DNA of 64,000 bases from a virus. Below are positions 1-64,000 of this stretch, piece after piece. Positions within the stretch are counted from its first letter, which is position 1, and each line of letters opens with the position of its first letter. The notes under the pieces are model-generated. The model was not told where the DNA came from. It saw nothing but the letters and a program-made list of their open reading frames with translations, and searched no databases. The translations under genes were made by a program, and so were the position numbers. The DNA is taken from the IMG/VR virus record IMGVR_UViG_3300022539_000562; one strand, given 5' to 3'.

Positions 1-873
1 AAATATAGAGGAATTGTTCCTGAAAGTGCAAATAATTTCTGTGGTCATGGAGCAACTGGTGCTAAAGGAGTATATACTATTTTTGAAACTGAAGAATTAG
101 GTATTCTTGGTCATCTAACTCATCTTGCTTGGTATATATTTCCTGAACATATGGCAATTAAAGATGAAAATGGAGATTTATATTGCAGTACAAAATATGA
201 TATTAGACATTTTGGTAAAAATCATGTATATAATGGAAATTATAATTTGAATACATTAAATGGAAGATGGGCTGTTCCAGGAAAAACTTATGCTCAAGCA
301 ATTACTAATATTGCTAATTATATTCTTAATTATAAACAAGAAATAGAAAATAAAGTAAAATTTGACCTCATAATTCAAATGGGACATGTAGGCAGAACAA
401 GAGGAGCAACAGGAGCCAGAAATGAACAAAAATTTACAAAAGCATTAGGAGAAGCTTTATATAAAAAAATGAAAAAAACAAATCTTAAAATCCGACTTAT
501 GGGAGCAGATAACTGGCTTAAAAATAAACCCAATTTATGTAAATGTTTCTTTTCAATTCATTATGATGGTTCTCTTAATAAAAATGCCAAAGGAAGTAGT
601 GTAGGGTATCCAGAAAATTCTAATCCTATGTTTGCTCACAAAATGCATAATACTTATACAAAATTATCAAAATTTCCTCAAAGAAGAGATAATTATACAA
701 AAGGACTTAAAAATTATTATGCTTGGAGAAAAAACTATGTAATTGCAGATTATTATTGTTTATTAGAACATGGTTTTGGTACAAATGTGTATGAATGTGG
801 CTGGATGTTTTTGAATATAGAGGAAATTGCTGAATGTCATTACAAATCAATTATTGAATTCTTAAATGAATAA
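1..873 (+). CDS. Endolysin, 5'-truncated: glucosaminidase-like (GH73-like) segment plus C-terminal N-acetylmuramoyl-L-alanine amidase (Amidase_3)
   Basis: Frame +1 is open from base 1 (KYRGIVPESANNFCGHGATG...FETEELGILGHLTHLAWY) into the listed ORF. Amidase_3 Zn motifs: MGH, NE, SIHYDG, LEHGF. Confidence 0.75.
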   Translation, partial: KYRGIVPESANNFCGHGATGAKGVYTIFETEELGILGHLTHLAWYIFPEHMAIKDENGDLYCSTKYDIRHFGKNHVYNGNYNLNTLNGRWAVPGKTYAQAITNIANYILNYKQEIENKVKFDLIIQMGHVGRTRGATGARNEQKFTKALGEALYKKMKKTNLKIRLMGADNWLKNKPNLCKCFFSIHYDGSLNKNAKGSSVGYPENSNPMFAHKMHNTYTKLSKFPQRRDNYTKGLKNYYAWRKNYVIADYYCLLEHGFGTNVYECGWMFLNIEEIAECHYKSIIEFLNE

Positions 874-1300
874 AATGGAAAAACAAAAATTACCAAAAAA
901 AATAAAAAGAAAATTATCTGATTTTAAATGGAAAACTGGATATTTTTATTCTAAAAAAAATAAAAAAAAGTATAAATTTAGAAGTTCATATGAAAAAGCA
1001 ATTTTCAAAATATTAGAAAATGATAAAAATGTCATTAAATATGAATATGAACCTATTATACTTTTCTTTCATTATAAAGGCAGAATGAAAAGATACTTTC
1101 CAGATTTATTAGTTCAATATACAAATAATTCTTATAAATTAATAGAAATAAAACCCAAATGGAGATTTTTAAATATTTCTTTATATTTAAAATCACAGTT
1201 GTTAGTAGCAAAAGATTATGCAGAAAGACATAATATGATTTTCGAAGTATGGAATTGGAATGAAAAAGAAAATAAAATTGAAATTATTGATTGGAAGTAA
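866..1300 (+). CDS. TnsA N-terminal-like / T4 gp4-like PD-(D/E)XK endonuclease
   Basis: FRSSYE...YEYEP...YFPDLLV...LIEIKP motifs. Confidence 0.7.
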   Translation: MNKMEKQKLPKKIKRKLSDFKWKTGYFYSKKNKKKYKFRSSYEKAIFKILENDKNVIKYEYEPIILFFHYKGRMKRYFPDLLVQYTNNSYKLIEIKPKWRFLNISLYLKSQLLVAKDYAERHNMIFEVWNWNEKENKIEIIDWK

Positions 1301-1303
1301 GTA

Positions 1304-1750
1304 ATGTCATCAGGAATGTATTTAAGAACAGAAAAACATAAAGGTAAAAATGCTCCTAATTACAAAGATGGAAGAACACTGAAAAAATATTATTGTACGA
1401 ACTGTGGAAAAGAATTATCATATTACACTGCTAAAAGATGTCAAAGTTGTGCTAATAGAAAAAATTTTAGTGGTAAAAATAATCCTAATTGGCAAGGAGG
1501 TAATTCATTCAAACCATATTCTCCAAAATTCAATAATAATTTAAAAGAGAAAATTAGAAACAGAGATAATAAAACTTGTCAATTATGCAATAAAACAGAA
1601 AAACAAAATGGTAGAAATTTATCAATTCATCATATAGATTATAATAAAAAAAATAGTAATCCAAATAATCTAATAACCTTATGTATAAGTTGCAATTTTA
1701 AAGTTAATTATAATAGAAATTATTGGATTAAATATTTTAGAAAAAAATAA
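1304..1750 (+). CDS. HNH homing endonuclease with Zn-finger/NUMOD-type N-terminus
   Basis: CTNC..CQSC; NNPNWQGG; RD..CQLC...SIHHIDY...NLITLCISCN. Confidence 0.85.
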   Translation: MSSGMYLRTEKHKGKNAPNYKDGRTLKKYYCTNCGKELSYYTAKRCQSCANRKNFSGKNNPNWQGGNSFKPYSPKFNNNLKEKIRNRDNKTCQLCNKTEKQNGRNLSIHHIDYNKKNSNPNNLITLCISCNFKVNYNRNYWIKYFRKK

Positions 1751-1763
1751 TGAAATTATCAAG

Positions 1764-2096
1764 TTAGATTTTCCCAAGTTTTTCTAATGCCTCGCCATAT
1801 TCCTCTAAAATTTCTTCAAAAAATTTATGAAATTCTATCCATTTAATATGTAATTTATATGCCTCATCTATTGCTTCCTGCGGTGTTTTACAAACAGGAG
1901 ATAGATGTCTTTCTCTTATTTTTTCAGACTTTCCTTGTAATGGCAAATAACAAATTAATCCATCATTTAATAGACTTTCTTTACCCTGACAAAAAAATCC
2001 TACTATCCAAAATCTTTCCTTTTTAGTAGGATTTTCATTTTTTCCCCACAAAGTATCAAATTCAGCTTTTATATATTTATCAAGATTTATTTTCAT
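1764..2096 (-). CDS. Hypothetical protein
   Basis: 110-aa ORF overlapping the upstream ORF. Confidence 0.6.
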   Translation of the reverse strand: MKINLDKYIKAEFDTLWGKNENPTKKERFWIVGFFCQGKESLLNDGLICYLPLQGKSEKIRERHLSPVCKTPQEAIDEAYKLHIKWIEFHKFFEEILEEYGEALEKLGKI

Positions 2097-2364
2097 TTTT
2101 CACCTTCTTACATAACCAATGATTTCTCATCTTGGCTGTGCTTCCCAAAAAATTTTCACAACTTTTACAACATTTAATCCAAACTTTTTTATCCTTTTTT
2201 TTAGAGTAAGGACAATCTACATACATCTTTTTTTCACTTCCAAGTCTGTATAATCCCAAAGCATAATATTGCACTCCTTTTTCATCAAGTTCTTTATAGA
2301 GTGCATAATCCCTATGTTCTGGAGCAACATTTTGTAATTGTTCTCTTGTTCTGTGTTTAACCAT
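2080..2364 (-). CDS. Hypothetical Cys-containing protein
   Basis: 94-aa ORF with an AAGGTG SD, directly downstream of the tRNA array. Confidence 0.6.
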   Translation of the reverse strand: MVKHRTREQLQNVAPEHRDYALYKELDEKGVQYYALGLYRLGSEKKMYVDCPYSKKKDKKVWIKCCKSCENFLGSTAKMRNHWLCKKVKNENKS

Positions 2365-2388
2365 TTATTTCACCTTTATATATTAATT

Positions 2389-2464
2389 TGGAGCCAGCAG
2401 TCGGGTTCGAACCGACGACCTGTTCATTACAAGTGAACTGCTCTGCCAACTGAGCTACACTGGC
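2389..2464 (-). tRNA. trnT: tRNA-Thr(UGU)
   Basis: Cloverleaf; GTTCA-CT TGT AA-TGAAC; encoded CCA. Confidence 0.95.
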
Positions 2465-2539
2465 TGGAACTGGTGATGGGACTTGAACCCACAAAACTGA
2501 CTTGGAAGGACAGCATTTTGCCAATTAAATTACACCAGC
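2465..2539 (-). tRNA. trnG: tRNA-Gly(UCC)
   Basis: Loop CT TCC AA; U73; CCA. Confidence 0.9.
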
Positions 2540-2614
2540 TGGGGTAAGTGGCGAGACTTGAACTCGTATCTCATTGGTTCACAGCCAACACGCATTAACT
2601 TATGCTACACTTAC
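2540..2614 (-). tRNA. trnH: tRNA-His(GUG); base at -1 is C, not G
   Basis: Loop CT GTG AA; acceptor GTAAGTG/CACTTAC; C73; CCA. Confidence 0.9.
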
Positions 2615-2615
2615 G

Positions 2616-2689
2616 TGGCAAATCCACAAGGACTCGAACCTTGAACTTCTGTTTTGGAGACAGATATTTTTCCATTAAACTATGGATTT
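2616..2689 (-). tRNA. trnW: tRNA-Trp(CCA)
   Basis: TCTGT-CT CCA AA-ACAGA; G73; CCA. Confidence 0.93.
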
Positions 2690-2765
2690 TGGTAACAGAG
2701 GAGGGACTTGAACCCCCAACCTTCTGGATGTAAGCCAGACAATCTACCATTGATAATACTCTGTT
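2690..2765 (-). tRNA. trnV: tRNA-Val(UAC)
   Basis: TCTGG-CT TAC AT-CCAGA; CCA. Confidence 0.93.
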
Positions 2766-2839
2766 TGGCTGAGAAGAAAGGATTCGAACCTCTATCAATG
2801 GATTCAAAGTCCACTATCCTACCATTAGACGACTTCTCA
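2766..2839 (-). tRNA. trnQ: tRNA-Gln(UUG)
   Basis: GTGGA-CT TTG AA-TCCAT; U1:A72; G73. Confidence 0.93.
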
Positions 2840-2899
2840 TGGATTTAGTTATTATTTAAACTAAATTTTTTATTAAACCATAAAATATAATTATCAAAT

Positions 2900-2976
2900 T
2901 GGTATTCAGGGTAGGACTCGAACCTACATTAAACAGATTCTAAGTCTGCTGTGTTTGCCAATTACACCACCTGAAC
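2900..2976 (-). tRNA. trnL: tRNA-Leu(UAG), short variable loop
   Basis: GCAGA-CT TAG AA-TCTGT; variable region TTAAT (5 nt); A73. Confidence 0.9.
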
Positions 2977-3054
2977 TGGTGCTTGAAACAGGATTCGAAC
3001 CTGTATAAAATGGATTTTGAATCCACTATGTTTGCCTAATTACATCATTCAAGC
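2977..3054 (-). tRNA. trnL: tRNA-Leu(CAA), short variable loop
   Basis: GTGGA-TT CAA AA-TCCAT; variable region TTTAT. Confidence 0.9.
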
Positions 3055-3131
3055 TGGTGTACAAGGTCAGATTCGAACTGACAAAAGATGGATTTTAAGT
3101 CCATTATGTTTACCAATTACATCACTTGTAC
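3055..3131 (-). tRNA. trnL: tRNA-Leu(UAA), short variable loop
   Basis: ATGGA-CT TAA AA-TCCAT; variable region CTTTT. Confidence 0.9.
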
Positions 3132-3208
3132 TGGTAGCGGGAGTGGGATTCGAACCCACGACCTTCTGGTTATGAGCCAGTTTATCTACCTGACTGATAT
3201 ATCCCGCT
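3132..3208 (-). tRNA. trnM: tRNA-Met(CAU), initiator-like; A1 shared with the CCA of the upstream tRNA-Pro
   Basis: CTGG-CT CAT AA-CCAG; GCGGG/CCCGC acceptor; GAAGGTCGT variable/T region as in fMet; A11:U24. Confidence 0.85.
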
Positions 3209-3284
3209 GGTCAGAGTGAAAAGATTTGAACTTTTGACCTCATGTTCCCAAAACACGCGTTCTACCAGACTGAACTACACTCTG
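3208..3284 (-). tRNA. trnP: tRNA-Pro(UGG)
   Basis: CGTGT-TT TGG GA-ACATG; C1:G72; A73. Confidence 0.93.
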
Positions 3285-3361
3285 TGGTGGAACGAACAGG
3301 ACTCGAACCTACATCTTCCTGATTAAAAGTCAGACGCTTTACCATATTAAGCTATCGTTCC
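3285..3361 (-). tRNA. trnK: tRNA-Lys(UUU)
   Basis: TCTGA-CT TTT AA-TCAGG; CCA. Confidence 0.95.
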
Positions 3362-3436
3362 TAGTTGTATTGATGAGATTTGAACTCATATCTTGATGAT
3401 TAAGAGTCATCTGTTTTACCAATTAAACTACAATAC
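3362..3436 (-). tRNA. trnK: tRNA-Lys(CUU), possibly degenerate (3' CTA instead of CCA; 6-bp acceptor)
   Basis: GATGA-CT CTT AA-TCATC; ends ...CAATACAACTA. Confidence 0.75.
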
Positions 3437-3513
3437 TGGCTGTGCAGGTAGGATTCGAACCTACATCTTTGGGATTAACAGTCCCACATTTTACCAATTA
3501 ATACTACTACACA
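3437..3513 (-). tRNA. trnN: tRNA-Asn(GUU)
   Basis: TGGGA-CT GTT AA-TCCCA; G73. Confidence 0.95.
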
Positions 3514-3631
3514 TGGATTATAAGTCCTCACGCTTATAATACTACAATATAAGTCCCTGTGCTTATCAAAGGCAACCTATATAATTTTATCTCTTATCAA
3601 AATTTATGATAATTTTTTATATTAGATATTT

Positions 3632-3720
3632 TGGCGGAAGAGACAGGATTCGAACCTGTGTGGGTTTTACCCCAATGGATTAGCAGTCCATCTCGATAAA
3701 CCTGACTCTGACACTCTTCC
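3632..3720 (-). tRNA. trnS: tRNA-Ser(GCU)
   Basis: ATGGA-CT GCT AA-TCCAT; long variable arm; G73. Confidence 0.95.
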
Positions 3721-3728
3721 TGGATTAA

Positions 3729-4151
3729 TTATTTCTCCTTCAATCCATATTTTCCATCAAACCATTTCAAATAATCATCAATTCCTTGTTTTCCATATTT
3801 ATAATAAATATAATCATATGCTCTTTGATGTAATAATCCATGTTTTGAATTTGATAATAATATAATTTCATCATTATTTTCTTTTAAATAAATATGATGC
3901 TTACATAATATATTTCTTGCTTTTTCTCTAAATTCAGAATTTTGCCATTGTTTCTTTGTTGCTATCCTTAAATTTTTTTTATGTTCATCAGTTAATTTTC
4001 TACCTGTAAGTGCTTTGCTTATTTTTTTTCTAGTTTTTTCAGAATATTTTTTAGTTTTTAAATTATGTCCATTAATATACTTATTTCCTAATTTTACAAT
4101 TTGTCCACATCCACACTTACAATATTTTATTTTAATTTCACATAATTTCAT
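3729..4151 (-). CDS. Free-standing NUMOD3/HNH-like homing endonuclease inside the tRNA array
   Basis: CKCGCG, NUMOD3 repeats (SEKTRKKISKAL, TDEHKKNL), CKHH..SNSKHGLLH. Confidence 0.75.
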   Translation of the reverse strand: MKLCEIKIKYCKCGCGQIVKLGNKYINGHNLKTKKYSEKTRKKISKALTGRKLTDEHKKNLRIATKKQWQNSEFREKARNILCKHHIYLKENNDEIILLSNSKHGLLHQRAYDYIYYKYGKQGIDDYLKWFDGKYGLKEK

Positions 4152-4184
4152 TTTATTCTCCTAATTGATATAAATATTAAATTC

Positions 4185-4270
4185 TGGTAGACGAGGTAGG
4201 ATTCGAACCTACGAAGCTCTCAGCAATGGTATATAAGACCATCTCCTTTAACCTGCTTGGATACTCGTCC
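4185..4270 (-). tRNA. trnI: tRNA-Ile(UAU) with long, Tyr-type variable arm
   Basis: ATGGT-CT TAT AT-ACCAT; 13-nt variable arm TGCTGAGAGCTTC; 86 nt; CCA. Confidence 0.85.
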
Positions 4271-4359
4271 TGGTAGACAGGATAGGATTTGAACCTATGA
4301 AACTTTAATAGTAATGGCATATCAGACCATTCTCTTTGACCAAACTTGAATACCTGTCC
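4271..4359 (-). tRNA. trnI: tRNA-Ile(GAU) with long, Tyr-type variable arm
   Basis: ATGGT-CT GAT AT-GCCAT; 15-nt variable arm TACTATTAAAGTTTC; 89 nt; CCA. Confidence 0.85.
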
Positions 4360-4431
4360 TGGAGACAGAGAGGGGAGTCGAACCCCTGTGGATAGTTTTG
4401 CAGACTACCTCGATTCCAAATCTACTCTGTC
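4360..4431 (-). tRNA. trnC: tRNA-Cys(GCA)
   Basis: GTAGT-CT GCA AA-ACTAT; U73. Confidence 0.93.
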
Positions 4432-4507
4432 TGGTGGAGAAATTTGGAATTGAACCAAAACCTACAGGTCTTCAACCTATCGTGCAGACCTCTTACACCA
4501 TTTCTCC
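4432..4507 (-). tRNA. trnF: tRNA-Phe(GAA)
   Basis: ATAGG-TT GAA GA-CCTGT; G1 is the last base of the HNH stop codon TAG. Confidence 0.92.
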
Positions 4508-4962
4508 TATCTTATTTGATTATGACATCTAATACATAAAGTTAATAAATTATCTAATTTATTATTTTTCTTATTATCATTAATATGATGAACATGCAAT
4601 TTTTGATTATATTTTTTAATATATTCCTCCTGAGTTATTCCACATTTTTGACAAATATGATTATCTCGTTCCCTAATAAATTCTTTTAACTTATTATTAA
4701 ATTCTGGAGAATAAGGTTCAAATGATTTGCCACCTTGCCAATTAGGATTATTTTTACCTCTCATAATTTTTTTAATTGTTTTTCTATATTTAGGATTTTT
4801 CCAAACTTGTTCCATACTTTTACTAACACTTATGCTTATATTTTTCCTATGTTCTTCAGTAAGTTTTTTACCTTTATGTGCTTTACTTATTTTCTTTTTA
4901 ACTTTTTTAGAAACTATATGTCCTTTAACAAATCTTCCTTTATTATTTCTATCTTTGTTCAT
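4507..4962 (-). CDS. Free-standing NUMOD3/HNH homing endonuclease inside the tRNA array
   Basis: NUMOD3 repeats; NNPNWQGG; RDNHICQKC...LHVHHI...NLLTLCIRCH. Confidence 0.85.
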   Translation of the reverse strand: MNKDRNNKGRFVKGHIVSKKVKKKISKAHKGKKLTEEHRKNISISVSKSMEQVWKNPKYRKTIKKIMRGKNNPNWQGGKSFEPYSPEFNNKLKEFIRERDNHICQKCGITQEEYIKKYNQKLHVHHINDNKKNNKLDNLLTLCIRCHNQIR

Positions 4963-4981
4963 TTTTATCCCCCATATTTTT

Positions 4982-5058
4982 TGGCGACACTAACGGGATT
5001 TGAACCCGTATCTCTTGCGTGACAGGCAAGTGTCATAACCTGATTAGACCATAATGTC
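4982..5058 (-). tRNA. trnD: tRNA-Asp(GUC)
   Basis: CTTGC-CT GTC AC-GCAAG; G73. Confidence 0.95.
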
Positions 5059-5133
5059 TGGTAGAACTAGTGAGAATCGAACTCACATCATATGCTTGAA
5101 AGGCATATATCCTAACCATTAGACCATAGTTCC
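5059..5133 (-). tRNA. trnE: tRNA-Glu(UUC)
   Basis: TATGC-CT TTC AA-GCATA. Confidence 0.93.
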
Positions 5134-5223
5134 TGGCGGAAAGAGTAGGATTCGAACCTACGGAAGTTTTACCTTCAATAGTTTTCAAGACTATCACAAT
5201 AAACCTGACTCTGACATCTTTCC
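5134..5223 (-). tRNA. trnS: tRNA-Ser(UGA)
   Basis: ATAGT-CT TGA AA-ACTAT; long arm; G73. Confidence 0.95.
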
Positions 5224-5309
5224 TGGTGGAGAGAATAGGATTTGAACCTACGAACCCATACGAGAGCAGTTTTACAGACTGCCTGCTTTAACCACTTGCA
5301 TATCTCTCC
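5224..5309 (-). tRNA. trnY: tRNA-Tyr(GUA)
   Basis: GCAGT-CT GTA AA-ACTGC; 14-nt arm TCTCGTATGGGTTC. Confidence 0.95.
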
Positions 5310-5386
5310 TGGTACGCCTGGTAGGACTTGAACCTACATCTTGCGGATTAGAAGTCCACTGTTCTATTCCATTAAACTACAGACGT
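5310..5386 (-). tRNA. trnR: tRNA-Arg(UCU)
   Basis: GTGGA-CT TCT AA-TCCGC. Confidence 0.95.
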
Positions 5387-5462
5387 TGGTGGAGATAGAG
5401 GGACTTGAACCCACAACTTCAGGGTGCAAACCTAATGTTTTTCCAATTAAAACTATATCCCC
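5387..5462 (-). tRNA. trnA: tRNA-Ala(UGC)
   Basis: TTAGG-TT TGC AC-CCTGA; G3:U70. Confidence 0.95.
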
Positions 5463-5541
5463 TGGAGTGCCTGATGAGATTCGAACTCACAATCTATGGG
5501 TTCGTAGCCCATTGTTTTATATCCAATTAAACTACAGACAC
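5463..5541 (-). tRNA. trnR: tRNA-Arg(ACG)
   Basis: ATGGG-CT ACG AA-CCCAT; CCA. Confidence 0.93.
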
Positions 5542-5553
5542 TTAAATAAAAAA

Positions 5554-5594
5554 TACTTATTTTTTTAAAAGAAATAAGTAGAAAACTTTGTGGA
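5554..5594 (-). repeat. Hairpin + AAAACT element (family B) at the head of the tRNA operon
   Basis: TACTTAT..ATAAGTA GAAAACT TTGTGGA; near match to 9066-9108. Confidence 0.6.
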
Positions 5595-6087
5595 TTTAAT
5601 TAATATGTTTAAATTATAAATGAATTTATTTAAAACATCTAATTCATACCTCCACTAAACCATTCTAAATGTTCTTCTATTTGCTTACAATTTTCTTTCG
5701 GCATCTTACCTTCTTATATTTATTTCTAATTATTTATTAATGGATATTTTTTAAATCGGTTGTGTTTATTCTGTAAGATAGAGCAAACACACTTGGATAA
5801 ATCTCTAACTTACATTTGCCTATTTAAGAAATATAGAAATATCCAAAAACTATATTTCGCAAAATTTTTATAAATACTGTTTAGTAATTTAAAACCCAAA
5901 CAAGTATAAGAACTCCTTCTACACTTGGTAGATGAGATTATACCTGCCTTTGCCATCAACTTTGCTAACGCAGTTGCAGGTATATTTTAATGAAGTTTTT
6001 TTATAACTATTCATCCCTAACAACAACTAGAAAACTTCAAAACTAATTGGTTCTTTTGGGACGCCCATCAGCTTGACACATTTTTAA

Positions 6088-6140
6088 TGGCGAAAAGTAT
6101 AATTTATCTACTAAATACATAATAGGAACTTTCTATGCCA
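6088..6140 (-). ncRNA. Structured RNA motif family A, copy 1
   Basis: TGGC-ATA-GAAAGT-TCCTATT-hairpin-ACTTTT-C-GCCA. Confidence 0.7.
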
Positions 6141-6152
6141 TATTCTTTATAA

Positions 6153-6217
6153 ATAGCGAGAAGTAAATCTTTAGACAGGGTCTCCCCTGTATATAAAATA
6201 GGAACTTCTTATGCTAT
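6153..6217 (-). ncRNA. Structured RNA motif family A, copy 2
   Basis: ATAGC-ATA-AGAAGT-TCCTATT..ACAGGG(GAGA)CCCTGT..ACTTCT-C-GCTAT. Confidence 0.78.
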
Positions 6218-6222
6218 TATTT

Positions 6223-6702
6223 TTATTTAATTAAATTCAATATAGTATCTCTAAACCATATAAGATAATCATCAATCTTACCAATTTCTACTAAATAATT
6301 ATATGCTTTTACATGTAGTTTTCTATGTTCAGAATTTGTTAAAAATAAAACTCTCTTATCATCACCATCTAAATCAATATGATGCTTGTGTAATATATCT
6401 TTATGTTTTTTTCTAAATTTAGAATTTTGCCATACTTTTTTCATAGTTTTACTTTTTTTCTTCTTAACTTCAAATCTATTTCCTACTTCTCTACTTGCAC
6501 AACTTCTACATCTTTTAGCACCATAAACAATTTCCTTTCTACAATCTATACAATAATATTTTTTTAAAGTTCTACCATCAATATAACTTGGATGTTTTAT
6601 ACCATCTTTAAATTCAGTTTCAAATGAATAATGTTTATTCTTGTGAGCAATTCTTAATTTTTCTTTATGTTCTTCTGTTTGTTTATATCCTTTTTTAGGC
6701 AT
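6223..6702 (-). CDS. NUMOD/Zn-finger/HNH-like homing endonuclease
   Basis: KKGYKQTEEH; DGRTLKKYYCIDC; HKHHIDLD..TNSEHRKLH. Confidence 0.7.
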   Translation of the reverse strand: MPKKGYKQTEEHKEKLRIAHKNKHYSFETEFKDGIKHPSYIDGRTLKKYYCIDCRKEIVYGAKRCRSCASREVGNRFEVKKKKSKTMKKVWQNSKFRKKHKDILHKHHIDLDGDDKRVLFLTNSEHRKLHVKAYNYLVEIGKIDDYLIWFRDTILNLIK

Positions 6703-6706
6703 TATT

Positions 6707-8692
6707 TCACTTTAATAATCCCAGAATTGTATCTTTTTCTAAATCTTCTGGTGCAAGAGAAATATCGTAATCTTTTTTATCACTAGTAATTTCTGCACCT
6801 GCCATTTCTAAAATATCATTTAATTTAATAGTATTTCCATAAAAGTTAAATAGATATTTTCTACTATGTTCAGTAAAATTTGCATTATAAGAAGTTATTG
6901 AACATCCTATATGTGTTTCAGCAAAATAAAATCTGTTTTCATTAGGATTTGTAATTATAAGTCCTAATATTTTTTGTTGTTGTTTGATATTACTATGACA
7001 TACTACTGCAACATTATTTGGATTTACCATATAGTTCTTTCCAAAATTAGATATCTTTTCTTCTGCTATAACTATCTTAAATGGTACTTCAATATTTTCA
7101 TCAAAATTATAATAATTTACAAATAGAATTAATGCATCATCTTCTTGTTTTCTAACATAAAATAATTCAGTAGCCCCTTTTTGTGCATCTGTTAAATCTC
7201 CTGAAAACAAAATATCTCCTTCATCTGACCTATAACTAGCATCCCATCCTATTTTTGTGCTTTTGGAAATTACAGATAAATCTAAATCAATTCTATTACC
7301 TTTAACATTTTCCCAATATACCCCAAAGACCATATCTCTGGGAATTGTTACATAAGTACCAGATGGAAAATTACCTGTAAATTGTTTCTCTGTTGCTGGT
7401 AAGGTATATGTTATATTCTCTGGAATATAAATTTTCTTACCTTTAACATTTTTGCTAATATCTTCTACTATTGAATTTAAAACAATATCTAATACTTGTT
7501 TTGCTCCTTCTTTATTATCAAAATTAAAATCAGTTGCATATCCTTTACCATTTCTAATTCTATATAATATGCTATCAACATCTTTTGTTCTATATTTCAA
7601 AGCATATGCTAATCTTATTTTTCTAAAAGTATTAACTTTGTTTAATTCATTTTCTAAAATAAAATCATATACGCCCAACCCTTTTTTCAATTTAGTAGTA
7701 ATGCTATTTAAATAATCTATTGGCATTGGTTTATGATACTTTTTAGCAAGTCTTCCAATTCTATTTACTATTGTTTTTAATTGTCTATTTGTTCTCAATG
7801 CTAACCATAAAGGTTTAAATCTATAAAATATTTCTGCTAATTTTTCAAATCCATATTGTCTTTTATATTGTTCCAATAAATTAACAATATGTATATCTTT
7901 TTTTTCCTTAACTGCTGCTATAAGTCCAGGACTTTTAATTAACAAAGTGTTTCCTGTAATTTTATAAATAATAAATCTTAAAAATTCAACTGGATTTTCA
8001 GGTATTAAGTTTAAATAACTATACATAGTCGCTTTAATTTCTTTATTTCTAATAGTAGCCAAGTCTTGTTCATCTACTCCCACAAACAATGCTATATCTA
8101 TTACATCTTTAATAGTATCTTCTGCAAGAGCAATACCCATATTAAGCAAATTCATTAATTTTTCTTTCAATTCTTTTTTAGTATAACCTTGTATTACTAC
8201 CAATTTAATATTATCTATTTCAAGTCCTGGAATATTCAATTTTTCTTTTGGTATATAAATATAACCACTATCTATTGATTTATCTACATCAAAGTCTTCA
8301 AGTTCTAATATTTTCTTACCAAGATTATCTACGCCCCATTGTGCTCCTTTTTCTACTACATATTCTGCTGGATAATCACTTTCTACACCATAAGTAGTTA
8401 AATAATGAGCCAACTGTTCTACTACTAATTGCTCCATAGGAGTATCCTTAACTTTTAACCAAGACTTATGAAAAGAAGCATTTAATTTTTCAGCAGTCAT
8501 TCCATATATGTCTTGCACCATTTCAATAAGTTCAACATAGTTTGTATAATTACAAGCAATCTCTGGTGCAAAAACAAAACCCATTTTAATAGTATTCGCC
8601 AAAAGGTCTAAATCACTTACTTTATAAGTTCGTGCTTTCAATCTTTTTGATTTTACTGGTAATCCTTTAAATAATCTAATACTTGCTTTCAT
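6707..8692 (-). CDS. 661-aa protein with C-terminal TerD-like domain
   Basis: C-terminal GVYW..IDLDLS...LFSGDLTDAQKGATE resembles TerD; N-terminal NASFHKSW..EQLAHYLTTYG block. Confidence 0.6.
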   Translation of the reverse strand: MKASIRLFKGLPVKSKRLKARTYKVSDLDLLANTIKMGFVFAPEIACNYTNYVELIEMVQDIYGMTAEKLNASFHKSWLKVKDTPMEQLVVEQLAHYLTTYGVESDYPAEYVVEKGAQWGVDNLGKKILELEDFDVDKSIDSGYIYIPKEKLNIPGLEIDNIKLVVIQGYTKKELKEKLMNLLNMGIALAEDTIKDVIDIALFVGVDEQDLATIRNKEIKATMYSYLNLIPENPVEFLRFIIYKITGNTLLIKSPGLIAAVKEKKDIHIVNLLEQYKRQYGFEKLAEIFYRFKPLWLALRTNRQLKTIVNRIGRLAKKYHKPMPIDYLNSITTKLKKGLGVYDFILENELNKVNTFRKIRLAYALKYRTKDVDSILYRIRNGKGYATDFNFDNKEGAKQVLDIVLNSIVEDISKNVKGKKIYIPENITYTLPATEKQFTGNFPSGTYVTIPRDMVFGVYWENVKGNRIDLDLSVISKSTKIGWDASYRSDEGDILFSGDLTDAQKGATELFYVRKQEDDALILFVNYYNFDENIEVPFKIVIAEEKISNFGKNYMVNPNNVAVVCHSNIKQQQKILGLIITNPNENRFYFAETHIGCSITSYNANFTEHSRKYLFNFYGNTIKLNDILEMAGAEITSDKKDYDISLAPEDLEKDTILGLLK

Positions 8693-8715
8693 TTAATCTC
8701 CTTTCAAAATTTTTA

Positions 8716-8774
8716 GTGGCGAGAAGTAAATGTCAATCTGCCCGAAGGCAGGAAATAGGAACTTCTTATGCCAC
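8716..8774 (-). ncRNA. Structured RNA motif family A, copy 3 (just 5' of the TerD-like gene)
   Basis: GTGGC-ATA-AGAAGT-TCCTATT..CTGCC(TTCG)GGCAG..ACTTCT-C-GCCAC. Confidence 0.8.
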
Positions 8775-8811
8775 ATTATACAATTTCTTTAAACTTATTT
8801 ATACCTATTTT

Positions 8812-8876
8812 GATGACGAGAAGTAAAATGCAAATAGGGTTTCCCCTATATATTAATAGGAACTTCTTATGTCATC
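8812..8876 (-). ncRNA. Structured RNA motif family A, copy 4
   Basis: GATGAC-ATA-AGAAGT-TCCTATT..ATAGGG(GAAA)CCCTAT..ACTTCT-C-GTCATC. Confidence 0.8.
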
Positions 8877-8890
8877 TTTGTTAAATTTTT

Positions 8891-9418
8891 GGAGTAGTTG
8901 TTAAGTACAACTACCAAAACTGACATGCTCACTTTCAGCTTCTAGGATATCTTAGCTGAGACAAACCTTGCGATTCATAAGCACATTAATAATTGTTACA
9001 GTACAACTACTAAAACTGGGGGATTAACTCAAATGATAAAGCATCAATTTGATATTACCCATCCACCACTTTATTTTTTTCAAGAGTAATAAAGAAAACT
9101 CTTGTGGAAGAACAACATACTGCCAATATGATTTCTGACTTTCAACTAAATATAATAATCAAAATTAAAACTGGATTCTTATTTATAGAAGACAACCCAG
9201 CTAAAACTTCTGCCCCATGACGAAATGAGTACCAAGTTATTTTTTCTTAAAAGAAATAACTAAAACTTTTGTTCCAGTGATGAAACTGGTATACACAATG
9301 ACCTGTCAAGCTTGGTATTATTTTTTGATAAAGAAGAAATAATAAAAACTTCTTGTGCGTGTCGTCTAGTAGCACAAAACCACATCTCCAAAACCAAAGT
9401 TATTTTATCAAAGAACAA
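8891..9418 (-). repeat. Array of about six hairpin-AAAACT-stemloop elements (family B)
   Basis: AAAACT ends at 8921, 9017, 9100, 9208, 9267 and 9350, each directly after an inverted repeat on the + strand. Confidence 0.6.
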
Positions 9419-10030
9419 TTAAATATTTTCACTATCACTAAATTTAAAATCATCACATATTTCCAGATTTAACTTAGATTTTGCTATATAACCCTCTTTT
9501 AATTCAAATTTATTTACTATCATTTTGCAATAGTTTATAAATTCTTTATGTGTTCTATTAGATTTAGTTGTATTACATTTGTGACAAATAATCTGAACAT
9601 TATTCATATTTAATATTTTCTCATTATCAATTCTATCAAGTGCTGGTGAATTATCTTGTATACCTTTTCCTCTATTATAATTCATTTTCACATTACAATA
9701 TGTACAATATTTAATATTTTTTGCTAATATTATCAATTCATTTCTAGAAATATTTACTTGATATTTTCTTTTATGTTTACTTATTGTACTGTTAACCCAT
9801 AAATAATAAGAATCAGAACTTCTTCCATCTATCCAATTAGGATTATTTTCACCACATAATACTATACTTAAATTTCTTTTATGCTCTTCAGTTAATTTTC
9901 TACCTTTTAATGTCTTACTTATTTTCTTTTTAGTTTTCTCAGACCGATTTTTATTTTTCCAATATTTTGCACTATTCTCACTTAATTTTTTTTTGTGCTC
10001 TTCTGTTTGTTTATACCCTTTTTTAGCCAT
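9419..10030 (-). CDS. NUMOD3/HNH homing endonuclease
   Basis: KKGYKQTEEH; NNPNWIDG; CTYC..ALDRIDN..NVQIICHKCN. Confidence 0.85.
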   Translation of the reverse strand: MAKKGYKQTEEHKKKLSENSAKYWKNKNRSEKTKKKISKTLKGRKLTEEHKRNLSIVLCGENNPNWIDGRSSDSYYLWVNSTISKHKRKYQVNISRNELIILAKNIKYCTYCNVKMNYNRGKGIQDNSPALDRIDNEKILNMNNVQIICHKCNTTKSNRTHKEFINYCKMIVNKFELKEGYIAKSKLNLEICDDFKFSDSENI

Positions 10031-10190
10031 TTTTCATTTTTTTGTCACAAATTTCCTAAATAATCTTTCTGAAAATTTTAAATATTCACAATTATTTACT
10101 TTATTACATTTAACGCTTTTACACCATCTTCTATTAATCAATATTTTTTCTTTTTCTACCCAACATTTATTTTTCACAATTTATCCTCTA

Positions 10191-10204
10191 TATATATTAT
10201 ACTA
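10191..10204 (-). promoter_or_regulatory. Putative promoter motif TAGTATAATATATA
   Basis: Intergenic variant of a motif repeated at 16625, 38224 and 49358. Confidence 0.5.
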
Positions 10205-10224
10205 CATTTTTATATAAAAATCCA

Positions 10225-10419
10225 CTAAATCATTTTATTTTTTTTTCTTGTATTAAAACCACATTTGAACCTATAAATAAAACCTTGACCATTATAGGTT
10301 CTTTTCATCTTTATTTTCTTACATTTAGGGCATTTATATATTTTCTTTCTTTTTCTCCCTAACATAAGAATTTCTTTTGTATATCCACACTTTAGACACT
10401 TGTATATAAATAATGGCAT
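10225..10419 (-). CDS. FmdB-like zinc-ribbon protein
   Basis: MP.F.YKCLKCG...CPKC. Confidence 0.75.
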   Translation of the reverse strand: MPLFIYKCLKCGYTKEILMLGRKRKKIYKCPKCKKIKMKRTYNGQGFIYRFKCGFNTRKKNKMI

Positions 10420-10499
10420 AACTCATCCTTTTTATTAAGACTAGCAATAATTCAAGCCAGCAGTATTTTGCTTTATTCTATATTGCTAGTCTTAAATTT

Positions 10500-10856
10500 T
10501 TATTCAGTTTCTACAGTAGGCATAATTACTTTAACATGCTTCCATATACTACTTACTAAATCAGCAACTATAAAAGCATATGCTACAGTAGCAAAAGTTA
10601 ATAATGGAGTTGTAACTATTTCTGGAAATTTCCAATATACCATAGCAACTGGAATACTACCAAAAGCCCCCCACACTATTATGTATGGGAAAATATTAGT
10701 ACCCAAAAAATCTAAAAGGTATTTAAAATTAAATTCTTTCTTTTTAAATGCTGCTGCTACTCCTAGAATTACATCTAAAACTACTAACAAAATAATACCA
10801 CCAATGCCTAACAATAAATAACTGAGTTCTTTTAATATATTAGTAGGAAACCACAT
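10500..10856 (-). CDS. Probable holin (multi-TM membrane protein)
   Basis: Three hydrophobic segments; LLVVLDVILGVAAA resembles Phage_holin_4_1. Confidence 0.55.
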   Translation of the reverse strand: MWFPTNILKELSYLLLGIGGIILLVVLDVILGVAAAFKKKEFNFKYLLDFLGTNIFPYIIVWGAFGSIPVAMVYWKFPEIVTTPLLTFATVAYAFIVADLVSSIWKHVKVIMPTVETE

Positions 10857-10887
10857 TTTTATTTCACCTCCTTTAATTTTATTTTTT

Positions 10888-11061
10888 TTATAATTTTTCC
10901 ATATTATTCATAATTTTTAATAATGCTTTTTGAACAACTTTATTTAAAGCATTCAATTCTTCTCTCATTTCCTTAGTAATACTTTGTTGTGACATTTGTA
11001 TAATTTTCTCTTTTGTTTTTATAAGAATTTCTAAAGCATATAAATATTCAATATTTTTCAT
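10888..11061 (-). CDS. 57-aa helical protein, paralog of the C-terminal half of 11562..11855 (not in the ORF track)
   Basis: MKNIEYLYALEILIKTKEKI...LNKVVQKALLKIMNNM vs YSFTLQVLIKAKKEI...LNNNIQRLILKTLHQI. Confidence 0.55.
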   Translation of the reverse strand: MKNIEYLYALEILIKTKEKIIQMSQQSITKEMREELNALNKVVQKALLKIMNNMEKL

Positions 11062-11275
11062 TACTTTTCGTCTCCTTATTACTTTATAATTAATTTATCT
11101 TTCTAATTTTCCATCTGTATATTCGCCATTTACTTTAACACCCCATATCACAATATTACCAAAAGTACTATCTTCTGTCAATACTATTTCAATGCTATCA
11201 ATTTGTTTTTTAGAATGAGTTGTTTTAACCTTATCTAAAACTTGTTTTTCAAGATTTGTTAATATAACTTTCATT

Positions 11276-12831
11276 TTATTTCACCTCTCTTGTCAGAGTA
11301 AATTTTTTATCATTAATAATAAAGTTTCCCATAAAATTTTGAACATTTTGAGCATTTAAAACAAATCCCTTAAAAGATAATTCATCACCATTATCAATTA
11401 TCTTGATTATATTTGGATGCAAAAAATTATACCAAAATCCTCCTTTTTCATTTTCTTCTGTTCCTTTATAATCCAAAGTAAATGTCTTACTATTAAAAAT
11501 CAACTCAACACTATCTTTTACACACAAACAGTATGTTAGTTCTTTCACTTATTTCATCTCCTTATTCTTCTAATTCCTTTTGTATTTGATGCAAAGTTTT
11601 TAATATTAACCTTTGAATATTATTATTTAGTTTTTTTAAATTTTTTAATTCATCTTTACTTGCAAATTCTCTTAATTTTAAAATTTCTTTTTTCGCTTTT
11701 ATAAGCACTTGTAAAGTAAATGAATAATTATCATTATATCTTTCCATTATTTCACCTCCTTTGTTGCATCTTTCATTTTTAACATTTCTCTCAAATTTTT
11801 TCTTATTTTCTTTAATTCCCTCATCTGTCCCTCTATCATCATTAAAGAATGCCATAGAGTATCTTGATTAACTTGCGTAAAATTCGCTACTTTTTTCATT
11901 TATTTCGCCTCCTTTTTATTTTATTAGAAATCTAAAATATCATCTAGAAATTTTAAATGTAGAAAATTTCTAATCTTATTTATTCTTGTTTCCAATTCAT
12001 TCACTGCCCCAGTAAGTTCATTTACATTCTCAATAAGTTTATTCACTTCTTCAACAATAACTTTTAATGCTTCATCAACAGTTATATCTTTTTTTCTTTC
12101 TCTTTTTTCGTTCATTTTCATCTCCTTTTAATTACTTCATTAAAAAGTTTCTTTTGTTCATCAGTTAATTCTTTGTACATACCAATTATACCTTCTAATG
12201 CATTCATTTTGTCAACTACTTGTTCAATAGTTTTTATATCTTTTTTCTTTTCCTCTAACATTTCATCCTCTTTGTAACCAGTGCCTATTTTATCATCTGT
12301 AAAATGAATGCCATATTCTATATAATAACCATCTTCTATTGCTTTCATTTCAAGCTTTTCTGCACCTTCTATTGCATCCTCAAGTGATTTTCCCTTATAT
12401 ACTACATTTCCATATCCAGTTGAAGCACACATATGCATTACTTTAAAATTCTTTTTACTAATTAATAAATAATTATCTGCACTCATTAATTCTCCTTTTT
12501 ACTATTTTTAATAATTTTTATTGTTGCATCTATTATATTAATTACACACCTCCAAAAATACAGATATCCTCCAAAAACTAATATTTTTATTAACCAATGT
12601 GCTTTATTCAATTCTTCAAAAAAATTATTCATTTTTTTAACCTCTTATATAATAATATCCAAAAATTATCACAAAAATCCACCATAATATTAAGACAAAT
12701 TTTCCTGTTTTAGATAATGTTGTATATGTTTCTACATATAACATACTCTTTAAAACTTTAAATACCTTTTTAAAAACATATATCACATCACTAAATAAAA
12801 TGTCATATAACCATTTAAAAAATTTTATCAT
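11276..12831 (-). other. Run of small hypothetical CDSs (11276-11548, 11562-11855, 11924-12121, 12118-12486, 12637-12831 membrane)
   Basis: Co-oriented, closely packed ORFs, most with GGAG(G) SDs. Confidence 0.6.
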
Positions 12832-13313
12832 TATTTTTCCTTTCTTAATGGTAAAAGTTCTCCTAAAATTGATTCTCTAACACTTTGAAAAGCATCAATA
12901 CAACATTCTGCTCTAAATTCATTTTCTTTATTTTTAGAGTGCTTTAACTTATATCGCCAATATTTAATACATCTATCTAAATATTCTTTTAGTACTTTGC
13001 TTTCTATATAATCTTTCATTTGTTCCTCCTCTCCAAATACTTCTTCATGAGTCAAAAATCTTCCTTCTTTTGCATCTTTCATTCCTGCTTTTATATTCTT
13101 AATAAATTCATCTGAAAACACTAAATTTTTTTCATTACACAATTTTTTGAAAAATTTACTAAAGAAAAAAATTTCCAAACCTATAAATTCATTAGTTTCT
13201 GGGTCAAGTCTCAATAAAATATCATTTGCCAATTCAATTGTAACAGCAGGTCTATTATCTATTAAAAACATAAAAGTATCCTCATCTTTATTATATAATA
13301 TTTTAACTTTCAT
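12831..13313 (-). CDS. DUF2283-like N-terminus fused to an antitoxin-like segment
   Basis: YNKDEDTFMF..DILLRLDPETNEFIGLEI; AGMKDAKEGRFLTHEEVF. Confidence 0.45.
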   Translation of the reverse strand: MKVKILYNKDEDTFMFLIDNRPAVTIELANDILLRLDPETNEFIGLEIFFFSKFFKKLCNEKNLVFSDEFIKNIKAGMKDAKEGRFLTHEEVFGEEEQMKDYIESKVLKEYLDRCIKYWRYKLKHSKNKENEFRAECCIDAFQSVRESILGELLPLRKEK

Positions 13314-13482
13314 ATTTCCTCTCTTTTCTCTAAAATAAGATTGATAAAAGCACTAACCTCGTTTAAGTTTTTACAATGTTTAATCATATATACAAATTCT
13401 CGAGTAGTTAATTCTAATTTTCTTTCTTTTTCGTCATCATTTATATCCCAAATTAAAGTTGCTTTAAATATCATATTTCTCC

Positions 13483-14178
13483 TTATATTGAGGTCTTACT
13501 TATTCTTACATATTTAATTACTCTTCGTGTTAATAAATCTGTTGAGTCCACATCTTCTTTGCAATGCTTGTATACATGAAGCAATGATGGTATATGACCA
13601 GACTGAGCACGATTCCAAACCTCTGTATTATATCTATGACCCTTTGATTCAATACCAAAAAAATCACAAGCTGTTTCCATTCTATATCTATGTAATGATA
13701 GTTTAGTTTTACACATATCATATATATCAGTTACATATATACTTTTATATATAGGAAAATCTAAACCATATCTTTCAGCTCTTGACCTTACAAATGGTAA
13801 ATCGTGTCTTCTGTCTTTTCCATAATAAACTAAAATTCTATCAAACTTCTTAATATCCTCACATAATTTCGTTAGTAGTTTCTTGTCCTGATGTTGACTT
13901 CTAACCTCTTTTTGACTTAACAGATAACTTTCATACTTATTTTTACCATAATGTTTAATGTAATAACAAAAGCAATATCCCCAATTAGCTTTCAAGTTAG
14001 TTGTTTCAATGTCCAATATACCTATTTTTTCAGGTAAAGACATAATATCTTTGATGCCTTCTGGATAATCATTAATAAAACAATTATAATGTTCCAAATA
14101 GGTATGATGATGCTTGCATGAGTGAGTTCCTAACCAAATAAGTTCACTCTTAAGTAAACGATGAACAGGTGCTCTCAT
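13483..14178 (-). CDS. RNase H-like 3'-5' exonuclease (YprB/RNase_H_2, DEDD family)
   Basis: ILDIETT; YYGK..HDLPF; TDIY; HCKEDV. Confidence 0.8.
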   Translation of the reverse strand: MRAPVHRLLKSELIWLGTHSCKHHHTYLEHYNCFINDYPEGIKDIMSLPEKIGILDIETTNLKANWGYCFCYYIKHYGKNKYESYLLSQKEVRSQHQDKKLLTKLCEDIKKFDRILVYYGKDRRHDLPFVRSRAERYGLDFPIYKSIYVTDIYDMCKTKLSLHRYRMETACDFFGIESKGHRYNTEVWNRAQSGHIPSLLHVYKHCKEDVDSTDLLTRRVIKYVRISKTSI

Positions 14179-14221
14179 TCTTGTCCTCCTTTAATTATTT
14201 TTATTATTTTAATTATATTCA

Positions 14222-15385
14222 TTATAAATCTTTCTCCACTTTCTTTAAAAAATTAACCCAATATTTTTCCCATATTGTTTCATATTCAAAATTTTTCGCC
14301 CATTTTAATGATTTATCCTTATAAAAATTTTTATTCTTTTTTAAATTAAGATATACCTTTTCCATTTTTTTAACTATATCCTTAGTAACTGGTTTTTTTC
14401 TAAAACTACTAAAAAGTGTTAATTCTGGTTCTCCTACTCTAACTAATTCACCTGCTCCAACTAACTCAGGCATAGAACTAAAATTAGAAACAATAACAGG
14501 AAGTCCTACTGCTTGTGCTTCTATTATTGGCAAACCAAAACCTTCACCTGCTGAACAACACATCAAAACATCCATAGAATTATATATTTTATTCATTGCT
14601 GTTGGATTTAAACTCATTAAATATTCATATTTATTAATAATTTTAATTGCTTTATCAAGTTTTAATCTTATTATATAATCTACAAGAGGAACAGAAAAAG
14701 TCTGTACTTTTGTTGAGGAATGTATATACATTTTAGTATCAGGATATTTCTTGTGTATTTTTTGAAAAGCCCTCAATTGTCTATCAAATTGTTTCCTATC
14801 AGTTTCATCACTATTTGCTGCAACTATCCCAAAAACAAAATCCTTTTCATCAAAACCTAATATTTTTTTACATTTATTCCTTACGTCCTCTTTTAATGGA
14901 TAATAACTTATTGGGTCAAAACCTAATGGTATGTATTCAGAATATATACCAGCATTTTTTAATTGTTTAACCGCAAATTTTGAATAGTTTATACTTTTCC
15001 ATGCTCCCTTTAAATGATTAAGCACTGTATTAGATGCAGGAGTATGGTCAATTGGAAAATAAGGTATCCATCTTTTGAATCTTTTTCCATATCCTTGAAG
15101 TATATAAACATCACACAAAGTTATTATTAAATCTCTTTTAAATCTATCAAAATAATATTTCACAATATCATAACCATATCTTTCATAACCTGTAGGAAGT
15201 ATTAAACAAGAATAATTTTTCCCATAATATTTCAAATTATATTGTAAAACACCATTCTGCAAACCATAATGTGCCATAATTATAACATCATAACCTTCTT
15301 TAATTAATTTGGCAGCAAATAAATTTGTCTGGACACCATATCCAGAAGGACAAAAAGGTGCTGTGGATTCTAATAATATTTTCAT
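14222..15385 (-). CDS. Glycosyltransferase family 4 (GT-B)
   Basis: SAGEGFGLPIIEAQAVGLPVI; paralog of 27233..28489. Confidence 0.9.
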   Translation of the reverse strand: MKILLESTAPFCPSGYGVQTNLFAAKLIKEGYDVIIMAHYGLQNGVLQYNLKYYGKNYSCLILPTGYERYGYDIVKYYFDRFKRDLIITLCDVYILQGYGKRFKRWIPYFPIDHTPASNTVLNHLKGAWKSINYSKFAVKQLKNAGIYSEYIPLGFDPISYYPLKEDVRNKCKKILGFDEKDFVFGIVAANSDETDRKQFDRQLRAFQKIHKKYPDTKMYIHSSTKVQTFSVPLVDYIIRLKLDKAIKIINKYEYLMSLNPTAMNKIYNSMDVLMCCSAGEGFGLPIIEAQAVGLPVIVSNFSSMPELVGAGELVRVGEPELTLFSSFRKKPVTKDIVKKMEKVYLNLKKNKNFYKDKSLKWAKNFEYETIWEKYWVNFLKKVEKDL

Positions 15386-15393
15386 ACTTCTCC

Positions 15394-15723
15394 TTAAATA
15401 GTAGTATCTATATACATTAGGTTTGAATTTTTATTTTTCTTTACTTTGGATTCAAAATTAATAACAGCAACTTGTATTGTATTAGCAACTATTTCTATTT
15501 CTCTTAACATACTTATTGTAGTTTCCAAATAACGTAACAAATTTTGATTGTTTTTTGTTATAACTCTTGACTCATTTAAAAGTGGTAATTCTAAATGACC
15601 TAATTTTACAAACTGTATTGCATCGCCTTTCTTCAAATCAAAATACTGTACCATAGATACTTGTATTCTATGTGTTAAAACTAACATTTTTTGTAATTGT
15701 TCGAGCATATTTCTAAAATGCAT
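15394..15723 (-). CDS. Hypothetical protein
   Basis: Translationally coupled to the ParB-like ORF. Confidence 0.55.
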   Translation of the reverse strand: MHFRNMLEQLQKMLVLTHRIQVSMVQYFDLKKGDAIQFVKLGHLELPLLNESRVITKNNQNLLRYLETTISMLREIEIVANTIQVAVINFESKVKKNKNSNLMYIDTTI

Positions 15724-16619
15724 TATTCCTTCTCAATCATTTTTTCTAATTTAAAAAAAAGAGATGTTAACATAAATTTTAAAGTATTCACTTGATAATC
15801 TTTTAAATTAGTATTTGATTTTATATTTTCCAATAACCATTCTAAATGAGTGATTGTATTAGACAATGTTGTACGAAGTTTATTATAATACATTCCTGTA
15901 TATTTTATTTTATCTCGTTCTCGTTTGATTTCTTTTGTCCATTCTACTGCAGTCATAAAACCATATTTTAGAATATTTTCTTGGTCTTCTTTTTTAATAT
16001 ATTGAAAGTAAGGAATTAAATTTGTGATAAATGATACAGGAAGTAATTTTTTCTTTTTTAAATCCTTAATTTCACTAGCAAGTTGCAATCTTTCTTCTAT
16101 TGTTAAATATTCAAATCTAGAAACAATTCGTGCTGTTAGTACTTCAAATTGTATCAATTTTCCTTCATCTACACCATACCCTAAACTTAACCAAAACTTT
16201 CGTAATTTTCTTAAATAACTTGCATCTATTCCTAATTTTTTACCAAGTTGTGAACTATTCATTCCTGTTTTTTTAAACAAATTATAAATTGCTCTTGCTT
16301 TATCTGGAAATGTAGGCAGATTTTTACTATTTAGACAAATAGAAACTTGACGAAATAAATTATCATCATTATTGTCAAGAACTATACAATTAATAGTATT
16401 TTGTTTCAACAACTTTATTGCTCTAAATCTTCGTTCACCATCTATTAATTTGTACTTATTTCTAAAAGGTTTAACCATTATAGGATTTAATAATCCAACT
16501 TCCTTAATATTTGTGGCAAGTTTCTTTACATCAATGGTTTTATTGACACGTGGATTAGCTTTATCTAAAACAATATCCTTTATATTAATTTCTCTTAATT
16601 TTTGTTTTAATTTTTTCAT
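15723..16619 (-). CDS. ParB/Spo0J-like N-terminal domain protein
   Basis: NPR..LATNIKEVGLLNPIMV..LIDGERRFRA. Confidence 0.85.
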   Translation of the reverse strand: MKKLKQKLREINIKDIVLDKANPRVNKTIDVKKLATNIKEVGLLNPIMVKPFRNKYKLIDGERRFRAIKLLKQNTINCIVLDNNDDNLFRQVSICLNSKNLPTFPDKARAIYNLFKKTGMNSSQLGKKLGIDASYLRKLRKFWLSLGYGVDEGKLIQFEVLTARIVSRFEYLTIEERLQLASEIKDLKKKKLLPVSFITNLIPYFQYIKKEDQENILKYGFMTAVEWTKEIKRERDKIKYTGMYYNKLRTTLSNTITHLEWLLENIKSNTNLKDYQVNTLKFMLTSLFFKLEKMIEKE

Positions 16620-16624
16620 CTCTT

Positions 16625-16639
16625 TATATAATTATACTA
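16625..16639 (-). promoter_or_regulatory. Putative promoter motif TAGTATAATTATATA
   Basis: Identical 15-mer at 38224-38238; just upstream of the ParB-like ATG. Confidence 0.6.
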
Positions 16640-16663
16640 TAAAATATTTATTTATTTCTTAAC

Positions 16664-17149
16664 TTATTTACTTTCTGCACCATCTTTTGCTCTAATCATA
16701 ACAGTTTTTAACATATCTTCTATCTCAGGGTGGTCTTTGAGAAATTTCTCTGCCTCTTTTTGTTCTTTTTGTTTTAATAACTTTTCCATTCCTTTTTTCA
16801 TTTCATCTTTTCTTTTATCTTTAGTTATTATTAATCCTGCTTTATTTTCCCATTCAATAATTGCTTTAATTCTAACATGAGGTGGAACATCTTCATCAAG
16901 ACACAATTTTAAATGTTCCTTTTGTACATCTTGTGCTTGTCTTACAAATTCACCCATTGCTTCTACTCTTCTCTCGCCATAATGTTTTTCCATTTCTTTT
17001 TTAAATAACTCAGATTTCTTCCATTGTCTAACTGTATCGGGTTGAACACCTACATTTATAGCAACTTCTTTTGTACTTTTTCCTAAAGTTAATAAGTAAG
17101 CAGCATATTTATGTTTATCTGAAAGTTTAATTAAAATTATTTTTTTCAT
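16664..17149 (-). CDS. HTH protein, probable terminase small subunit
   Basis: N-terminal HTH (GKSTKEVAINVGVQPDTVRQW), adjacent to TerL. Confidence 0.55.
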   Translation of the reverse strand: MKKIILIKLSDKHKYAAYLLTLGKSTKEVAINVGVQPDTVRQWKKSELFKKEMEKHYGERRVEAMGEFVRQAQDVQKEHLKLCLDEDVPPHVRIKAIIEWENKAGLIITKDKRKDEMKKGMEKLLKQKEQKEAEKFLKDHPEIEDMLKTVMIRAKDGAESK

Positions 17150-17158
17150 TTTTACCTC

Positions 17159-18760
17159 TTATTTAAAAACTCTTCTCCCCTTTGGGATATCTCTTAAAAA
17201 TATACTTTTATTTTTTGATGTTTCAAATTTTTTACCTAATCTATAACTAAATACTAATGGTTGTTTTTTCATAATATATTTTATTACCATTTCTAAAGCA
17301 TCCAAAATATCATCATGTGCTATACGAGGAAAACCCAAATATTCTTTTTTTAAATCTGTCATATCTTTTTTAATAAAAATTTTACCTGCTTCAAAAACTG
17401 GTGAAAGTGTAGTAATAATTCTGTATTCCTTGCTAACACCTGTGTGTGAAACACCAGTTATTGGCAAAATTGTATCATGTAATAATTGTTGTTTCAATGC
17501 TGCTTGATAACTATTTGTTTCCATAACTATTTGTCTTACTTGATAAATATCTGCTTGTGTCTTAACTATTTTTAGTTGTTTAGGAAATTTTGTTTTAGTT
17601 CTATAATAACCAATTATATAAACATCATTCATTTTATTAACTGCTACAGTAATATCTACAAAATAATCTGCTCTTAATGTTTCAGATACTGCTACATCTA
17701 CTCCTTGATAATATTGATAATCATCAGTAGGCAATGTATCGTAATATCTTAGCCAATCAATATCAAACTCTTGTCCTCTCATTAGAGTAGGATTATTTTG
17801 TTTTTCTCTTTCAAAATAAGGTGGTGTTGAGCCAAGTCTATCTAGTAATAATGTTTTTATATCCCATAGTAGAGGTGCTAATACCTCCCAAGTACCTGTT
17901 ACTTCTACATCTACTACCAATCCCTCTTTGTCTTTTATATAAAAATCTCTTTCAGGATAAGCAGTAGGATTTCTAAAATGAGCTTCCCAATTATTTGGAT
18001 ATTTTATTATTGCCTTATCTATTGTTTTATGCCAGATAGCATTATCTAATATTTTATCATAAAGGTCATCCCAGTGCTTACGAGTACCTATAACATAAGT
18101 ATGAGTTGTAGGTTCTGCAAGTTGTCCAATTGTACCAAAAAACCAGTTATTAACACTTTCTCTTCTGCTCAAAGTTTTAGTATTTTCATCATCAATTGGG
18201 TCATCTATTATCATATAATCAAAATGACTTCCTGTAATACTACCAAGAACACCTATTGCCTCTATTGTTGGGTCACGCATACTTGCTCCCTCACTTCTTT
18301 TAACATAAATCTGAGTTTCAGTCCATGTACCCTTACGTTGTGTCCAAGCATTCATATCATCAGGCATATATACATCACCATATACTGCAAGAAGTTTTTT
18401 ATTATAAAGTAATTGTTCTTTTACATCTTTAAGAAACTTCATAGATTGTTTAAGAGACTTACTTGCTATAAGTATTCTAACATCTGGAACATTACATATT
18501 GCCCAAATTGGAAAAATTTCAGTGAATATTTTACTTTTACCATGGTCACGTGGTGATAATTGTAAGTGTTTTTTATATTTTAAATTTTCTATCCATTTTA
18601 CTTGATGTGGAAATATTTTAAAATCTTTGAAAAATATTTTGCCAAAAAATATTATATCTTTTTTACAAAGTGCTTTAATAATTTTTTTATTTGTAATAAG
18701 ATTGCTTGCTAATTCAGCAAAACTACTTGTTTTCTTCTGTTTTTTTATAGTATTACCCAT
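17159..18760 (-). CDS. Terminase large subunit
   Basis: SPRDHGKS Walker A; IIDDP Walker B; QGVDVA; ETNSYQ; HDDILDA. Confidence 0.9.
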   Translation of the reverse strand: MGNTIKKQKKTSSFAELASNLITNKKIIKALCKKDIIFFGKIFFKDFKIFPHQVKWIENLKYKKHLQLSPRDHGKSKIFTEIFPIWAICNVPDVRILIASKSLKQSMKFLKDVKEQLLYNKKLLAVYGDVYMPDDMNAWTQRKGTWTETQIYVKRSEGASMRDPTIEAIGVLGSITGSHFDYMIIDDPIDDENTKTLSRRESVNNWFFGTIGQLAEPTTHTYVIGTRKHWDDLYDKILDNAIWHKTIDKAIIKYPNNWEAHFRNPTAYPERDFYIKDKEGLVVDVEVTGTWEVLAPLLWDIKTLLLDRLGSTPPYFEREKQNNPTLMRGQEFDIDWLRYYDTLPTDDYQYYQGVDVAVSETLRADYFVDITVAVNKMNDVYIIGYYRTKTKFPKQLKIVKTQADIYQVRQIVMETNSYQAALKQQLLHDTILPITGVSHTGVSKEYRIITTLSPVFEAGKIFIKKDMTDLKKEYLGFPRIAHDDILDALEMVIKYIMKKQPLVFSYRLGKKFETSKNKSIFLRDIPKGRRVFK

Positions 18761-19245
18761 TGTTCTTTTACTCCAAATTCATAAATGCAAATAGCATCTG
18801 CTACATCTTGTGAAATTTTATACATTCTAAACTTATCTTTAATATATTGCATAATATCTTTTTTAGTTGCATTGCCATTGCCTACTATTTCTTTTTTCCA
18901 TGTCTTATTGTGAATTTCTCTAAATTTAATACCATATTTTATTAATAAAGCCAATAACATACCTGAAACTTGATTAACCATCTTAACACTTTTATGTCTC
19001 AGAGCAATAACTGGCTCTTCTATATAAGCAACACGAACTTCAGCATTTTCTAAAAAATAATTAAATTCTTTTAATAAATATTCAAATCTCTCTTTAAAAT
19101 TTTTAAGTTTTGTTTGTATATAATAATAATCAATACCAAGTTTATTTTCATTTATAGATGTAAAGGCAATAGCAATATTTTTACTGCTAAAATCAATTCC
19201 TATATATTTAGTTGCCCACATTGTTTCTCTTCGACTAGTCACCAT
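18745..19245 (-). CDS. ruvC: RuvC-like Holliday junction resolvase
   Basis: IGIDFS; YIEEP; WKKEIVGNGNATK; DVADAI. Confidence 0.85.
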   Translation of the reverse strand: MVTSRRETMWATKYIGIDFSSKNIAIAFTSINENKLGIDYYYIQTKLKNFKERFEYLLKEFNYFLENAEVRVAYIEEPVIALRHKSVKMVNQVSGMLLALLIKYGIKFREIHNKTWKKEIVGNGNATKKDIMQYIKDKFRMYKISQDVADAICIYEFGVKEQWVIL

Positions 19246-19855
19246 ATTTAAATGCTCCTTTTATATTTATATTTTTAATAAAGGATAATCTGTGATAAGG
19301 AGAAATACCATAGTGTTCTAATGCCATTCTGTGTTCTGTTGTTCCATATCCTTTATTATCTCTAAAATTATATACTGGAAAATCATAATGTATCATTTTC
19401 ATTTTATTATCTCTAAATACTTTTGCCAAAATAGATGCCAAAGCAACAGATTTATATTTCTCATCTGCTTTTGGTTCTATTTTTATTGCAACATTATCAT
19501 CAATTAGTAATTTTATCATAGATTTGTTTTTTAATCCTGAAACCCAATCAATATAAATTCTTTGAGGTTTATATTTCATAAAAAAAGTAATTATATCTAA
19601 AATAATTTCTTGATTAGCAACCTGTATTCCATATTCATCAATAAAATAAGCATCTTTTAAAGACCAATAAGACAATATATCCTTATTATTTTCAATTTTA
19701 AATGCTACACTTTCTCTTTCTCGTGATGTTAATTGTTTACTATCTTTAAAAATACCTTGTATTCTTTTGCCATCTGTTTTCATTAAAATACCACAAGCAA
19801 CAATATCACCTGCCCAAGCACCACGTCCAACTTCATCAATGCCAAGTACATACAT
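19235..19855 (-). CDS. rnhB: Ribonuclease HII
   Basis: GIDEVGRG; KDSKQL; KADEKY..VALASILAKVFRD; NKGYGT..H; HRLSF. Confidence 0.92.
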   Translation of the reverse strand: MYVLGIDEVGRGAWAGDIVACGILMKTDGKRIQGIFKDSKQLTSRERESVAFKIENNKDILSYWSLKDAYFIDEYGIQVANQEIILDIITFFMKYKPQRIYIDWVSGLKNKSMIKLLIDDNVAIKIEPKADEKYKSVALASILAKVFRDNKMKMIHYDFPVYNFRDNKGYGTTEHRMALEHYGISPYHRLSFIKNINIKGAFKYGD

Positions 19856-20355
19856 TATACAATGCCTTTCTTTACCAAATTGATACGACGATACATTTCT
19901 TTTTGTATAGCATCGTAATACTTCTCGTATGAACGTAATAATGCTTTTAACAATTTAACTTCAGCTTGGTAAATTTGTATTTTTTTAACCCATTTTACTA
20001 CATCCTTATTAGTTGAAACTTTTGCTTCAATAATTGATTTCAAAAGTTTCTTTTGACTATAACTTGGTGTTTCCCTTATCCATGCCTGACTATTATAAAA
20101 ATTATAAGCATTCTGTGAATAAATTAAAGTAATTTCAACCATAGACAATTGACTATAAGCATAACTTGCATATGCTGCATAATAAGAAGAAATAATTCCT
20201 AAATCACCACTAGTTAATACAGTTAAATTAACAGGAAAAGGAACACATTTTTTTTGCATAGGAGATTTGACTTTTGGCTTATCTATTCTTTCAAAACCTC
20301 TTTTTTCCATTCCATTTAATACAAATTCTTGTAATTCTTTTTCGTCATATATCAT
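19855..20355 (-). CDS. Helical protein, possibly a UvsY-like recombination mediator
   Basis: Size, coiled-coil character and recombination context only. Confidence 0.3.
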   Translation of the reverse strand: MIYDEKELQEFVLNGMEKRGFERIDKPKVKSPMQKKCVPFPVNLTVLTSGDLGIISSYYAAYASYAYSQLSMVEITLIYSQNAYNFYNSQAWIRETPSYSQKKLLKSIIEAKVSTNKDVVKWVKKIQIYQAEVKLLKALLRSYEKYYDAIQKEMYRRINLVKKGIV

Positions 20356-20672
20356 TTCTTACCTCTTTTTTTAACTTTGTAATTAACAGGAACATAAATA
20401 ATTTTTTGTTTTGATTGTAAATTTCCTGGTATAATAATTTTCTTTTTTAATTGTTCTTGTTGTAATTTTCTTTGTACATAATTTATAGTATCTAATATAA
20501 AAACTTCAAATGATACAGGTAAAATAATTCTATATATCTTATTATTACAATCAACCATAACAAATTGATTTGCTTGAAAATCATCAGGAAATTTAATACC
20601 CTGTAGTATAATTTCTTGTGTTTCACTTTTTACTTTTTTATTAGTCTTTTTCATTATTTCTCCAACATTCAT
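20352..20672 (-). CDS. Hypothetical protein
   Basis: Overlapping start/stop coupling. Confidence 0.55.
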   Translation of the reverse strand: MNVGEIMKKTNKKVKSETQEIILQGIKFPDDFQANQFVMVDCNNKIYRIILPVSFEVFILDTINYVQRKLQQEQLKKKIIIPGNLQSKQKIIYVPVNYKVKKRGKK

Positions 20673-21462
20673 TTATATATGCACAATATTCTTTTTTACA
20701 TTGTTTTTTATCAAAATAATGTCTATTTGGTATTTTTCTTTTTTTAATTTTTCCCATAATATTTTTGCATCTATCAATTAAATTTTTAATATATGCTTCA
20801 TTTTTATAAATTGTTACTTCAAATTGTCTAGAATTATTACGATTGTGTGCAAGAATAGTTGCTTTATCTAATTCTGTAACATACATATAAAACTGTGCTT
20901 GCATATACATTCCTATACCTGAAATATTAGTCTTAAGAAATTTTTCAGGATTTGTTTTAAACTGATTAAAATATCGTTCCAGAAGAGTTTTGACATCTAT
21001 TACTCTCTTGTCACCCTTGTATTCAATAATAAAATCTGGTTTTATAAGAAGAATTATTTCATTGCCATCATCATCTTTTATGCTTTTTCTTATAAATTTC
21101 TCTTTATAATTTTCTGATACTAAACCTGCCATTGGAAATAAATATTCTTCATACATTTTGTGTAACCAAGTACCACTATCCATATTAATTTGTTGGTCAG
21201 GTTTTATTAATTTAATATCTGGTGGAATAATAAAAGAATAATAAATACTTCTATCACATTGTTTTCTTAAAAGACTATACGAAAAATATTTTTTTAATTT
21301 TTTCCTTTTTTTACTTTCTTGCATTTGCTTATCCATATATTTTTTCTTAATATAAGGCATTACAAAAGGTTCTATTTTAACTTTTATATCATTTAGTTGT
21401 CTGGTTTTTTTTAAAGCACTAATTAATTGTTCTATACCATTCATTCCGATTTCTTCTGTCAT
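20641..21462 (-). CDS. Cas4-like PD-(D/E)XK exonuclease
   Basis: CDR..YY; GTWLH; PDF..IDVKT; Q..FYM; C-terminal C..C...C. Confidence 0.75.
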   Translation of the reverse strand: MTEEIGMNGIEQLISALKKTRQLNDIKVKIEPFVMPYIKKKYMDKQMQESKKRKKLKKYFSYSLLRKQCDRSIYYSFIIPPDIKLIKPDQQINMDSGTWLHKMYEEYLFPMAGLVSENYKEKFIRKSIKDDDGNEIILLIKPDFIIEYKGDKRVIDVKTLLERYFNQFKTNPEKFLKTNISGIGMYMQAQFYMYVTELDKATILAHNRNNSRQFEVTIYKNEAYIKNLIDRCKNIMGKIKKRKIPNRHYFDKKQCKKEYCAYINECWRNNEKD

Positions 21463-22099
21463 ACTTCCTCTCCTTCATCTTTTAATTTCCATTCTCCATA
21501 ATCTTTACAGAATAATAAAAATGCCCAATTTGCCATTTTAACCAAAGCCAACATTAATTTAGTATTTAAATACTCAAATAAATGTTTCATAACCTGAATC
21601 AAACAAAAAGTATCAGCACCAAAAACATCGCAAATAAAATCAGTTGCTTCTCTTTTTTCATTAAATGCATATCTTTTTGTTCCTTTTTGCAAACTTTTCC
21701 ACATTAAAGCAGTAAATTCTTTAAATAATTTTTTCTTAATTGCAACATTAGTATCCATTATACTCCTTTCTTATATATTATACCACTTCGTTGCCATTTT
21801 GTTGCTGTTCCAGCACATGGCTTAGGTATTTCAATACTAAACTCTAAATTAGGAAATATTTTTCGTGTTTCCTTATTCAATTCTACTTCATCAAACATCA
21901 TTTCTACTTCTCTAGCGGTTGAAAAAGGAATTACAATATTTTTACAAAAAATAATTTTTATATTTCCATTTTCTGTTTTTACAATATATTCTTCATTTGT
22001 TATCCAGCATTTATTTTCTAATTGTTGTTTAATAAAATCTATATACCTAACATATTCTATAAATTTATACTTTTTTTTATCCATCTCTAATAAATCCAA
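21459..22099 (-). other. Two hypothetical CDSs (21459-21758, 21758-22099)
   Basis: Coupled ORFs. Confidence 0.55.
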
Positions 22100-22433
22100 A
22101 TTTATAATTTGAAAACATTTCTCCTAATTCTTCTTCTAATTCAGTTAATTTAAAATAATTTTCCCAATCATCAAGCTTCATTGTATACATTATGTGTATT
22201 TCTTTGTTTATAATTAATGAATTCTTGTTAGTTTGTACAGATTCCCACCAAATTCCTTTTCTAGGTACAGGCATTTTTGTAACTATTTGTATGCCTTCTA
22301 TCTGTATATCTTCAAAATTTTTGTCTATATACTTAATCATTTTTTTTATTACTTTAATTTCTTTTTTATTTTCTATTTTTTCAATTTTTATTTTTTTATT
22401 ATAAATCATTATTTTAACTTCCTTGAAATTCAA
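22077..22433 (-). CDS. Small alpha/beta paralog family member
   Basis: Shares YID.N...YT.K..DW..YFKL..L.E.L.E.F..Y.F with 22414..22755. Confidence 0.6.
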   Translation of the reverse strand: MNFKEVKIMIYNKKIKIEKIENKKEIKVIKKMIKYIDKNFEDIQIEGIQIVTKMPVPRKGIWWESVQTNKNSLIINKEIHIMYTMKLDDWENYFKLTELEEELGEMFSNYKFGFIRDG

Positions 22434-22755
22434 ATGTATATTTTGGAAATATTTCTTCTAAGAATTCCTTTAAATATTGCAATTTAAAATATGGTTTCCA
22501 ATCAGTTGATTTTAATGTATATATCACTAGTATTGTAGCAACTTTGTGAAAAACTTTTATTCTATCGAATTGTACTTCTTTTATGTTTAGGTCAATATAA
22601 TTAAGCATATTGTTCACTTCTTTGTCTTTATTTTTAGTTTCTCGTGTTTCCTGTGACTGACCATAAAGTTTCATCATTGCTTTATATACTCCTTGACTTA
22701 CAATTAAACCATCTGGTTGAGGTTTATTTAACATCTTTCTTAGCAACTCCTGCAA
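22414..22755 (-). CDS. Small alpha/beta paralog family member
   Basis: Tandem paralog of 22077..22433. Confidence 0.6.
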   Translation of the reverse strand: MQELLRKMLNKPQPDGLIVSQGVYKAMMKLYGQSQETRETKNKDKEVNNMLNYIDLNIKEVQFDRIKVFHKVATILVIYTLKSTDWKPYFKLQYLKEFLEEIFPKYTFEFQGS

Positions 22756-23227
22756 CTCTTATTTGTACCCATTCTCCTGCTTTAGCATTATCTAGTGCTG
22801 TACCAACCCAAGAAGTTGTTTTACTAGTATCTGACACATCATCCCAAATAATATAATCATAGTGTTGTCCACCAGCAGTAGTATCCCAATCATAAGTCCA
22901 ATCAATATCAGCAGTATCTGAAGCAGTTTTATCCCATGGATATTCAGGCATTTTATCTCCACATATAAATACATTGTCTACATGAAAAGCAATTAGTATT
23001 TGAGGATATTCTCTATGCAACCATTCCATAATCTTTTTTAATTTCTCTTTTAAGTTTCCATTAGTTGCATTATTAATTGCAATTGTTTTATCTTTAGAAA
23101 AGAAAACTACATTATTATATGTTTTATTTTCAGTATCCAACATCTGATAAATTGTAAATTTATCAAAAGGTAGATTATCAACAATACAACTAATAAGTTT
23201 TTCTAATAATTCTTTATTTCCCTTCAT
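22724..23227 (-). CDS. Hypothetical protein with a DUF2190-like C-terminal motif
   Basis: VGTALDNAKAGEWVQIRVAG. Confidence 0.35.
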   Translation of the reverse strand: MKGNKELLEKLISCIVDNLPFDKFTIYQMLDTENKTYNNVVFFSKDKTIAINNATNGNLKEKLKKIMEWLHREYPQILIAFHVDNVFICGDKMPEYPWDKTASDTADIDWTYDWDTTAGGQHYDYIIWDDVSDTSKTTSWVGTALDNAKAGEWVQIRVAGVAKKDVK

Positions 23228-23347
23228 TGCACCAATCCTTTAAAAACTTTTTAATTGTTTTATTTAAATAAATATCAAGATACTTACACCATTTAGTGAT
23301 TTTGCCTTTTACTTTTTTTCTTGAATAATACTTACAACTTGAACATC

Positions 23348-24034
23348 TCATAATTTTAATCCTATCTCCTTTAAAGCTTTTAGCCAAATTTCTCCATCAT
23401 CCTTATCGCAACTAAATATTGTATTCATCATAGGATGAAACCAAGATGTTTTATTTGCTTGGTGAAAAATTATTCGTTCCATAAATTCATCTTTTTCAGT
23501 TGAAACTAATAAATCAAAAATACTAGAATATTTATCAAAATATTTTCGTAAAGTATATTTAAAAAGAGCAGGAAAATCAAGTGTTTGCCTTAATACTCCA
23601 AAAAATATTCTTGTATAATTTCTAATATCCTTTTCTAATAAATCTAAACTTATAAGAGTTGAAAAAAATAAATAATTTCTGAATTCTTCTTCTTTGTTTT
23701 CATTGGCATAGGGCAATACTAATTTTTTTTGGTGAGGATATTCTAATTCCTCATACACATCCAAACCTTTAGTTAAAAACCAATTCTCACAATAATCAAC
23801 AATATTATTGGGATTATTTTTTCTATCAATAAAATAACTTAATCTTACACCATCAGCATTGTGTATATACCACCCTGTAGTCAAATTATTAAATCTACCA
23901 TCTATTAATAAATCATTTACAATATCTAATGTTTGATAATATTGCTCTCTTTTATTATAATGTTGTTTTTTTATATAAAATCTTCCAAACAAATCTTTGG
24001 TACAAATACTTAACATTTTTCCTCTTTTAAACAT
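23348..24034 (-). CDS. Hypothetical protein, weak resemblance to the lantibiotic dehydratase C-terminal domain
   Basis: GWYI..GVRLSY; SWFHPMMN. Confidence 0.25.
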   Translation of the reverse strand: MFKRGKMLSICTKDLFGRFYIKKQHYNKREQYYQTLDIVNDLLIDGRFNNLTTGWYIHNADGVRLSYFIDRKNNPNNIVDYCENWFLTKGLDVYEELEYPHQKKLVLPYANENKEEEFRNYLFFSTLISLDLLEKDIRNYTRIFFGVLRQTLDFPALFKYTLRKYFDKYSSIFDLLVSTEKDEFMERIIFHQANKTSWFHPMMNTIFSCDKDDGEIWLKALKEIGLKL

Positions 24035-24255
24035 TTAGGAGTAACCATTCTTGGTTTTGCTTTTTCTATTTTTGTTATTTTAATCTCAATAGTATATTCT
24101 TTTATTGGTGGCATTGGTACATAAACATCGTATTCTATATCTTGTTCACAATAAAGTGGACAATTGAATTCATGATTTCCTGCTGTATCTAAATTACAAC
24201 AAGTACACATATCAATAAACTGATATTCTTTTCCATCTGTCGTTGTAATTTTCAT
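24010..24255 (-). CDS. Hypothetical Cys/His-rich small protein
   Basis: CTCC..H..NCP. Confidence 0.5.
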   Translation of the reverse strand: MKITTTDGKEYQFIDMCTCCNLDTAGNHEFNCPLYCEQDIEYDVYVPMPPIKEYTIEIKITKIEKAKPRMVTPKCLKEEKC

Positions 24256-24830
24256 TTTACCTCCTTTTCAATTATATTTTTTTTAATTATTATTTGATAT
24301 TTTTTTTCTAAAATTTCATATTGATTTTTAAAACAAGCTAAAAAAGAATCAATTCCCAATTTAGGTCTTTCTATTTCACTTTCTCCACCATACCATTTAT
24401 AATCATCAAAAATAATTAACCCTCCTTGTTTTAATAAAAACCAAGATAACACAGCATCTGATAAAACATCACAAGCTATATGAGAGCCATCAATATAAAT
24501 AACATCAAAAAATTGTTCCCATCTATTTGTTCTTAAAATATCAATAGAACGACCAATTAATAAATGAACTCTATCTTTCCATAATTTTGTATTCTGAATA
24601 AACTTTTCTTTTAATCTAGACAAATCCATGCCTTTATGCTCTGCTCCACCCTCAAAGGTATCAATTGCAAATACTTGTGCTTTTGAAAAATTCTTTAATA
24701 TCCAACAAGTAGCCATTCCTTCAAAACAACCAATTTCTAAATAATTAAATTCTTTATTTTTATAAATAGGAATTAAAAATCTTTTAAAATTACTTTTTGC
24801 TGTAATTTTAAACCAATTTTGTGTATACAT
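24252..24830 (-). CDS. Class I SAM methyltransferase (Methyltransf_24-like)
   Basis: YLEIGCFEG; AIDTF; DVIYIDGSH; GGLIIFDDY. Confidence 0.9.
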   Translation of the reverse strand: MYTQNWFKITAKSNFKRFLIPIYKNKEFNYLEIGCFEGMATCWILKNFSKAQVFAIDTFEGGAEHKGMDLSRLKEKFIQNTKLWKDRVHLLIGRSIDILRTNRWEQFFDVIYIDGSHIACDVLSDAVLSWFLLKQGGLIIFDDYKWYGGESEIERPKLGIDSFLACFKNQYEILEKKYQIIIKKNIIEKEVK

Positions 24831-24835
24831 AATAA

Positions 24836-25507
24836 TTATTTACCTTTTCTAATTTTCAAAAATAAAGTAATAAATGGAATATCAGCATATGCCTGTCCTA
24901 AATCATTTGTTTTTCTTATTTCTATATTAAGACCAAAACAGAGCTTATCAATTTTTTCTCTATTATAGATTCTCATATAAGAGTTATCCGTTTCTGAATA
25001 TTCCTTACTTTGTTTAGAATTATATTCGGTTGTCAGAAGCAATAAACCATTAGGTTTCAAAACTCTCATCATTTCTGATATAGCTCCAAAATCATTATCA
25101 ATATGTTCAATTGTAGAAATTGACAATACTTTATCAAAACTATTATCACTATATTGGAGATTACAAACATCTGCTATTTCAGCACTAACTTTGCCTTGAG
25201 ATTTTATTTCAACTTGTCTCATCCATTCTTCAGGAGAAGTCAATTTAGATTGTTTATAATATGTTCTTTTTGCCCAAGCCATATTATCAGTTGTTATTAC
25301 TGACTTAACTAATGGTGCTAAAAATATACTAAAATAACTTTGAAGTGCTCCTGTATCTAAAACTACATCCTTTGGTTTAAATTCTCCATATTCAAGAATT
25401 TGTTCAAAATCCCAGCCACGAAAATTAGACAAATAAACCTTATCACCATCAAAAATCTTATCTAAATAATTAATAATTTCATTACTTTTAATTATAGTTT
25501 TACTCAT
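24836..25507 (-). CDS. Class I SAM methyltransferase (Methyltransf_11-like)
   Basis: VLDTGA; ADVCNLQYSDNSFD; STIEHI; RVLKPNG. Confidence 0.88.
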   Translation of the reverse strand: MSKTIIKSNEIINYLDKIFDGDKVYLSNFRGWDFEQILEYGEFKPKDVVLDTGALQSYFSIFLAPLVKSVITTDNMAWAKRTYYKQSKLTSPEEWMRQVEIKSQGKVSAEIADVCNLQYSDNSFDKVLSISTIEHIDNDFGAISEMMRVLKPNGLLLLTTEYNSKQSKEYSETDNSYMRIYNREKIDKLCFGLNIEIRKTNDLGQAYADIPFITLFLKIRKGK

Positions 25508-26142
25508 ACTGGTTGTCTGCCTACATATTTCTTTAAATCTGGACTAGCTAATAAATCTGGAATTGGTTGTCCTGGATAATATCTAGCATATCTTCCTTTT
25601 GCATCTAATGCCCAACCATAATGAAAAATTATAGCATTAGGAACAAGTGTATATTCAGATATAGGACGAGGATTACCAACCTTATAAACAATTTCATGGA
25701 TTACATTTTTCCAATAATAACCCAATCCTAATCTTATAGCTCTGCCTTGAGTATCTGGAAATAATTTGTATTTAAAATGTTTTGTATCTCCAAAAAATTC
25801 TATTCTTGGAAAAACTAAAAATTCATTCTTTTTATTATTCATAAACAATTTTGCTTCTTCAATTCCCTCTTTAAACATACACTCATCAGCATCGAGCATA
25901 AAAAGCCAATCATAACCTTTCTCTTCTGCTTTTTTAACACAATAAGTTCTTGCTTCGCCAAAATTATTATTCCATGGTCTATTAAATACTTCTGCTCCAT
26001 ATCCTTGTGAAATTTCAACTGTTTTATCAGTAGATTCTGCATCAATTACTATAAAATGTTCAAAACAAGGAGCAATAATTGGTAGATGTCGTTTTAACAT
26101 AAATTCCTCATTCTTTGTTATCATTCCAAGTACTATTTTCAT
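25504..26142 (-). CDS. Glycosyltransferase family 2 (GT-A)
   Basis: MITKNEE; DAESTDKT; FGEART; LDADE; IHE; HYG. Confidence 0.9.
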   Translation of the reverse strand: MKIVLGMITKNEEFMLKRHLPIIAPCFEHFIVIDAESTDKTVEISQGYGAEVFNRPWNNNFGEARTYCVKKAEEKGYDWLFMLDADECMFKEGIEEAKLFMNNKKNEFLVFPRIEFFGDTKHFKYKLFPDTQGRAIRLGLGYYWKNVIHEIVYKVGNPRPISEYTLVPNAIIFHYGWALDAKGRYARYYPGQPIPDLLASPDLKKYVGRQPV

Positions 26143-27236
26143 TTAATTGCCTCCAATTTCTTTAAAATATCATCTCCAACTACTTTCATATTTAATTTAT
26201 TTTTAACAAAATCTTGAGCTAATTTACCTTTTTGAATAGTTAATTTTCTGTTAGAATACGCTTCCCACATACTAATTGCTAAATTACTATCATTAGGTTC
26301 TGCCCACAATTGAGAAGAATTATACCACTGAATATGTTCCATTCCAAATACATTAATTAATTTATATTCAAGCAACCAAGAATTTTTATTATTAAGAAAT
26401 TTATGAATACCACCAAAATTAGTAGATATAATAGGAGTAGCAACTGACATAGCTTCCATTTGTGGATAACCCCAACCTTCTCCTCTGTGAGGAGCAACAA
26501 AACAATTACCTGTTTTATGTAATCTCATAATATCATAAGTACTTAATTCTTCAAGAAATAAAAATATTTTAGGATAATGTTTTAAATTTAATTCTTCTTT
26601 CCATTTATAAATATTATCCTTAATTGTTTTTGTTCCATCTTTTAAAAAATTACTTTGATAAACTTTCAATAACAAAGCAACATCATTTTTATTCGCAAAA
26701 GTTTTCCAATAAGTTTTGAGTAGCATTTTAGGATTTTTTCTTTCTGTCCACTCAAATATAGAATAAAAAAGAAAACCTTTAAATCCCTTAATTTTAATAG
26801 GTTTATATTCATTTTTGATTTCAATAGGTTGTTTAATAACTTTAATAGGAACAATAACACCACTATCTTTAAAAGTATTAGCAGAAACATGAGAAGAAGT
26901 CCAAATCTCACTCATCTTGTTCATACAATCTACCCAATATTTATCCACCCCTAATACTTCCCAAAATAACATTCCAATATTATATTTATTTTTTTCTCTT
27001 GCAAAAATTGCATATTCAGGTGTAAACATTATTATTTTAATATCATAATTAAGTTTCTTATTTGCTAATTTTTTTGCTTGTTTTGCACCTTCATCTAAAT
27101 TATCCATTTCTGCACGAATAAGTGCAACTTCTGTTGTTACATTGATACCAGCTTCTAACATAGCTTGAAGTAAACTTCTTGCTGCTCGACCATAACCACT
27201 ATAACTAAGAAACCAAGATGTAAATTTTATATTCAT
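26139..27236 (-). CDS. Glycosyltransferase family 4
   Basis: SGYGRAAR; ERKN; HRGEGWGYPQMEAM. Confidence 0.9.
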   Translation of the reverse strand: MNIKFTSWFLSYSGYGRAARSLLQAMLEAGINVTTEVALIRAEMDNLDEGAKQAKKLANKKLNYDIKIIMFTPEYAIFAREKNKYNIGMLFWEVLGVDKYWVDCMNKMSEIWTSSHVSANTFKDSGVIVPIKVIKQPIEIKNEYKPIKIKGFKGFLFYSIFEWTERKNPKMLLKTYWKTFANKNDVALLLKVYQSNFLKDGTKTIKDNIYKWKEELNLKHYPKIFLFLEELSTYDIMRLHKTGNCFVAPHRGEGWGYPQMEAMSVATPIISTNFGGIHKFLNNKNSWLLEYKLINVFGMEHIQWYNSSQLWAEPNDSNLAISMWEAYSNRKLTIQKGKLAQDFVKNKLNMKVVGDDILKKLEAIK

Positions 27237-28489
27237 ACTTTTTCTACCTCTAACAAATCATTGATTGTATTGTAAGTAATCTGTTTAATATTATTGTTAG
27301 CTAAATTTATTTTTGTATGTTTAAATTCTTTTTTTATTTTTCCAAAAAATCCTTTCATATAATTTTTCCACACATATTCCATATCCCATTTTTTAGCAGT
27401 TTTTAAACACCCCTCTTTGTAATAATCAGGATTTCTTTTTAAATTTAAATAAACAATTTCCATTTTTCTAATTATATCATCAATGTCTGGTTTTTTTCTC
27501 CAACTTCCATAATATGTCATATGTATATCTTTTGTTTTTACTAACTCACCATTTATACCCGGTTCTACAATATCAGGCATTGAACTAAAATTAGTAGCAA
27601 TAACAGGAGTACCTGCTGATATACTTTCTATAAGAGGAACTCCAAATCCTTCTCCACTTGAACAATTCATTAAACAATCTATTACATTATAAATTTTATT
27701 TACTTCTACTTGGGATAAACCAATAAGACATTGCCATTTATCTATTACTGTTACATACTCATCTAATTTAAGAGTTTTTACATAATCTCTAATAGGAATA
27801 CAAGGCATTCCAAGACGAATATCATTTGTGTGTATAAATAATCTAACATTAGGATATTTTTTAACAAATTGTTTAAAAGCAAGTAACTGACTTCCAAATT
27901 CTTTTCTATCTTCATAATCTAAATTTGCTGCTACTATTCCAAATACAAAATTTCTTTTATTAAAACCTAAAGTTGTTTTTTTATTTTCTATATTAATAGG
28001 TTTAAAAATAGTACTATCAACACCAAAAGGCAAATAAGTTGCATTAATTCCTACTTTCTTAAGTTCTTTAATAGCAAATTTACTATAAGATACAGGTTTC
28101 CAACAACCTCGTAAATTATGATAGACAAATCTACTTACAGGTTGATGGTCTACTGGAAAAATTGCTATCCATTTATTTGGAAATCTTTCTCCATAATTTC
28201 TAAGAACAAAAACATCACAATGAGTAATAATAATATCACAATTAAATCTTTTAAAATAATAATCAATTATATCTTGACAATGATTCTGATATCCTGTAGG
28301 CAAAACTACAATAGGATAAAATTTATTTCTATATTTAAGAGAATAAGTAAGTGACGCTTCATTCAAACCATAATTAGAAGCCCAAATTACTTCATGATTA
28401 TTTTGTAATAATTTTACTGCCAATAATGTTCCTTGAACAGAATATCCAGTATGACAAAAAGGTGCTGTAGTTTGAAGTAATATTTTCAT
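27233..28489 (-). CDS. Glycosyltransferase family 4
   Basis: SSGEGFGVPLIESISAGTPVI. Confidence 0.9.
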   Translation of the reverse strand: MKILLQTTAPFCHTGYSVQGTLLAVKLLQNNHEVIWASNYGLNEASLTYSLKYRNKFYPIVVLPTGYQNHCQDIIDYYFKRFNCDIIITHCDVFVLRNYGERFPNKWIAIFPVDHQPVSRFVYHNLRGCWKPVSYSKFAIKELKKVGINATYLPFGVDSTIFKPINIENKKTTLGFNKRNFVFGIVAANLDYEDRKEFGSQLLAFKQFVKKYPNVRLFIHTNDIRLGMPCIPIRDYVKTLKLDEYVTVIDKWQCLIGLSQVEVNKIYNVIDCLMNCSSGEGFGVPLIESISAGTPVIATNFSSMPDIVEPGINGELVKTKDIHMTYYGSWRKKPDIDDIIRKMEIVYLNLKRNPDYYKEGCLKTAKKWDMEYVWKNYMKGFFGKIKKEFKHTKINLANNNIKQITYNTINDLLEVEKV

Positions 28490-28749
28490 TATTCCCCTTC
28501 TTTTAATACATTTATACTTTTTTTTATTTTAGATAATTGTTTAAAAAATACAGTTCCTGAAACTTTAGCAAAAAGTGTAAAATCTCTTCCTCTTCCTACA
28601 TTTAATCCAGCTTTATAATGACTACCTCTTTGTCTGATAAGAATTTCTCCACCATTTACAAATTGTCCACTAGAATGTTTTATTCCTAAACGCTTTGAAC
28701 TGCTTTCTCTTCCATTGCGTGATGTACTTTTGCCTCTTGTTTTTGCCAT
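28489..28749 (-). CDS. rpmA: 50S ribosomal protein bL27
   Basis: RNGRES..KRLGIK..GQFV..GEILIRQRG....G.NVGRGRDFTLFA...G.V.F. Confidence 0.95.
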   Translation of the reverse strand: MAKTRGKSTSRNGRESSSKRLGIKHSSGQFVNGGEILIRQRGSHYKAGLNVGRGRDFTLFAKVSGTVFFKQLSKIKKSINVLKEGE

Positions 28750-28877
28750 TTATTTTTCCTTTATAAATTTTGCATAAAAATAATCTTCTACAAACATATA
28801 TAATAATACTGAAATTGTTATTGTAAGCCATCCAAATAAAATACCAGCAAACATCCACCAAAATTCATTCCAATTCA

Positions 28878-29435
28878 TTATTTTACTTCCTTTCTTAATT
28901 TTAATATTACAAATGGTTTTCTTACACTAGTATTAAATCGTTCTGCACTTTCAAGTGCTAATTTTATTCTATCTTCAGATTTTAAAGAAGCATTCTTTGT
29001 AGAATAAAGACTACCCAAAGCAATATCTGCTCCACAACCAACACTAATAAAGTTATCAACCATTTCACCAACTTGATAATCACTATCAATAATAAATAAT
29101 CTACCTTTAAAACCAACCAAAAATGTTCCACCTTTTTCTGCTTTATTCTTTTCTTGTGCAAAACCACCTTCTTTTAAACATTTTCTTACTTTATTTATAA
29201 ATGTAGTCACCATGTAATTGTATAAATCTGTATCACCATAAAACTTAGGTGGTGTAAAACCATATCTTAAAAGTTGTCCCATTCTAAAACTGCCAGTAAA
29301 TCCCATAATATAACCTTCATTTATAAATATTTTTTCATCTGCCCTAACAAATAAACTATATCCACTAATTCCTGCACTATCACCACCCATATAAATATCA
29401 CCATTCTTATCTAATAATCCCACTATACAAGTCAT
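28878..29435 (-). CDS. HslV/proteasome-like Ntn hydrolase
   Basis: MTCIVG..GGDSAG; KIF; SVGCG; Thr2 nucleophile. Confidence 0.8.
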   Translation of the reverse strand: MTCIVGLLDKNGDIYMGGDSAGISGYSLFVRADEKIFINEGYIMGFTGSFRMGQLLRYGFTPPKFYGDTDLYNYMVTTFINKVRKCLKEGGFAQEKNKAEKGGTFLVGFKGRLFIIDSDYQVGEMVDNFISVGCGADIALGSLYSTKNASLKSEDRIKLALESAERFNTSVRKPFVILKLRKEVK

Positions 29436-29744
29436 TTACTCCTCCTCTATAATAATTAAAAAATTAATAGGATAATTCTTAAAGGTAATTCTCATTACAG
29501 GTATCTTTTCTGTATCAATAGCATGTTTAACTAAATTTTTAAGGTCTTCTAATTTAATACTAATACTTTTCTTACTAGTAAATTTATCCTGTATGAGTAA
29601 TTTATTAGTTCTTACATCTTCTTTGTATCCAGAAAAAGCACCACTACCTGCTTGTTTTTTGCCTTTGTATTTTTTAGCAGTTTTATTTTCTTGGTCTTTA
29701 TAATCTTTAGTCATCATCCAACGAGGATATTTCATTTTTTTCAT
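29436..29744 (-). CDS. Hjc-like PD-(D/E)XK nuclease
   Basis: GSGA..KEDV..LIQDKFTSKKSISIK. Confidence 0.6.
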   Translation of the reverse strand: MKKMKYPRWMMTKDYKDQENKTAKKYKGKKQAGSGAFSGYKEDVRTNKLLIQDKFTSKKSISIKLEDLKNLVKHAIDTEKIPVMRITFKNYPINFLIIIEEE

Positions 29745-30682
29745 ATTATAACTCCTCTTTTTAATTCACAATGATATATCATTTTTGAATCCATACTAAA
29801 AATCATAATTTTAAATGGAACATCCCAATAATTTTTACTCAATATTTCTAATATATATTTCATTTTATTATCCTCATTTGAACCAGAATAATAATACTTT
29901 TTTACTTCAAAATCTATATATATTATATTCCCATCATCAACCATTCCTATTTTATTTATTAATTTCATATTTAAAGAAAGGAAAGTTAAAAAATTTGCTA
30001 TTTCCTTTCTTCTTTTTTTCACTACTTTATATACCATAAATTCGCTATTAATAGTATGAGTATATACTGATTGTTTTTTCATTCTATTCATATTCTCTTA
30101 AAAGCATCCAATTATTATCATAAATTTTAATATTAAGAGGAATTTCCTTATATTTATGTTGCAATATTTGTGCTACTTTTTTTATTCTATTCCCATCATA
30201 AAGAATAAATTTATCTATCATAAAATGTATATATGTATTATTACCACTAGTAGTCATTTTTGTTTCCATAATTAATTTATCATTAGAAACAATTAAATGT
30301 AAAAAATTTTTTATTTCGTTTCTTTTTTCTTTTATTTTTTTCATTATCTTCTATCAAAACTGCTAAAACTTTCATATTGATTACCTTTTGTATTCTGAAT
30401 GTGAATTATAAAAAAAATATTATTATACTTTTCATAAAGTATATTTCCTACTTGTTTTATTTTATTACTCAATATGCTATTGTAATTATTCATACTAAAT
30501 ACAATTAAAATATATTTCTCTCTATTGTGCATCAATATATTCTTTATTGATTTCATATTGCGAGAAATCAAAACTAAAAAATTTGCTATTTCTTCTTTGT
30601 TTTCTTTTGTTATTTTGTATATTAAAAATCCATCACTAACACTATCATTATATACGAATTGTTTTTTCACTTTATTCATCAA
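29741..30682 (-). other. Three tandem paralogous small CDSs (29741-30091, 30084-30344, 30344-30682)
   Basis: Shared K..EI.NFL..I..N.K.I motif and C-terminal IL..KY...F.I. Confidence 0.65.
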
Positions 30683-30765
30683 CTTTCATTATTGAAATAG
30701 TAAAATAATTTGTACTATTAAACAAATAAAAATAAGTATTCCTATTTTAACTAAATCTATTTCCA

Positions 30766-31755
30766 TTATATATCCTTAATATATTTAATCCCTTTTTTAA
30801 TTTCTTCATTTAATGTATTAATTAAATCTTTATTTTTCATAATTTCTTTTCTTAATTTTTTAATACCATGATATTTTGTTCCCTTGTATTCATACCATCC
30901 AGCTGATTTGCTTTTAATATATCCTAAATCTAAAGCAACTTGTATATACTGTGGAGCATTATCTATACTACCATCATAATAAAATGGAAAACTACAAGTT
31001 TGCTGTGGAGGAGCAACTTTACTTTTAGTTATATCACAAACTACATAATGTCCTATTCTTTTTTTCTTGTATTCTATCCATTGACCTCTTTTAACTTTTA
31101 TCATTATTGTACTAATAAAATCTAATCCTCTACCTCCTGGTCTTGTATATGGACTGCCATATAATATTCCTATTTTTTCTCTTACTTGATTAATCATAAA
31201 AATAATAGTATTTTTATTAACAGCAATAAGTTTTCTAAGTGCTTTATTCATCATCCTTGCAGCAACACCCATTTGTTGGTCTTCCATTTTGCTTTCTAAT
31301 TCTACAAGAGGTACTAAACTTGCTATACTATCTAATACAACTATTGAAAACATATCTGGTACTACAAGACTTTCCATTATATCTAATGCTTCTTCTCCAT
31401 AACTTGGTTCACTAATATATAATTCTTTATTATTTACTCCTAATTTTGTAGCCCAATTTTTATCATAAGTTTTTTCAGTATCTATAAAAGCACATTTTTC
31501 TCCTCTTTTTTGAGCAGCAGCAATAGTTTTAAGAGAAAGTAGTGTTTTTCCACTATTAAAAGTTCCATATACTTGAATAAGTCTTCCTCTTGGTATTCCA
31601 CCACCTAATATATAATCAAGTATAGGAATACCAGTACTAACTACCTCATACTTCATATCACTTGCTCTCATAAGTACTTTTTTTCCAAACTTTTTATTCA
31701 GTACTGTAATTAATTCATCTATATCCATAAGCAATAATTTACCAATATCTGACAT
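30766..31755 (-). CDS. recA: RecA recombinase
   Basis: STG..LD..LGGGIPRG; GTFNSGKT; VLDSIASL; INQVREKIG; PGGRGL. Confidence 0.95.
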   Translation of the reverse strand: MSDIGKLLLMDIDELITVLNKKFGKKVLMRASDMKYEVVSTGIPILDYILGGGIPRGRLIQVYGTFNSGKTLLSLKTIAAAQKRGEKCAFIDTEKTYDKNWATKLGVNNKELYISEPSYGEEALDIMESLVVPDMFSIVVLDSIASLVPLVELESKMEDQQMGVAARMMNKALRKLIAVNKNTIIFMINQVREKIGILYGSPYTRPGGRGLDFISTIMIKVKRGQWIEYKKKRIGHYVVCDITKSKVAPPQQTCSFPFYYDGSIDNAPQYIQVALDLGYIKSKSAGWYEYKGTKYHGIKKLRKEIMKNKDLINTLNEEIKKGIKYIKDI

Positions 31756-34700
31756 TATTTTAACTCCTTTAGTTTCTTTATCTTATTCCCTGCTTTTGAA
31801 TTAAAAACTAATCCACCCCTATCATTTTTCTCAAGATGCATAGCATATATTTCTCCTACTTCTAAATATTCTTTATACTTTTTAGTAGCATCAGACCAAA
31901 AAATAACATTCTTGGCTATTTCATTTTCATCTGAAAGTTTAAGAAAAGTCATTATTTTGCCTTTTTTAGTTATCCAAAAATGATAATTCTCTATAACAGT
32001 AGCAAAAGAATAACTACTTCTTATAAATACTTTTTTTCTATCTGATAAAGTTTTAAGATTATATTTTTTAATTATTGTTCTGTATTTATCAAAAAGATTT
32101 TCAAAAAGTCTACAATTTTTAATCTTTTTATCTAATACAAACATTTCAGAAGCATATACTCTATCTTTTTCTTTTAAAACTTTTCCTATTATACTTACAG
32201 GTTTATTCATACCTTCTTCTAACATCCAAACCTTATATTTTTCAAATACTTCTGGTTTCATATTGACAGAAATAACTCCTTGTCCATTAGATATACTTAG
32301 ATTACAATACATCCTTTCTGATTCTTTTGCACTAAATAATGTACTACCTTTTACATTTTTTACTGTTTCTTTATATTTTTTTGAATTAATACTCACAATA
32401 ATACCTGATATAACAACTAAATCTCTTGCACATTCTATTACTTTTACATAATTTTTTATATAATATTGTTTATAAAAATTACTTAAATTACTAATAAAAT
32501 TTTGCTCAATCTTTCTCCATTTAGAAAAATTAATTAACTTTTTGATTACATCAGTAGAATATTCTTCTTTCATTGGTTTTGTATTTGCAACTTCATCTAT
32601 AATTGTTATTTTCTTTTTTAATAAATCATCTAAATTATTTAAAGTTTCTATTTCATTTGGAAACCAACATTTAAAAACACCTGCTTTAATTAAATTTTTA
32701 ATTCTTGCTGAATTTACTGTTCTTCGTTCAATTTTATCTAAAAAATCTATCCAATCTTTAAAAGTTTGTTTTTCAATAATGTGATTACTTGCTCTATTGC
32801 CCATCCCCATGATTTGATTAAAACCTTGTCTAATAGCATTTTTCTCGATAGAATATTCAATTGTAGATTTATTTATATCAGGTGGTAAAATTTCTATACC
32901 ATATCTATTGCACTCTTGTAACAAGTTTTGTTCATTCTTTTTATCTACTATTAAATTGCTAATTAAAAATTCTAATGGATAATAAACTTTTAAATACATA
33001 TTAATATATCCTAACAATGAATAAGCAACAGCATGTGCTTTATTAAAAGTCCAACTTCCATAATGCATATATCCTCTGTACATATTGCTTGCAGTTATTC
33101 TTGGAATACCCTTCTTAACAGCATTTTCAATAAATTTATCTTGCTTATCCAAAAAATATTCTGCACCTAAAGTTTTACTTATTGCCTGTCTAATTTGCGA
33201 TATTTCTATCCAATTAAAATTGCCTATATTAGATAAAATTTCCATTAGTTGTTCTTGAAAAATTACTTCACCATAAGTAGATTTTAAAATATGTTCTATA
33301 TCAGGATGTTCATATTTAATTTTTTTTCTACCTTTTTGTACATCTATATATCTTTTAGTAGCACCAGAACCAAGAGTTCCAGGTCTAGAAATAGCATTAG
33401 CATGTGCTAAATGTTCAAATTTAGTGATTTCCATATTATTACATAATTTACGAAAAGCATATGTATCAAATTGAAAAATACCAATAGTATTTGCTTTATC
33501 AAATTCTTTTATTATTTTTTTATCATCTAACTTTAAATTATATACATCTATATCCTTATTGTGTCTTTTCTTAATTAAATCTAAAGTTTTTTGTATAATA
33601 GTAAGATTAGATAATCCTAATACATCGAGTTTAAGAAGATTTAATTCTCCTTCTTTACTATCATTCTTATCAAATGGTATTGCTGTTCCTAAATTAGTTC
33701 TTATTAAACCACAATATTCAGTTAAATCTTGTAGCGAAATTATTAAACCAGCAGCATGAACACCATGATGTCGTACTCGTCCTTCTAATTTTTGTGCTAC
33801 TTTTATTACTTGTGGATATTTATTGGCAAATATTTTTGCTTCTTTAAATGTTTTAATACTATCTTCTATTGTAAATGTCTGATGTGTTTTTGCGAAAGAC
33901 CCTTGTAAAATATATTTAGTGATTTTATTTGCTTCTTTAAGCGGAACATCAAATACTCTACACACATCTTTTAATACAGCTCTACCTTTTAAAAGAGAAT
34001 GCGTAATCATATGTGCTACATGATTTTTGCCATATTTTCTTTTTAAATATTCTTTAATTTCATGTCTTCGGTTATCTTGAAAATCTATGTCAATATCAGG
34101 CAAATCATCTCTACTTGGTGAAATAAATCTAAAAAACAATAAATTATGTTTTATTGGGTCAACATTTGTTATATTTAAGCAATAAGCAAGTAATGAACTT
34201 GCAACAGAACCACGTGCTGTACCTACCATAATTATTTGTGATTTTGCCCACTTAATTAAATCCCAGACAATTAAAAAATATTTTTCAAACTGTAAACTTG
34301 TTATTAAATCATATTCTTCTTTAAGTCGTTTTAAATATTCCTTTTTTTGATGCAAATTTTTGTTTTTTAAACCCTGAAAAGATAAATACCAAAGCCATTC
34401 TTTATAATTATTAAATTTTTTTGGTAAAAATAAACTAGGAAGCATTTTATGTATGCTAGGTATTTTAAAATCTATATTGATTTTATTGGCAATTTTTAAA
34501 GTATTATTCATTGCTTCTTTAATAATTTTATCACTTATTTTAGAATGATATTTTTTACAAGTATCAATCATTTCATCTGCTGTTTTTAAATATATTCCTT
34601 CCAAATCAAAAATTGTTCTATTTTTATCATAGTATTTTTCTTTATATCCTATACAATGCATAACATCTCTTACCCATGAATCATTTTGATTAAGATAATG

Positions 34701-35399
34701 TATATCATTTGTTAGCACAAGAGGAAGTTTATATCTTTTACTTAATTCTATTAAAGATAAATTAACCATTCTTTGTGCATCCATATTATGTGGTTGTAAT
34801 TCTAAATAATAATCATCTTTAAATAATTTTTTCATAAATTTAATATGCTTATCTATCTTAACAAAATTATTATTCTGTATATTATAACCTAAAAAACCAT
34901 CTCCACAACCAGACAAAGCAATTAAATTACTAGTTTGAATTTGATTAAGATAATCCCAAGAAATTCTTGGTTTATAATAAAAATGATTTTCATCATTAGC
35001 ATAACTAATTAATTTGCAAAGTTCTTTAAAACCCTCATAATTTTTTGTAAGTAATACAAGATGATATACTGTTTGTTTTATAGTCCTAAATCCTTGTTTT
35101 TTCTCTTCATCTACAACTTGAATGCCTTTTGTATTAGCATCTTGAACTACATAAAATTCACAACCAAGAATTGGTTTAATATTTTTTTCTTTACAATTTT
35201 TATAAAATCTCCATAATCCAGAAATACTAGCATGGTCTGTAAGAGCAAGTGCTTTAAAACCTAATTGATGTGCTTTTTCAACTAATTCTTTGGGTTTAGG
35301 AATAGCATCGAATAAACTAAAATGTGAGTGACAATGTAAATGTACAAAATCTTTATTTTTCATTATTTCATATTCCAATGTTTTTTTTACCCTGTCCAA
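31755..35399 (-). CDS. dnaE: DNA polymerase III alpha subunit (C-family, with PHP domain)
   Basis: HLHCHSHFS; TDH; RGSVASSL; PDIDIDF; HAAG; LKLDVLGL; FNKAHAVAY. Confidence 0.97.
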   Translation of the reverse strand: MDRVKKTLEYEIMKNKDFVHLHCHSHFSLFDAIPKPKELVEKAHQLGFKALALTDHASISGLWRFYKNCKEKNIKPILGCEFYVVQDANTKGIQVVDEEKKQGFRTIKQTVYHLVLLTKNYEGFKELCKLISYANDENHFYYKPRISWDYLNQIQTSNLIALSGCGDGFLGYNIQNNNFVKIDKHIKFMKKLFKDDYYLELQPHNMDAQRMVNLSLIELSKRYKLPLVLTNDIHYLNQNDSWVRDVMHCIGYKEKYYDKNRTIFDLEGIYLKTADEMIDTCKKYHSKISDKIIKEAMNNTLKIANKINIDFKIPSIHKMLPSLFLPKKFNNYKEWLWYLSFQGLKNKNLHQKKEYLKRLKEEYDLITSLQFEKYFLIVWDLIKWAKSQIIMVGTARGSVASSLLAYCLNITNVDPIKHNLLFFRFISPSRDDLPDIDIDFQDNRRHEIKEYLKRKYGKNHVAHMITHSLLKGRAVLKDVCRVFDVPLKEANKITKYILQGSFAKTHQTFTIEDSIKTFKEAKIFANKYPQVIKVAQKLEGRVRHHGVHAAGLIISLQDLTEYCGLIRTNLGTAIPFDKNDSKEGELNLLKLDVLGLSNLTIIQKTLDLIKKRHNKDIDVYNLKLDDKKIIKEFDKANTIGIFQFDTYAFRKLCNNMEITKFEHLAHANAISRPGTLGSGATKRYIDVQKGRKKIKYEHPDIEHILKSTYGEVIFQEQLMEILSNIGNFNWIEISQIRQAISKTLGAEYFLDKQDKFIENAVKKGIPRITASNMYRGYMHYGSWTFNKAHAVAYSLLGYINMYLKVYYPLEFLISNLIVDKKNEQNLLQECNRYGIEILPPDINKSTIEYSIEKNAIRQGFNQIMGMGNRASNHIIEKQTFKDWIDFLDKIERRTVNSARIKNLIKAGVFKCWFPNEIETLNNLDDLLKKKITIIDEVANTKPMKEEYSTDVIKKLINFSKWRKIEQNFISNLSNFYKQYYIKNYVKVIECARDLVVISGIIVSINSKKYKETVKNVKGSTLFSAKESERMYCNLSISNGQGVISVNMKPEVFEKYKVWMLEEGMNKPVSIIGKVLKEKDRVYASEMFVLDKKIKNCRLFENLFDKYRTIIKKYNLKTLSDRKKVFIRSSYSFATVIENYHFWITKKGKIMTFLKLSDENEIAKNVIFWSDATKKYKEYLEVGEIYAMHLEKNDRGGLVFNSKAGNKIKKLKELK

Positions 35400-35908
35400 A
35401 TATATTTTTTAAAAGTTCCATTTTTTATTTCTTTTAAGTGTTGTTTTAATGCTTCAATTCCATTAGCATAACCTATACAAGCATGAGCCATCATTAAGTT
35501 TAACTTTCTATACATTACATTAGAATAAGCAAGTATAGGAGTTTTAACTTGATAAGCAATTCCCATTTCAAATGCAACACTACAATCCCAATCATCTATT
35601 ATAGCCAATACAAAATCTGCATTTTTTACTTCTTTTATATTTCTATTAAATGCTTTTTGACGTTCTTTGAAAGAATCAAAATTTACAATAAGATTATCAT
35701 CTTTTGGACTAAATACTTCAAATCCAAAATGTTCACATAATAATTTAAGAGTATCTACTAACTTCTGTTGCTTGTCATTAAAAAATGGAGCAACAAGATA
35801 AATTCTTTTTTTACTTTCCTTTTTTACTTCTATATTCATACCACTAAATAAATCTTTTGTTTTTATTTTTTTCTTTTTTTCTGTTAATACAATATTTTCT
35901 TTATTCAT
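35387..35908 (-). CDS. Nucleoside 2'-deoxyribosyltransferase / nucleotide N-hydrolase family
   Basis: IYLVAPFF; FSP; AD.VLA.ID; AFEMG.A...TP. Confidence 0.85.
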   Translation of the reverse strand: MNKENIVLTEKKKKIKTKDLFSGMNIEVKKESKKRIYLVAPFFNDKQQKLVDTLKLLCEHFGFEVFSPKDDNLIVNFDSFKERQKAFNRNIKEVKNADFVLAIIDDWDCSVAFEMGIAYQVKTPILAYSNVMYRKLNLMMAHACIGYANGIEALKQHLKEIKNGTFKKYIWTG

Positions 35909-36134
35909 TTTTTCTCCTTTTTTATTATTTAATTTTACTTACTAGTTGGTGATTGCATTTTATAATCGTCAATTATTCCTTTCTCTGTCTTATCTAAAAA
36001 AAATCTTAATGTAGAAAGACTTAATTTAAGTTCTTCTGCAAATTCAGCTTCAGACATATAACCTCTATAGAAACTAATTAATAATTCAAAGAACTGTTCT
36101 ATTTTCATTTTTTCTCCTTTTCTAATAATTTTAT

Positions 36135-36347
36135 TTATCTAATACTTCCTCTTTGTGTCACTAAAGATAATTCATTTAATTGCTTTGCTATTTTATTAAT
36201 ATCTGCTTTTTCATAAACCACTAATTGTTGAATAGTTATAGGTTTTGAATAATTCTTTAATATATTTTTCATTTCAATTTCTAAATCAAATGTTTTTGTT
36301 TTTAATTTAGATATATCTTTTTTTATTTTTTCTAGTTCTTTTTCCAT
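36135..36347 (-). CDS. Hypothetical protein
   Basis: GGAG SD, 70 aa. Confidence 0.5.
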   Translation of the reverse strand: MEKELEKIKKDISKLKTKTFDLEIEMKNILKNYSKPITIQQLVVYEKADINKIAKQLNELSLVTQRGSIR

Positions 36348-36415
36348 TTTTCTCCCTCAAAATAGTTTAGGTTTATTATTTATGTTTCATAAAATACCAA
36401 TAATTCATCTTAGTA

Positions 36416-37324
36416 TCATAATAATAATCTTCTTCCTATTTCAGTTATTACATTTGTAGTTACTGCATTACCCAACATTTTATATCTCTGTGTATCACTT
36501 ACTCCCTCTGTCCAACCATCAGGGAAACCTTGCAGTCTTTCACATTCTGTTGGAGTTAATCTTCTAATTTTAGAATCTTCAATCATTGGAATATGATGTC
36601 CACCACTTGAAGTTGGTATAGTAGGACTTATTCCTTTTTTGTTATATGTTCTATATGCTTGTCCTCCATCTCTGATTTTTTCAAGAACATAGGTTTCATT
36701 GGAAAATCCTGTGGAATAGTTTGTCCGGAGTGTATTACTAACTTGTTCTGAAAATTTTTGCTTCTTGTCATTATTAAATTCATTTGTATTTCTGAAAGGA
36801 AATACTTTTGGTCTACTTGTTCCTCTAATATGTCCAATAATGAACACTCTTTCCCTATTCTGTGGGACTCCGAAATTCTTGCTGTTAAGCACCTGCCATT
36901 GAAGGTCATACCCCAATTCATCAAGGGTTGAGAGCATAATCTTGAAGGTTCTTCCTTTGTCGTGTGACAAAAGTCCTTTGACATTTTCAAGAAGTAAATA
37001 TCTTGGTTTTTTGGCATTGAGTATCCTTGCGATATCAAAGAAGAGAGTGCCTCGTGTATCTTCAAATCCTTTTCTGTGCCCAGCAATTGAGAAAGCTTGG
37101 CAAGGAAATCCTGCTGTGAGTAAGTCGTGATTGGGGACTTCAGTAGCTTCAATTGTTCTGATGTCTCTTGTATCTGGTTTTTCTCCAAAGTTTTTTTCAT
37201 AGATTTTGACTGCGTATTTATTCCATTCATTTGCCCAAACATATTCATATTTTCCTGTTTTTTCAAGCCCATATCTAAATCCACCTATACCTGCAAAAAG
37301 TTCTACTAATTTTATATTTTTCAT
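36416..37324 (-). CDS. C5 cytosine DNA methyltransferase
   Basis: LFAGIGG; GFPCQAFS; ENVKG; PQNRER; LTPTECERLQGFP; GNAV. Confidence 0.95.
   Translation of the reverse strand: MKNIKLVELFAGIGGFRYGLEKTGKYEYVWANEWNKYAVKIYEKNFGEKPDTRDIRTIEATEVPNHDLLTAGFPCQAFSIAGHRKGFEDTRGTLFFDIARILNAKKPRYLLLENVKGLLSHDKGRTFKIMLSTLDELGYDLQWQVLNSKNFGVPQNRERVFIIGHIRGTSRPKVFPFRNTNEFNNDKKQKFSEQVSNTLRTNYSTGFSNETYVLEKIRDGGQAYRTYNKKGISPTIPTSSGGHHIPMIEDSKIRRLTPTECERLQGFPDGWTEGVSDTQRYKMLGNAVTTNVITEIGRRLLL
36628..37284 (-). CDS. Nested alternative-frame ORF inside the C5 MTase (possible beta-type subunit)
   Basis: 218 codons without a stop; contains SLLDILEEQVDQKYFLSE. Confidence 0.45.
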   Translation of the reverse strand: MDLDMGLKKQENMNMFGQMNGINTQSKSMKKTLEKNQIQETSEQLKLLKSPITTYSQQDFLAKLSQLLGTEKDLKIHEALSSLISQGYSMPKNQDIYFLKMSKDFCHTTKEEPSRLCSQPLMNWGMTFNGRCLTARISESHRIGKECSLLDILEEQVDQKYFLSEIQMNLIMTRSKNFQNKLVIHSGQTIPQDFPMKPMFLKKSEMEDKHIEHITKKE

Positions 37325-37347
37325 TTTTCATTCTCTTAATAAAATTT

Positions 37348-38007
37348 TTAAAAACTAGCAATTTCAGAACTAGATGTACTATCGTTTTCCTCATCAAAAG
37401 AATTATAAGTTTTTACAATTGATTCTATATCTTGTTTGTTGTAAATACGAATAGTATCTTTCAACTCAGAAAATTGTTTCATATCTACCTTTGGTGCTTT
37501 TGTTGGACTTTCTGGAATAAAATAATATTTTGTATCTAATCCTCCACCTTTTCTTGTAATCTCATAATCCCTATCAATAAGAGTGCCATACTTATTATAT
37601 AATACTCCCAAATCAGTCATTACTCTTATTCCCTGAATTATTCTTTCTACTTGTTTAGTATTTTTGTTCCATATATAAGTAGTAAATCTATATGTTTTCT
37701 TTTTTATATTACTATCACTTTCCATACACAATGGACATGGCTCTTTATCACTAATACAAGGTATATTGCGATAATAATTTACTTTCCTTTTAACAATCCT
37801 ATGTTCATACCATTGAACAAATTTATCAGCATCTAATAGAAATCTTACTGTTGTTTTTTGTCCTGATTCAAGTTTAAATAATGGTACACCTTCACGAGAT
37901 GATTCATATTTATCTATTGCTTTGTTTAGAAAATCTAAACCTTCAGACAAAATTTTACTCATTTGTTTACTCCTTTGATTTTTTATATTTTTTGCATTTA
38001 GTACCAT
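37348..38007 (-). CDS. Single-stranded DNA-binding protein (gp32-like)
   Basis: VRFL; C..CPLC; DYEITRKG..DTKY; acidic tail. Confidence 0.7.
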   Translation of the reverse strand: MVLNAKNIKNQRSKQMSKILSEGLDFLNKAIDKYESSREGVPLFKLESGQKTTVRFLLDADKFVQWYEHRIVKRKVNYYRNIPCISDKEPCPLCMESDSNIKKKTYRFTTYIWNKNTKQVERIIQGIRVMTDLGVLYNKYGTLIDRDYEITRKGGGLDTKYYFIPESPTKAPKVDMKQFSELKDTIRIYNKQDIESIVKTYNSFDEENDSTSSSEIASF

Positions 38008-38188
38008 AATTAGTACTACGTTCTAAAAGTTCAATCATACTTTCTTTTTTAAAAATATCTTCTTCACACCTTACGAATAAAGAATTTATAACAATACAAT
38101 TACTACAATTTAAACAACACTCTGTATTTTCCTCTAAAAGTTTATCAATCAGATAAATTAATTGACTTTTAGAAAGATTATTTTTCAT
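37967..38188 (-). CDS. Hypothetical Cys-rich protein
   Basis: CCLNCSNC. Confidence 0.5.
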   Translation of the reverse strand: MKNNLSKSQLIYLIDKLLEENTECCLNCSNCIVINSLFVRCEEDIFKKESMIELLERSTNYGTKCKKYKKSKE

Positions 38189-38223
38189 TTTACTTTCCTC
38201 CTTTAAAAATATTTAAACTCCTT

Positions 38224-38238
38224 TATATAATTATACTA
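38224..38238 (-). promoter_or_regulatory. Putative promoter motif TAGTATAATTATATA
   Basis: Identical to 16625-16639; followed by AAGGAG. Confidence 0.6.
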
Positions 38239-38268
38239 AAAAAAGCATTATTTTTCTTTAACTATTTT

Positions 38269-38817
38269 TTATATCTCATTTCCCCAAACATCCCAACCTT
38301 TAGTTTTTTGTCTTGCAAATAACTCTATTCGAGGCAAATCACCAGAACATCTAACTATTAAATCTCTTATTTCAGGAGGTTTTTGAGAATGTTTTAATCT
38401 ATTACTTATAAACCAAGTACTTTGTTTTCTATCTCTCGTATGAAACTTGCCTTTAACACCAAAAATAAGATGTTCTGAACTATTCCTAAAATAATATCCT
38501 AATGAAATCTGTGGTTTACACCAAGTAATAATATTCATTGGTCTAAAACCCCACTCTTTACACACTTTAATAGCATCTCCATCCATCAAATGTCTTGATG
38601 TAGTCCATAAATACAGATGACAATTTTTTTCAGTTAATTGTTTAACAGGCAAAGAACAAATCTCTTCTATAGACATTGTGTCATAATGAGCTTCAGGTTT
38701 GCTTTTTTGTCTATCCCAAAATCCTGTCTTAAAATGCCATGGTGGGTCGGCATATATTATTTGATATTTTTTATTAGGAAATGGTATTTTTTTTATTTTA
38801 GTTTTTATTTTTCTCAC
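38269..38817 (-). CDS. MT-A70 family adenine methyltransferase
   Basis: IIYADPPW; LYLWTT; WGF; HSQKP; RIELFAR..GWDVWGNE. Confidence 0.93.
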   Translation of the reverse strand: MRKIKTKIKKIPFPNKKYQIIYADPPWHFKTGFWDRQKSKPEAHYDTMSIEEICSLPVKQLTEKNCHLYLWTTSRHLMDGDAIKVCKEWGFRPMNIITWCKPQISLGYYFRNSSEHLIFGVKGKFHTRDRKQSTWFISNRLKHSQKPPEIRDLIVRCSGDLPRIELFARQKTKGWDVWGNEI

Positions 38818-38823
38818 CTCTTT

Positions 38824-39744
38824 TTATTTTTTTAATCTATTCAATTTTACTTTAAAATAATTTATTTTATTGGACAGAATTTCTTTAATTTCTTTTTCAG
38901 AACATTCACGAATATCCTTTCTATTATTAGGTAATTTAGTTAAATAAATTGGAATTTTACTAGATAATTTTTCAATTATTTTCTTAGTACCTCTTACGCC
39001 ACCATCATCATTATCAAGACACAGAGTTATGCAATCAAAATATTGAGTTATTAATTCTACTTGTTTATCAGAAATAAGATTTCCCATTATAGCAACAGCA
39101 TTTCTATATCCGTATTGATAAAGCCAAATTACATCCAATGAACCTTCTACTATAATTCCATCTCTACTTTCTAATTTATTACTACCAAATAAGAAAAGAC
39201 TTTTTTTAAAATCACGCATATATTTGTATCTGGGTTCTCCCATCATTTTTCTATAAATTATTCCTACTAATTGATTAAGATTATTTCTTACAGGAATAGT
39301 TATTGCCCATTCTTTTTTAAAAAAACCTATTTCCCATTCTTTTAATATATCTTCTCCAAAACCTTCTCTATACAACCATTTATGTCTAAATCTATAATTG
39401 TCTAAAATTGAATCTTGAAGAATTTTTATTTTTTTAGTTTGTGAAGTTATTTTTTTAGTTAGTTTTGATGTAGTCTTAGATGCCATTTTTTTAACTAACA
39501 ATATCGCTTGCCATCTAAATATACCTTCCATTTTGCTTACAAAAGTATATAAATCACCTTTTTCTCCACACCCAAAACATTGCCATATACCTTTGCTTCT
39601 ACTCATAGAAAAACTTCGTTGTGTATCCCGGTGAAATGGACACAAAGCCATAAGTTGTTCCTGATTAATAGTTAATTGATTTAAATTATAATATCTTAAA
39701 ACATCTGCTGGGTCAATTTCTAAGAAAAAATCTTTTAATCTCAT
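38824..39744 (-). CDS. dnaG: DNA primase (CHC2 Zn finger + Toprim)
   Basis: CPFH..CFGC; IVEGSLDV; LCLDNDDGG. Confidence 0.92.
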   Translation of the reverse strand: MRLKDFFLEIDPADVLRYYNLNQLTINQEQLMALCPFHRDTQRSFSMSRSKGIWQCFGCGEKGDLYTFVSKMEGIFRWQAILLVKKMASKTTSKLTKKITSQTKKIKILQDSILDNYRFRHKWLYREGFGEDILKEWEIGFFKKEWAITIPVRNNLNQLVGIIYRKMMGEPRYKYMRDFKKSLFLFGSNKLESRDGIIVEGSLDVIWLYQYGYRNAVAIMGNLISDKQVELITQYFDCITLCLDNDDGGVRGTKKIIEKLSSKIPIYLTKLPNNRKDIRECSEKEIKEILSNKINYFKVKLNRLKK

Positions 39745-41216
39745 TTTTCTGCCTTAATCCTTGCATTAGCAATTTCTATATATTCTTTATTTGTTTCAAA
39801 ACCTAAATATCTTCTATTTAATATCTTACAAGCAATAGCAGTAGTTCCAGAACCAATAAAAGGGTCAAAAATTATATCTCCTTCTCTACTTCCAAGAATA
39901 ATAAGATAAGACATTAATTTAATTGGTTTAACAGTTGGATGTATATTTTTAATTGGAGTAGGTCTTGTCTTGTAAGGAACATTCCTTATATCTTGTCCTT
40001 TATCTCTACCTTTAATTCTTGTCTTTTTAAATTCTTCTAATCCTCTATTCTTTTCACTCTTACTTGCTTTAGGAACTATTAAGAAGGGAAAAGTATCTTT
40101 AACACCTTTTGAAACTGCCCAAGCATCTAAATCAAAATATCTACTATAACTCCCTTGTCCTTTTGGTTTCTTTTTATCAACTTCGCCTGTTGGTTTAAAT
40201 CCATAGCCATTTCCTCTACTGTGTTTTCCTCTTCCACCTATTCCACCATCTTTGCGAATTTTCCCATCATTTAACACATCATCACTAACTAATAGATTTG
40301 CAGGAAAGCGACCTTTAATATCCGACCTACAAGGTTTAGGAGGTATTCCTTTTCCACCACCATAAATAGTTTGTGGAACTTTATTATTTCTTAATTTAGT
40401 CCCACTTTTTAAATCTTTCTCACTTTTGTAAGGCATTTTACAATCATCTAACCAAGTTATCCCCTTTCTATTCTCTAATGCTTGGTCAATATAAGTCTTT
40501 TCTGACAATGGTTTCATAGCAACAATAATAATTTCTACTGCTGGTTTAGGTTGAAAACCTGCATAAGAACCTTCTAATTTTTGTGCTTGTGGAGAAACTC
40601 TTTCTTTAATTTCATATACTTGTTTCATACTATGTTCGTGCCAACCTCTTTTTGGTTCAAAACCAGTAGGACTTGTTCCATTTTTTCTTATTTCTTTAAT
40701 TGGAGCAAATTCTTTCCACGCTATCTCAAATTCTTTTTTAGTCGGTTTCTTACCTAATTTTTTAGTTAATTGTTTTCTACATTCTCGTTTGTCTACCATC
40801 TTACTTATATTACCTGCTTTTGGAAATCCACTTGCATAAGTCCAATAGATAGAAGTAAAACCTGTATTAAATCCTGCTTCGGATAATGCCTGAATCTGTG
40901 TCATTAGAACATCTTGACGAGACGAACACATTATAAAAGCAAAACCACCTGGTTTTAAAATTCTTAAACACTCTTTCCAGACTGGCACAAAAAATTCCAT
41001 CATTGCATTAGTGCTATGTCTTGGTAATTGTTTAAATCCTTTTTTGTGTTGGTATGCACCTTTTGGTTCAAAAGTATCCCATTTCTTTCCCATAAATGCT
41101 ATTCCATAAGGTGGGTCAGTTCCTATTAAGTCTACTTTATTGCTTGGAATATATTGCATTAATTTTTCACAATCACCACAATATATTTTATCTAGTTCGA
41201 ATTTGCCTAATTTCAT
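39741..41216 (-). CDS. N4-C/N6-A DNA methyltransferase (beta class)
   Basis: TDPPYG; HPTVKP; DPFIGSGTT. Confidence 0.92.
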   Translation of the reverse strand: MKLGKFELDKIYCGDCEKLMQYIPSNKVDLIGTDPPYGIAFMGKKWDTFEPKGAYQHKKGFKQLPRHSTNAMMEFFVPVWKECLRILKPGGFAFIMCSSRQDVLMTQIQALSEAGFNTGFTSIYWTYASGFPKAGNISKMVDKRECRKQLTKKLGKKPTKKEFEIAWKEFAPIKEIRKNGTSPTGFEPKRGWHEHSMKQVYEIKERVSPQAQKLEGSYAGFQPKPAVEIIIVAMKPLSEKTYIDQALENRKGITWLDDCKMPYKSEKDLKSGTKLRNNKVPQTIYGGGKGIPPKPCRSDIKGRFPANLLVSDDVLNDGKIRKDGGIGGRGKHSRGNGYGFKPTGEVDKKKPKGQGSYSRYFDLDAWAVSKGVKDTFPFLIVPKASKSEKNRGLEEFKKTRIKGRDKGQDIRNVPYKTRPTPIKNIHPTVKPIKLMSYLIILGSREGDIIFDPFIGSGTTAIACKILNRRYLGFETNKEYIEIANARIKAEK

Positions 41217-41219
41217 ATT

Positions 41220-41801
41220 TTATCCATTCAATTCTTTTTTCAATTCTTTATAAACATTATAAATCACAGATAAATTTTCTTTAAATAATTTTAAAAATAC
41301 TTTTTTATTAACAGTAGGCAATTGATGCCAATAATTTTTTAAACTTTTTATTTGATGAACTAACTCATTAAAATCTGCTACAGTTATATTTAATTGCCTA
41401 ATAATAGTAGTGAATCTTCCTATATTTCGTTTTAAATATTCTTGTTCAATTAATCTATAAAATTCAATACTAGATAAAGTTTCTATTTTTTGAAACCATT
41501 CTTTATAATTCTTTTTATTTAAAAAAGGTAATATATCTATTAATTTCCCCACATTTAAAGTTTTTAAATATTCTTTGTCTACTTTATATCTCACACATAA
41601 TATTTTATAAATTTTAATTAAGCTCATTGTTTTATCAACAGAATTCAAATAATTATTAGCAAGAATAAAATCCTCAAATGAATCAAATTTGTAATTTCTG
41701 TAAAGTTTATTTTTTAATATATTGACAAGATATTCTACTGCTTTTATCCAATCATCTTGATATAAAATATAAAATTGTTTAGCATTTAATATTATTTCCA
41801 T
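41220..41801 (-). CDS. Hypothetical DNA-binding protein; resembles 52741..53487
   Basis: SFEDF..SLIKIYK..GKL.DI.P pattern shared with 52741..53487. Confidence 0.45.
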   Translation of the reverse strand: MEIILNAKQFYILYQDDWIKAVEYLVNILKNKLYRNYKFDSFEDFILANNYLNSVDKTMSLIKIYKILCVRYKVDKEYLKTLNVGKLIDILPFLNKKNYKEWFQKIETLSSIEFYRLIEQEYLKRNIGRFTTIIRQLNITVADFNELVHQIKSLKNYWHQLPTVNKKVFLKLFKENLSVIYNVYKELKKELNG

Positions 41802-42449
41802 TTAAAAACCTAATTTAATATTATAATTTTTACATTTATTCAAATAATTTATTATATTGAAATTATCTTTTTCAATTTTATTTCCCCAAATACGAACAAT
41901 ATTATACTTATTTCTAATAGCACATTTATTTTTTCTTTTATCTCTTTTTGTTCCATTTGGATAATTGTGCCAATATTCACCATCTATTTCAATTATAAGA
42001 TTATATTCAGGTAAATAAAAATCATAAAAAAAATTATTTAATCTGTATTGATGAATAAAACTGATATTATTTTTTTTTAATTGTTTTTTAACTTTTAATT
42101 CTATATTTGATGGATTTTTTTGTCCACTTATTATAAATTTTTTTAATTCTTCAGGATTATTTTTGAAATACTCTTTTTGTGCTTTACTTAATTTTTCTTT
42201 ATGTTTTTTAGATAATTTTTTATTTTTCATTGCTTTACTTATTTTTTTCTTAGTTTCTTTTGATTGTTTATATCCTGTGTGTCCTCTATTCTTTTCTCTA
42301 TATTCAGGATTTTGCCATCTCTTTTTTGCTGTTTTACGCATATTCCTTTTTTCTTTTTCAGTTAATACTACATTTTTTCTATTATGCCCCCAAATATATC
42401 TTTTTCCAAGTTTAACTATTTGTCCACATCCACACAAACATTTATTCAT
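41802..42449 (-). CDS. NUMOD3 + DUF559/Vsr-like endonuclease
   Basis: CLCGCG; NUMOD3; S.IE..HQY..FYDFY..IEIDGEYWH..D. Confidence 0.8.
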   Translation of the reverse strand: MNKCLCGCGQIVKLGKRYIWGHNRKNVVLTEKEKRNMRKTAKKRWQNPEYREKNRGHTGYKQSKETKKKISKAMKNKKLSKKHKEKLSKAQKEYFKNNPEELKKFIISGQKNPSNIELKVKKQLKKNNISFIHQYRLNNFFYDFYLPEYNLIIEIDGEYWHNYPNGTKRDKRKNKCAIRNKYNIVRIWGNKIEKDNFNIINYLNKCKNYNIKLGF

Positions 42450-43723
42450 TAAAAACTCGCTCCCCTTTCTTTTACAAAATCTTCTTTGGTAGCAATATAA
42501 CCTTTATCAACATCCCAATAAAGCCAAAATTCTTCTATTTCTCTTCCACCCCTATTTTTAATAAGAGCACAACGCATATAATCCTTACCATCATCTTCAT
42601 TTCTAACTCTACTAATAGAAAGAATTTTATCACTATCTCTACCTACACTATCACTATGTGCTATTTGATGAATCTTAGGAAGATAACCTGATTTTCTTGC
42701 AGCACCTCTGCCTGCCTGTACTACCACAATAATAGGAGTACCTCTTCTTGCTATTGCTTTCATATCTCTTGTTAGAACTGTAACTTTTTCCCAGATACTA
42801 CTAAATTTTGTAGTTGTATTTAATAAATTAAGATAATCTACAAAAACAATATCAGGTTCATATTCAATTATTTTTGCTTCTAAATCAATCATTGTAAATC
42901 TCGTAGAATCCTTTGCTCTAGTAATTAACCAAAAATCCCTATTTTTTGATAAATTTTTCTCAATAAATTTTTTATATTCTTTTATATCTATATCTGATAT
43001 TTTTCCTTGCATTAGTCCTATATTAGAAAATTGTTTACTAATAAGAGTATCCATTCTAAATCCTATTTCATATTGTCCCATTTCTAGGTTTATCATCAAT
43101 GGTGTATATCCTGCTTTCCATGCTTCTACTGCCATTTTTAAAAGAAGCCAACTCTTACCCATCCCTGTACGACCTACTACAATCCAAACATCATTGGGTA
43201 AAACACCTCCTGTATAATTATCAAGCACTTCTATACCTGTAGTAATACCTACTAATCCTTGATTTTTAACTTTTGTTCTTCTTCGTTCTAATTCTTCATA
43301 TCTACTCATTGCATCTTTTGTTAGATTTATATCATGTCCCACTCCTAATACTGTAGTTAATTTTCTAATATCCCCTAAATGCCTATCTATGATATTTCTA
43401 ACAGGAGTATTTTTAATTAAATCATTTGAAGTCGTTTCTAAAACAGATACCATTTGATTTTTTAAAAATCTATTACGCATTCTTTCTATTAAAAAATCTA
43501 AATCATAACTTTTTATTTCTTTCTCAGTAGGAATATTTGCATATATTCCTTTTAAAACTTCAAGAGTTAGTTTTTTATATTGTTTGTAGTAAGTCTTAAT
43601 ATATTGCCATTTCTCTAAATGAAAAAGAAACAGAGTATCATTTAGACCTTTTTGAAATGCTTCTTTAATTTTATTTTCTAAACATATTTTACTTATAGTT
43701 TTTATTTCTAAATCTATTGTCAT
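42449..43723 (-). CDS. dnaB: Replicative DnaB-like helicase
   Basis: GRTGMGKS; INLEM; VFVDYL; VVVQ; SDSVGRDSD; KNR. Confidence 0.92.
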   Translation of the reverse strand: MTIDLEIKTISKICLENKIKEAFQKGLNDTLFLFHLEKWQYIKTYYKQYKKLTLEVLKGIYANIPTEKEIKSYDLDFLIERMRNRFLKNQMVSVLETTSNDLIKNTPVRNIIDRHLGDIRKLTTVLGVGHDINLTKDAMSRYEELERRRTKVKNQGLVGITTGIEVLDNYTGGVLPNDVWIVVGRTGMGKSWLLLKMAVEAWKAGYTPLMINLEMGQYEIGFRMDTLISKQFSNIGLMQGKISDIDIKEYKKFIEKNLSKNRDFWLITRAKDSTRFTMIDLEAKIIEYEPDIVFVDYLNLLNTTTKFSSIWEKVTVLTRDMKAIARRGTPIIVVVQAGRGAARKSGYLPKIHQIAHSDSVGRDSDKILSISRVRNEDDGKDYMRCALIKNRGGREIEEFWLYWDVDKGYIATKEDFVKERGASF

Positions 43724-43744
43724 TTAATATTCATTCCTTTATAT

Positions 43745-43990
43745 TTAATGTCCCCATATAACATCTGTACCTCTTATTAATTCAACTTTAATATTTGGAA
43801 ACATTTTTTTTAAACATTGTTCTAATTTATAATGATAAATATCTTCATTTTTGTAAAGAATCATAAGATAATCATCACGAATCCATCTATACATATCCAT
43901 ATCAATTTTAGGAAATACTATCCTTTTTAAAAAATTTAATATTTCTTTTCTACGTTCTCTTGTAGCCATTTTTTTATTTTTACCTTCCAT
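43745..43990 (-). CDS. Small alpha/beta paralog family member
   Basis: EILNFL...L..MFPNI.V. Confidence 0.5.
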   Translation of the reverse strand: MEGKNKKMATRERRKEILNFLKRIVFPKIDMDMYRWIRDDYLMILYKNEDIYHYKLEQCLKKMFPNIKVELIRGTDVIWGH

Positions 43991-44207
43991 GTCTATATAA
44001 TATAAAACCTACATTTTCGCTTTCAAATATTTTATCTAAAATCTCTGTTAATTTATCTATATTAACTGTTTCTATTGATTCTATATATATATAAACATAA
44101 TAATTATAAAGATTTTCACTTGTTCCTGGTGAAATTTCTGTACTTTTTATTTTAAGATGAAATGATAAAAATTCTAATGTTTTTTTTATTTTTATTTTTG
44201 TATTCAT
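43980..44207 (-). CDS. Small alpha/beta paralog family member (start probably MNTK, not the longer start in the ORF track)
   Basis: ENL.NYYV..I..L.EILD.IF..ENVGFIL shared with 55240..55524; the longer start runs through the tmRNA-like gene. Confidence 0.6.
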   Translation of the reverse strand: MNTKIKIKKTLEFLSFHLKIKSTEISPGTSENLYNYYVYIYIESIETVNIDKLTEILDKIFESENVGFILYRHGR

Positions 44208-44219
44208 TTTTAATTTTGA

Positions 44220-44314
44220 TGGAGCAGGAGGGATTTGAACCTTCGTCCAAAATAAACAAATAAACAAATATTATGTCAGTTTATTCATTTATCCTGTCGA
44301 AACCCATCTGCCCC
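44220..44314 (-). ncRNA. Minimal tmRNA-like RNA (tRNA-like domain only)
   Basis: GGGGCAG-AT-GGGTTTCGA-[18-bp helix, 13-nt loop]-GAC-GAAGG-TTCAAAT-CCCTC-CTGCTCC-A; G3:U70. Confidence 0.8.
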
Positions 44315-44321
44315 TGTATCT

Positions 44322-44705
44322 TTAATCCCATAAATGTGCAAAATACTTAGCAAATAATTTTATTCCATGTTGAAATTTTTTTTCTAATAAATCTATTTTT
44401 TTGCTATCTATTTCTTGTTTAAATTTACCTTTAATCCATTTGGGTTCGTCATAAGAATCCTTGTATGCTTTAAAACCTTGTATCATTATTTCTAAAGTTT
44501 CAGACCATTTATGACATTCATCATTCTCTACTTTTTCATCCCAGAATTCTGATGAACAACCATGATGTTCTTTTTTTAATCGTTCTAATCCTGCAATAAT
44601 AATACCTGCTAAATAATCATTGAAATCCCATACATCACAATCAGCCCATCCTCTTTTACCTCTCTGGCAAAACCACTTTATATCTTGAAATATATGTTTA
44701 ATCAC
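44322..44705 (-). CDS. Hypothetical phage protein
   Basis: D.W.F..YLA.II..GL...K..HG; LFAKYF.HLWD pattern. Confidence 0.6.
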   Translation of the reverse strand: MIKHIFQDIKWFCQRGKRGWADCDVWDFNDYLAGIIIAGLERLKKEHHGCSSEFWDEKVENDECHKWSETLEIMIQGFKAYKDSYDEPKWIKGKFKQEIDSKKIDLLEKKFQHGIKLFAKYFAHLWD

Positions 44706-44716
44706 TTTACACCTCC

Positions 44717-45208
44717 TTATTTTTTCTTTATCTCTTTTATAAGTAATTCTTCTAATATTTTTTCAGTTTCTTTATGTAATTGCATTTTATTTTTATTTTT
44801 CAAATACCATTCTCTTACAGGAGTATCATTCCTTTGTGCTTTTCCTGCACCCTTCCAATCATAAATCATCTCTAATATATATTTTTTAGGCATAGGTAAA
44901 ATCTTAATAGCACCACTATCTTCTAGTAAAATCCACCATTGCCAATGATGTCTATTTCTTTTTTGATGAAGTAGCCAAGCAAAATCAAAAGCATCATCAC
45001 CTGTATCTGTAGGTTTATAATATCCTGTTTTATCTCTAATTATTTGTTTTTTACCATAAAAATAATTTACATAAGGAATAAATTCATCTAATCTAAATTT
45101 TGATAAATCATGTACTAAACCTTGCCAATATAATCCTAATTTAAAACACTCTATCATTACAAACCATTTGTGTCTTAACATATAAGACAAATACTTAATA
45201 AACTTCAT
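44717..45208 (-). CDS. HD-like protein (DUF5662-type)
   Basis: HDLSKF; HQKRNRHHWQWW; EMIYDW. Confidence 0.7.
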   Translation of the reverse strand: MKFIKYLSYMLRHKWFVMIECFKLGLYWQGLVHDLSKFRLDEFIPYVNYFYGKKQIIRDKTGYYKPTDTGDDAFDFAWLLHQKRNRHHWQWWILLEDSGAIKILPMPKKYILEMIYDWKGAGKAQRNDTPVREWYLKNKNKMQLHKETEKILEELLIKEIKKK

Positions 45209-45229
45209 TTTTTATTTCCTTTCATCCTA

Positions 45230-46906
45230 CTAATAAGGAGAAAATTTTCTTTTCACATATATACGAAATCTTACATGCTGTTTAATAAATATTTCATCTA
45301 AAATTTCTTCTAATTTATTTCTTTCTATTGTTCCCTTTTCTTTAAGAGTTATACAAATAATACAACTATTTGATAATCCAAACATTTTTGGTACAACATG
45401 TGTTTTCTCTATTTTTAAATTTTCGTTTAAAAAATTTATTATATTTTCTGTAATATTCATTTTCTTTCTTTTTTTAAACCATCCTTATAACCTATTTTAT
45501 ATGCTCTTTCTATTAATTCGTCAGGTTCATTTAAAATATTAGACAATATTTTTTTTCTTGTAAACCATCTTTTCATATCTACAAAAGCAATTAATCTTCC
45601 ATAATGCCAATATACTCGTTCTACTGTTCCTCCATCACAATGTTTTTGTTCTTTGAAAATTTCTGGATAATTTTTATATAACCATTTTTCAAGTTTTTCA
45701 ATTTCATTTTTTAATATTTTTTTCATCTTTCTTCCTAAAGTTATTTTTACTTATGTTTTTTCTTATGTCTTGCTTTTCTTTTTCGTTTTTTGTATTTATG
45801 TTTCTTCATTTTTTTTCTTTTTTTCTTAACTACTGAACCCATACTCACTCTCACTCTTATAACTCATTATTTTTTCTCCTTAATTTGTTTTTGAATTTCT
45901 TTTGCTACTTTTTTTACTCTTTTTTGAATTTCTCTTTCTTCTATCATTTCTTGTATCCACATATTAATATTATAACCAAGTAAAAAACTAATATCATAAT
46001 ATTCTAATTCTAATTCAAATATATAATCTATTAATCTTTTAATCAATTCTGTATTATTCATCTGGTCTAAAAAATTTTTTGCTAAAGCAGTATCTCGTTT
46101 CCAATTAATTATATAAGGAAAACCTATTTTTTCTAAATATTTTTTTGACCAATACAGAACTAATTCTTTTGAATTCATTTATTTTTCCTTCTTTTTACGA
46201 TATTCCTTTAATATTCTTTTTATTATGTCTTCAAGATAAATATCTTTTTCTTCTTTTTCAGATGCATCAATTACCTTCAGTTCTAAATAATTAAGCAAGT
46301 CTCTACTTATCCTTAAACAAATTTCTTTACTCCCCTTTATTTTCATTTTTACTCCTTTTTAAAAGCAAAATCAAATTTTGGAAATATAGCATCTAATAGT
46401 AATATTAATTCTATATACACCTTGGGTATTCTATCTACATACATATCCACTCTAATTTTTTCATTCTTGTTGTATTCTCCATCACTATATCCAACAACAA
46501 AATCTCTTTTATTAGTATCCAAGAATAATTTAATACCAATAGCACCATTAAATTGTACATAACTTATATGTGTATTTTTTAGTTGTTGATTAATATAAAA
46601 AATTATTGCTTGTATTTGTTTCTGTATATTCTCTTGTATTTGTTTTTGCATATTCATTTATTTCTCTTCCTTTTTAAAACAAAAAGTATATTGTGGAAAT
46701 ATATCTGCCAATGTATATAATAAAATTGATGACCTTTTAGGTAATCTATCTACGAATATGTTAACACAAATTTTTTTATTTAGCAAATCTCGTGAAACAT
46801 TGCCAATAGTAGTATCAATAACTGAATTAAAATCTATGCGTTTTATTTTGGTATTCTTTAATTGTTCCCCAATATATAAAATTATATTAACTACTACTTC
46901 TGTCAT
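45230..46906 (-). other. Small hypothetical CDSs (45230-45460, 45457-45726, 45867-46178, 46349-46657, 46658-46906); three belong to the alpha/beta paralog family
   Basis: 46349 and 46658 share YI..QLKNT.I..VDR.PK..L..IFP...F.FKKE. Confidence 0.6.
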
Positions 46907-47418
46907 TTATTTTTTTTCCTTTTCCAACTTATTCTTTTAATTATAATATCTCCTTCGTACCCTTTCTCCCAAACATACCATCCAAATAGCCATCCTAAAT
47001 TTACTTCAACCCACTCAATTTTCTCATTAAACACATAAATAGTTTTTAGATTTTTTGATGTTTTTGTTTCAATTTCATTACCCAAATTTTTAACATACCA
47101 TAATAAAGCCAATTTCCTTTTTGTTAATGGCAATAAGTGTTTTTTAACAAGTTGCTGTTGTGAAAACGGTGGATTAGTGATAATATTATCGTATTGTTTA
47201 GAAATACTAAACAAATCTTTAATTTCTCCATATCCATAAGGAAATTTATCAAAGGAGTAAACTTTATATCCGTGTTTTTTTAAAACTTTTGAAATAGCAC
47301 CATCTCCACAACAAGGTTCTAAAATATTACCATCAAACTCTTCATATTTTAATAATGCTTTTGTAACTAATGAAGGTGTTTTGATAAAATCAGCTTTCAT
47401 TTTGCTTCCTTTTGCCAT
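46903..47418 (-). CDS. Small N6-adenine DNA methyltransferase-like protein
   Basis: ILEPCCGDGAI; IITNPPF. Confidence 0.75.
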   Translation of the reverse strand: MAKGSKMKADFIKTPSLVTKALLKYEEFDGNILEPCCGDGAISKVLKKHGYKVYSFDKFPYGYGEIKDLFSISKQYDNIITNPPFSQQQLVKKHLLPLTKRKLALLWYVKNLGNEIETKTSKNLKTIYVFNEKIEWVEVNLGWLFGWYVWEKGYEGDIIIKRISWKRKKNK

Positions 47419-47615
47419 TTAATAGCATTTCTTATATGAATAAATGTATAACCTAAAACACCAGGTAGAAGTCCCCAATGTTTAGTCTGTATAACATAAG
47501 CTATCCATAATACTTGATTAAAAATACCGATGATTGGAGCACAAGGATGTTTATTTCCCATTAACCATAACATAACAAAACTACTAAAACTTAATATCCA
47601 ATTTAAATAATTCAT
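47397..47615 (-). CDS. Small multi-TM membrane protein (PnuC-like fragment)
   Basis: Hydrophobic; NQVLWIAY..WGLL. Confidence 0.4.
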   Translation of the reverse strand: MNYLNWILSFSSFVMLWLMGNKHPCAPIIGIFNQVLWIAYVIQTKHWGLLPGVLGYTFIHIRNAIKWQKEAK

Positions 47616-47782
47616 TTTATCTTTCTTTCAGATGTTCATTAATTTCTTTTTTATTTTTTATTTTTTGTTTTTTTCTATCATAAGTTTTTTTACTTTTTTT
47701 AATTCTAGTAAAAGGTTTAATTTTCCATATTCTTCTAAACCTACCTCTAATAGTACTACCTCTAGCAGTACCTCTTGTACTT

Positions 47783-48067
47783 TTAGCCATTTTCTTCTCC
47801 TTGATTCATCAAACAATATAAAGCAAGAAGCATTAAAGAAGTTTTGCCATCAAATTGAAAAGAAAAATCTTCATCTAAATTATATTCTTTTTCAATTTGC
47901 TCTAGTACTGAATGTACTTCCTCATCATTATCTGTGTATATATATAAATTCGCACCATATGGGTCAAAAAGCATTATATCATAAACATCATTAATACACT
48001 TCTCAATAATATCTGTTATTACACATAATATACTCCAAAGTTTATTTTCTAATTGTTCTTTTTTCAT
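47783..48067 (-). CDS. Hypothetical protein
   Basis: 94 aa, GGAG SD. Confidence 0.5.
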   Translation of the reverse strand: MKKEQLENKLWSILCVITDIIEKCINDVYDIMLFDPYGANLYIYTDNDEEVHSVLEQIEKEYNLDEDFSFQFDGKTSLMLLALYCLMNQGEENG

Positions 48068-48104
48068 TAAATTTCTCCAATTTTTAGATTTCTTGATTTT
48101 ATTC

Positions 48105-49346
48105 TTATAAACGATAAGTTGGATATTCGAATGTAAAACTTATACTTTTTTCCGCATTAAATGGTATGTGTCCCTTTAATTCATTAATCAATCTATCTAA
48201 ATTATAATCACTTTTACTTAATAAACATTTTATATTATGTGAAATATATCTACCAATCCCTTTTATTATTTTCGATTTATAAGTTGCATAATACCCTTTT
48301 GTCTCTACATCTATTGACCAAATTACTGAATTACTATAAGCATTATAATAATAATTTGCTCTTTCAAATGGAATATTACCACAAGATGTATAATCAGTAT
48401 TATTTGCTTGAGAATAAAAGAATACCTGTGTATTACCACTCAACAATAAACACCATTTATCAGGAAACCAAAAATAAAAATCTATTACTGGTTCATTTTT
48501 TCTATAATGTTTCATTTTAACCTATAATTCACGAATATTCATTGCTGTTATATTTTTACTTATTTCATCTATTATTTCTTGTATATTCTTATTATATTTT
48601 TTTGTCATCACTACTACATTTCTCCAAATATATCCTGCTACTCCTTTTAATTTTTTCAATTTCAACAATTCTAAATCATCCCTATTAACAATCCATGACC
48701 AAGATAAACAATTGTTATAATTAAGAAAATATTTATTTGCAACCTCATAAGACATATAACTATAATTTATTTTTTTAGCAACATAAACATAATCTATTTG
48801 AAGTATCTCTTTTCCACTATTAAATATTATGCAAGTTGAAAGAGATTGAGCATCTTTGCCATATGGAAAGAAATATAAATCTATTCTTGGATTATTTTTA
48901 CTATAATGAGTCATTTTTATTCCTCATAAATAATATATTTCTACATTATCAACTACTCTTACTTTCTTTGGACGCATTCGTTCTTTTATAGTACTAATAC
49001 ATTTTTCTACATTCATATGACACTTTTTAAAAAGACTTACAAAATTACGCACTACAAATTCATTATTACCACTTATTTGTTTTTTATTAAATAAAGGATA
49101 GTGATAATCATAAAAATCATTGTTAAGTTTTAATGAAAAAATTATACTTCTATAATTACTATTATAATATTCATTTGCTTCTTTTTCAGACATATTGCCA
49201 CAAGATAATCCAAATTTTGCATTAGGATAACCTGATTGGTAAATATAAAATACCTGTTCTCCACTACTTAATATTAAACAATAAAGATTGCATTCCAAAT
49301 CGTAAAAATCTACTCGTGGTATATCTTGATAGTGTTCTTTTTTCAT
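48105..49346 (-). other. Three tandem paralogous CDSs (48105-48515, 48522-48914, 48924-49346)
   Basis: Shared HY...P.(I/V)D(F/L)Y...C....G.(Q/E)...AN.Y. Confidence 0.65.
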
Positions 49347-49357
49347 TTTATTTCCTA

Positions 49358-49371
49358 ATATAATTATACTA
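49358..49371 (-). promoter_or_regulatory. Putative promoter motif TAGTATAATTATAT
   Basis: Intergenic copy upstream of the paralog triplet. Confidence 0.55.
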
Positions 49372-49390
49372 TATTTTTACTATTTTTTTC

Positions 49391-50068
49391 TTAAAATTCC
49401 CAATATTTTTTTCTCATTTTAATTAGAAAATCATTAATTTCCTTTTGATTACGCTCTTTCTTTGGTTTATTTTTATAGATTTCCTTGGCAATATTAATAT
49501 ATTTCTCAGCAATATCTATTACATATCCTGCTGTATACATACCTTTTTTTAATTTTAATAACATTTCTCTAATTTCTTTACTTTGAATTCTAACATTAAA
49601 AATACCTGTATCAAGTAATTCGCATAATTGAAATAGAACCCTTACATAAGCAACTGCATACTTGTGTGGTCTACTATCCTTTTTATTAAGAAACTTTTTA
49701 CGTTGATTAAGACCATAACCTATAAAAGCATCGAGAGCATATTTACTACTCCAAATATATGGAAAAAGTTTTCTTAATTCTTGTCCATCTTCGTTTGCTT
49801 CTATTACAGGTGCAAGAAATACTTCTAAAATACTTGGATTACTTTTACTTGCTAAATGCAAAAAGTGTCCTAATTCATAAGCAACATTATCCTCTTTGCC
49901 TTGTATTTTAACCCAAGTACTTCCTTTATAAAAATTTCCCAAAGACAATAATTCTTTTGTAGGTATAATATAAACTGCTCTATAATCATAATCACTATCC
50001 TTGTTATGAAGTCCATGTGCTCTACTACCACAAAGCACTTTCAATAAAATTTGTTTTTTTAATTTCAT
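49391..50068 (-). CDS. Pol-beta superfamily nucleotidyltransferase (RlaP/PF10127-like)
   Basis: GSRAHGL..DSDYDYRAVY; YEL..FL.LA.K.NP..LE. Confidence 0.85.
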   Translation of the reverse strand: MKLKKQILLKVLCGSRAHGLHNKDSDYDYRAVYIIPTKELLSLGNFYKGSTWVKIQGKEDNVAYELGHFLHLASKSNPSILEVFLAPVIEANEDGQELRKLFPYIWSSKYALDAFIGYGLNQRKKFLNKKDSRPHKYAVAYVRVLFQLCELLDTGIFNVRIQSKEIREMLLKLKKGMYTAGYVIDIAEKYINIAKEIYKNKPKKERNQKEINDFLIKMRKKYWEF

Positions 50069-50990
50069 TTCCCACCTATAAAATATTTTAAAAAATTTAC
50101 TATTGATTTTATTTTAGGTAATTGTGAGTCGCAACTCAAATAGATATTTTTTCTAAATAATAATGAATACATACTTTTAGTTATCAAAAAAGTACCTAGT
50201 CTTATTGTATAAAGTGGAGATGTATATTTATGTTTAGTATTCAAAAAAATATAATATCTTTCTAAACCAGAAGTTGTAAAAAATCTTATTGCTCCTCCTT
50301 TTTTTAAATAATGAGTATCAACATTATTCATTTCTTTAATATATTTGACTTCTTTAAAACGATTGATACTTTCGAGAATATCTTTTTCAGTCTTAATATA
50401 TGATTTGTATGCATTATCATATATTGTGTATGCTTTGTATACAATAGTATTTGGTTTTGTAATACGAACATTAATATATAATATAGCATTTATTGTATCT
50501 AAAAAAATCTTAAATACTTTTATTTTCTTTTTCATTTTTTTCTTCCTATAAAATATTCTATAAAATCTGAAAAATATTCTGTTTTAGGTATCATATGATT
50601 TTTTGTTAAATAAACATTGCCAAGTTTATCCTCTAATAAACTCCTAACTTCATAAAGCTGACTTTCTCGCATATAAAAAAGTTTAGAAATATATTTATGT
50701 TTCTTGTTCAAAAAAATATAGTAATGACCTTTATTCATAGTTGCAAACATTCTTATTGCTCCTCCTTTGTTGAAATAAAAGGTATCTATACTATTTATTA
50801 ATAAACAATCATCATCTTCTCTAAAAGTAATAATTTCTTCTGCAATAGATTCTACAATATCAGTGAGAAAAAAATTATCGCCAAATATATAAACAAAAAA
50901 TTTATCTGATTCTTTATAATGTATACACACAGACAAAGCATTAGTTTTTTTATTTAAAAATATATCTAATATTCTAAATGTTTCCTTCAT
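50065..50990 (-). other. Two tandem paralogous CDSs (50065-50535, 50532-50990)
   Basis: Shared DT.Y..KGGAIR.F...YYIFLN.KHKY. Confidence 0.7.
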
Positions 50991-50999
50991 TTTATTTCT

Positions 51000-51341
51000 T
51001 TATTTTGGTATTCCATTTTTTATTTTATTTAATATATCAAATAATTTTTTTCTATTTCTAATATCTTGTAAATATTTTTTTGGAGTCTCATCATTTAATT
51101 GTTCATTTTTGGTATACAACCATTTTTTGTATCCTTCTTTGCCTATAACATCTAATGCTAATTTTGTTACTTTTTCAATTTCTCGATTATTCCACAATAC
51201 ATAATGCCTATTACAACAAAATAATTTATAATTTTTAGGTTCATCCTTGTAATAAACTTTTAACCGACTTTTAGAAAATTGTTCTTCTAGTTTATTACAA
51301 AATAAACAAATATTTTTTTTCATCTTATTCTTTCCAATCAT
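51000..51341 (-). CDS. Protein with an MbcA/ParS/Xre antitoxin C-terminal-like domain
   Basis: ALDVIG..KKWLYTKNEQLNDETPKKYL. Confidence 0.55.
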   Translation of the reverse strand: MIGKNKMKKNICLFCNKLEEQFSKSRLKVYYKDEPKNYKLFCCNRHYVLWNNREIEKVTKLALDVIGKEGYKKWLYTKNEQLNDETPKKYLQDIRNRKKLFDILNKIKNGIPK

Positions 51342-51344
51342 TAT

Positions 51345-51968
51345 TTAATTTTTATTTACTAACTTTTTTACAATAATTTTACTTTTAAATTCACCACAAG
51401 CAATACCATCTAATAATACTTCTGGATATGTTTGCTTATATCTTATCTTAGGAAAAATTTTTCTTATTGTTCTTTTAGGTGGAAATCTCCAACAATATCC
51501 CCAAACTGAATCTTCCCATCTATACCAATAACATTCTCCACATTTTTTAAATTTCATTTCTCCTCCTTTATTTCCTTAATAATTTTAATTATCAATTTAG
51601 CAGTTCTTTCACATTCAAAATCCCTACTATCATAACTTGACCAATTATCTTTGGTGCTTGATAACATTTCTTCTAATTGTTTAGCTAATTGTTTTATTCG
51701 TTTATTTTCTTTCATTTTTTCTCCTTTTTGTTTATTCAAACCATAATAAATAATATTTATCAACTAAATTTGGTTCTCCCCATTCTTCATTCTTATCTTC
51801 ATCTAATCCCTCCATACCTAAAAACCAAGCTTTTTTCTTTAAAACTAAATTGAACCAGAAAAATCTTATAATTTTAAAAATTCTATGTGCAAATTTATAA
51901 TTTGAAATTCTTATTTTCATTTTCTTTCCTTTAAATATTTTTGATAATTTTTTTCTAAATTTAGCCAA
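51345..51968 (-). other. Small hypothetical CDSs (51345-51557, 51554-51763, 51732-51968)
   Basis: Coupled ORFs. Confidence 0.45.
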
Positions 51969-52513
51969 AATTTTGCTGAAACATTAAATTCTTTTTCAAA
52001 TATTTTTGCTATTTTTGGAGTTATTGAATAACTTCCTCTAATAATACTTTTTAATACACTAGAAGATACACCTGTCTTTTTAGATAAACCATATACACTC
52101 ATATTTCGAGCTTCTAATGTTTCCTTTAAAGTTATTCCAGGAGGAAAAACCATATCAGGATTATATTCTTTTAAATTCATTTTACACATTATATCTATAC
52201 ACAATTTTTTATGAATATTAGCAGGAATATTTAACCACCATTCATTATCAAATTGTTTTAAACAATCTAGTGCTTTTTCTACCGAAAAAGATGTATGTAT
52301 AAGAAGGTATAATTCTTTATATTCAGTTTCACATTCTGGGTCAATTGTAATTTCAAGAGTAAGCTGTACTAATTCTCCAAAATATTCTTTAATTTTTTTA
52401 TTTGCTTCATAGAGAACTTCTATAAGAGATAAATTATCCATAAGAAATTTCTCTACTTCTGTGTGTTTATGAAAAGTATAAAATTGTTTTAATAAATCTA
52501 ATTTAGTTTTCAT
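51917..52513 (-). CDS. Fusion: unknown N-terminal domain + HigA-like HTH antitoxin
   Basis: PPGITLKE.L..R.MS...LS..TG...IIRG..SIT..IA..F...F.VSA.FWLNL. Confidence 0.75.
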   Translation of the reverse strand: MKTKLDLLKQFYTFHKHTEVEKFLMDNLSLIEVLYEANKKIKEYFGELVQLTLEITIDPECETEYKELYLLIHTSFSVEKALDCLKQFDNEWWLNIPANIHKKLCIDIMCKMNLKEYNPDMVFPPGITLKETLEARNMSVYGLSKKTGVSSSVLKSIIRGSYSITPKIAKIFEKEFNVSAKFWLNLEKNYQKYLKERK

Positions 52514-52525
52514 TTCCTTTCCTTT

Positions 52526-52744
52526 TTAAATAAACATTAATCTTTCAGGATTAGTTGCTACACCTGTATAATCTTGAAATCTATTCCAATTGCCAGCACA
52601 TTTATATACAACAAAAATATACTTATTGTTCCAAGATTTTATTTTGCCTTTTTCTATTAAATGTTCTTGATATTCTGCAAATGTACCAATATATTCTACC
52701 CATTTGCCAATATCTTCTTTTTTTAATTTTGTTATATCTATCAT
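52526..52744 (-). CDS. Hypothetical phage protein
   Basis: 72 aa, coupled. Confidence 0.5.
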   Translation of the reverse strand: MIDITKLKKEDIGKWVEYIGTFAEYQEHLIEKGKIKSWNNKYIFVVYKCAGNWNRFQDYTGVATNPERLMFI

Positions 52745-53487
52745 TCTTTCTCCTTTAAAATAGTTATAGATTTTTCACCATCCATAATTCGTTTTAATTC
52801 CTCATTTATTGCATTTATTAAAATCACTAATTCACCCATTCCATCTTTTTCACCTCTTAATTTATCCAATCTTTCTACTTCTTTCTTTGTCCTTCTACCC
52901 CACAAATCATAAATTTTTTTTAATCTTTTAATACAAATTTTTACAGAGATTATAAATTGTCTTACAGTTTCTCTAAATACTTCTTGAGTATAATTTTCAG
53001 GAAACATCTTGCCTTCAAATTGTTCCCAATTAGAAAGCGACGGTGACGGCGTTTTCTGTGCTTTCTTTAATAATCTACGAATTTCTTTTAAAGAATTAAC
53101 TTCCAACATTTTTAATAAATCTTTAACTTGTTGTTTATCTTTTGCTATTTTTACTACTGGAGCAATTTCAGATAATTTTGACCATTCATATTGTTCTATA
53201 TCACTTGCTAATAATTTCCATTTAAGTATAAATATCTTGTAGATTTGAATAATTTTTTGAACTGTTCTTAATTCAAATCCTATTTCACTGCACTGAACAT
53301 AATCTTGCCAAGAATTATAAGTCAATAATAAATATCCTTTTGATTCTTTCATTTCATACAATTCTTTACCTAAAAGCAAATAATGTTTCTTAATATTATG
53401 AATATTCTGTAAAATATTTAAATGCTTTTTTTCTACCTCTTTGCGAGTTAGAACTCCTTCTTTTAAAATTTCTATTTCATTTCCCAA
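52741..53487 (-). CDS. DUF3102-like DNA-binding protein
   Basis: LGKELYEMKE..SWQDYV..F..RT..K.IQIY. Confidence 0.45.
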   Translation of the reverse strand: MGNEIEILKEGVLTRKEVEKKHLNILQNIHNIKKHYLLLGKELYEMKESKGYLLLTYNSWQDYVQCSEIGFELRTVQKIIQIYKIFILKWKLLASDIEQYEWSKLSEIAPVVKIAKDKQQVKDLLKMLEVNSLKEIRRLLKKAQKTPSPSLSNWEQFEGKMFPENYTQEVFRETVRQFIISVKICIKRLKKIYDLWGRRTKKEVERLDKLRGEKDGMGELVILINAINEELKRIMDGEKSITILKEKE

Positions 53488-53638
53488 TTTTTTTTCATCT
53501 CCTTTGATAATTTTTTAACTTCTTTTACAAATTCTTTCATTACTGCTTGTGTCTTACTTGTTTCTACCATAAGTTTAACAAAACTTTTTGCCCATTTATT
53601 AAATTTCATAAAAGCTTCAAAATCTGTAAAATTTGTTA

Positions 53639-54573
53639 TCATTTTTTTATTATTAAGCTAAATAATATATCTTTTATTTTTTCTATACTAGGCACTTTTG
53701 TATAAGTATCTAAATATATAATAGTAGCACTAAATTTTGTTAATAAATCGTTTCTTATTATTTCCCATTTTTCATCTTGAATTTTAATTGGTTTATTAAT
53801 TTTCTTGTTACTTACGAATTGATAATACCAATCTCTAAAACTTTTTAATAATCTAATTTTATAATTTGCTTGTTTTATTTGACAAGAATAAATAATGCTA
53901 ATTGCTATACTATCCTTAATACAAAGTTGTCTTACCATTTCATTTATTGCCATTCCTAAATTAGCATTTTGTGGAACAAGTTTTTTTTCAACTAATTGAA
54001 AATTATCATAAGAAACCAATATACAATGTAATATATGATATATATTATCTTTTTTACCCTTATTTTCTTTAATAATAAAATTAAGCAAACCTGTTTCTAA
54101 ATCTAAACGAATTCTTTCTATTTTAAACACTATTTTATTACTCCTTTTCTATGTTGAATATGATTACATTTTTCACATTGTACCCAATCTTTTGTTATTT
54201 CTTTATTTTTATACATATCTGCGATATCAGTATAAGTATGTCCATTTAAATTTTGAAATAAATCAGGTCTTTTAATTACTCCGAGAACAAATTTAGTTTT
54301 TTCTATAAGAACTCTTTTAAAATTCTTAAAAAATAAAGGAGTATTTACATTTACTGTTTTTAATACTTCTCGAAAATGTATATTTATAATAATAGGAGTT
54401 TCATAAAATTGAATTTCAATCATTTCCCTTTCCATATATTTTTTTATAATTATTTTATTTTCCGAATCTGCCCAAGTACAATAATCAAAAGGAATAGGAT
54501 TAGGAATTTTTTTAATTGCCTCCATAATTTCTTTTTCTTTACTTAAAATTTCTTTTCTTGTCTTCATTTTCAT
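53639..54573 (-). other. Two hypothetical CDSs (53639-54130, 54130-54573)
   Basis: Coupled ORFs. Confidence 0.5.
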
Positions 54574-54675
54574 CTCTCTCTTTAATAAACCATATAATTC
54601 CTATTGATTTAAAAACATTATATACTAAATCTCTCAATGCTTCTCCTACTTTATTAAGTGCTTCCCTAGTTGTTT

Positions 54676-55230
54676 TCATTTTACTAATCCTTTTTTAATT
54701 TGCTGATAGAGTTTCATTATTTCCTGTAATGTAACAGGTCTGTAATTATGCACATCTACGCCTACATTAATTAGTATTCTCAATTTATTTCTATCAATCA
54801 TTTTTCTTTGAAATTTCCAATTTTGATGTATATGTCCTACTAAATTTAATTGATAATTATAATTTGCTTCTGCTGGATTATGAACTAAATTTATTAACAT
54901 TTTACTATAATATATTTGCAATGATTTTATTCTACTTTTTACAGAATTATTTCTATCATGATTTCCTATAATATGAGTAATCTTACCATTTAACATATCT
55001 TCCCAATATTTTGCAGGTTCTATTCCACCTTCTCCTCTATATATCATAGCAGGAGTATTTTTAAAACAAAAATCTCCTATTACATAAACTACATCTTCAT
55101 TCTTAACTCTTTCATTCCATCTACGAATTAATTCTTCATTCATATGTGTTAAACTCTTAAATGGTCTTCCACAGTATCTGATAATATTGTAATGATTAAG
55201 ATGTAAATCACTTGTCACAAAATATTTCAA
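54676..55230 (-). CDS. Calcineurin-like metallophosphoesterase
   Basis: SDLHLNH; IGDF; GNHD; GHIH; NVGVD. Confidence 0.92.
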   Translation of the reverse strand: MKYFVTSDLHLNHYNIIRYCGRPFKSLTHMNEELIRRWNERVKNEDVVYVIGDFCFKNTPAMIYRGEGGIEPAKYWEDMLNGKITHIIGNHDRNNSVKSRIKSLQIYYSKMLINLVHNPAEANYNYQLNLVGHIHQNWKFQRKMIDRNKLRILINVGVDVHNYRPVTLQEIMKLYQQIKKGLVK

Positions 55231-55239
55231 TTTTCCTCC

Positions 55240-56772
55240 TTATAGTGTTTTATGATTTTTATCATGTAATATAAAACCTACATTTTCTTTTTTAAATATT
55301 GCATCTAAAATTTCCTCTAATTCTCTTAATTGCTTTCTATTAATAATATTAATATATACATGAACATAATAATTAAATAAATTCTCTGGATAACTTTTTG
55401 CACGAATTTCTGATTTTCTAACTCTAAAAGAAATTGATATCAATTCTAATATTTTATTTATATTCTTTTTAATATCCTCTTCAATCATTTTATTTTTATA
55501 ACTTTTAATATTTTTGTTAATCATTTAATTTCTTTTTATATAGTAATAATCTTCTAAAAAACTTTTTATTAATACTAAAACTGTTATATCAACTAAACAT
55601 CCATCTAATTCATCATTATTAAATTTCTCAATATATCTTTCATAAATTTTTTTACCTTTAAACATTTCTTTTTCCCAAACTGTAAACTGCAAATTTCCTC
55701 GTCTATATCTAAAATAAAACCACTCATTATCATTAGTAAATCCATCCCATTGCGTAGGACATGCTGAACAAGTTTTTCTTAAAAATGTACAATATTTTTT
55801 AATAAGTAATTTCCATAATTTTTTTTCTATTTGCTTTTCTTCATTAAAAATATCTTTTATTATTTTCATCTTAAATTACTCCCAATTTTTACCATATTTT
55901 AAAAACTTTTTAGCATTTAAACACATTTCTTCTGGATGAAATTCAGCACAGAACCAAGGATAATAATCATCTGTATTTCTTGTTCCTATGTATAAAATAT
56001 CTCTTTTAGCAATAACATCTTGAACAATAATCATATCTGCTTCGCAACCATCATATTCTTCTACATATCTTACTTTTACTGGAATAGGAGGAAATTTATT
56101 TTTTATTTTTATATTAACTGTTACATAAATTTCTTCCATACTACTTCTATATCCATTTTGTTCATCTTCTATTGCAAAATGAATAAAATCATTTAAAATA
56201 AAAGCAATACCTGTTTTATCTCCATCTTTAATCATTTCAACACCTGATAATTCGTGGAATCCTACTAAATCTTTTAGTTTCATTCTTTCTCCTTATTTTC
56301 TAATAAATAAAATTCTTTAATTATCCATTCATTTCTTGCTAAAATTTCATCAATAAATCTTGCATTAATTTCTGCACATGTTTCATTGCTTAAATTATCT
56401 AAACAATCAAAAACTAAATGAGTTAAGTCATGCCAGAATGCTATTCTTTTTAATACAATTGACAATTCTTTCCTTATATATATATCTTCTGTTTCCTTAT
56501 CAATAAAAGCATGAACATAACCCATATTATATTTCTTTTGCCACTCTTCTATCTTTTTAGTATCAAAATGAATTTTAATTTCTCTACTTCCCCATTTTAC
56601 TATTTTCATCTTGTTCCTTTCTAATTTTGTCTATATCTTTTACTAACATTACCTCATTACAATTTCTACATTTCACAATTTTATTTCCCAATTTATTATA
56701 ACCTACTTCACACAACGCATATTTATTACAATAAGGACAAGTTTCAATAGAATAAAAACTTTTATAATCCAT
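55240..56772 (-). other. Small hypothetical CDSs (55240-55524 paralog family; 55525-55869; 55876-56283; 56280-56609 with HDLTH; 56584-56772 Zn ribbon)
   Basis: Co-oriented, coupled ORFs. Confidence 0.55.
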
Positions 56773-56785
56773 CTTCTCTCCTATA

Positions 56786-57511
56786 CTAAAATCCTTTTTG
56801 TATTTTTAATCTCTTCATTTGACTTTTAGATAATTCAATTAATTCTGCAATACCATAATCCTTATGTTTTATTTTAGTAATTACTCTATTGCCATTTCTT
56901 GCCTTCAGTTCTACCATAGGTTTTAATACCATTCCTTCTGCTAAAAAATCTCCCCATTGAGATTTAAGAGTACCTGATTTAATCAATTTGATAGCATCAT
57001 CAAGAGTACCTTTTCCTATAATTGGAACTACCTTTAAATCAAGTTTACTTGCTATTTCTTCTACATCATTTCTCTTTAACCACCAATCTCCTATTTTAAT
57101 ATCAAAAAGTATAAAATCTACTCCTTTTGGAATATATTTACCACCACTTTTTTGAATTTTAGCACCATAACCTTCTCCATACATACAAACATCTGGAATG
57201 TCATCACTCTCTCCAATTTTAAATACTTTCAACATTTTATCTTCTATAAATATTTTATTTAATTTTGCTAATAAAAAAATCGGTATTTGTGCCTTATCAG
57301 TTCTACCTTTAAAAACTATATGTGAAACCATTAATGGATGACTATGCCATAATATTCTAATATTTGTTCCATTTATTTTTTCAGTCCAATACCATATATT
57401 ATTTGCTAAATACTCTAGCCATTCTGTACTATACTGTCCTTCCAAAAAAGTCTTATAATTATCATCAGGATTTCTTTTAAATATACTTTGTATTTTAGGA
57501 TATTTAGTCAT
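56786..57511 (-). CDS. RNA ligase (ATP-dependent, Rnl2/RNA_ligase-like)
   Basis: YPKI; TEKINGTN (motif I); YGE; FDI; EGMV.KP; KIK. Confidence 0.85.
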   Translation of the reverse strand: MTKYPKIQSIFKRNPDDNYKTFLEGQYSTEWLEYLANNIWYWTEKINGTNIRILWHSHPLMVSHIVFKGRTDKAQIPIFLLAKLNKIFIEDKMLKVFKIGESDDIPDVCMYGEGYGAKIQKSGGKYIPKGVDFILFDIKIGDWWLKRNDVEEIASKLDLKVVPIIGKGTLDDAIKLIKSGTLKSQWGDFLAEGMVLKPMVELKARNGNRVITKIKHKDYGIAELIELSKSQMKRLKIQKGF

Positions 57512-59669
57512 TTTATCTCCTTTTTTAATTTTTTAAAATATTCATAGCTTTTAAATGCTTCAAGTTCTTTTAATATACCATTTGCTTTTGTTGGTTTATA
57601 ATATTTTCCATTGCCTTGACACCAAACTTTATAATTAGGAAAGTGTTTTATAAAACAATTAACACTATTTTTTAAATCAAATAAAACATTTTCAAAATTA
57701 TATCTTACTCCTTCTTCTCCATAATGTCCATAATCACAACCAACTTTAATTGCAAAAATATCTCCTATTTCATTTTTTAATACTTCATAAAAAGTTATTC
57801 CATAATGCATATCAAAATAATCTGCAAGTTTATAATCATCATAACAATATCTACCATCAAATTTACTTTTGTAAGGTTTCAACACTAATTTTTTAAAAGT
57901 ATAAGGTAGATTTTTCTTTTTAATCAAAATATAAGCATTCCACATTGGATTAGTTTCAAAATTTAGATATTTGCTATTAGTATCAGCATATCCCCATTTA
58001 ACTATTTCAGTTCGTAATCCTTTAATATATGGTTTCCAAATTATTTTTTTAATTTTATTCATTTTTTTCTCCTTTTATTTTGCGTCTTTTTGCACACCAA
58101 TTGATAATTTTTACTAATTCATCTGATGTAACATAACCTAAAGTATCATCAGGATATTTATCTGGATATAAATCCTTCATCATTTTATTTGTAATCCATC
58201 TGTGTTCTTCTCCTATCTCTCTCCATATTGCTACTTCACAATTTAAAGAACAAAGACGACCAAATTCATCCTTCAAACAATCTTTATCTGTATAAACATC
58301 ATTATTATCAGAATAAGTTCCCCAACCGAATTGAACAGATAATAAAATATTATTCTTAAATTTAATATGAAATCCACTACCATTTCTTGTTATTGTAAAC
58401 AATTATTTTCCCTCCTTTTTCTAAAATTAAACCACAATTTAATAAATCCAAAATAAATTCTAAACATCCAACCCATACTTTCACATTCGAGATATCTTAT
58501 ACTAATTCCAAAAGCACATTGATAAGGAAAAAATACCAACTCGCCACAACCAAATTTAGTATGGAATTCTTTAATTATTTGAACTTTCATTTGATTCATT
58601 ATTCCTCTTTATTAAATTGTTTAACAATTCATAAAAATTAATACTAAAAGTCCACAAATAAAATGACCATTTAATATTAAATAAATACCAATAAAGACTA
58701 AAATCATTTCTCTCATTTTTCACCTTCTTTTACTTCTTCCTCATATCCAAGAAGTTTCACATCAGCAAAAAACATATCTGGTGGGTCACCACATGGTTTA
58801 GTTTTTATAAATCTTCCAACCATTGTCTTTCCACTCTTCATAGGAATAAGTAATAAATCTCCTTCAATTGGTAAAGGATTCTTCCACCCATAAACTTTGA
58901 CAAGTGGTTTTCCATCAACAGCATATTTATCAATTACAATACTATCTCCCCAACCACCACCTATTTTATATGTTCTCTGTTCTTTACTATGTGATTTCAT
59001 AGGAATAATTTTATCAATAAATTGATTATAAACTGCACCAATTATTTTTTGGAAATTTCGTCTTAAATTCATTTTTTTCTCCTTTTCTCTTTATGTTCTG
59101 CTATTATCTCTTCACATACTTTATGTAAATTCTCCTTTAAAATTTTTTCCCAATCTTCGTTTATATCATCCATATATTCTTCCATATCTTCTTCATCTAT
59201 TCTTGATTTTGTATTATAAGACTCAGTTTTTATATATGTTATTTTATATTTTTTTGTGCCATTCCTATTATCTGTATATTTTTCAATTTTTCCTTTCATT
59301 ACTCCTCCCTTATAAACCATAGATAGTCATCTATAATTATTTCCTCTACTTTGTTTAAATAAATTCTTAATTGAGAAAAAGAAATACCTAACTCTTCTGC
59401 CAATTTCATTTTTGACATATCACCTTTTAGATATGTTATTAATAATTCAAAAAATTTTTTAATTTTCATTATTTCTTTTTCTTCTTTTTATTTGTTTCTA
59501 TTAATCCTTTAATATATTCTAACACATCATCAATAAAATTATCATATTCTTCTCCAGTAGCAAAACAAAGAGGAGCAGGATTTACTCCATGAAGATGATG
59601 CATCATACTAACACAAGTATTTTTTTTAAGAATTTCTTTTATATCTCCTTTTATTTTATCCCAATTCAT
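57508..59669 (-). other. Run of hypothetical CDSs (57508-58062, 58055-58402, 58390-58599, 58713-59072, 59069-59320, 59469-59669)
   Basis: Co-oriented ORFs, several with GGAG SDs. Confidence 0.55.
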
Positions 59670-59932
59670 AATTTCATCTCCTTTTTTATTTCACAATATT
59701 TATGGACTAACTTTGTATATTCATCTGCCCACAAAACAGTATGAAATTTTTTTCTTTCTTTGGCAAGTGCATGTGCAATTTCGTGTAAAACCATTGCTAT
59801 ATTTAATTGGCGTCTATCAATCCATATTTGTTTATCTTCATACCAACAACAACTACCACTATTGGTTATTACTAGTTTCCAACCTACTAATCCTTCTTTT
59901 TTAAATATTGCTTCAATTTCTTCCCTTGTCAT
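59666..59932 (-). CDS. Small HEXXH zinc metalloprotease-like protein (SprT-like)
   Basis: VLHEIAHAL...H...W. Confidence 0.65.
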   Translation of the reverse strand: MTREEIEAIFKKEGLVGWKLVITNSGSCCWYEDKQIWIDRRQLNIAMVLHEIAHALAKERKKFHTVLWADEYTKLVHKYCEIKKEMKL

Positions 59933-59968
59933 TATTTTATATCCCTTTTATTTTACTAAATAAATTTT

Positions 59969-60439
59969 TTATATTTTATTTCTTTCTATTCCTAAAATTT
60001 CTAAAATATATCCTTTATCATAATAAAATCCATTTTTTAAATGATATTTTCCCCAAGAACATTTTTGTATATTAGGTAAATTCACATTTTTATCTACTTT
60101 ATTAATTTCTGATTTATGTTTCCCTTTAATTGATTGATAATACTGAATTGTATCAGTACCTATTTCTTGAAGATAAAAAGGTTTCATCAATTTTAAAAAT
60201 ACAGATTTATCAACTATAAAAAAAGTTATATCATCTACTCTTATTGTTTTTGACCATAATGAAGGAGAATAAACTCTTTCAACATCAATCATACCTTCAT
60301 CTATCAATATTTCATAAAACTTTTTATGACTACTCTGAAAAATATATGCACAAAAATTTTTATTCCCTAAGCGTATATATGAAGTAAGAAACCTTAATTT
60401 CTTGGGTAAATCTTTTAATTTCATTTTATTAATCACCAA
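59969..60439 (-). CDS. Hypothetical protein
   Basis: 156 aa. Confidence 0.5.
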   Translation of the reverse strand: MVINKMKLKDLPKKLRFLTSYIRLGNKNFCAYIFQSSHKKFYEILIDEGMIDVERVYSPSLWSKTIRVDDITFFIVDKSVFLKLMKPFYLQEIGTDTIQYYQSIKGKHKSEINKVDKNVNLPNIQKCSWGKYHLKNGFYYDKGYILEILGIERNKI

Positions 60440-60854
60440 TTAAAATTCCATTAAGATGGTCAATTTCATGTTGAATTACTATTGCCATCAAATTTTTAGT
60501 TTGAAATGTAAATATCTTATTATTTACATTTTTAGCAATTACTTTAATTTCTCTTGCTCTATTTATTGTATAACTCTTGCCAGGAAGACTTAAACATTCT
60601 TCCATCATACTTATTTTTCCCTTTTTCCAAACAATAACAGGATTAATCATTTCTATTATTTTACTATTCTTTCTAATGACAATTATCCTTTTTAGTATTC
60701 CAATTTGATTAGATGCAAGCCCCAAAGCATTATGCTCTTGTAAAGTATCTTTTAAATTTTCAACTAATTTACAAACACTACTGTCTATTTTATTTACTTT
60801 TTTTGCTTTTTCTCTTAACAAAGGAGAATCAAAAATTAAAATTTTCTTAATCAC
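60429..60854 (-). CDS. def: Peptide deformylase
   Basis: ALGLASNQIG; EECLSLP; QHEIDHLNG. Confidence 0.92.
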   Translation of the reverse strand: MIKKILIFDSPLLREKAKKVNKIDSSVCKLVENLKDTLQEHNALGLASNQIGILKRIIVIRKNSKIIEMINPVIVWKKGKISMMEECLSLPGKSYTINRAREIKVIAKNVNNKIFTFQTKNLMAIVIQHEIDHLNGILIGD

Positions 60855-60856
60855 CT

Positions 60857-62876
60857 TTATTTACTTTTCTTTTTAGATTTGACTTGTGCCTGTTTAATGC
60901 GAATTAATTTTTTATTAACTTCTTCTGTTACCAATTCTTCTGCTTTTTTGAATGCTTCTTTATAGTCTCCTTCTGCTAATTTTAATTCATCTGGTGCATC
61001 AGCACTACTCACTAATTTTACTTCTGCCTGAATTCTTGCACTTTCATAATTTCCTAAATTAATGGTTAATCCCATAGATACACTAACTGAATCTACAGAC
61101 CATTTTGTTTTTTTACCCATTATCTACCTCCTTAAAGGTTTCTTTATAATATTCTTTTAATTCATTCCAAACACCTTCACTACCTTTTTCTAATAGAATT
61201 TCATATACATCTTTTGCTCTTAAACCAGAACCATCATAATAACAAGGTTTACCATCTAAATATGGACAATTTTTAGTAGGTTTCTGTCCCTTATACATTG
61301 GTTTAAGACTATGATAACCTACATCAGCAGGTAAAGGCAAAAATCTTACTTTTATATCTAATAAATCTCCTATTCTTTTTCCTAAAAATTCTTCTGTAAC
61401 ATGTGGAAGTTGCCAATTAGTAAAAAGCACAAACTGAACAGCACCTTTTTCACCTTTTAAAACAAATCTTAAATCAACTCCGTATATTCCATAATTCTTT
61501 TTTGGGTCAGAATCTCTTCCATCATAAGCAGGACTAAATGTTATAATTTTTTCATATTTTTTATTCACTATTTCTCCTTATTTTTACATTCCTTTTATTT
61601 TTAAACTTAAACCTTCTTTTCTGCCTTTTATCAATCCATCTTTATGTCCTATATTGTGTGCTTCCTTTACTAATTCCTCCCAATCTTCTTTTAATCTACT
61701 TTTTAATAATCTAATAGCAACATCTACGGCACTTTCACTTGTTTCCTTTCCTATTTCATAAGGATAATTTTTAAGTATAAAATCTGCAAGTCTATCAATT
61801 TCACTTTCACAACTCATTATTTTTCCTTATTTTTACATTTTTCACAAATAAAACATATACCATTAAAATATCCTTCTTTGATAGAAACACCACAGAAATC
61901 ACATTTGCCTAAAAATTCTCCTGTTACTTCATCTATATTAACAGAATTCAATGGTAATTGCAAATCAAATTCTTTATCCCAATTAAACTTCCATTTCTTT
62001 GTATATTCCTTAAAAATTCTTAAATTAGGACTATCCAATAAACATTCTGGTATTTTCATATTCTTACATGCTTTTAATTTTTCTGTTAAATAAATAGGTG
62101 CTTTTCCTACAATACCTTCATTGTTTTGCATTAGAATACAAAAAACTACTGCTTGTCTTAAATTCATTTTTTCTCCTTTTAAATAATTTATTCTTGTTTT
62201 TCCTCACAGTTATCCCAACCATCATCATGTCCATCTTTATATCCTTCGTCATAAATTTTATGAAAAGCTTCTTCTAATTCATCAAAAAGAGAATCACTTA
62301 TATTTAATTTTTTTATTAATTCTTCCTTTGATATATCTACATTAATATATTTAATTAATAATTTAAGAAATCTTTCACTATTATTTTTCATTTTTCCTCC
62401 TTTTTAATTTCTTCAATTTTTGCTTCTCTAATCCTTGCTTCAAAATGCTTAATCTCATCCCACCTGAGATTAATGTCCCTTATAAACTCATTCATATCTT
62501 CTATGTCTACTTTAAAAGACCTAATTCCATATGTTCTTCTATAACCTACTTCATAATATTCCTCATTATCTCATTCATCTCTTTCGTATTTTTTAAGAAG
62601 TCCTTTCACTTATTACACCTCCTTTTGATGATTTTTATGCCATTTCATATGCTTTAATAACTCTCTTTTAGAACGCCCTCCATCTAACTCCTCTTTTAAA
62701 ACCATTATTGTAACTCCACAATAACGACATTTGCCCATATCACACCAAGGACAAATAACAGTTCCGCCCACAGAAGCACTTACAACAGGTTCTCCACACA
62801 TTATACAAGGAGCATTTTCATCATATTCTACTTCTATAACTTCTCCACTCATTAATGTATATTTAGCTTTTTTCAT
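60857..62876 (-). other. Run of hypothetical CDSs (60857-61120, 61113-61568, 61584-61817, 61817-62167, 62188-62391, 62613-62876)
   Basis: Co-oriented, coupled ORFs; several Zn-ribbon CxxC pairs. Confidence 0.55.
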
Positions 62877-63307
62877 TTTTCTAATCTCCTTTTTAAATAA
62901 TTTTTTATTTTGATATAAATAATTCTTATTATTTTTGTTATCAATATACTGATTATATTGTTATCGGTTATTTGTTTTATTTTTTGTTCATTATAATGTA
63001 ATTCGCTATGACAATTAAGACATAATATTTGACATTTTTCAATTTCTCGTAAAATCTTTTTTTTGCCAAATCCTATTCCTATCATATTATTAGGAGAAGT
63101 AAATTTCTCTTCTGGATTTCTGTGATGGAAACTTAATGCTCCTACACATTTATTATATCCACACCTTTCACATTTTAATTTAGATTTGTATTCTTTTAGC
63201 CAATCTCTTCTTTTCATTTTCGTTTTATATTTTTTCGGATTTTTCTTTAAAAAACTCTTCAAATGTTTCAACTTTTCCTTCAGCATAATCTTTACGTGAT
63301 TGTTCAA
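62873..63307 (-). CDS. HNH endonuclease-like protein
   Basis: CERCGY..LSFHH.NP..K..EIEKCQILCLNCHSELH. Confidence 0.75.
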   Translation of the reverse strand: MNNHVKIMLKEKLKHLKSFLKKNPKKYKTKMKRRDWLKEYKSKLKCERCGYNKCVGALSFHHRNPEEKFTSPNNMIGIGFGKKKILREIEKCQILCLNCHSELHYNEQKIKQITDNNIISILITKIIRIIYIKIKNYLKRRLEK

Positions 63308-63476
63308 TTTCTTTTATCACTTCTGAATTACTTACAAGTAATATATCTTCTAACTTCTTATCTAATTTTTTTATTATTTGTCTACACTTTTTTATCTCTT
63401 TTTCATAATTCTTTATATTTTTTTTATAATATTTTAGTTGGTCTTTCACAATTCTTATAATATCTGTATTACTCAT
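63225..63476 (-). CDS. Small protein with an antitoxin-like C-terminal motif
   Basis: EIEQSRKDYAEGKVETFEE. Confidence 0.4.
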   Translation of the reverse strand: MSNTDIIRIVKDQLKYYKKNIKNYEKEIKKCRQIIKKLDKKLEDILLVSNSEVIKEIEQSRKDYAEGKVETFEEFFKEKSEKI

Positions 63477-63491
63477 CTTTTTTTCACCTCC

Positions 63492-63836
63492 TTATTTTAT
63501 ATTAACATTTAGTAAAGCAGGATTTAAAATTGCTCCTTCTTTTTTATTAGCTTCTTCTCCTTCATCTTTTATCTGATATTCTATATTCCACCACTTTCTG
63601 AATTCCTCACCTCTTGGATGATATTTAGATATTGCACTTGCAATACAACCAGACTGAAATCCTGTTATTCCTAAGTCTCCAATTCCATCCCAAAATGCTT
63701 TCTTGCAATCCATATTTAAGTCAAGATTTTTTCCAACCTTTTCAACACATATTAAAACTGCCTCAGCATAAGGACTATTACTATTAATTTCTAAATATTC
63801 TTTGTATTTTTTTTCTAACCCTTTTTTAATTTTCAT
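63492..63836 (-). CDS. Hypothetical phage protein
   Basis: GITGFQ..C..HPRGEEFRKWWN. Confidence 0.6.
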   Translation of the reverse strand: MKIKKGLEKKYKEYLEINSNSPYAEAVLICVEKVGKNLDLNMDCKKAFWDGIGDLGITGFQSGCIASAISKYHPRGEEFRKWWNIEYQIKDEGEEANKKEGAILNPALLNVNIK

Positions 63837-64000
63837 TTTTCCTCTTTGTTTTTAATAAATATTTTATTATTTTCTCCATATTTGATTAATTTTCACTATT
63901 AAATTTGCAATATAAATAAATGCATATAGAATGCCAATAAATGCTCCTAAAAAAAGTATGATTGTTAAAAAGAATACTCCTAATTGTATTAAATAATCCA

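Follow-up and report, generated by a model that had tools for sequence, protein, structure and literature searches.

Introduction

Textbook tRNA 3' maturation is a multistep process. In animal mitochondria, genes and tRNAs lie 0 to 1 nt apart, and excision of the tRNAs sets the ends of the neighboring RNAs (tRNA punctuation); CCA is not encoded in the tRNA genes there, and RNase Z and CCA addition are needed. The tRNA cluster of phage T4 contains eight same-strand tRNAs with few-base gaps, separated by RNase P, and the homing endonuclease gene segB (PMC2330249). The T4 dimeric precursors are Gln-Leu, Pro-Ser, and Thr-Ile, and four of the eight tRNAs encode CCA. When we measured this locus, Gln>Leu and Pro>Ser had 1 nt after the discriminator, so that CCA is added after the cut; the other spacers were 1-10 nt long.

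The Escherichia coli operons valV-valW, valU, lysT, and leuQPV are polycistronic, encode CCA, and have spacers of 2-4 nt (CC, CUC, CUUC, UCCU). In vivo, RNase P alone separates their tRNAs (PMC4176162, PMC2190699); the spacer bases are left on the upstream tRNA, where RNase PH or RNase T trims them off. In the synthetic tRNA array method of Miyachi et al. (Nat Commun 2025, PMC12381190), about 21 tRNAs are linked CCA to +1 on a single RNA, and the E. coli RNase P holoenzyme (M1 + C5) alone converts the linked tRNAs into 21 functional tRNAs. These arrays are engineered and T7-driven, and an HDV ribozyme generates their final 3' end. The authors set their design against 'extant living systems', described as multistep, and ask why the RNase P-only route, shown to be workable, is unused in nature (PMC12381190).

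Here we describe the anatomy of a tRNA array in a 64,000-nt stretch of DNA (the window) from an uncultured phage. We show that its layout is rare but recurs in unrelated phages, and that its junctions are in register with mature tRNA ends. The layout is a natural counterpart of the 2025 synthetic array.

Results

All tRNAs of the 115,399-bp phage genome, 26 in total, are located on the minus strand at 2389-5541. ARAGORN and Infernal (RF00005; 40.5-71.1 bits, gathering score 29) agreed on these calls. The 5' ends were the same in both tools for 26/26 tRNAs, and the Infernal 3' ends (the discriminator) were located 3 nt inside those of ARAGORN; all 52 ends are consistent between the two independent predictors. 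The genes are canonical, contiguous, and on one strand, as in a bacterial-type polycistronic tRNA operon. In order of transcription they form blocks of 7, 4, 1, 8, and 6 tRNAs; the initial annotation had the same blocks by coordinate (6, 8, 1, 4, 7).

The block transcribed first (4982-5541) contains Arg-ACG (5463-5541), Ala-UGC (5387-5462), Arg-UCU (5310-5386), Tyr-GUA (5224-5309), Ser-UGA (5134-5223), Glu-UUC (5059-5133), and Asp-GUC (4982-5058); CCA is directly followed by the next +1 (CCA/+1) at 6/6 junctions. The block of 4 (4185-4507) contains Phe-GAA (4432-4507), Cys-GCA (4360-4431), Ile-GAU (4271-4359), and Ile-UAU (4185-4270), with CCA/+1 at 3/3 junctions. The single tRNA-Ser-GCU (3632-3720) is followed by the block of 8 (2900-3513): Asn-GUU (3437-3513), Lys-CUU (3364-3437), Lys-UUU (3285-3361), Pro-UGG (3208-3284), Met-CAU (3132-3208), Leu-UAA (3055-3131), Leu-CAA (2977-3054), and Leu-UAG (2900-2976). 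Its junctions comprise two that share a base, one CTA/+1, and four CCA/+1. The last block (2389-2839), with four CCA/+1 junctions, contains Gln-UUG (2766-2839), Val-UAC (2690-2765), Trp-CCA (2616-2689), His-GUG (2540-2614), Gly-UCC (2465-2539), and Thr-UGU (2389-2464).

By anticodon, the set has tRNAs for all 20 amino acids, as had been noted initially. It contains only one CAU tRNA, so either initiator or elongator Met is missing. Because the variable arms are long in the Ile tRNAs and short in the Leu tRNAs, the amino acid identities, which were taken from the anticodon, are assumptions.

We measured by script, for the 21 within-block junctions, the number of bases (D) between the discriminator and the +1 of the next tRNA. 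D is 3 at 18 junctions, 17 with CCA and one with CTA (Lys-CUU, 3362-3364). D is 2 at two junctions, where A76 doubles as A1 (Asn>Lys-CUU at 3437 and Pro>Met at 3208), and 4 at one, Trp>His, where an extra C at 2615 occupies position -1 of tRNA-His. Except for Lys-CUU, with its CTA tail and an A1/A72 mismatch, every tRNA encodes CCA (25/26). The initial annotation was right about this count, the 1-nt spacer, and the two shared bases; the geometry of its 18 CCA-then-base-1 junctions also stands, but only 17 of these carry CCA. A76 is thus directly followed by the next +1, as in the linked arrays, at 17/21 junctions, with the CTA junction as a variant.

The array resembles the T4 cluster in strand, tight gaps, and the position of its endonuclease gene, with segB located where the window has an HNH ORF (PF01844). 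It differs in number of tRNAs, in the 17 exact CCA/+1 junctions, and in the share of tRNAs with encoded CCA: 25 of 26 in the window, whereas several T4 tRNAs lack it and rely on the CCA-adding enzyme. In contrast to the E. coli operons, no leftover bases need to be removed at these junctions. Unlike the synthetic array, that of the phage occurs in nature, and its blocks continue into mRNAs; searches of 2300-6250 against Rfam (gathering threshold or E<=10) found no ribozyme family.

The HNH homing endonuclease ORF (151 aa, 4507-4962, minus strand; PF01844, 25.5 bits, cut-off 21.4) has a NUMOD3-like N-terminus. It starts 19 nt past the tRNA-Asp CCA, with the ribosome-binding site GGGGGA upstream, and the G of its TAG stop codon is G1 of tRNA-Phe (4507). 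A second minus-strand ORF (140 aa, 3729-4151) starts 33 nt past tRNA-Ile-UAU, with AGGAGA upstream. It is paralogous to the ORF at 6223-6702 and has no Pfam match; a NUMOD-like region and an HH..N..H motif, both read by eye, suggest that it is probably a homing endonuclease. The 1-nt overlap on the 3' side of the HNH ORF is reminiscent of mitochondrial punctuation; on their 5' sides, the ORFs have 19-33-nt leaders with ribosome-binding sites. The encoded CCA and the non-organellar context differ from the mitochondrial case. Downstream of the last block, the next ORF (2080-2364) begins after 24 nt, with AAGGTGA upstream.

Directly past the stop codon of the 140-aa ORF, TTAATCCA (3721-3728) precedes tRNA-Ser-GCU. 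Two minus-strand spacers are non-tRNA: 118 nt between Ser-GCU and Asn-GUU (3514-3631), without a tRNA-like Infernal match even at E<=10, and 60 nt between Leu-UAG and Gln-UUG (2840-2899). At its transcript 3' end the former has a hairpin (3517-3540) and then a CCA (3514-3516) abutting +1 of tRNA-Asn; the latter ends in an 8-bp hairpin (2843-2866) and a CCA (2840-2842) abutting +1 of tRNA-Gln. AATCCA precedes tRNA-Asn at 3514-3519 and tRNA-Gln at 2840-2845; in all, it precedes three block-first tRNAs (chance ~1e-9).

The minus-strand leader upstream of the first tRNA (5542-5700) contains a further AATCCA (5591-5596), an AT-rich hairpin with a U-run at about 5554-5582, and one weak sigma-70-like match (5690-5662), a candidate promoter only. 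The terminator scan revealed no minus-strand terminator-like site inside the array. Promoter and terminator matches at the array were no better than in shuffled sequence, and a single transcript is therefore an assumption.

Spacerless CCA junctions made up 3% of the close junctions (18/561) in 120 IMG/VR tRNA loci; against this background, chance is excluded for the layout in the window. Most arrays were 0-15% spacerless, and the highest share among sampled arrays with at least eight close junctions was 0.45. Ordinary spacers are common in large tRNA sets. The cultured phages T4, CcrColossus, Jace, and Moo19 had D values of 1-19 and no spacerless array, and a sample of 120 pattern matches in cellular genomes yielded no more than eight genuine zero junctions, without any array.

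Relatives of the window phage were found via a 661-aa protein neighboring the array. None of them has a spacerless array: two (L005 and L006) encode CCA and have spacers of 4-8 nt, one (L002) has about 5 nt between tRNAs and does not encode CCA, and two (L501 and L517) do not encode CCA and have 1-4 nt between tRNAs. Spacerless arrays are thus not the norm in related phages, a possibility that the initial annotation had raised against the novelty of the layout.

A pattern scan of IMG/VR that required two consecutive zero-gap junctions returned 46 stretches in total. These include about nine arrays, from at least three unrelated phage lineages, that are 61-100% spacerless: G001 (27/31 junctions), L570 (16/23), G002 (15/18), L564 (14/22), L550 (11/18), G003 (11/12), L567 (5/6), L572 (4/5), and L346 (4/4). 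G001 and G002 have almost no proteins in common with the window phage, and tRNA identity between the spacerless arrays and the window is at background level (62-67%); these arrays are therefore not relatives of the window phage. The L567 array also holds an HNH gene, 46% identical to that of the window.

The one tRNA whose mature form carries a -1 residue is tRNA-His. In 7/7 spacerless arrays with His in a tight junction, tRNA-His has at least one extra 5' base, compared to 19/149 for other tRNAs (Fisher p = 1.7e-6); the base is G in four of the seven. The parts that abut are thus mature ends. Where the downstream tRNA begins with A1, full CCA plus A is kept at 16/20 junctions, and A76 and A1 overlap at 3/20. 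Where CCA has mutated, 3-nt placeholders (CTA in the window, TTA in G002) keep the spacing.

Discussion

From the junction analysis, the array is probably an operon with abutting mature ends that are matured by single cuts of host RNase P. The tRNAs would be co-transcribed, and are interrupted by homing endonuclease genes, as in T4; the mature ends of neighbors, encoded in the DNA, abut exactly (...N73-C-C-A, then +1...). Host RNase P, the presumed nuclease, would cut 5' of each +1 to give a 5'-phosphate and a 3'-OH, and the same cut would release the tRNA upstream, its CCA-OH end already complete. For 17 of the 26 tRNAs, no RNase E/Z cut, exonuclease trimming, or CCA addition would then be needed. 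Selection for economy of processing, rather than drift, may keep the register; we propose equimolar tRNA output dependent on a single host enzyme as the likeliest benefit.

The initial annotation had one RNase P cut per junction finish both ends, with no need for 3' trimming or CCA addition. The former fits the 17 tRNAs but not the other nine, and the latter was too strong. The five block-terminal tRNAs (with trailers), Pro and Asn (which lose A76), Lys-CUU (CTA), and probably Trp would require host trimming or CCA repair, so the phage would still depend on host 3' processing. Trp would keep the extra C unless tRNA-His retains that base. In the window the His -1 base is a C, which is unable to pair with C73, so cleavage by RNase P may fall at +1 and leave Trp-CCAC.

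We infer the single cut from the His -1 base, the A1 junctions that keep CCA, and the precedents with E. coli RNase P. That this enzyme alone processes directly linked tRNAs makes the RNase P reading plausible, if unproven, in this phage. In the linked-array experiments, long arrays were cut poorly by M1 RNA alone and gene order affected yield (PMC12381190), and efficiency in vivo is thus not guaranteed. A further point against the RNase P reading is that, in the window, leader bases beyond the discriminator pair within the upstream acceptor stem. In keeping with that reading, genome searches found no RNase P RNA, no CCA-adding enzyme, and no other Rfam RNA beyond the window.

Neutral deletion bias could also close the gaps: spacers would be lost until genes were damaged, with zero spacer as an absorbing boundary and no advantage from a finished 3' end. 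Phages have compact genomes, the stop codon of the HNH ORF overlaps tRNA-Phe, ordinary arrays have 1-nt spacers more often than any other single class (70/469 CCA junctions), and D=3 and D=4 are mixed in L570 and L564. L501, L517, and T4 reach the same tightness without CCA, so that tight packing is possible without the benefit of a single cut. However, the 60- and 118-nt non-coding gaps and a leader of about 130 nt persist in the operon, the available A76/A1 overlap is seldom used, and the His junction retains its extra base in every array. The AATCCA motifs and the independent recurrence in several lineages also argue against deletion alone, and we consider it unlikely.

The suggestion in the initial annotation that the design serves fast rebuilding of the whole tRNA pool, after host anticodon-nuclease attack or tRNA loss, appears rather less likely still. 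Phage tRNAs are known to counter tRNA-targeting defenses (PMC10264068, PMC11464382, PMC11555353), and the window set covers all amino acids. The sole hint is an RNA ligase (PF09414, 59 bits) elsewhere in the genome, with a metallophosphoesterase nearby; the two could be RNA repair genes. However, nothing links the spacing itself to defense, RtcB was not found in the genome, big tRNA sets do with ordinary spacers, and without an initiator/elongator Met pair the set is not self-sufficient. An anti-defense purpose of the spacerless layout is speculation.

RNase Z of the Thermotoga maritima type cuts right after CCA. Such an enzyme, or an unrecognized phage nuclease among the many unannotated ORFs, would make a single cut with the same product, indistinguishable by sequence. 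We regard this as improbable: RNase P alone suffices in vitro (PMC12381190), genome searches not specific to RNase Z surfaced no RNase Z- or RNase P-like gene, and RNase P is needed for every tRNA 5' end anyway, which makes a second enzyme unnecessary at the junctions. It is very improbable that the layout records its assembly, from captured copies of mature tRNAs or cassettes shuffled at CCA/+1, perhaps aided by homing endonucleases: the mature-end register including His -1, the HNH genes inside the window and L567 arrays, and the 3-nt placeholders would fit, but no reverse transcriptase surfaced in searches aimed at other genes, the tRNAs follow the base composition of the phage that carries them, and their identity between arrays is only 62-67%, so that any capture is old and the register must have been maintained since; nor is the His -1 base always G.

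Returning to maturation by RNase P, the arrays suggest that nature uses the RNase P-only route repeatedly, and for whole decoding sets. They provide evolved gene orders and junction contexts for tRNA expression in cell-free systems and minimal cells, and a clean system for studying the purpose of the usual 3'-processing steps (quality control, regulation). The extra base before tRNA-His provides a simple sequence signature of junctions tuned to mature ends. More tentatively, and with the balance of our judgment against it, spacerless CCA arrays may represent a separate maturation regime that evolved more than once, in which phage tRNA supply hinges on host RNase P alone and RNase E, RNase Z, 3' exonucleases, and the CCA-adding enzyme are bypassed. 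If so, the AATCCA before block-first tRNAs would mean that the preferred substrate itself includes CCA at positions -3 to -1, and a phage would profit from the regime when the bypassed activities were in short supply, switched off, or directed against it.

Organization of the tRNA array

The window corresponds to bases 26459-90458 of a 115,399-bp IMG/VR virus record that is estimated to be 99% complete; the G+C content across the window is 23-30%. ARAGORN and Infernal (with Rfam model RF00005) both found 26 tRNA genes within 2389-5541, every one of them on the minus strand, confirming the number in the initial annotation. These genes are the entire tRNA complement of the genome. The 5' ends were identical in the two programs for all 26 tRNAs, and the 3' ends given by Infernal (the discriminator) were located exactly 3 nt inside those given by ARAGORN. 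In transcription order, both programs place the genes in five blocks: seven tRNAs at 5541-4982, four at 4507-4185, one at 3720-3632, eight at 3513-2900, and six at 2839-2389, all on the minus strand. The anticodons of the set cover all 20 amino acids; there is only one CAU tRNA, in which initiator and elongator features are mixed, and the set is therefore not fully self-sufficient.

Long variable arms are a feature of both Ile tRNAs (4185-4359; 86 and 89 nt), and the three Leu tRNAs (2900-3131) are all short, at 77-78 nt. An unrelated phage, G002, also has a 92-nt tRNA-Ile(UAU) with a long arm in its array, as do L005/L006, relatives of the window phage. Short Leu tRNAs (76-80 nt) were found in G002, in a further relative (L002), and in another spacerless array, G001 (Leu-UAA, 78 nt). 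Both oddities thus recur across phage arrays.

Geometry and register of the junctions

The number of bases from the discriminator of one tRNA to position +1 of the next was measured at all 21 within-block junctions. This distance was 3 at 18 junctions, with the triplet CCA in 17 and CTA in one; 2 at the Asn>Lys-CUU and Pro>Met junctions, where the A of CCA doubles as A1 of the next tRNA; and 4 at the Trp>His junction. The junction counts of the initial annotation were correct overall, except that one of its 18 CCA junctions is CTA. This triplet belongs to tRNA-Lys-CUU, whose acceptor also has an A1/A72 mismatch.

Among bacterial tRNAs, only tRNA-His carries an extra 5' residue (-1) when mature. 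In all seven spacerless arrays with a tight His junction, this junction exceeded the others by one base or more, whereas extra length was found at 19 of 149 junctions of other tRNAs (Fisher p = 1.7e-6). In four arrays this base is G, which pairs with C73 in three of the four; two other spacerless arrays have U, opposite A73 in G003 and opposite C73 in L550. Since both the -1 base (position 2615) and the discriminator (C73) are C in the window, the usual G-1:C73 pair is impossible there. A possible source of G-1 is Thg1; a search of the window phage found none. Where the downstream tRNA starts with A, the full CCA plus A was kept in 16 of 20 junctions, the A not being shared. Where the CCA is mutated (CTA in the window, TTA in G002), the 3-nt spacing is retained. 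Because of the His rule, the retention of CCA plus A, and the spacing that persists after mutation of the CCA, the sequences indicate that complete mature ends abut, and that the layout is more than mere spacer erosion.

Neutral compaction accounts for the tightness of the junctions, and the arrays of T4 and of two relatives of the window phage, L501 and L517, are just as tight without CCA. However, it does not account for why tRNA-His gets its extra base, why overlap is avoided, or why gaps of 60-118 nt persist elsewhere in the operon.

Recurrence in unrelated phages

We performed scans for zero-gap junctions and an untruncated scan of all of IMG/VR for two consecutive zero-gap junctions. The latter returned 46 stretches, and further mostly spacerless arrays were found. 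Zero-spacer junctions made up 27/31 in G001 (41 tRNAs in 4 kb, G+C 60%), 11/12 in G003 (59%), 16/23 in L570 (58%), 14/22 in L564 (57%), 15/18 in G002 (30%), 11/18 in L550 (41%), 5/6 in L567 (31%), 4/5 in L572 (32%), and 4/4 in L346 (35%). A strict bimodality of array types had to be softened, since the targeted scan also gave arrays that are 61-70% spacerless. The 3-nt steps in G001-G003 were borne out by Infernal coordinates. In G001 (locus L250, C1 42749-46769), where the 41 tRNAs are Infernal matches, the stretches of 72-89 nt that ARAGORN leaves as "gaps" are tRNA-like units: they have a T-arm and CCA, and they too abut the tRNA that follows. A 12-nt duplication of a tRNA 3' end is present at one junction.

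G001 and G003 are related to one another, and there is a loose relationship among G002, L567, and L572. With G002, the window phage has no ORF in common except one weak match; with G001, it has about six generic proteins in common (24-34% identity). The window tRNAs share only 62-67% identity with those of each other array, which is also their level of identity with ordinary arrays, and the gene orders differ. Kinship or transfer of arrays between spacerless phages was rejected on the latter two grounds, and together with the few common proteins they indicate that three or more lineages acquired or retained the layout independently.

Maturation of the tRNAs

Cleavage by RNase P yields a leader with a 3'-OH and a tRNA with a 5'-phosphate. 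In a spacerless array, a cut 5' of +1 would leave an upstream "leader" ending in CCA, and since these are its last three bases, the leader would itself be a finished tRNA. Miyachi et al., who describe 3' processing in extant life as multistep, found that E. coli M1 RNA and C5 protein resolve directly linked tRNAs, in transcripts of up to 21, into functional tRNAs (PMC12381190). RNase P is also the sole enzyme that separates tRNAs in E. coli operons with spacers of 2-4 nt, where RNase PH or RNase T trims the residual bases (PMC4176162; PMC2190699). Given these two precedents, RNase P alone probably completes both ends of 17 of the 26 window tRNAs. Another nuclease would be needed for the five block-terminal tRNAs, as their A/U-rich trailers run into mRNAs or spacers. 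The Pro and Asn tRNAs would require restoration of A76 and tRNA-Lys-CUU would require CCA repair, and tRNA-Trp would retain an extra C unless tRNA-His keeps that base. The claim that one RNase P cut per junction suffices for maturation is therefore plausible for the 17, in agreement with the linked-tRNA biochemistry and the mature-end register, but does not extend to the block-terminal, Pro, Asn, and Lys-CUU tRNAs, nor to Trp unless His keeps the extra C.

Less probably, a nuclease other than RNase P could make the single cut. An origin of the array from captured copies of mature tRNAs would give the same register, which would nonetheless have to be maintained afterwards.

Of the five block-first tRNAs, Gln, Asn, and Ser-GCU each have the hexamer AATCCA directly on their 5' side (window 2840-2845, 3514-3519, and 3721-3726); it also occurs at 5591-5596. 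With 65 occurrences in 128 kb, counting both strands, the probability of three matches at five fixed places by chance is about 1e-9. For two of the three, a hairpin that closes a non-tRNA spacer of 60 or 118 nt precedes the CCA, and an RNase P cut would free small CCA-ended RNAs from these spacers. Either the CCA at -3 to -1 is a context that favors cleavage, or these molecules are independent small RNAs. The spacer hairpins were no more stable than shuffles. A decayed-tRNA origin of the two gaps was dropped, as Infernal gave no tRNA-like match even at E<=10. A reading of AATCCA as part of a -10 promoter box was likewise rejected: a hexamer ending at -4 puts the transcription start inside the tRNA.

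Genes in and around the array

Two same-strand ORFs occupy the large inter-block gaps, a layout that matches the T4 tRNA cluster with segB. One (4507-4962, minus strand) encodes an HNH endonuclease with a NUMOD3-like N-terminus (PF01844, above cut-off); the other (3729-4151, minus strand) has an HNH-like motif by eye, without a Pfam match, and is a paralogue of the ORF at 6223-6702 (minus strand). Both start 19-33 nt past a tRNA CCA with a ribosome-binding site ahead. The array is flanked by this paralogue and by genes for a TnsA-like endonuclease (866-1300, plus strand, PF08722) and a second HNH endonuclease (1304-1750, plus strand, PF01844); L567 carries an HNH endonuclease 46% identical to the latter.

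The G of the HNH gene's TAG stop codon (4507-4509) is G1 of tRNA-Phe, and an RNase P cut at +1 of this tRNA would strip the HNH mRNA of its complete stop codon. The overlap is notable in that the same phage carries a tag-less mini-tmRNA: a 98-nt tmRNA match (44217-44314, minus strand; RF00023, 68.9 bits, E 1e-24) covers the model ends only and thus represents the tRNA-like domain without a tag reading frame. The genome encodes no RNase P RNA, and no other structured RNA was found in its part outside the window. A CCA-adding enzyme was found neither in the window phage nor in the other spacerless-array phages or the relatives, so no correlation with array type could be drawn.

An RNA ligase family protein (56786-57511, minus strand; PF09414, 59 bits) and a calcineurin-like metallophosphoesterase (54676-55230, minus strand) are encoded near each other and could be an RNA end-healing and sealing pair; a search of the genome for RtcB found none. 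These two genes hint at the anti-defense purpose that the initial annotation proposed, rapid replacement of the tRNA pool, for example after host anticodon-nuclease attack; this purpose is possible but speculative, and nothing ties it to the spacing itself. Overall, the interpretation given in the initial annotation is partly supported.

Rarity of the layout

The spacerless layout is absent from the relatives of the window phage found via the neighboring 661-aa protein. L005/L006 encode CCA and have AU-rich spacers of 4-8 nt; L002 has about 5 nt between tRNAs without CCA; and L501 and L517, also without CCA, have 1-4 nt left, like T4. The 661-aa protein of L501 is 55% identical to that of the window phage. 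Its array (SDBT01000551.1, 20704-21820) contains 13 tRNAs with 1-4 nt from discriminator to +1 (TA, TT, CTT, CTAA, C, CCAG), CCA being mostly unencoded; this packing may represent that of the window in a decayed or alternative form.

The background sample consisted of 120 IMG/VR loci (1113 tRNAs, 83% with CCA) selected with a pattern in which spacers could be 0-12 nt long. Zero-spacer CCA junctions made up 18 of 561 close junctions, with modes at 1 nt and 4-7 nt, and arrays with at least eight close junctions were never above 45% zero-spacer. Spacers are ordinary in the cultured phages T4, CcrColossus, Jace, Moo19, LPJP1, Ankus, and RHph_I1_6; a single Gly-Val pair in Synechococcus phage S-RIM8 was the only spacerless junction among the cultured phages examined. 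In bacterial and archaeal genomes, 120 pattern matches included eight true zero junctions between tRNAs and no array. A near-identity search with the window array gave no match among cultured phages, and a distant search gave single or double tRNA matches only; hence no cultured relative of the window array or of the G001 array is known. Our literature searches, whose coverage was incomplete, found no description of a natural spacerless phage array. The layout, not found described in the searchable literature, is a rare variant of the polycistronic tRNA operons that are resolved by RNase P.

Follow-up and report, generated by a model that had tools for sequence, protein, structure and literature searches.

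Short-armed leucine tRNAs in a phage tRNA cluster are most likely ordinary members of a widespread family

The tRNA genes considered here lie in a window of 64,000 nucleotides (the whole stretch of DNA that was analysed), which belongs to a viral contig of 115,399 bp with a G+C content of 26% that CheckV estimates to be ~99% complete. The phage encodes a terminase-like protein, a DnaE-type polymerase, RecA and DnaB. Its nearest RecA and DnaE relatives show ~40% identity and are taxonomically mixed, and no close relative emerged when the tRNA region was compared with the phage collection by megablast. The tRNA genes form a single cluster that covers all 20 amino acids, with almost no spacers between genes. 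The features of this region are as follows.

2389-5541, minus strand: cluster of 26 tRNA genes (ARAGORN; every gene also found by the Rfam tRNA model)
2900-2976, minus strand: type I tRNA-Leu(UAG), 77 nt, that is, 74 nt plus an encoded CCA (ARAGORN; Rfam RF00005, 67.3 bits)
2977-3054, minus strand: type I tRNA-Leu(CAA), 78 nt, that is, 75 nt plus an encoded CCA (ARAGORN; Rfam, 63.0 bits)
3055-3131, minus strand: type I tRNA-Leu(UAA), 77 nt, that is, 74 nt plus an encoded CCA (ARAGORN; Rfam, 67.5 bits)
3729-4151, minus strand: unnamed ORF inside the tRNA cluster, with no Pfam match
4185-4270, minus strand: long-armed tRNA-Ile(UAU) with A73, 83 nt without CCA
4271-4359, minus strand: long-armed tRNA-Ile(GAU) with A73, 86 nt without CCA
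4507-4962, minus strand: HNH endonuclease gene inside the tRNA cluster (Pfam HNH and a weak NUMOD3 match)

The HNH gene probably encodes a homing endonuclease. The sole tRNA of the cluster (1 of 26) without an encoded CCA is tRNA-Lys(CUU) (3364-3437, minus strand), whose first base pair is an A.A mismatch.

Leucine tRNAs have, by the textbook, a long extra arm. The three Leu genes lack this type II architecture and, because they are the only tRNAs with a Leu anticodon in the phage genome, the whole Leu set is short-armed. A preliminary description had given them a size of 77-78 nt, 5-nt variable loops (TTAAT, TTTAT and CTTTT) and A73, and all of this was confirmed by ARAGORN, Rfam and direct reading. 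The variable loop is UUAAU in Leu(UAG), UUUAU in Leu(CAA) and CUUUU in Leu(UAA), while the acceptor, D, anticodon and T stems measure 7, 4, 5 and 5 bp, respectively, in each gene. All three belong to the Rfam tRNA family (RF00005), whose model they match at full length (positions 1-71 of 71) with scores above the gathering score of 29 bits and among the highest of the cluster. The minimum-free-energy fold is the cloverleaf for Leu(CAA) and Leu(UAA). Inside the window the Leu genes are mutual nearest paralogues, with 71-78% identity to each other versus 67-70% to the other tRNAs. Positional parsing located U8-G9, A14, A15, G18G19, A20a, U48 and A73 in the three tRNAs, with an A15:U48 pair in Leu(UAG), Leu(CAA) and Leu(UAA) alike and A37 in Leu(UAG); the D loops read AAUUGG(C/U)AA, that of Leu(CAA) with one extra A. 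Each gene thus carries the E. coli-type Leu identity set, A73 plus the elbow elements U8:A14, A15:U48, G18G19 and A20a, and it is the textbook architecture that fails here, not the identity set. Each also shows the features by which we define a type I tRNA-Leu, namely a Leu anticodon, a body of 72-78 nt, a variable loop of 4-5 nt and A73 together with A15 and U48.

The D loops of these genes had also been described as Leu-like. Such loops and A73 are indeed present in all three, but both are shared with the Lys, Phe, Glu, Arg(UCU) and other tRNAs of the phage, and the “Leu-like D loop” was rejected as a discriminator inside this genome because many of its tRNAs carry the same loop. Since non-Leu tRNAs of this AT-rich phage also present A73 and A15:U48, these elements alone do not explain Leu specificity.

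The three Leu genes were compared with ~50,000 phage records by sensitive blastn, and the matching loci were fetched and analysed again with ARAGORN. Nearly all the matches listed were annotated as tRNA-Leu, and many alignments ran without gaps through the variable region. The Leu(UAA) gene matched 405 phage records at E<=1, mostly T5-like phages of Salmonella and Escherichia, and the best-listed T5-like matches were gapless from the D loop to the T loop. Genes of T5-like, Aeromonas, Acinetobacter, Rhodococcus and Lactobacillus phages showed 80-82% identity, gapless over the variable region. ARAGORN identified as type I both Leu tRNAs of Escherichia phage T5_ev212 (UAA and UAG, 77 nt with CCA), two Leu tRNAs of Acinetobacter phage Acibel004, one of Aeromonas phage Akh-2, one of the three of Rhodococcus phage Trina, all three of Lactobacillus phage Bacchae (UAG, UAA and CAA) and both of Leptolyngbya phage Lbo-JY46. 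T5 tRNAs were reportedly shown to accept leucine in the 1970s-80s. A comment on the short arm of phage tRNA-Leu, the T5 genes included, was not found in the literature searched, and the older T5 tRNA papers lay outside this search. The T5_ev212 cluster also contains an 87-nt Thr(UGU), an 83-nt Asn(GUU) and a 91-nt Tyr(GUA), and non-standard variable regions are frequent in classic phage T5, as represented by this cluster.

IMG/VR was searched with a pattern that describes a Leu(UAA) tRNA with an AATTGG D loop and a short variable region. Results showed that the type I Leu(UAA) pattern is present in at least 118 IMG/VR contigs. When the arm length was left open in the pattern, 14 of 118 Leu(UAA) tRNAs were type I, a proportion of ~12% that is conditional on the AATTGG D loop. 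The 118 viral stretches listed for the short-arm pattern contain 1,336 tRNAs, and 74 of them contain at least five, which indicates that these are real phage tRNA clusters. In the same stretches the co-resident Leu isoacceptors were mostly short as well (29 of 35 for CAA and 39 of 52 for UAG), and the Leu set was entirely type I in 39 of the 59 stretches with two or more Leu tRNAs and in 16 of the 30 with three or more. A short arm throughout the Leu family is a recurring state in phages. The preliminary description had proposed a concerted remodelling of the whole Leu family, perhaps as an escape from host tRNA nucleases that recognise shape or as a match to an unusual host LeuRS, and had itself suggested a survey of arm length in phages, counting a common occurrence there against its proposal. 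This survey has now been run and short-arm Leu tRNAs turned out to be common, in T5 as in many other phages, so that a special remodelling lost its support. An unusual host LeuRS is unnecessary, because phages with short-armed Leu tRNAs infect, among others, E. coli, Acinetobacter, Aeromonas and Lactobacillus.

Sequence conservation inside this family was high. A73, A15 and U48 were each present in 99% of the 184 type I Leu tRNAs from the contigs listed (at least 118 in IMG/VR), and likewise in 99% of the 75 non-UAA type I Leu tRNAs among the matches listed, which had not been selected by the pattern; in contrast, the three bases occurred together in only 21% of the other type I tRNAs of the same listed contigs. 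The frequency of the short form among arm-bearing isotypes was 0 of 91 for Ser and 3 of 36 for Tyr in the 118 listed viral stretches. That Ser tRNAs are never short and Tyr tRNAs rarely so is what would be expected if arm loss is tolerated only where the synthetase needs no arm. When the parts outside the variable region were compared, the nearest neighbour was a type I sequence for 45 of 46 type I Leu sequences. These sequences fall into at least two subgroups, one with G9/G12, which includes the T5 and window genes and has a D arm close to that of type II tRNAs, and one with A9/C12-C13, which includes Bacchae and the actinobacterial gene described below.

Position 37 also differed between the two architectures in the viral loci (L007-L124), where A37 was found in 37 of 39 type I Leu(UAG) tRNAs vs 6 of 13 type II ones among the matches listed. 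G37, the site of m1G37, is the usual base of CUN-reading Leu tRNAs, and the type I Leu(UAG) phage tRNAs with A37 may do without the m1G37 modification.

Twelve contigs are related to the phage through a neighbouring 661-aa protein, although their tRNA sets are too diverged for a gene-by-gene alignment. Among these relatives, the Leu tRNAs are all type I in L350, all type II in L353 and L354, and mixed in L355. Arm status shifts readily between related phages. In the two IMG/VR relatives with type II sets (L353 and L354) the cluster comprises 34 tRNAs; its four Leu tRNAs are type II, Ile(UAU) measures 92 nt and Asn(GUU) 83 nt, and Tyr(GUA) is short at 75 nt. The arm comes and goes in several isotypes among related phages.

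The same short-arm Leu(UAA) pattern was also used to scan bacteria, with one genome per species, and at least 120 bacterial stretches carried it. Most of the bacterial matches listed corresponded to a single, highly conserved Leu(UAA) gene of 75-77 nt in G+C-rich chromosomal DNA of Actinomycetota, with representatives in Nocardia, Mycobacterium, Gordonia, Rhodococcus, Arthrobacter, Rothia and other genera of this phylum among the matches listed (loci L229-L348). This actinobacterial gene is isolated and lies in a syntenic chromosomal context. Homologous flanking ORFs were found at about half of the 33 comparable loci, which argues for vertical inheritance and against prophages as its source. 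The remaining bacterial matches listed were cyanobacterial tRNA arrays of 12-27 genes, some of them with every Leu tRNA short. Arrays of 21-27 tRNAs from Nostocales and Synechococcales (L265, L292, L300, L327 and L340) have most or all of their Leu tRNAs in the type I form, with up to four anticodons, and the cyanobacterial arrays look like phage tRNA clusters. A bacterial type I tRNA-Leu has been studied biochemically by Fan et al. (2019, NAR, PMC6614811), who called it rare and the first bacterial case. In that work, which dealt with the CAA species of Streptomyces only, the LeuRS of S. coelicolor leucylated its own type I tRNALeu(CAA) in vitro, E. coli LeuRS did not charge it, and the Streptomyces enzyme owed its activity on the type I tRNA to its leucine-specific domain (Fan et al. 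2019, PMC6614811). Taken together, the family to which the three Leu genes belong is widespread in phage tRNA clusters and is also present in Actinomycetota chromosomes and cyanobacterial arrays.

The meaning of the Leu and Ile codons in the phage was examined by aligning its DnaE with 90 distant homologues. Among strongly conserved columns, L was the residue in 15 of the 17 where the phage has TTA and in 10 of the 11 with CTT, I was the residue in 13 of the 15 with ATT and in 4 of the 5 with ATA, and a codon-versus-residue alignment of RecA pointed in the same direction. Since conserved Leu positions are encoded by TTA and CTT and conserved Ile positions by ATT and ATA, the genetic code of the phage genes reads as standard, in a test that tells the meaning of a codon and not the identity of the tRNA that decodes it. 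Leu codons are used in the phage at frequencies per 1000 of 49.5 for UUA, 10.9 for UUG and 25.7 for CUN, so that the commonest one, UUA, is matched by Leu(UAA). Ile(UAU) and Ile(GAU), the only tRNAs with an Ile anticodon in the genome, are both long-armed. In the 118 IMG/VR stretches, a long arm was present in 17 of 23 Ile(UAU) and in 0 of 45 Ile(GAU) tRNAs among the matches listed; a long Ile(GAU) is the rarer oddity of the two.

On this evidence, the three genes are likely to be ordinary leucine tRNAs that are charged by the host LeuRS. They would be made from the phage tRNA operon as working isoacceptors of the type I tRNA-Leu family, and the host enzyme is proposed as the one that charges them because the phage encodes no LeuRS. 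A LeuRS-like gene was not found in the ~99% complete phage genome by searches for PF00133, PF09334, PF13603 and PF08264, a search that was positive in 14 of 14 control genomes, and with these four class I synthetase families absent, the idea that the phage supplies its own LeuRS or mini-LeuRS to serve these tRNAs was rejected. Recognition by a bacterial LeuRS would proceed through A73 and the elbow (U8:A14, A15:U48, G18G19 and A20a), with no need for the anticodon or the long arm. What E. coli LeuRS requires is A73, contacts with the D and T loops and the hinge elements A15:U48, G18G19 and A20a; neither the arm nor the anticodon is an identity element, and E. coli tRNALeu variants that lack the long arm keep their activity (Giegé and Eriani, PMC9976931). 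The preliminary description agrees with this account, in that it names A73 and the D/T elbow, and not the anticodon, as what LeuRS reads. Given that the Streptomyces type I tRNALeu(CAA) was not charged by E. coli LeuRS, charging by an ordinary LeuRS is nevertheless not to be assumed. Once charged, the three tRNAs would serve the AT-rich phage genes, with Leu(UAA) reading UUA and UUG, Leu(CAA) reading UUG and Leu(UAG) reading CUN.

It is possible, although we consider it unlikely, that arm loss is an anti-defence trait, in which tRNA-Leu without an arm would be immune to nucleases that recognise or cut the long arm and leucine decoding would continue during infection. Such an explanation concerns why the type I form was kept and is compatible with the three genes being ordinary Leu acceptors. 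The precedent comes from another type II tRNA, tRNA-Tyr, whose variable loop is cut by the PtuAB of Retron-Eco7 and by Septu; the tRNA-Tyr of the T5 family withstands the PtuAB/Septu cutting suffered by E. coli tRNA-Tyr through a different variable loop (PMC12673091, PMC13096335). The enrichment of type I Leu in phage tRNA clusters and the lability of arm status among the relatives of the phage would also fit. However, a nuclease aimed at the arm of tRNA-Leu was not found in the literature searched. Bacterial Schlafens were rejected as type II-specific nucleases, since the one studied cuts the anticodon arm and its paper does not report a preference for type II tRNAs, and van den Berg 2023 concerns anticodon loops only. 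In addition, the same type I Leu is a conserved chromosomal gene in many Actinomycetota, where escape from phages is not the reason for it, and the Leu > Tyr > Ser gradient is accounted for just as well by neutral loss wherever LeuRS allows it. The actinobacterial chromosomal gene and the pattern of loss where it is permitted mean that defence is not required to explain the short form. By analogy with tRNA-Tyr one may go further and suppose, more doubtfully, that the short arm was kept for protection and that a phage with armless Leu and arm-bearing Ile tRNAs may have reshaped several tRNA families against shape-reading nucleases.

We regard as very improbable that the three genes produce tRNA-shaped RNAs that are never aminoacylated, such as nuclease decoys, operon processing signals, primers or regulators, or that they are decaying copies. 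The failure of E. coli LeuRS to charge the Streptomyces type I tRNALeu (PMC6614811) and an operon with almost no spacers could be read in this sense, but all the stems are intact, CCA is encoded and the Rfam scores are among the highest of the cluster. Moreover, the tRNA set covers all 20 amino acids and has no Leu tRNAs other than these, their identity positions are strongly conserved in more than 100 contigs, and their anticodons fit the Leu codon usage of the phage, in which UUA reaches 49.5 per 1000.

That the Leu tRNAs are charged with another amino acid, for instance by a Leu/Ile exchange, so that Leu codons are recoded or deliberately mistranslated, deserves hardly any credence: the body types of Leu and Ile do look swapped in this genome, with short-armed Leu and long-armed Ile(UAU) and Ile(GAU) carrying A73, but the comparison of codons with conserved residues in RecA and DnaE led to the rejection of a code change, IleRS requires the Ile anticodon (PMC9976931), the three Leu tRNAs come from a family in which A73, A15 and U48 are each 99% conserved, and the relative L350 pairs three type I Leu with ordinary short Ile tRNAs, which makes the short-Leu and long-Ile traits separable.

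The Leu genes of the window are, then, most likely ordinary members of an under-appreciated family and not the product of a special remodelling. They add three genes to a family that GenBank already documents in T5 and numerous other phages and that has a biochemically characterised counterpart in bacteria. What may be of use to tRNA specialists is that, by these surveys, about 1 in 8 phage Leu(UAA) tRNAs is type I and that whole Leu sets are often type I. The conserved chromosomal type I Leu(UAA) of many Actinomycetota is part of this wider point on the arms of tRNA-Leu. Since the Streptomyces type I tRNA is not charged by E. coli LeuRS, the two type I Leu tRNAs of T5 provide a testable case of LeuRS recognition.

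Among known systems, the type I tRNALeu(CAA) of S. coelicolor (PMC6614811) shares with the window genes the short variable loop, U8:A14 and the elbow, and it is a proven LeuRS substrate. It is encoded in the chromosome beside four type II isoacceptors, whereas the window genes are AT-rich, belong to a phage and make up a Leu set that is type I throughout; furthermore, A73 is not an identity element in the S. coelicolor system (PMC6614811). The Leu(UAA) and Leu(UAG) genes of T5 and other Tequintavirus/Demerecviridae (GenBank) resemble the window genes in their length of 77 nt with CCA, 5-nt loop, A73, A15:U48, AAUUGG D loop, G9 and A37 in the UAG species, and in that the whole Leu set is type I. 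The window Leu(UAA) is ~80% identical to that of T5, gapless from the D loop to the T loop, although T5 belongs to a different lineage with a different host and has two Leu tRNAs instead of three. Bacchae, Lbo-JY46 and Acibel004 are like the window phage in carrying several Leu isoacceptors that are all short, with the same three anticodons in the case of Bacchae, but the Bacchae tRNAs belong to the second subgroup (A9 and C13.A22, as in the actinobacterial gene), while the window tRNAs belong to the G9 subgroup, like those of T5. The animal mitochondrial tRNALeu(UUR) is also type I and is recognised via A73 and A14 without a long arm (PMC9976931); in contrast to the window tRNAs it is organellar, floppy and served by a dedicated LeuRS, and no link of descent was seen. 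Finally, the phage tRNA-Tyr that resists PtuAB/Septu is comparable to the window Leu tRNAs in that both are phage versions of a type II tRNA and depart from the host tRNA in the variable region. In the resistant tRNA-Tyr the arm was lengthened or changed, whereas in the window Leu tRNAs it was removed, and it is for tRNA-Tyr only that experiments have demonstrated the link with defence.

Follow-up and report, generated by a model that had tools for sequence, protein, structure and literature searches.

The two isoleucine tRNA genes of this phage are built with a long variable arm and a short D arm like those of a tyrosine tRNA, and we consider it probable, from their sequences, that both are working tRNA-Ile genes on a body of the phage tRNA-Tyr lineage, which would be charged by IleRS. 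The genes for tRNA-Ile(UAU) (4185..4270) and tRNA-Ile(GAU) (4271..4359) are on the minus strand of the analyzed stretch of 64,000 nucleotides (hereafter, the window), and they abut with zero spacer. ARAGORN called both as tRNA genes, 86 and 89 nt long, respectively; both are class II shaped and belong to the Rfam tRNA family RF00005, with 56.2 bits for the UAU gene and 49.5 bits for the GAU gene against the full model (gathering threshold, 29 bits).

The acceptor stems are GGACGAG/CUCGUCU in the UAU gene and GGACAGG/CCUGUCU in the GAU gene, and G1:U72, C4:G69, A73, and an encoded CCA are common to both. The D stem is 3 bp long in each case (UCC/GGA with the loop AAGCAGGUUAAA in the UAU gene, and UUC/GAG with the loop AAGUUUGGUCAAA in the GAU gene), and both D loops have the form AAG..GGU..AAA. 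The anticodon loops are CUUAUAU and CUGAUAU, respectively, with A37 and U38 in both. The variable arm of the UAU gene (U-GCU-GAG-AGC-UUC) comprises 13 nt and that of the GAU gene (U-ACU-AUUAA-AGU-UUC) comprises 15 nt, each with a 3-bp stem and a UUC tail; the loops of this extra arm are GAG and AUUAA, and those in other members of the family described below are AU, GAGA, UAC, UAAU, CAAU, and UUCG. Thus, neither gene has the class I architecture, which is a variable loop of 4-5 nt and a 4-bp D stem. Both have the 7/5 arrangement of acceptor and T stems, normal 7-nt anticodon loops, and full cloverleaves, and they are 73% identical to each other outside the anticodon loop. In minimum free energy (MFE) folds of the single sequences (z-scores, -1.3 and -0.8), the 3-bp D and variable stems were missing, whereas the other three arms (acceptor, anticodon, and T) were recovered; we regard such folds as uninformative for AT-rich tRNAs. 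A preliminary description of this DNA had claimed a long-arm, Tyr-type scaffold, with the lengths and arm sizes given here, for both genes, and ARAGORN, Rfam, and our reading of the sequence confirm it. The Tyr-like 3-bp D arms that it reported were recognized in both genes when the sequence was read against the ARAGORN cloverleaves, and its G1:U72, C4:G69, A73, and U38 are likewise present in both.

The Ile pair is part of an array of 26 tRNA genes for 20 amino acids (2389..5541, minus strand), called by ARAGORN and all confirmed by the Rfam tRNA model. Most genes of the array abut, and the array is broken up by homing-endonuclease genes. An open reading frame (ORF) of 140 aa that resembles homing endonucleases (3729..4151, minus strand; phrog_314, E 4e-6, and phrog_655, E 5e-5) lies directly downstream of the Ile pair, and an HNH endonuclease ORF of 151 aa (4507..4962, minus strand; phrog_8446, E 6e-21) lies upstream of the Phe-Cys-Ile-Ile block. 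Contigs from cold-seep and sediment runs join position 4507 straight to 4982 and skip the HNH ORF between tRNA-Phe and tRNA-Asp; thus, the HNH gene is a mobile insertion that a relative lacks. The record is an IMG/VR virus contig of 115,399 bp with 26% GC and an estimated completeness of 99%. Since the 26 tRNAs of the window are all the tRNAs of this record and the long-arm pair are the only Ile tRNAs among them, the earlier statement that the phage has no short-arm tRNA-Ile holds for the entire record. A scan for promoters and terminators found 23, against 16 expected, which is not above the background in AT-rich DNA. One DNA run bearing the sequence is a marine sediment metagenome, which is probably the source of the contig, and the runs with a small share of it are from cold-seep and sediment samples; no RNA run bearing the sequence was found among the runs listed. 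When contigs of four runs were compared with the array, related short contigs were found over other tRNAs, and no listed piece or variant covered 4185-4359.

Three other tRNAs or sets of tRNAs in the array bear on the Ile pair. The tRNA-Tyr(GUA) gene (5224..5309, minus strand, 86 nt; called by ARAGORN, included in the alignments A1 and A3, and scoring 84.9 bits with the model R1 described below) has the D arm UGC-AAGUGGUUAAA-GCA and the variable arm U-CUC-GUAU-GGG-UUC, that is, the design that the preliminary description had matched to the Ile genes; it differs from the Ile pair in having G1:C72 and G4:C69. The T arms are homogenized within the phage. The tRNA-Leu genes with UAG, CAA, and UAA anticodons (2900..3131, minus strand; ARAGORN) are the reverse case, as had also been noticed: they are 77-78 nt long and class I shaped, with 5-nt variable loops. 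They retain A14, A15, G18G19, A20a, U48, and A73, which include E. coli-type determinants for LeuRS; the best reading is that these are Leu tRNAs from which the arm was lost. The juxtaposition of short-arm Leu and long-arm Ile tRNAs had been termed an arm swap. The term is useful as a description, but no arm was exchanged between Leu and Ile, because the D loops of the Leu tRNAs are Leu-type and the bodies of the Ile tRNAs are Tyr-type. The sole CAU tRNA (3132-3208) has A1:U72 and G4:C69 and lacks the run of three G:C pairs in the anticodon stem, and looks like an elongator Met tRNA rather than an initiator or a lysidine-type Ile2 tRNA; decoding of AUA in this set therefore rests on the UAU tRNA.

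The Ile pair belongs to a conserved family of phage tRNAs that is apparently undescribed in the literature. The GAU anticodon is carried on the same scaffold by eight or more further distinct sequences from tRNA arrays of phages or metagenomes (L146, which is on the same contig as L014 and L098; L158; L183; L148/L177/L206/L220; and L164/L188/L197/L201), and the family spans 26-57% GC. We searched with a pattern in which a long spacer separates the anticodon loop of tRNA-Ile from a standard T loop. In IMG/VR, one further case (L014) was found, and in the JGI metagenomes, ten distinct loci of 40-57% GC have a GAU tRNA in which the D arm matches (UA-UCC-AAG.N.GGU.CAAA-GG) and the extra arm, of 2-3 bp, has UUC at its end. 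Most of the JGI loci lie within arrays of 8 to 45 tRNAs, as counted in the retrieved part, and most of the other arrays have, as retrieved, no GAU tRNA apart from the long one. A search of IMG/VR for the D-arm motif with no constraint on the anticodon showed that the scaffold carries GUA (Tyr) in another phage (L222) as well as in the present one. The D-arm motif TATCCAAGYNNGGTNCAAAGG gave 11 matches in 185,579 species genomes, none of which is within a tRNA.

A covariance model (R1) was built from ten Ile and two Tyr sequences (alignment A1). The family was defined by UA at positions 8-9, a 3-bp D stem of the UCC/GGA type, a D loop of the form AAG..GGU..AAA, an extra arm of 2-3 bp with a UUC tail, A73, and a GAU or UAU anticodon. 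Family members score from 84.9 to 97.8 bits with R1, and the window pair falls within this range (89.3 bits for the UAU gene and 87.2 bits for the GAU gene); the top outsider, a canonical tRNA-Tyr, scores 67.8 bits, and the remaining tRNAs of 100 loci score 60 bits or less. In the model-fitted alignment of the 12 sequences (A3), 99.3% of the cells are paired and compensatory changes occur in 18 of the 23 pairs; none of 500 shuffles reached the observed value, and slid controls fell to 40-50% paired. Covariation was observed in all five helices. The extra arm is not a chance hairpin, since all three of its pairs show compensatory changes across the 12 sequences.

A survey of IMG/VR for long-arm Ile tRNAs, which the preliminary description had proposed, was thus productive: after L014, a looser scan (CTGATAA, a long spacer, and a T loop) found 37 loci whose tRNA-Ile(GAU) genes are at least 80 nt long. 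These fall into three groups, namely, distant Tyr-like members (L265, L319, L263, L307, L267, L347, and L346 among them; 61-75 bits with R1 in this group), tRNAs with an ordinary Ile body and an inserted hairpin, and Ser-like singletons. Long-armed GAU tRNAs therefore arose several times in phages. In the second group (L268:5785-5875 and L306:3974-4064, 91 nt, as well as L255, L282, and L344), a variable hairpin is inserted in a tRNA-Ile(GAU) with an ordinary Ile body and a UAGCUCAG..GGUUAGAGC D arm, and in some of these loci a normal copy of 78 nt is adjacent. In these genes, the Ile tRNA acquired its long arm independently.

Other searches delimit the family. We found no published account of a phage tRNA-Ile of class II in full-text literature searches. 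The array had no match among GenBank phages by megablast or blastn, and blastn of L146 and L197 against the same set found no family member, only a T-arm match in a tRNA-Ser. The exact 17-mer of the UAU anticodon arm gave, in IMG/VR, chance matches and two phages with an ordinary short tRNA-Ile(UAU). The top DnaE relatives of the phage are only 35-37% identical to it; among the larger ones, G001 has 12 tRNAs and G002 has none, and G003, with about 30 tRNAs, has an ordinary short-arm Ile(UAU) and lacks a long-arm Ile tRNA. The ORFs flanking the array of L197, a metagenome contig of 57% GC, had no PHROG match, and the arrays of 57% GC may belong to phages, plasmids, or chromosomes.

The amino acid that the pair carries was considered from the codons of the phage and from identity elements. 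In an alignment of DnaE (1202 aa) with 80 homologues, the columns at ATA and ATT codons are dominated by Ile (0.25 and 0.34, respectively), followed by Leu, Val, and Met, the columns at TTA, TTG, and CTT codons are dominated by Leu, and those at TAT codons by Tyr; because these are the standard meanings, the phage genome uses the standard code. Ile codons make up 9.7% of the codons used, with ATA at 48 and ATT at 46 per 1000, and this nearly equal split fits service by a UAU and GAU pair. The genome was also searched for aminoacyl-tRNA synthetases, as had been suggested, and neither a class Ia synthetase nor a TyrRS/TrpRS was found; thus, host enzymes must charge the Ile pair.

For the identity elements, we used the bacterial or E. 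coli sets (PMC9976931), from which the synthetases of the phage's host may differ. The E. coli set for IleRS comprises G34 or L34, A35, U36, A37, and A73, with C4:G69, U12:A23, C29:G41, and A38 as minor elements (PMC9976931). The GAU gene has the GAU anticodon and A37, and the UAU gene has A35, U36, and A37, so that both agree with the anticodon rule, except that U34 of the UAU gene lies outside the set; since U34 is not a known E. coli determinant, the UAU species may be a poor substrate of IleRS in some hosts. Both genes also have A73 and C4:G69. The other minor elements are replaced in the window pair by C12:G23, G29:C41, and U38, and the family member L146 does have C29:G41 and A38. The C4:G69 pair is present in 8 of the 10 Ile tRNAs of the family (about four independent lineages), compared with 26% of 293 other tRNAs from the same loci and one of seven Tyr tRNAs. 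For TyrRS, U35 is critical and G1:C72 is a determinant in bacteria (PMC9976931). The Ile pair has the body of a tRNA-Tyr, in that it combines a class II shape and a short extra arm (3 bp) with A73, but it has A35 and G1:U72; A35 is found in all of the Ile tRNAs of the family, and G1:C72 is replaced in 8 of 10 of them and kept in both Tyr versions of the scaffold. LeuRS needs A73 with the Levitt pair A15:U48 and A20a and ignores the anticodon, and SerRS needs G73 and a longer arm (PMC9976931). The Ile pair has A73 but G15:C48 instead of A15:U48, and its A73, 3-bp arm, and 7/5 arrangement differ from the G73, the arm of at least 5 bp, and the 8/4 or 9/3 arrangement of tRNA-Ser and allo-tRNAs.

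These results bear on an either/or in the preliminary description, which took the pair as a new class of Ile tRNA that fits IleRS or as mischarging tRNAs that mistranslate the Ile codons of the host. Our results favor the former, because the Ile slot of the set is filled by the pair, the codons have their standard meaning, and the determinants for IleRS are present and the key ones for Tyr, Leu, and Ser are absent. For the latter to apply, the Tyr-like or generic class II body would have to be recognized by TyrRS, LeuRS, or SerRS and the tRNA charged with the corresponding amino acid, by analogy with allo-tRNAs or the nev-tRNAs of nematodes. Features of the Tyr type are indeed seen in the D arm, the variable arm, and A73, the GAU species retains G34, the top match of R1 outside the family is a canonical tRNA-Tyr, and LeuRS, with its need for A73, ignores the anticodon (PMC9976931). 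However, the critical U35 of TyrRS is A35 here and its G1:C72 is G1:U72, the pair has neither the A15:U48 of LeuRS nor the G73 of SerRS, and the array contains a separate tRNA-Tyr(GUA) and a full Leu set. Furthermore, mischarging would harm the phage first, since 9.7% of the residues of its proteins are specified by Ile codons of standard meaning and it has no other Ile tRNA, and on the same ground the proposed mistranslation of host codons is not supported. Mischarging as the role of the pair thus seems very improbable; a low level of tyrosylation might occur, to judge from A73, G34 of the GAU species, and the Tyr-type arm, all of which are common to tRNA-Tyr.

Two further explanations concern function and age. 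The genes could be a recent, neutral remolding of the phage's own tRNA-Tyr, drifting, poorly functional, and without wider significance. The tRNA-Tyr of the window does share the design, its identity to the two Ile genes is 64-66% outside the anticodon loop, and the homogenized T arms would fit such a local origin. When the acceptor stem is removed, however, the nearest bodies to both window genes are the long-arm Ile(GAU) tRNAs of other phages (L158, L265, L146, and L183), with the window's own Tyr ranked behind them, and a recent local origin is therefore disfavored. The span of 26-57% GC across the family and the compensatory changes in every helix also indicate long-term selection instead of recent drift, and we regard this explanation as very unlikely. 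It has also to be considered that the pair is a decoy or sponge for a host tRNA-targeting nuclease, toxin, or modifying enzyme, with the Ile anticodon as bait. Phage tRNAs do counter tRNA-cleaving defences, and the related array L098 has RtcB and phosphoesterase genes; however, no RtcB was found in the window phage, the acceptor stems are intact, and with the encoded CCA, full cloverleaves, and normal 7-nt anticodon loops, the pair constitutes the sole Ile tRNAs of a complete set that fits the codon use of the phage. A role as decoy, which would be compatible with decoding, is highly improbable as the explanation of the pair.

Under the preferred reading, in which the pair are working Ile tRNAs on a Tyr-lineage body, the GAU tRNA would read AUU and AUC and the UAU tRNA would read AUA. 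A phage tRNA-Tyr lineage, rather than an ordinary tRNA-Ile, would be the source of the D arm, the variable arm, and G15:C48: a phage tRNA-Tyr gene may have gained an Ile anticodon, lost U35 and G1:C72, and acquired C4:G69, if the direction of change is as we infer, and a subsequent duplication in this phage would have given the GAU and UAU versions. We expect a single transcript of the array, from which host RNase P and 3' processing would release the tRNAs by cuts at the abutting junctions, with the CCA already encoded. Host IleRS, which relies chiefly on the anticodon, A37, and A73 and to a minor extent on C4:G69, would then charge both tRNAs. As a class I synthetase, IleRS approaches the acceptor stem on its minor-groove side, which would leave the variable region exposed to the solvent; thus, tolerance of a short extra hairpin is plausible. 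The pair would supply Ile decoding for a genome of 26% GC, in which AUA and AUU each account for about 5% of the codons. The extra arm would have been inherited from the Tyr ancestor and retained under selection; either G15:C48 and the UUC tail may lock it structurally into the body, or the arm may be of use in evading host factors.

Class II shaped tRNAs with other anticodons (His, Cys, Gln, Asp, Thr, Asn, Gly, and Met) were also observed in the arrays of the family. The premise of the preliminary description that long arms are confined to the Leu, Ser, Tyr, and Sec tRNAs therefore fails for phage tRNA arrays. A long-arm tRNA-His(GUG) of 84-89 nt is present at L148:5301-5384, L164:5149-5233, L197:6077-6161 (minus strand), L098:14663-14750, and L183:1967-2055 (minus strand). 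In L148, L164, L197, and L098, it has a Leu-like body with a GAAAUGGUAG-type D loop and a 4-bp extra arm and keeps G-1 and C73, and that of L183 is on a different scaffold; tRNA-His is another class I tRNA, in addition to tRNA-Ile, that recurs in class II form in these arrays. Other off-class long-arm tRNAs are those for Cys (L197:2671-2758, 88 nt), Gln-CUG (L206:546-630, 85 nt), Asp (L183:2572-2657, 86 nt), and Thr (L158:1433-1517, 85 nt), and those for Asn, Gly, and Thr (80-96 nt) in L263 and L319. Short-arm Leu(UAA) or Leu(CAA) occurs alongside long-arm Ile in L098 and in the arrays of 57% GC. L098, an array of 46% GC with 35 tRNAs, one of them a family member, encodes an RtcB RNA ligase (phrog_1075, E 5e-142) and two phosphoesterases, in the regions 8423-10181 and 12609-13256, and a tmRNA (86-476), which together look like a tRNA-repair module. 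At L015:1400-1560 and L012:3940-4056 (both minus strand), where ARAGORN made no call, about 90 nt separate a Leu-type 5' half (GCGGAAUGGUAGACGC) from a T arm and the 3' half of the acceptor stem; an insertion or an intron may have interrupted a tRNA-Leu gene here.

It is conceivable, if rather doubtful, that class switching in phage arrays is adaptive and that the tRNAs keep their identity while they evade host factors that recognize the tRNA body. Such a tentative reading would cover Ile, His, Cys, Gln, Asp, Thr, and Asn on class II bodies together with the arm-stripped Leu tRNAs, and the evaded factors, again only tentatively, could be defence nucleases, acetylating toxins, or modification enzymes. 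If this were true, the Ile tRNA on a Tyr scaffold would be a natural 'disguised' tRNA and a ready-made scaffold, charged by IleRS and invisible to host factors specific for tRNA-Ile.

Textbooks and reviews of identity elements restrict the long variable arm in bacteria to Leu, Ser, Tyr, and Sec tRNAs. Here, in one genome, the whole Ile isoacceptor family is class II shaped and the Leu family is class I shaped, and the long-arm Ile form is a conserved family across phage or metagenome arrays, common to unrelated phages and not an oddity of one. If IleRS charges the pair, the enzyme tolerates a Tyr-type body, and the family would be a natural data set on Ile versus Tyr identity, with U35 and G1:C72 lost and C4:G69 gained. 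The finding also concerns annotation, in that scoring of the body by amino acid type would flag such tRNAs as mismatched or recoding, and it may be of interest for the design of orthogonal tRNAs and for the arms race between phage and host over tRNA-targeting defences.

Among known systems, the canonical tRNA-Ile(GAU) and the rare TilS-independent tRNA-Ile(UAU) of the Mycoplasma mobile type share the anticodons, A37, A73, and C4:G69 with the window pair, and presumably also the task, namely, reading of AUU and AUC and of AUA without lysidine. However, those tRNAs are of class I, with a variable loop of 4-5 nt, a 4-bp D stem, U12:A23, and C29:G41, from all of which the window pair differs. Phage-derived clusters in Mycobacterium with a tRNAIle-TAT (PMC6582537) resemble the window in that a phage-type array lies beside HNH genes. 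The bacterial class II tRNA-Tyr(GUA) is similar in its 3-bp D stem, AAG..GG..AAA loop, G15:C48, A73, and 13-nt variable arm with a 3-bp stem and a UUC tail, whereas the window pair has GAU or UAU, A35, and G1:U72, and has gained C4:G69.

Allo-tRNAs (PMC5389517) and the nematode nev-tRNAs (PMC3333845) are similar to the pair in the combination of a long arm with off-class anticodons, including UAU. However, allo-tRNAs (Mukai et al. 2017, PMC5389517) have 8/4 or 9/3 acceptor and T stems and Ser identity (G73), and the window pair has 7/5 and A73. The G73 type also includes the long-arm UAU tRNAs that we found in bacterial MAGs (L107, L151, and L157), to which R1 gives only about 51-55 bits. The nev-tRNAs are nematode-specific class II tRNAs with anticodons for neither Leu nor Ser, and they are reported to read an alternative leucine code (Hamashima et al. 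2012, PMC3333845); the window pair differs in that its body is Tyr-type and in that it occupies the Ile position of a full set. The change of class in the opposite direction is known from the type I, short-arm tRNA-Leu(CAA) of Streptomyces coelicolor, which is still charged by its cognate synthetase (Fan et al. 2019, PMC6614811), and a tRNA-Leu(TAG) with a short loop is present in a phage-derived Mycobacterium cluster (PMC6582537). These are the counterparts of the three short-arm Leu tRNAs of the window; in those cases the arm was lost in Leu, whereas in the window it has been gained or retained in Ile.

Follow-up and report, generated by a model that had tools for sequence, protein, structure and literature searches.

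Organization of the bL27 locus

The phage rpmA gene (positions 28489-28749, minus strand) is an intact ORF coding for an 86-residue ribosomal protein bL27 with the N-terminus MAKTRGKSTSRNGRES. It is located in the window, that is, the whole stretch of 64,000 nucleotides analysed in this work, which belongs to an IMG/VR record of 115,399 bp from marine sediment (CheckV 99%). The phage has genes for the portal, the maturation protease, the major head protein, the tail, and the tape measure, and the GC content and skew of the window are uniform, with no compositional break; hence, the gene lies in a genuine tailed-phage genome and is flanked on either side by viral genes. The capsid protein and DnaE are at most 34% identical to those of any GenBank phage; moreover, single-protein scans of IMG/VR with bL27, the glycosyltransferase, and the HslV-like protein did not retrieve any close relative.

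Upstream of bL27 lies a hydrophobic ORF of 42 amino acids (28750-28878, minus strand), with one predicted membrane helix and no Pfam match. Together with bL27 it forms an accessory cassette of about 390 bp, of which it represents the upstream half, inserted between two conserved flanking genes of the same strand. The left one (28878-29435) encodes an HslV-like phage protein of the Ntn-hydrolase type, for which 2513 homologues were found, some of them named HslV peptidase subunit by JGI; the right one (27233-28489) encodes a GT4 glycosyltransferase (PF00534). The phage bL27 is not embedded in an rplU-rpmA(-obg) context, its neighbours being the HslV-like gene and the GT4 gene, and no bL21 gene was found anywhere in the 115-kb genome. 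RecA, DnaE, a primase, and a C5 methylase are encoded on the same strand as bL27. The translational coupling to the glycosyltransferase operon, already proposed in the preliminary description, is real, since the stop codon of bL27 and the ATG of the glycosyltransferase overlap (TAATG). No minus-strand terminator was detected between positions 24000 and 31900 in a terminator scan, and a promoter scan yielded fewer candidate sites than were obtained from shuffled sequence; these predictions are consistent with a single long transcript, without proving it.

The same gene order (HslV-like gene, 42-residue ORF, bL27, glycosyltransferase) was found in L008, an independent ENA contig from another sample, hereafter the sister phage. 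Furthermore, cold-seep contigs (run X2) span both the bL27-glycosyltransferase and the HslV-bL27 junctions and cover parts of the bL27 gene at about 90% identity; one of them keeps bL27 and skips the 42-residue ORF. A third, near-identical phage (L093) lacks the cassette altogether; its HslV-like gene abuts the glycosyltransferase gene, and the flanks share 98%, 93%, and 94% identity with the window phage. The HslV-like protein is 91-93% identical, and the glycosyltransferase 94-97% identical, in L008 and L093. The cassette, which is small, is therefore dispensable; the operon that contains it is long, translationally coupled, and located on the replication-gene strand. We infer that the cassette represents an accessory fitness factor rather than an essential gene; the near-identical L093 does without bL27.

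Two other features of the window concern translation. The first is an array of 26 tRNA genes (2389-5541, minus strand; ARAGORN, with Rfam tRNA matches), a context of heavy phage investment in translation. The second is a tag-less mini-tmRNA of 98 nt comprising the tRNA-like domain only (44217-44314, minus strand), a separate gene 15.5 kb from bL27. Its existence, assumed in the preliminary description, is supported by the Rfam model RF00023 (68.9 bits, with a gathering score of 47; 11 nt replace 286 model positions); ARAGORN did not call it. SmpB, bL21, bS21, an RF-1/ArfB domain, and peptidyl-tRNA hydrolase were all searched for in the phage, and none of them was found.

Identity and predicted fold of the phage bL27

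The phage protein matches PF01016 (Ribosomal_L27) with 94.6 bits (cut-off 20.5) over profile positions 1-78 out of 79, whereas its TIGR00062 score (88.2 bits) is slightly below the equivalog cut-off of 90.35. Residues 1-81 of the Thermus thermophilus bL27 align with it without gaps (E 5e-22). In the AF2 model, the pLDDT is 85-96 for the core (residues 21-86) and less than 50 for residues 6-19. When this model was used as a Foldseek query, the top matches were all solved bL27 chains; with 1v8q, the crystal structure of the free T. thermophilus L27, the TM score is 0.94 and the rmsd 1.5 Å. The gene thus encodes a full-length bL27, as had been claimed from the letters alone, and the model predicts that the bL27 fold is intact, with a beta-sandwich core and a disordered, basic N-terminal tail. 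The reported lack of a Firmicutes-type pre-extension also held: any N-terminal pre-extension is impossible, because the TAA stop codon of the upstream 42-residue ORF abuts the ATG of bL27.

The rewritten N-terminal tip

Among ribosomal proteins, bL27 is the nearest to the catalytic centre of the ribosome, and bacteria show hardly any variation in its AHKK tip. In the phage protein, codons 2-10 (28720-28746, minus strand) read AKTRGKSTS in place of the canonical AHKKxxGS(S/T), so that the tip begins with AKTRGK in the window phage; it begins with ATTRAK in the sister phage. Neither copy (A-K-T-R and A-T-T-R, respectively) carries the near-invariant mature N-terminus A-(H/S/T)-K-K. None of the three residues of the His3-Lys4-Lys5 motif is retained, with two or three base differences in several codons. 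A frameshift origin of the tip was also considered, and no convincing register shift was seen by eye against donor-type DNA.

The comparison with 192 bL27 homologues revealed no K3 (0/192), T4 in three sequences, and R5 in one; the single R5 and one of the three T4 are those of the sister phage copy. A further 143 bL27 genes, from genomes and metagenomes, start with AHKK in 135 cases and show T4 once and K3, R5, and K7 never. Overall, K3 and R5 do not occur in any of the 334 other bL27 sampled, which confirms the unusual N-terminus originally claimed. The survey took in 80 JGI metagenome loci, all of them ordinary bL27 with no more than 62% identity; no further phage-type copy was retrieved from these 80 loci kept from the JGI metagenome contigs, for which the search pattern was generic.

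Basic residues are nonetheless kept among the first nine positions, namely K3, R5, and K7 in the window copy and R5, K7, and R9 in the sister copy. With three basic residues retained, the phage tip may behave much like HKK.

Origin of the gene and selection on its parts

In the bL27 tree, the two phage copies are monophyletic (SH-aLRT 96) and nest in a clade with the bacterial copies P0003-P0006 (SH-aLRT 96). The latter lie in PBP2-RodA-rSAM-RNase G-(bL21)-bL27-Obg neighbourhoods and all begin with MAHKK. The nucleotide identity of the core between the phage and these closest bacterial copies is 81-83%, and the corresponding dS (0.47-0.66) equals that among the bacteria themselves. As judged from these comparisons, the gene is a bacterial rpmA captured by a marine-sediment/cold-seep tailed-phage lineage, and the donor was a low-GC sediment bacterium, probably the host. 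A phylogeny had been suggested as a way to identify the host; the tree leads to the low-GC bacterial clade of the donor, but bL27 by itself does not resolve phyla (the best named match of the Obg encoded on a donor-type contig is 48-49% identical). The phage N-terminus is unlike that of the normal bL27 in the donor lineage; since the closest bacterial copies start with MAHKK, the rewritten tip arose after the capture.

Selection was tested on the two full phage copies (window and L008). Between them, the whole gene has an omega of 0.28 (p 1e-3) and its core one of 0.20 (binomial p 2e-4), whereas in the tip, with five non-synonymous and two synonymous changes, omega is about 0.9. In agreement with this, dN against the closest bacterial genes is 0.43-0.90 in the tip versus 0.12-0.17 in the core (Fisher p 1e-4 to 2e-3). 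These estimates indicate that the globular, rRNA-binding core is under purifying selection and that the nine-residue tip has lost His3-Lys4-Lys5 and is still changing. A near-neutral rate in the tip fits a loss of constraint as well as it fits adaptation.

The dS between the two phage copies is about 0.47, and that of the cassette is 3-4 times the dS of its flanks; therefore, the persistence and recombination of bL27 in the phage gene pool go back further than the separation of these phages.

Possible roles of the phage bL27

The HKK motif is near-invariant in bacterial bL27, and the role of the tip was unclear before a 2026 study in Science Advances (PMC13450312). According to that work on E. 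coli, N-terminal mutants of bL27, including truncations of two to six residues, undergo more trans-translation, and tmRNA-SmpB interferes with elongation. Mutation of HKK lowers the EC50 of tmRNA-SmpB more than 4-fold, and with the AaaaAGG mutant or the deletion of bL27 it falls below 25% of the wild-type value; the tip was accordingly called a gatekeeper. Peptide-bond formation is nearly unchanged in the HKK mutants, in which the A site is opened to tmRNA-SmpB (PMC13450312).

In the light of these data, the best explanation, which we put forward tentatively and with somewhat less than even confidence, is that a captured rpmA supplies a tip-altered bL27 that would enter the host 50S subunit and change a gate affecting rescue factors. 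During infection, the phage protein would be built into the 50S in place of the host bL27, as suggested by a conserved core with no other known use; in the ribosomes carrying it, the tail next to the peptidyl-transferase centre would then be altered. The altered gate would, in turn, shift the access to the ribosome of rescue factors, that is, the host tmRNA-SmpB and perhaps the phage mini-tmRNA. A changed access appears the most likely consequence because the E. coli HKK mutants open the A site and spare peptide-bond formation; catalysis itself would probably be unchanged.

The preliminary description had also envisaged a tuning of the catalytic centre to the odd tRNAs of the phage. This tuning is the weaker idea, since the contacts of the bL27 tip with tRNAs are limited to the universal CCA ends and the oddities of the phage tRNAs concern their arms. 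The link with tmRNA and ribosome rescue is the stronger one, given the lowered EC50 of the E. coli HKK mutants and the Rfam match of the mini-tmRNA.

Some alternatives have to be considered. The phage copy might simply top up or replace the host bL27 for ribosome assembly during a long infection of a slow-growing sediment host, with neutral tip changes that keep the charge. This is the usual reading of virus-encoded ribosomal proteins (PMC6375957, PMC13157829), and the purifying selection on the core and the three basic residues that both phage variants retain among the first nine are in line with it; besides, the other phage bL27 keep canonical tips, so supply alone is enough for such a gene to be kept. 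On the other hand, a tip that was equally important should have stayed, as in PhiMa05, L103, and L104, whereas here all three positions of a motif near-invariant in bacteria (tip survey; PMC13450312) are changed, several codons at two or three bases. For this reason we consider supply alone a doubtful explanation, though one to be kept in mind.

A second alternative depicts the gene as a decaying passenger, recently captured from the host and without a phage role, whose tip drifts while phages such as L093 lose the cassette. The variable presence of the cassette among near-identical phages, the tip omega of about 0.9, and the TIGR00062 score just under the cut-off would be expected in this case. 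However, a core omega of 0.20 (p 2e-4) after a dS of about 0.47 between the phage copies, the intact frame with coupled start and stop kept in both the window and the L008 copies, and a cassette dS 3-4 times that of the flanks, which speaks for a long persistence in the phage gene pool, make such a decay unlikely.

A role off the ribosome, either as a decoy or binder of a host factor recognising bL27 (a modifying enzyme, a protease, or a defence sensor) or as a small-RNA chaperone, would account for a kept fold with free variation in the tip, on which function at the ribosome depends. Nevertheless, the surface that is conserved belongs to the rRNA-binding core, and the flanking genes (the membrane peptide, the HslV-like protein, and the glycosyltransferases) hold no evident partner; to our knowledge, no bL27 works off the ribosome, and we regard this role as very unlikely.

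Lastly, although GenBank "phage" records with bL27 are mostly host contamination, an artefact, by which host DNA was wrongly joined to a viral contig or mis-binned, is extremely improbable: the contig, whose host-derived or chimeric nature had been raised as a concern, is neither, given junctions that recur in independent assemblies from other samples, phage genes on both flanks, an unbroken composition, and a tip unlike every cellular bL27 copy sampled.

The reading that we prefer, an altered tip acting on the access of rescue factors, can be extended into a two-part strategy, which we consider improbable as a whole. The altered bL27 would open the gate on those ribosomes that are produced or remodelled in the course of infection, and the alanine-accepting mini-tmRNA of the phage, together with the host SmpB, would enter and control or block ribosome rescue and phage-protein tagging. 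There is no general pairing of bL27 and tmRNA in phages, because the other phages checked have no tmRNA and the window phage has no SmpB; no tmRNA match was found in MaAM05, and the 77-nt matches in two IMG/VR jumbo phages were all below the threshold and probably correspond to tRNA. The linkage of the cassette with a mini-tmRNA is known from the window genome alone. If the two-part strategy were true, this would be the first virus editing the neighbourhood of the catalytic centre to control trans-translation.

Regardless of its role, a natural bL27 with a selected core and a replaced tip is a variant for probing the function of the tip, and the virus encoding it has a stripped-down tmRNA as well. 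Moreover, the presence or absence of the cassette among near-identical phages would provide natural isogenic comparisons, if the host were cultured.

Comparison with known systems

The preliminary description treated a phage bL27 as unreported. This does not hold: there is one in the jumbo cyanophage PhiMa05/MaAM05 (PMC13157829), and two IMG/VR lineages (L103 and L104) were found here, the profile scan of IMG/VR having retrieved only three other viral bL27 contigs. Phage-encoded bL27 as a kind is already known, and the new feature is the rewritten tip, the canonical one being retained in PhiMa05/MaAM05, L103, and L104. PhiMa05/MaAM05 shares with the window phage a full-length bL27 of bacterial-lineage origin in a bona fide phage genome. 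In its 274-kb genome, which encodes six ribosomal proteins, bL27 belongs to a bS1-bL21-bL27 block and has a canonical tip (MASKKGVGSTKNGRDS); in contrast, the window phage, of 115 kb, has a solitary bL27 with a rewritten tip, no bL21, and a dispensable cassette.

According to Mizuno et al. (2019), viruses carry bS21, bL12, bL9, bL31, bL33, and others (PMC6375957). The phage bL27 resembles these proteins in its host derivation, in the purifying selection acting on it, and in the presumed replacement of the host copy. bL27 is not among the 14 proteins that these authors name in the parts of the article consulted. It also differs from the surface-exposed, exchangeable proteins stressed there in that it reaches the catalytic centre, and it thus extends virus-encoded ribosomal proteins from the peripheral, exchangeable ones to the functional core. 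Since bL27 does not belong to the loosely bound, exchangeable proteins usual in viruses (PMC6375957), it may enter only newly made subunits.

As for the mini-tmRNA, the tmRNA of mycobacteriophage DS6A, which also consists of the tRNA-like domain only, is of the same type (PMC4131195; tmRNA Website), and a similar tRNA-like-domain RNA inhibits tmRNA, perhaps via SmpB titration (PMC4131195). Reports of such an RNA together with a phage bL27 are not known.

Natural variation at the bL27 N-terminus is also represented by pro-bL27, whose leader is Prp-cleaved and exposes a canonical ASKK/AHKK tip; in the phage bL27 there is no extension, and the mature tip itself is altered. In Firmicutes and their relatives, the leader of pro-bL27 is removed by Prp.

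A close parallel is found in the E. coli bL27 mutants (PMC13450312), which share with the phage protein an intact core and the loss of HKK; they provide the sole experimental evidence on the effect of this loss. Gly8, the reported hinge (PMC13450312), is a serine in the window phage copy. The laboratory mutants, however, lose charge or residues, whereas the phage tip is of unchanged length and still has three basic residues, in a shifted register.

Identity of the Phage bL27 Gene and Its Genomic Context

The window spans bases 26459-90458 of a 115,399-bp IMG/VR record (CheckV completeness 99%). The preceding part of the genome encodes the portal, a head-maturation protease, the major head protein, tail proteins and the tape measure. 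The window itself harbors genes for RecA, a DnaE-type polymerase, a primase, a C5 DNA methylase and a glycosyl/methyltransferase cluster, nearly all on one strand, together with 26 tRNA genes, nearly all on the same strand as the replication-type genes. The GC content is 24-29% throughout, rising to 32-35% only in the tRNA array near 2-6 kb; GC along the window shows no compositional break at the bL27 gene. No close cultured phage was found, capsid and DnaE being at most 34% identical to those of any GenBank phage; the public runs containing the phage DNA are marine-sediment and cold-seep metagenomes.

The bL27 (rpmA) ORF (28489..28749, minus strand) has 86 codons and its product starts with MAKTRGKSTSRNGRES. 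The preliminary description of a full-length bL27 core with an unusual N-terminus, no Firmicutes-type pre-extension and translational coupling to the glycosyltransferase operon proved accurate throughout. The Pfam Ribosomal_L27 profile is matched over nearly its whole length (94.6 bits), the NCBIfam equivalog score (88.2) falls about 2 bits below the strict cut-off of 90.35, and the alignment with residues 1-81 of solved bL27 chains is free of gaps (E 5e-22). In an AlphaFold2 model built from 18 homologues, the beta core is predicted with confidence (pLDDT 85-96), while the first 20 residues are disordered; the top structural matches of the model are bL27 without exception (TM 0.94, rmsd 1.5 Å with 1v8q, the free T. 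thermophilus L27). The stop codon of an upstream 42-codon ORF directly adjoins the bL27 ATG, thus leaving no space for a Firmicutes-type leader; downstream, the GT4 glycosyltransferase gene begins within the bL27 stop codon (TAATG). The phage origin of the gene is well supported: the contig is neither host-derived nor chimeric here, since phage genes flank bL27 and the same gene order (HslV-like gene, 42-aa ORF, bL27, glycosyltransferase) occurs in L008, an independent ENA phage contig.

Origin of the Gene and Rewriting of the Tip

A search of 5.8 billion proteins gave, as the closest sequences after the sister phage copy in L008, four bL27 proteins (67-71% identity), all starting with MAHKK. 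Their genes lie in a typically bacterial gene environment (PBP2, RodA, a radical-SAM pair, RNase G, bL21, bL27, Obg, NadD, RsfS, LeuRS), on contigs with a GC content of 29-30%. In the maximum-likelihood tree of 82 bL27 sequences, the two phage copies group together (SH-aLRT 96) and are nested in a clade with these four bL27 of low-GC sediment bacteria (SH-aLRT 96). Over codons 11-72 the phage and bacterial genes share 81-83% DNA identity (lowest value 78%, between L008 and the donor-type locus L002), with a dS of 0.47-0.66, which equals the distance separating these bacteria from each other. Moreover, a cold-seep run with phage relatives also contains a contig starting with MAHKKATGK, which matches the bacterial locus L102 nearly base for base. 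These data indicate, at the level of sequence comparison, that the donor is an uncultured low-GC sediment bacterium, which is probably also the host of the phage. The bL27 sequence alone does not resolve phyla, and Obg from a donor-type contig is 48-49% identical to its best named relative. In L002 the bL21 ORF upstream of bL27 (7724..7897) has only 57 codons versus 104 in L102, which may reflect a frameshift or an assembly error.

The tip (residues 2-10) reads AKTRGKSTS and ATTRAKGRT in the phage copies versus AHKK at its start in the donor lineage, so that the phage N-terminus is not the normal one of that lineage. Both phage tips share the derived residues T4, R5 and K7, and the new tip retains three basic residues. 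K3 was found in none of 192 homologues and R5 in one, the sister phage copy; a further 143 bL27 genes of genomic and metagenomic origin lack K3, R5 and K7 altogether, and AHKK opens 135 of them. Non-synonymous divergence between phage and bacterial genes is 0.43-0.90 over codons 2-10, the corresponding value for the core being 0.12-0.17 (Fisher p 1e-4 to 2e-3). In bacterial pairs the excess at the tip is not significant and HKK is never altered. In a comparison of the two phage copies, omega is 0.20 for the core (12.5 non-synonymous versus 14.5 synonymous substitutions; binomial p 2e-4) and about 0.9 for the tip (5 versus 2); hence, the fold is being maintained, unlike the tip. The derived, unusual tip is well supported by these comparisons, which indicate rewriting after capture of the donor gene; with two full phage sequences, the pattern would fit either relaxed constraint or diversifying selection.

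Naturally shortened or atypical tips are present in a few cellular-looking bL27 from metagenome contigs (L139, L167, L156, L162, L165): HKK is missing from MAGAA(S/A)ARNGRDS and MATSASARNGRDS, which are also shorter by two to three residues, and another tip is AETKGGSHAV.

A Mobile and Mosaic Cassette

The 42-aa ORF and bL27 form a cassette (28489..28878) that is small, mobile and dispensable. In the near-identical Logan phage contig L093, whose three flanking proteins are 98%, 93% and 94% identical to those of the window, both are missing and the HslV-like stop directly overlaps the glycosyltransferase start; in a three-way alignment, the indel edges are an imperfect direct repeat of the ribosome-binding-site/start region (ATTAAA..AAGG..AATAATGAA). 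One contig of the cold-seep run crosses the bL27-glycosyltransferase junction (about 92% identity), and a second joins the bL27 start straight to the HslV-like gene, 131 nt including the 42-aa ORF being absent; this is a third state of the region. No bL27 was found near the HslV-like gene of a more distant relative (67% identical HslV-like protein). Taken together, these states imply that bL27 is accessory.

L008 and the window share 91% and 97% protein identity in the flanks and only 77% in bL27. Synonymous divergence is 0.40-0.47 in the cassette versus 0.09-0.14 in the flanks (27233..28488, 28878..29435), a three- to fourfold difference. The cassette thus has a history separate from that of its surroundings, which points to recombination among diverged phages.

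The HslV-like (Ntn-hydrolase type) protein (28878..29435, minus strand, 185 aa) matches no Pfam family at default thresholds and has more than 2500 homologues, mostly in phage-like contigs and in some Rhizobiales genomes; it represents a widespread phage protein family.

Possible Function

The bL27 tail reaches the peptidyl-transferase centre, where it abuts the CCA ends of the A- and P-site tRNAs, the tip contacting only this universal end; therefore, adaptation of the ribosome to the unusual phage tRNAs is a weaker idea. According to a 2026 study, alanine substitution of HKK or truncation of the tip has almost no effect on normal translation and lets trans-translation proceed at a more than 4-fold lower tmRNA-SmpB concentration, while upon bL27 loss tmRNA-SmpB slows elongation; its authors regard the near-invariant tip as a gatekeeper (PMC13450312). 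Our preferred, still tentative reading, with somewhat less than an even chance of being right, is that the phage bL27 would be assembled into host 50S subunits, as its conserved core suggests, and would act on the entry of rescue factors into the A site, not on catalysis, by analogy with the E. coli mutants. As a whole, such a functional reading is plausible.

The phage also carries a 98-nt mini-tmRNA (44217..44314, minus strand; Rfam 68.9 bits, despite which ARAGORN made no call), which comprises just the tRNA-like domain, contains a G3:U70 pair and ends in ...CUCCAUCA, not CCA-3'. The tRNA-like-domain-only tmRNA of mycobacteriophage DS6A is of the same type, and a comparable molecule acts as a strong inhibitor of tmRNA, perhaps through SmpB titration (PMC4131195).

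Some data counsel against over-reading: three basic residues persist in the tip, the near-identical phage L093 does without bL27, genes for SmpB, bL21, bS21, RF-1/ArfB and Pth were searched for in the phage and not found, and no tmRNA was found in the other phage bL27 carriers checked. A plain supply of bL27 with a neutral tip, compatible with the three basic residues left and less so with the change of all three near-invariant HKK positions, is unlikely, though the strongest alternative. A decaying passenger would suit the near-identical phage lacking the gene and not the constrained core, and is less probable still. A role off the ribosome might accommodate the altered tip; with the rRNA-binding core as the conserved surface, it is quite improbable. 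An artefact is very improbable given the L008 copy.

Comparison with Other Phage bL27 Proteins

Phage bL27 is in general rare but already known. A 2019 survey of viral ribosomal proteins, in the text covered, does not mention bL27, emphasises loosely bound, exchangeable proteins and does not list bL27 in that class (PMC6375957). The preliminary statement that reported phage ribosomal proteins are mostly bS21 and bL12 needs amending for the PhiMa05 type, recently reported with six ribosomal proteins (PMC13157829), bL27 among them. Only 15 of 50,697 GenBank phage records contain bL27. Three were inspected, the remainder being mostly short and unannotated, and the only annotated, credible case among them is Microcystis phage MaAM05, of the PhiMa05 type, where bL27 follows bS1 and bL21 and starts with MASKKGVGSTKNGRDS. 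'Acinetobacter phage MD-2021a' (CAKLQH020000002.1 / CAKLQF020000003.1) was rejected as a bacterial chromosome contig (ispB, rplU, rpmA, lolA, serS), and the third record is unannotated and marked UNVERIFIED_ORG. Several such UNVERIFIED_ORG records resemble bacterial chromosome contigs; mislabelled entries push up the apparent counts of phage ribosomal proteins.

The phage bL27 is a virus-encoded ribosomal protein from the neighbourhood of the catalytic centre with its most conserved motif replaced, which is likely to surprise a specialist. The purpose of the tip, a question recently opened, becomes directly testable through a nine-residue swap.

Scanning 2.9 million IMG/VR contigs with a bL27 profile retrieved three more bL27 contigs. 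One, the 334-kb viral contig 3300046820_001270, harbors a solitary, fully canonical bL27 (10001..10258, plus strand; MAHKKGEGSVKNGRDS) amid phage-type hypothetical genes. The others, from related IMG/VR 3300009034 phages (L104 and L105, 241 and 173 kb), encode a divergent 78-aa bL27-like protein (9914..10150, plus strand, in L104). On present sequences, the rewritten tip is specific to the window phage lineage: the L104/L105 protein keeps the canonical MAHKKAGGS tip and has a degenerate NGRDS motif (RAHQGCHTRGKRRG), the opposite of the window bL27.
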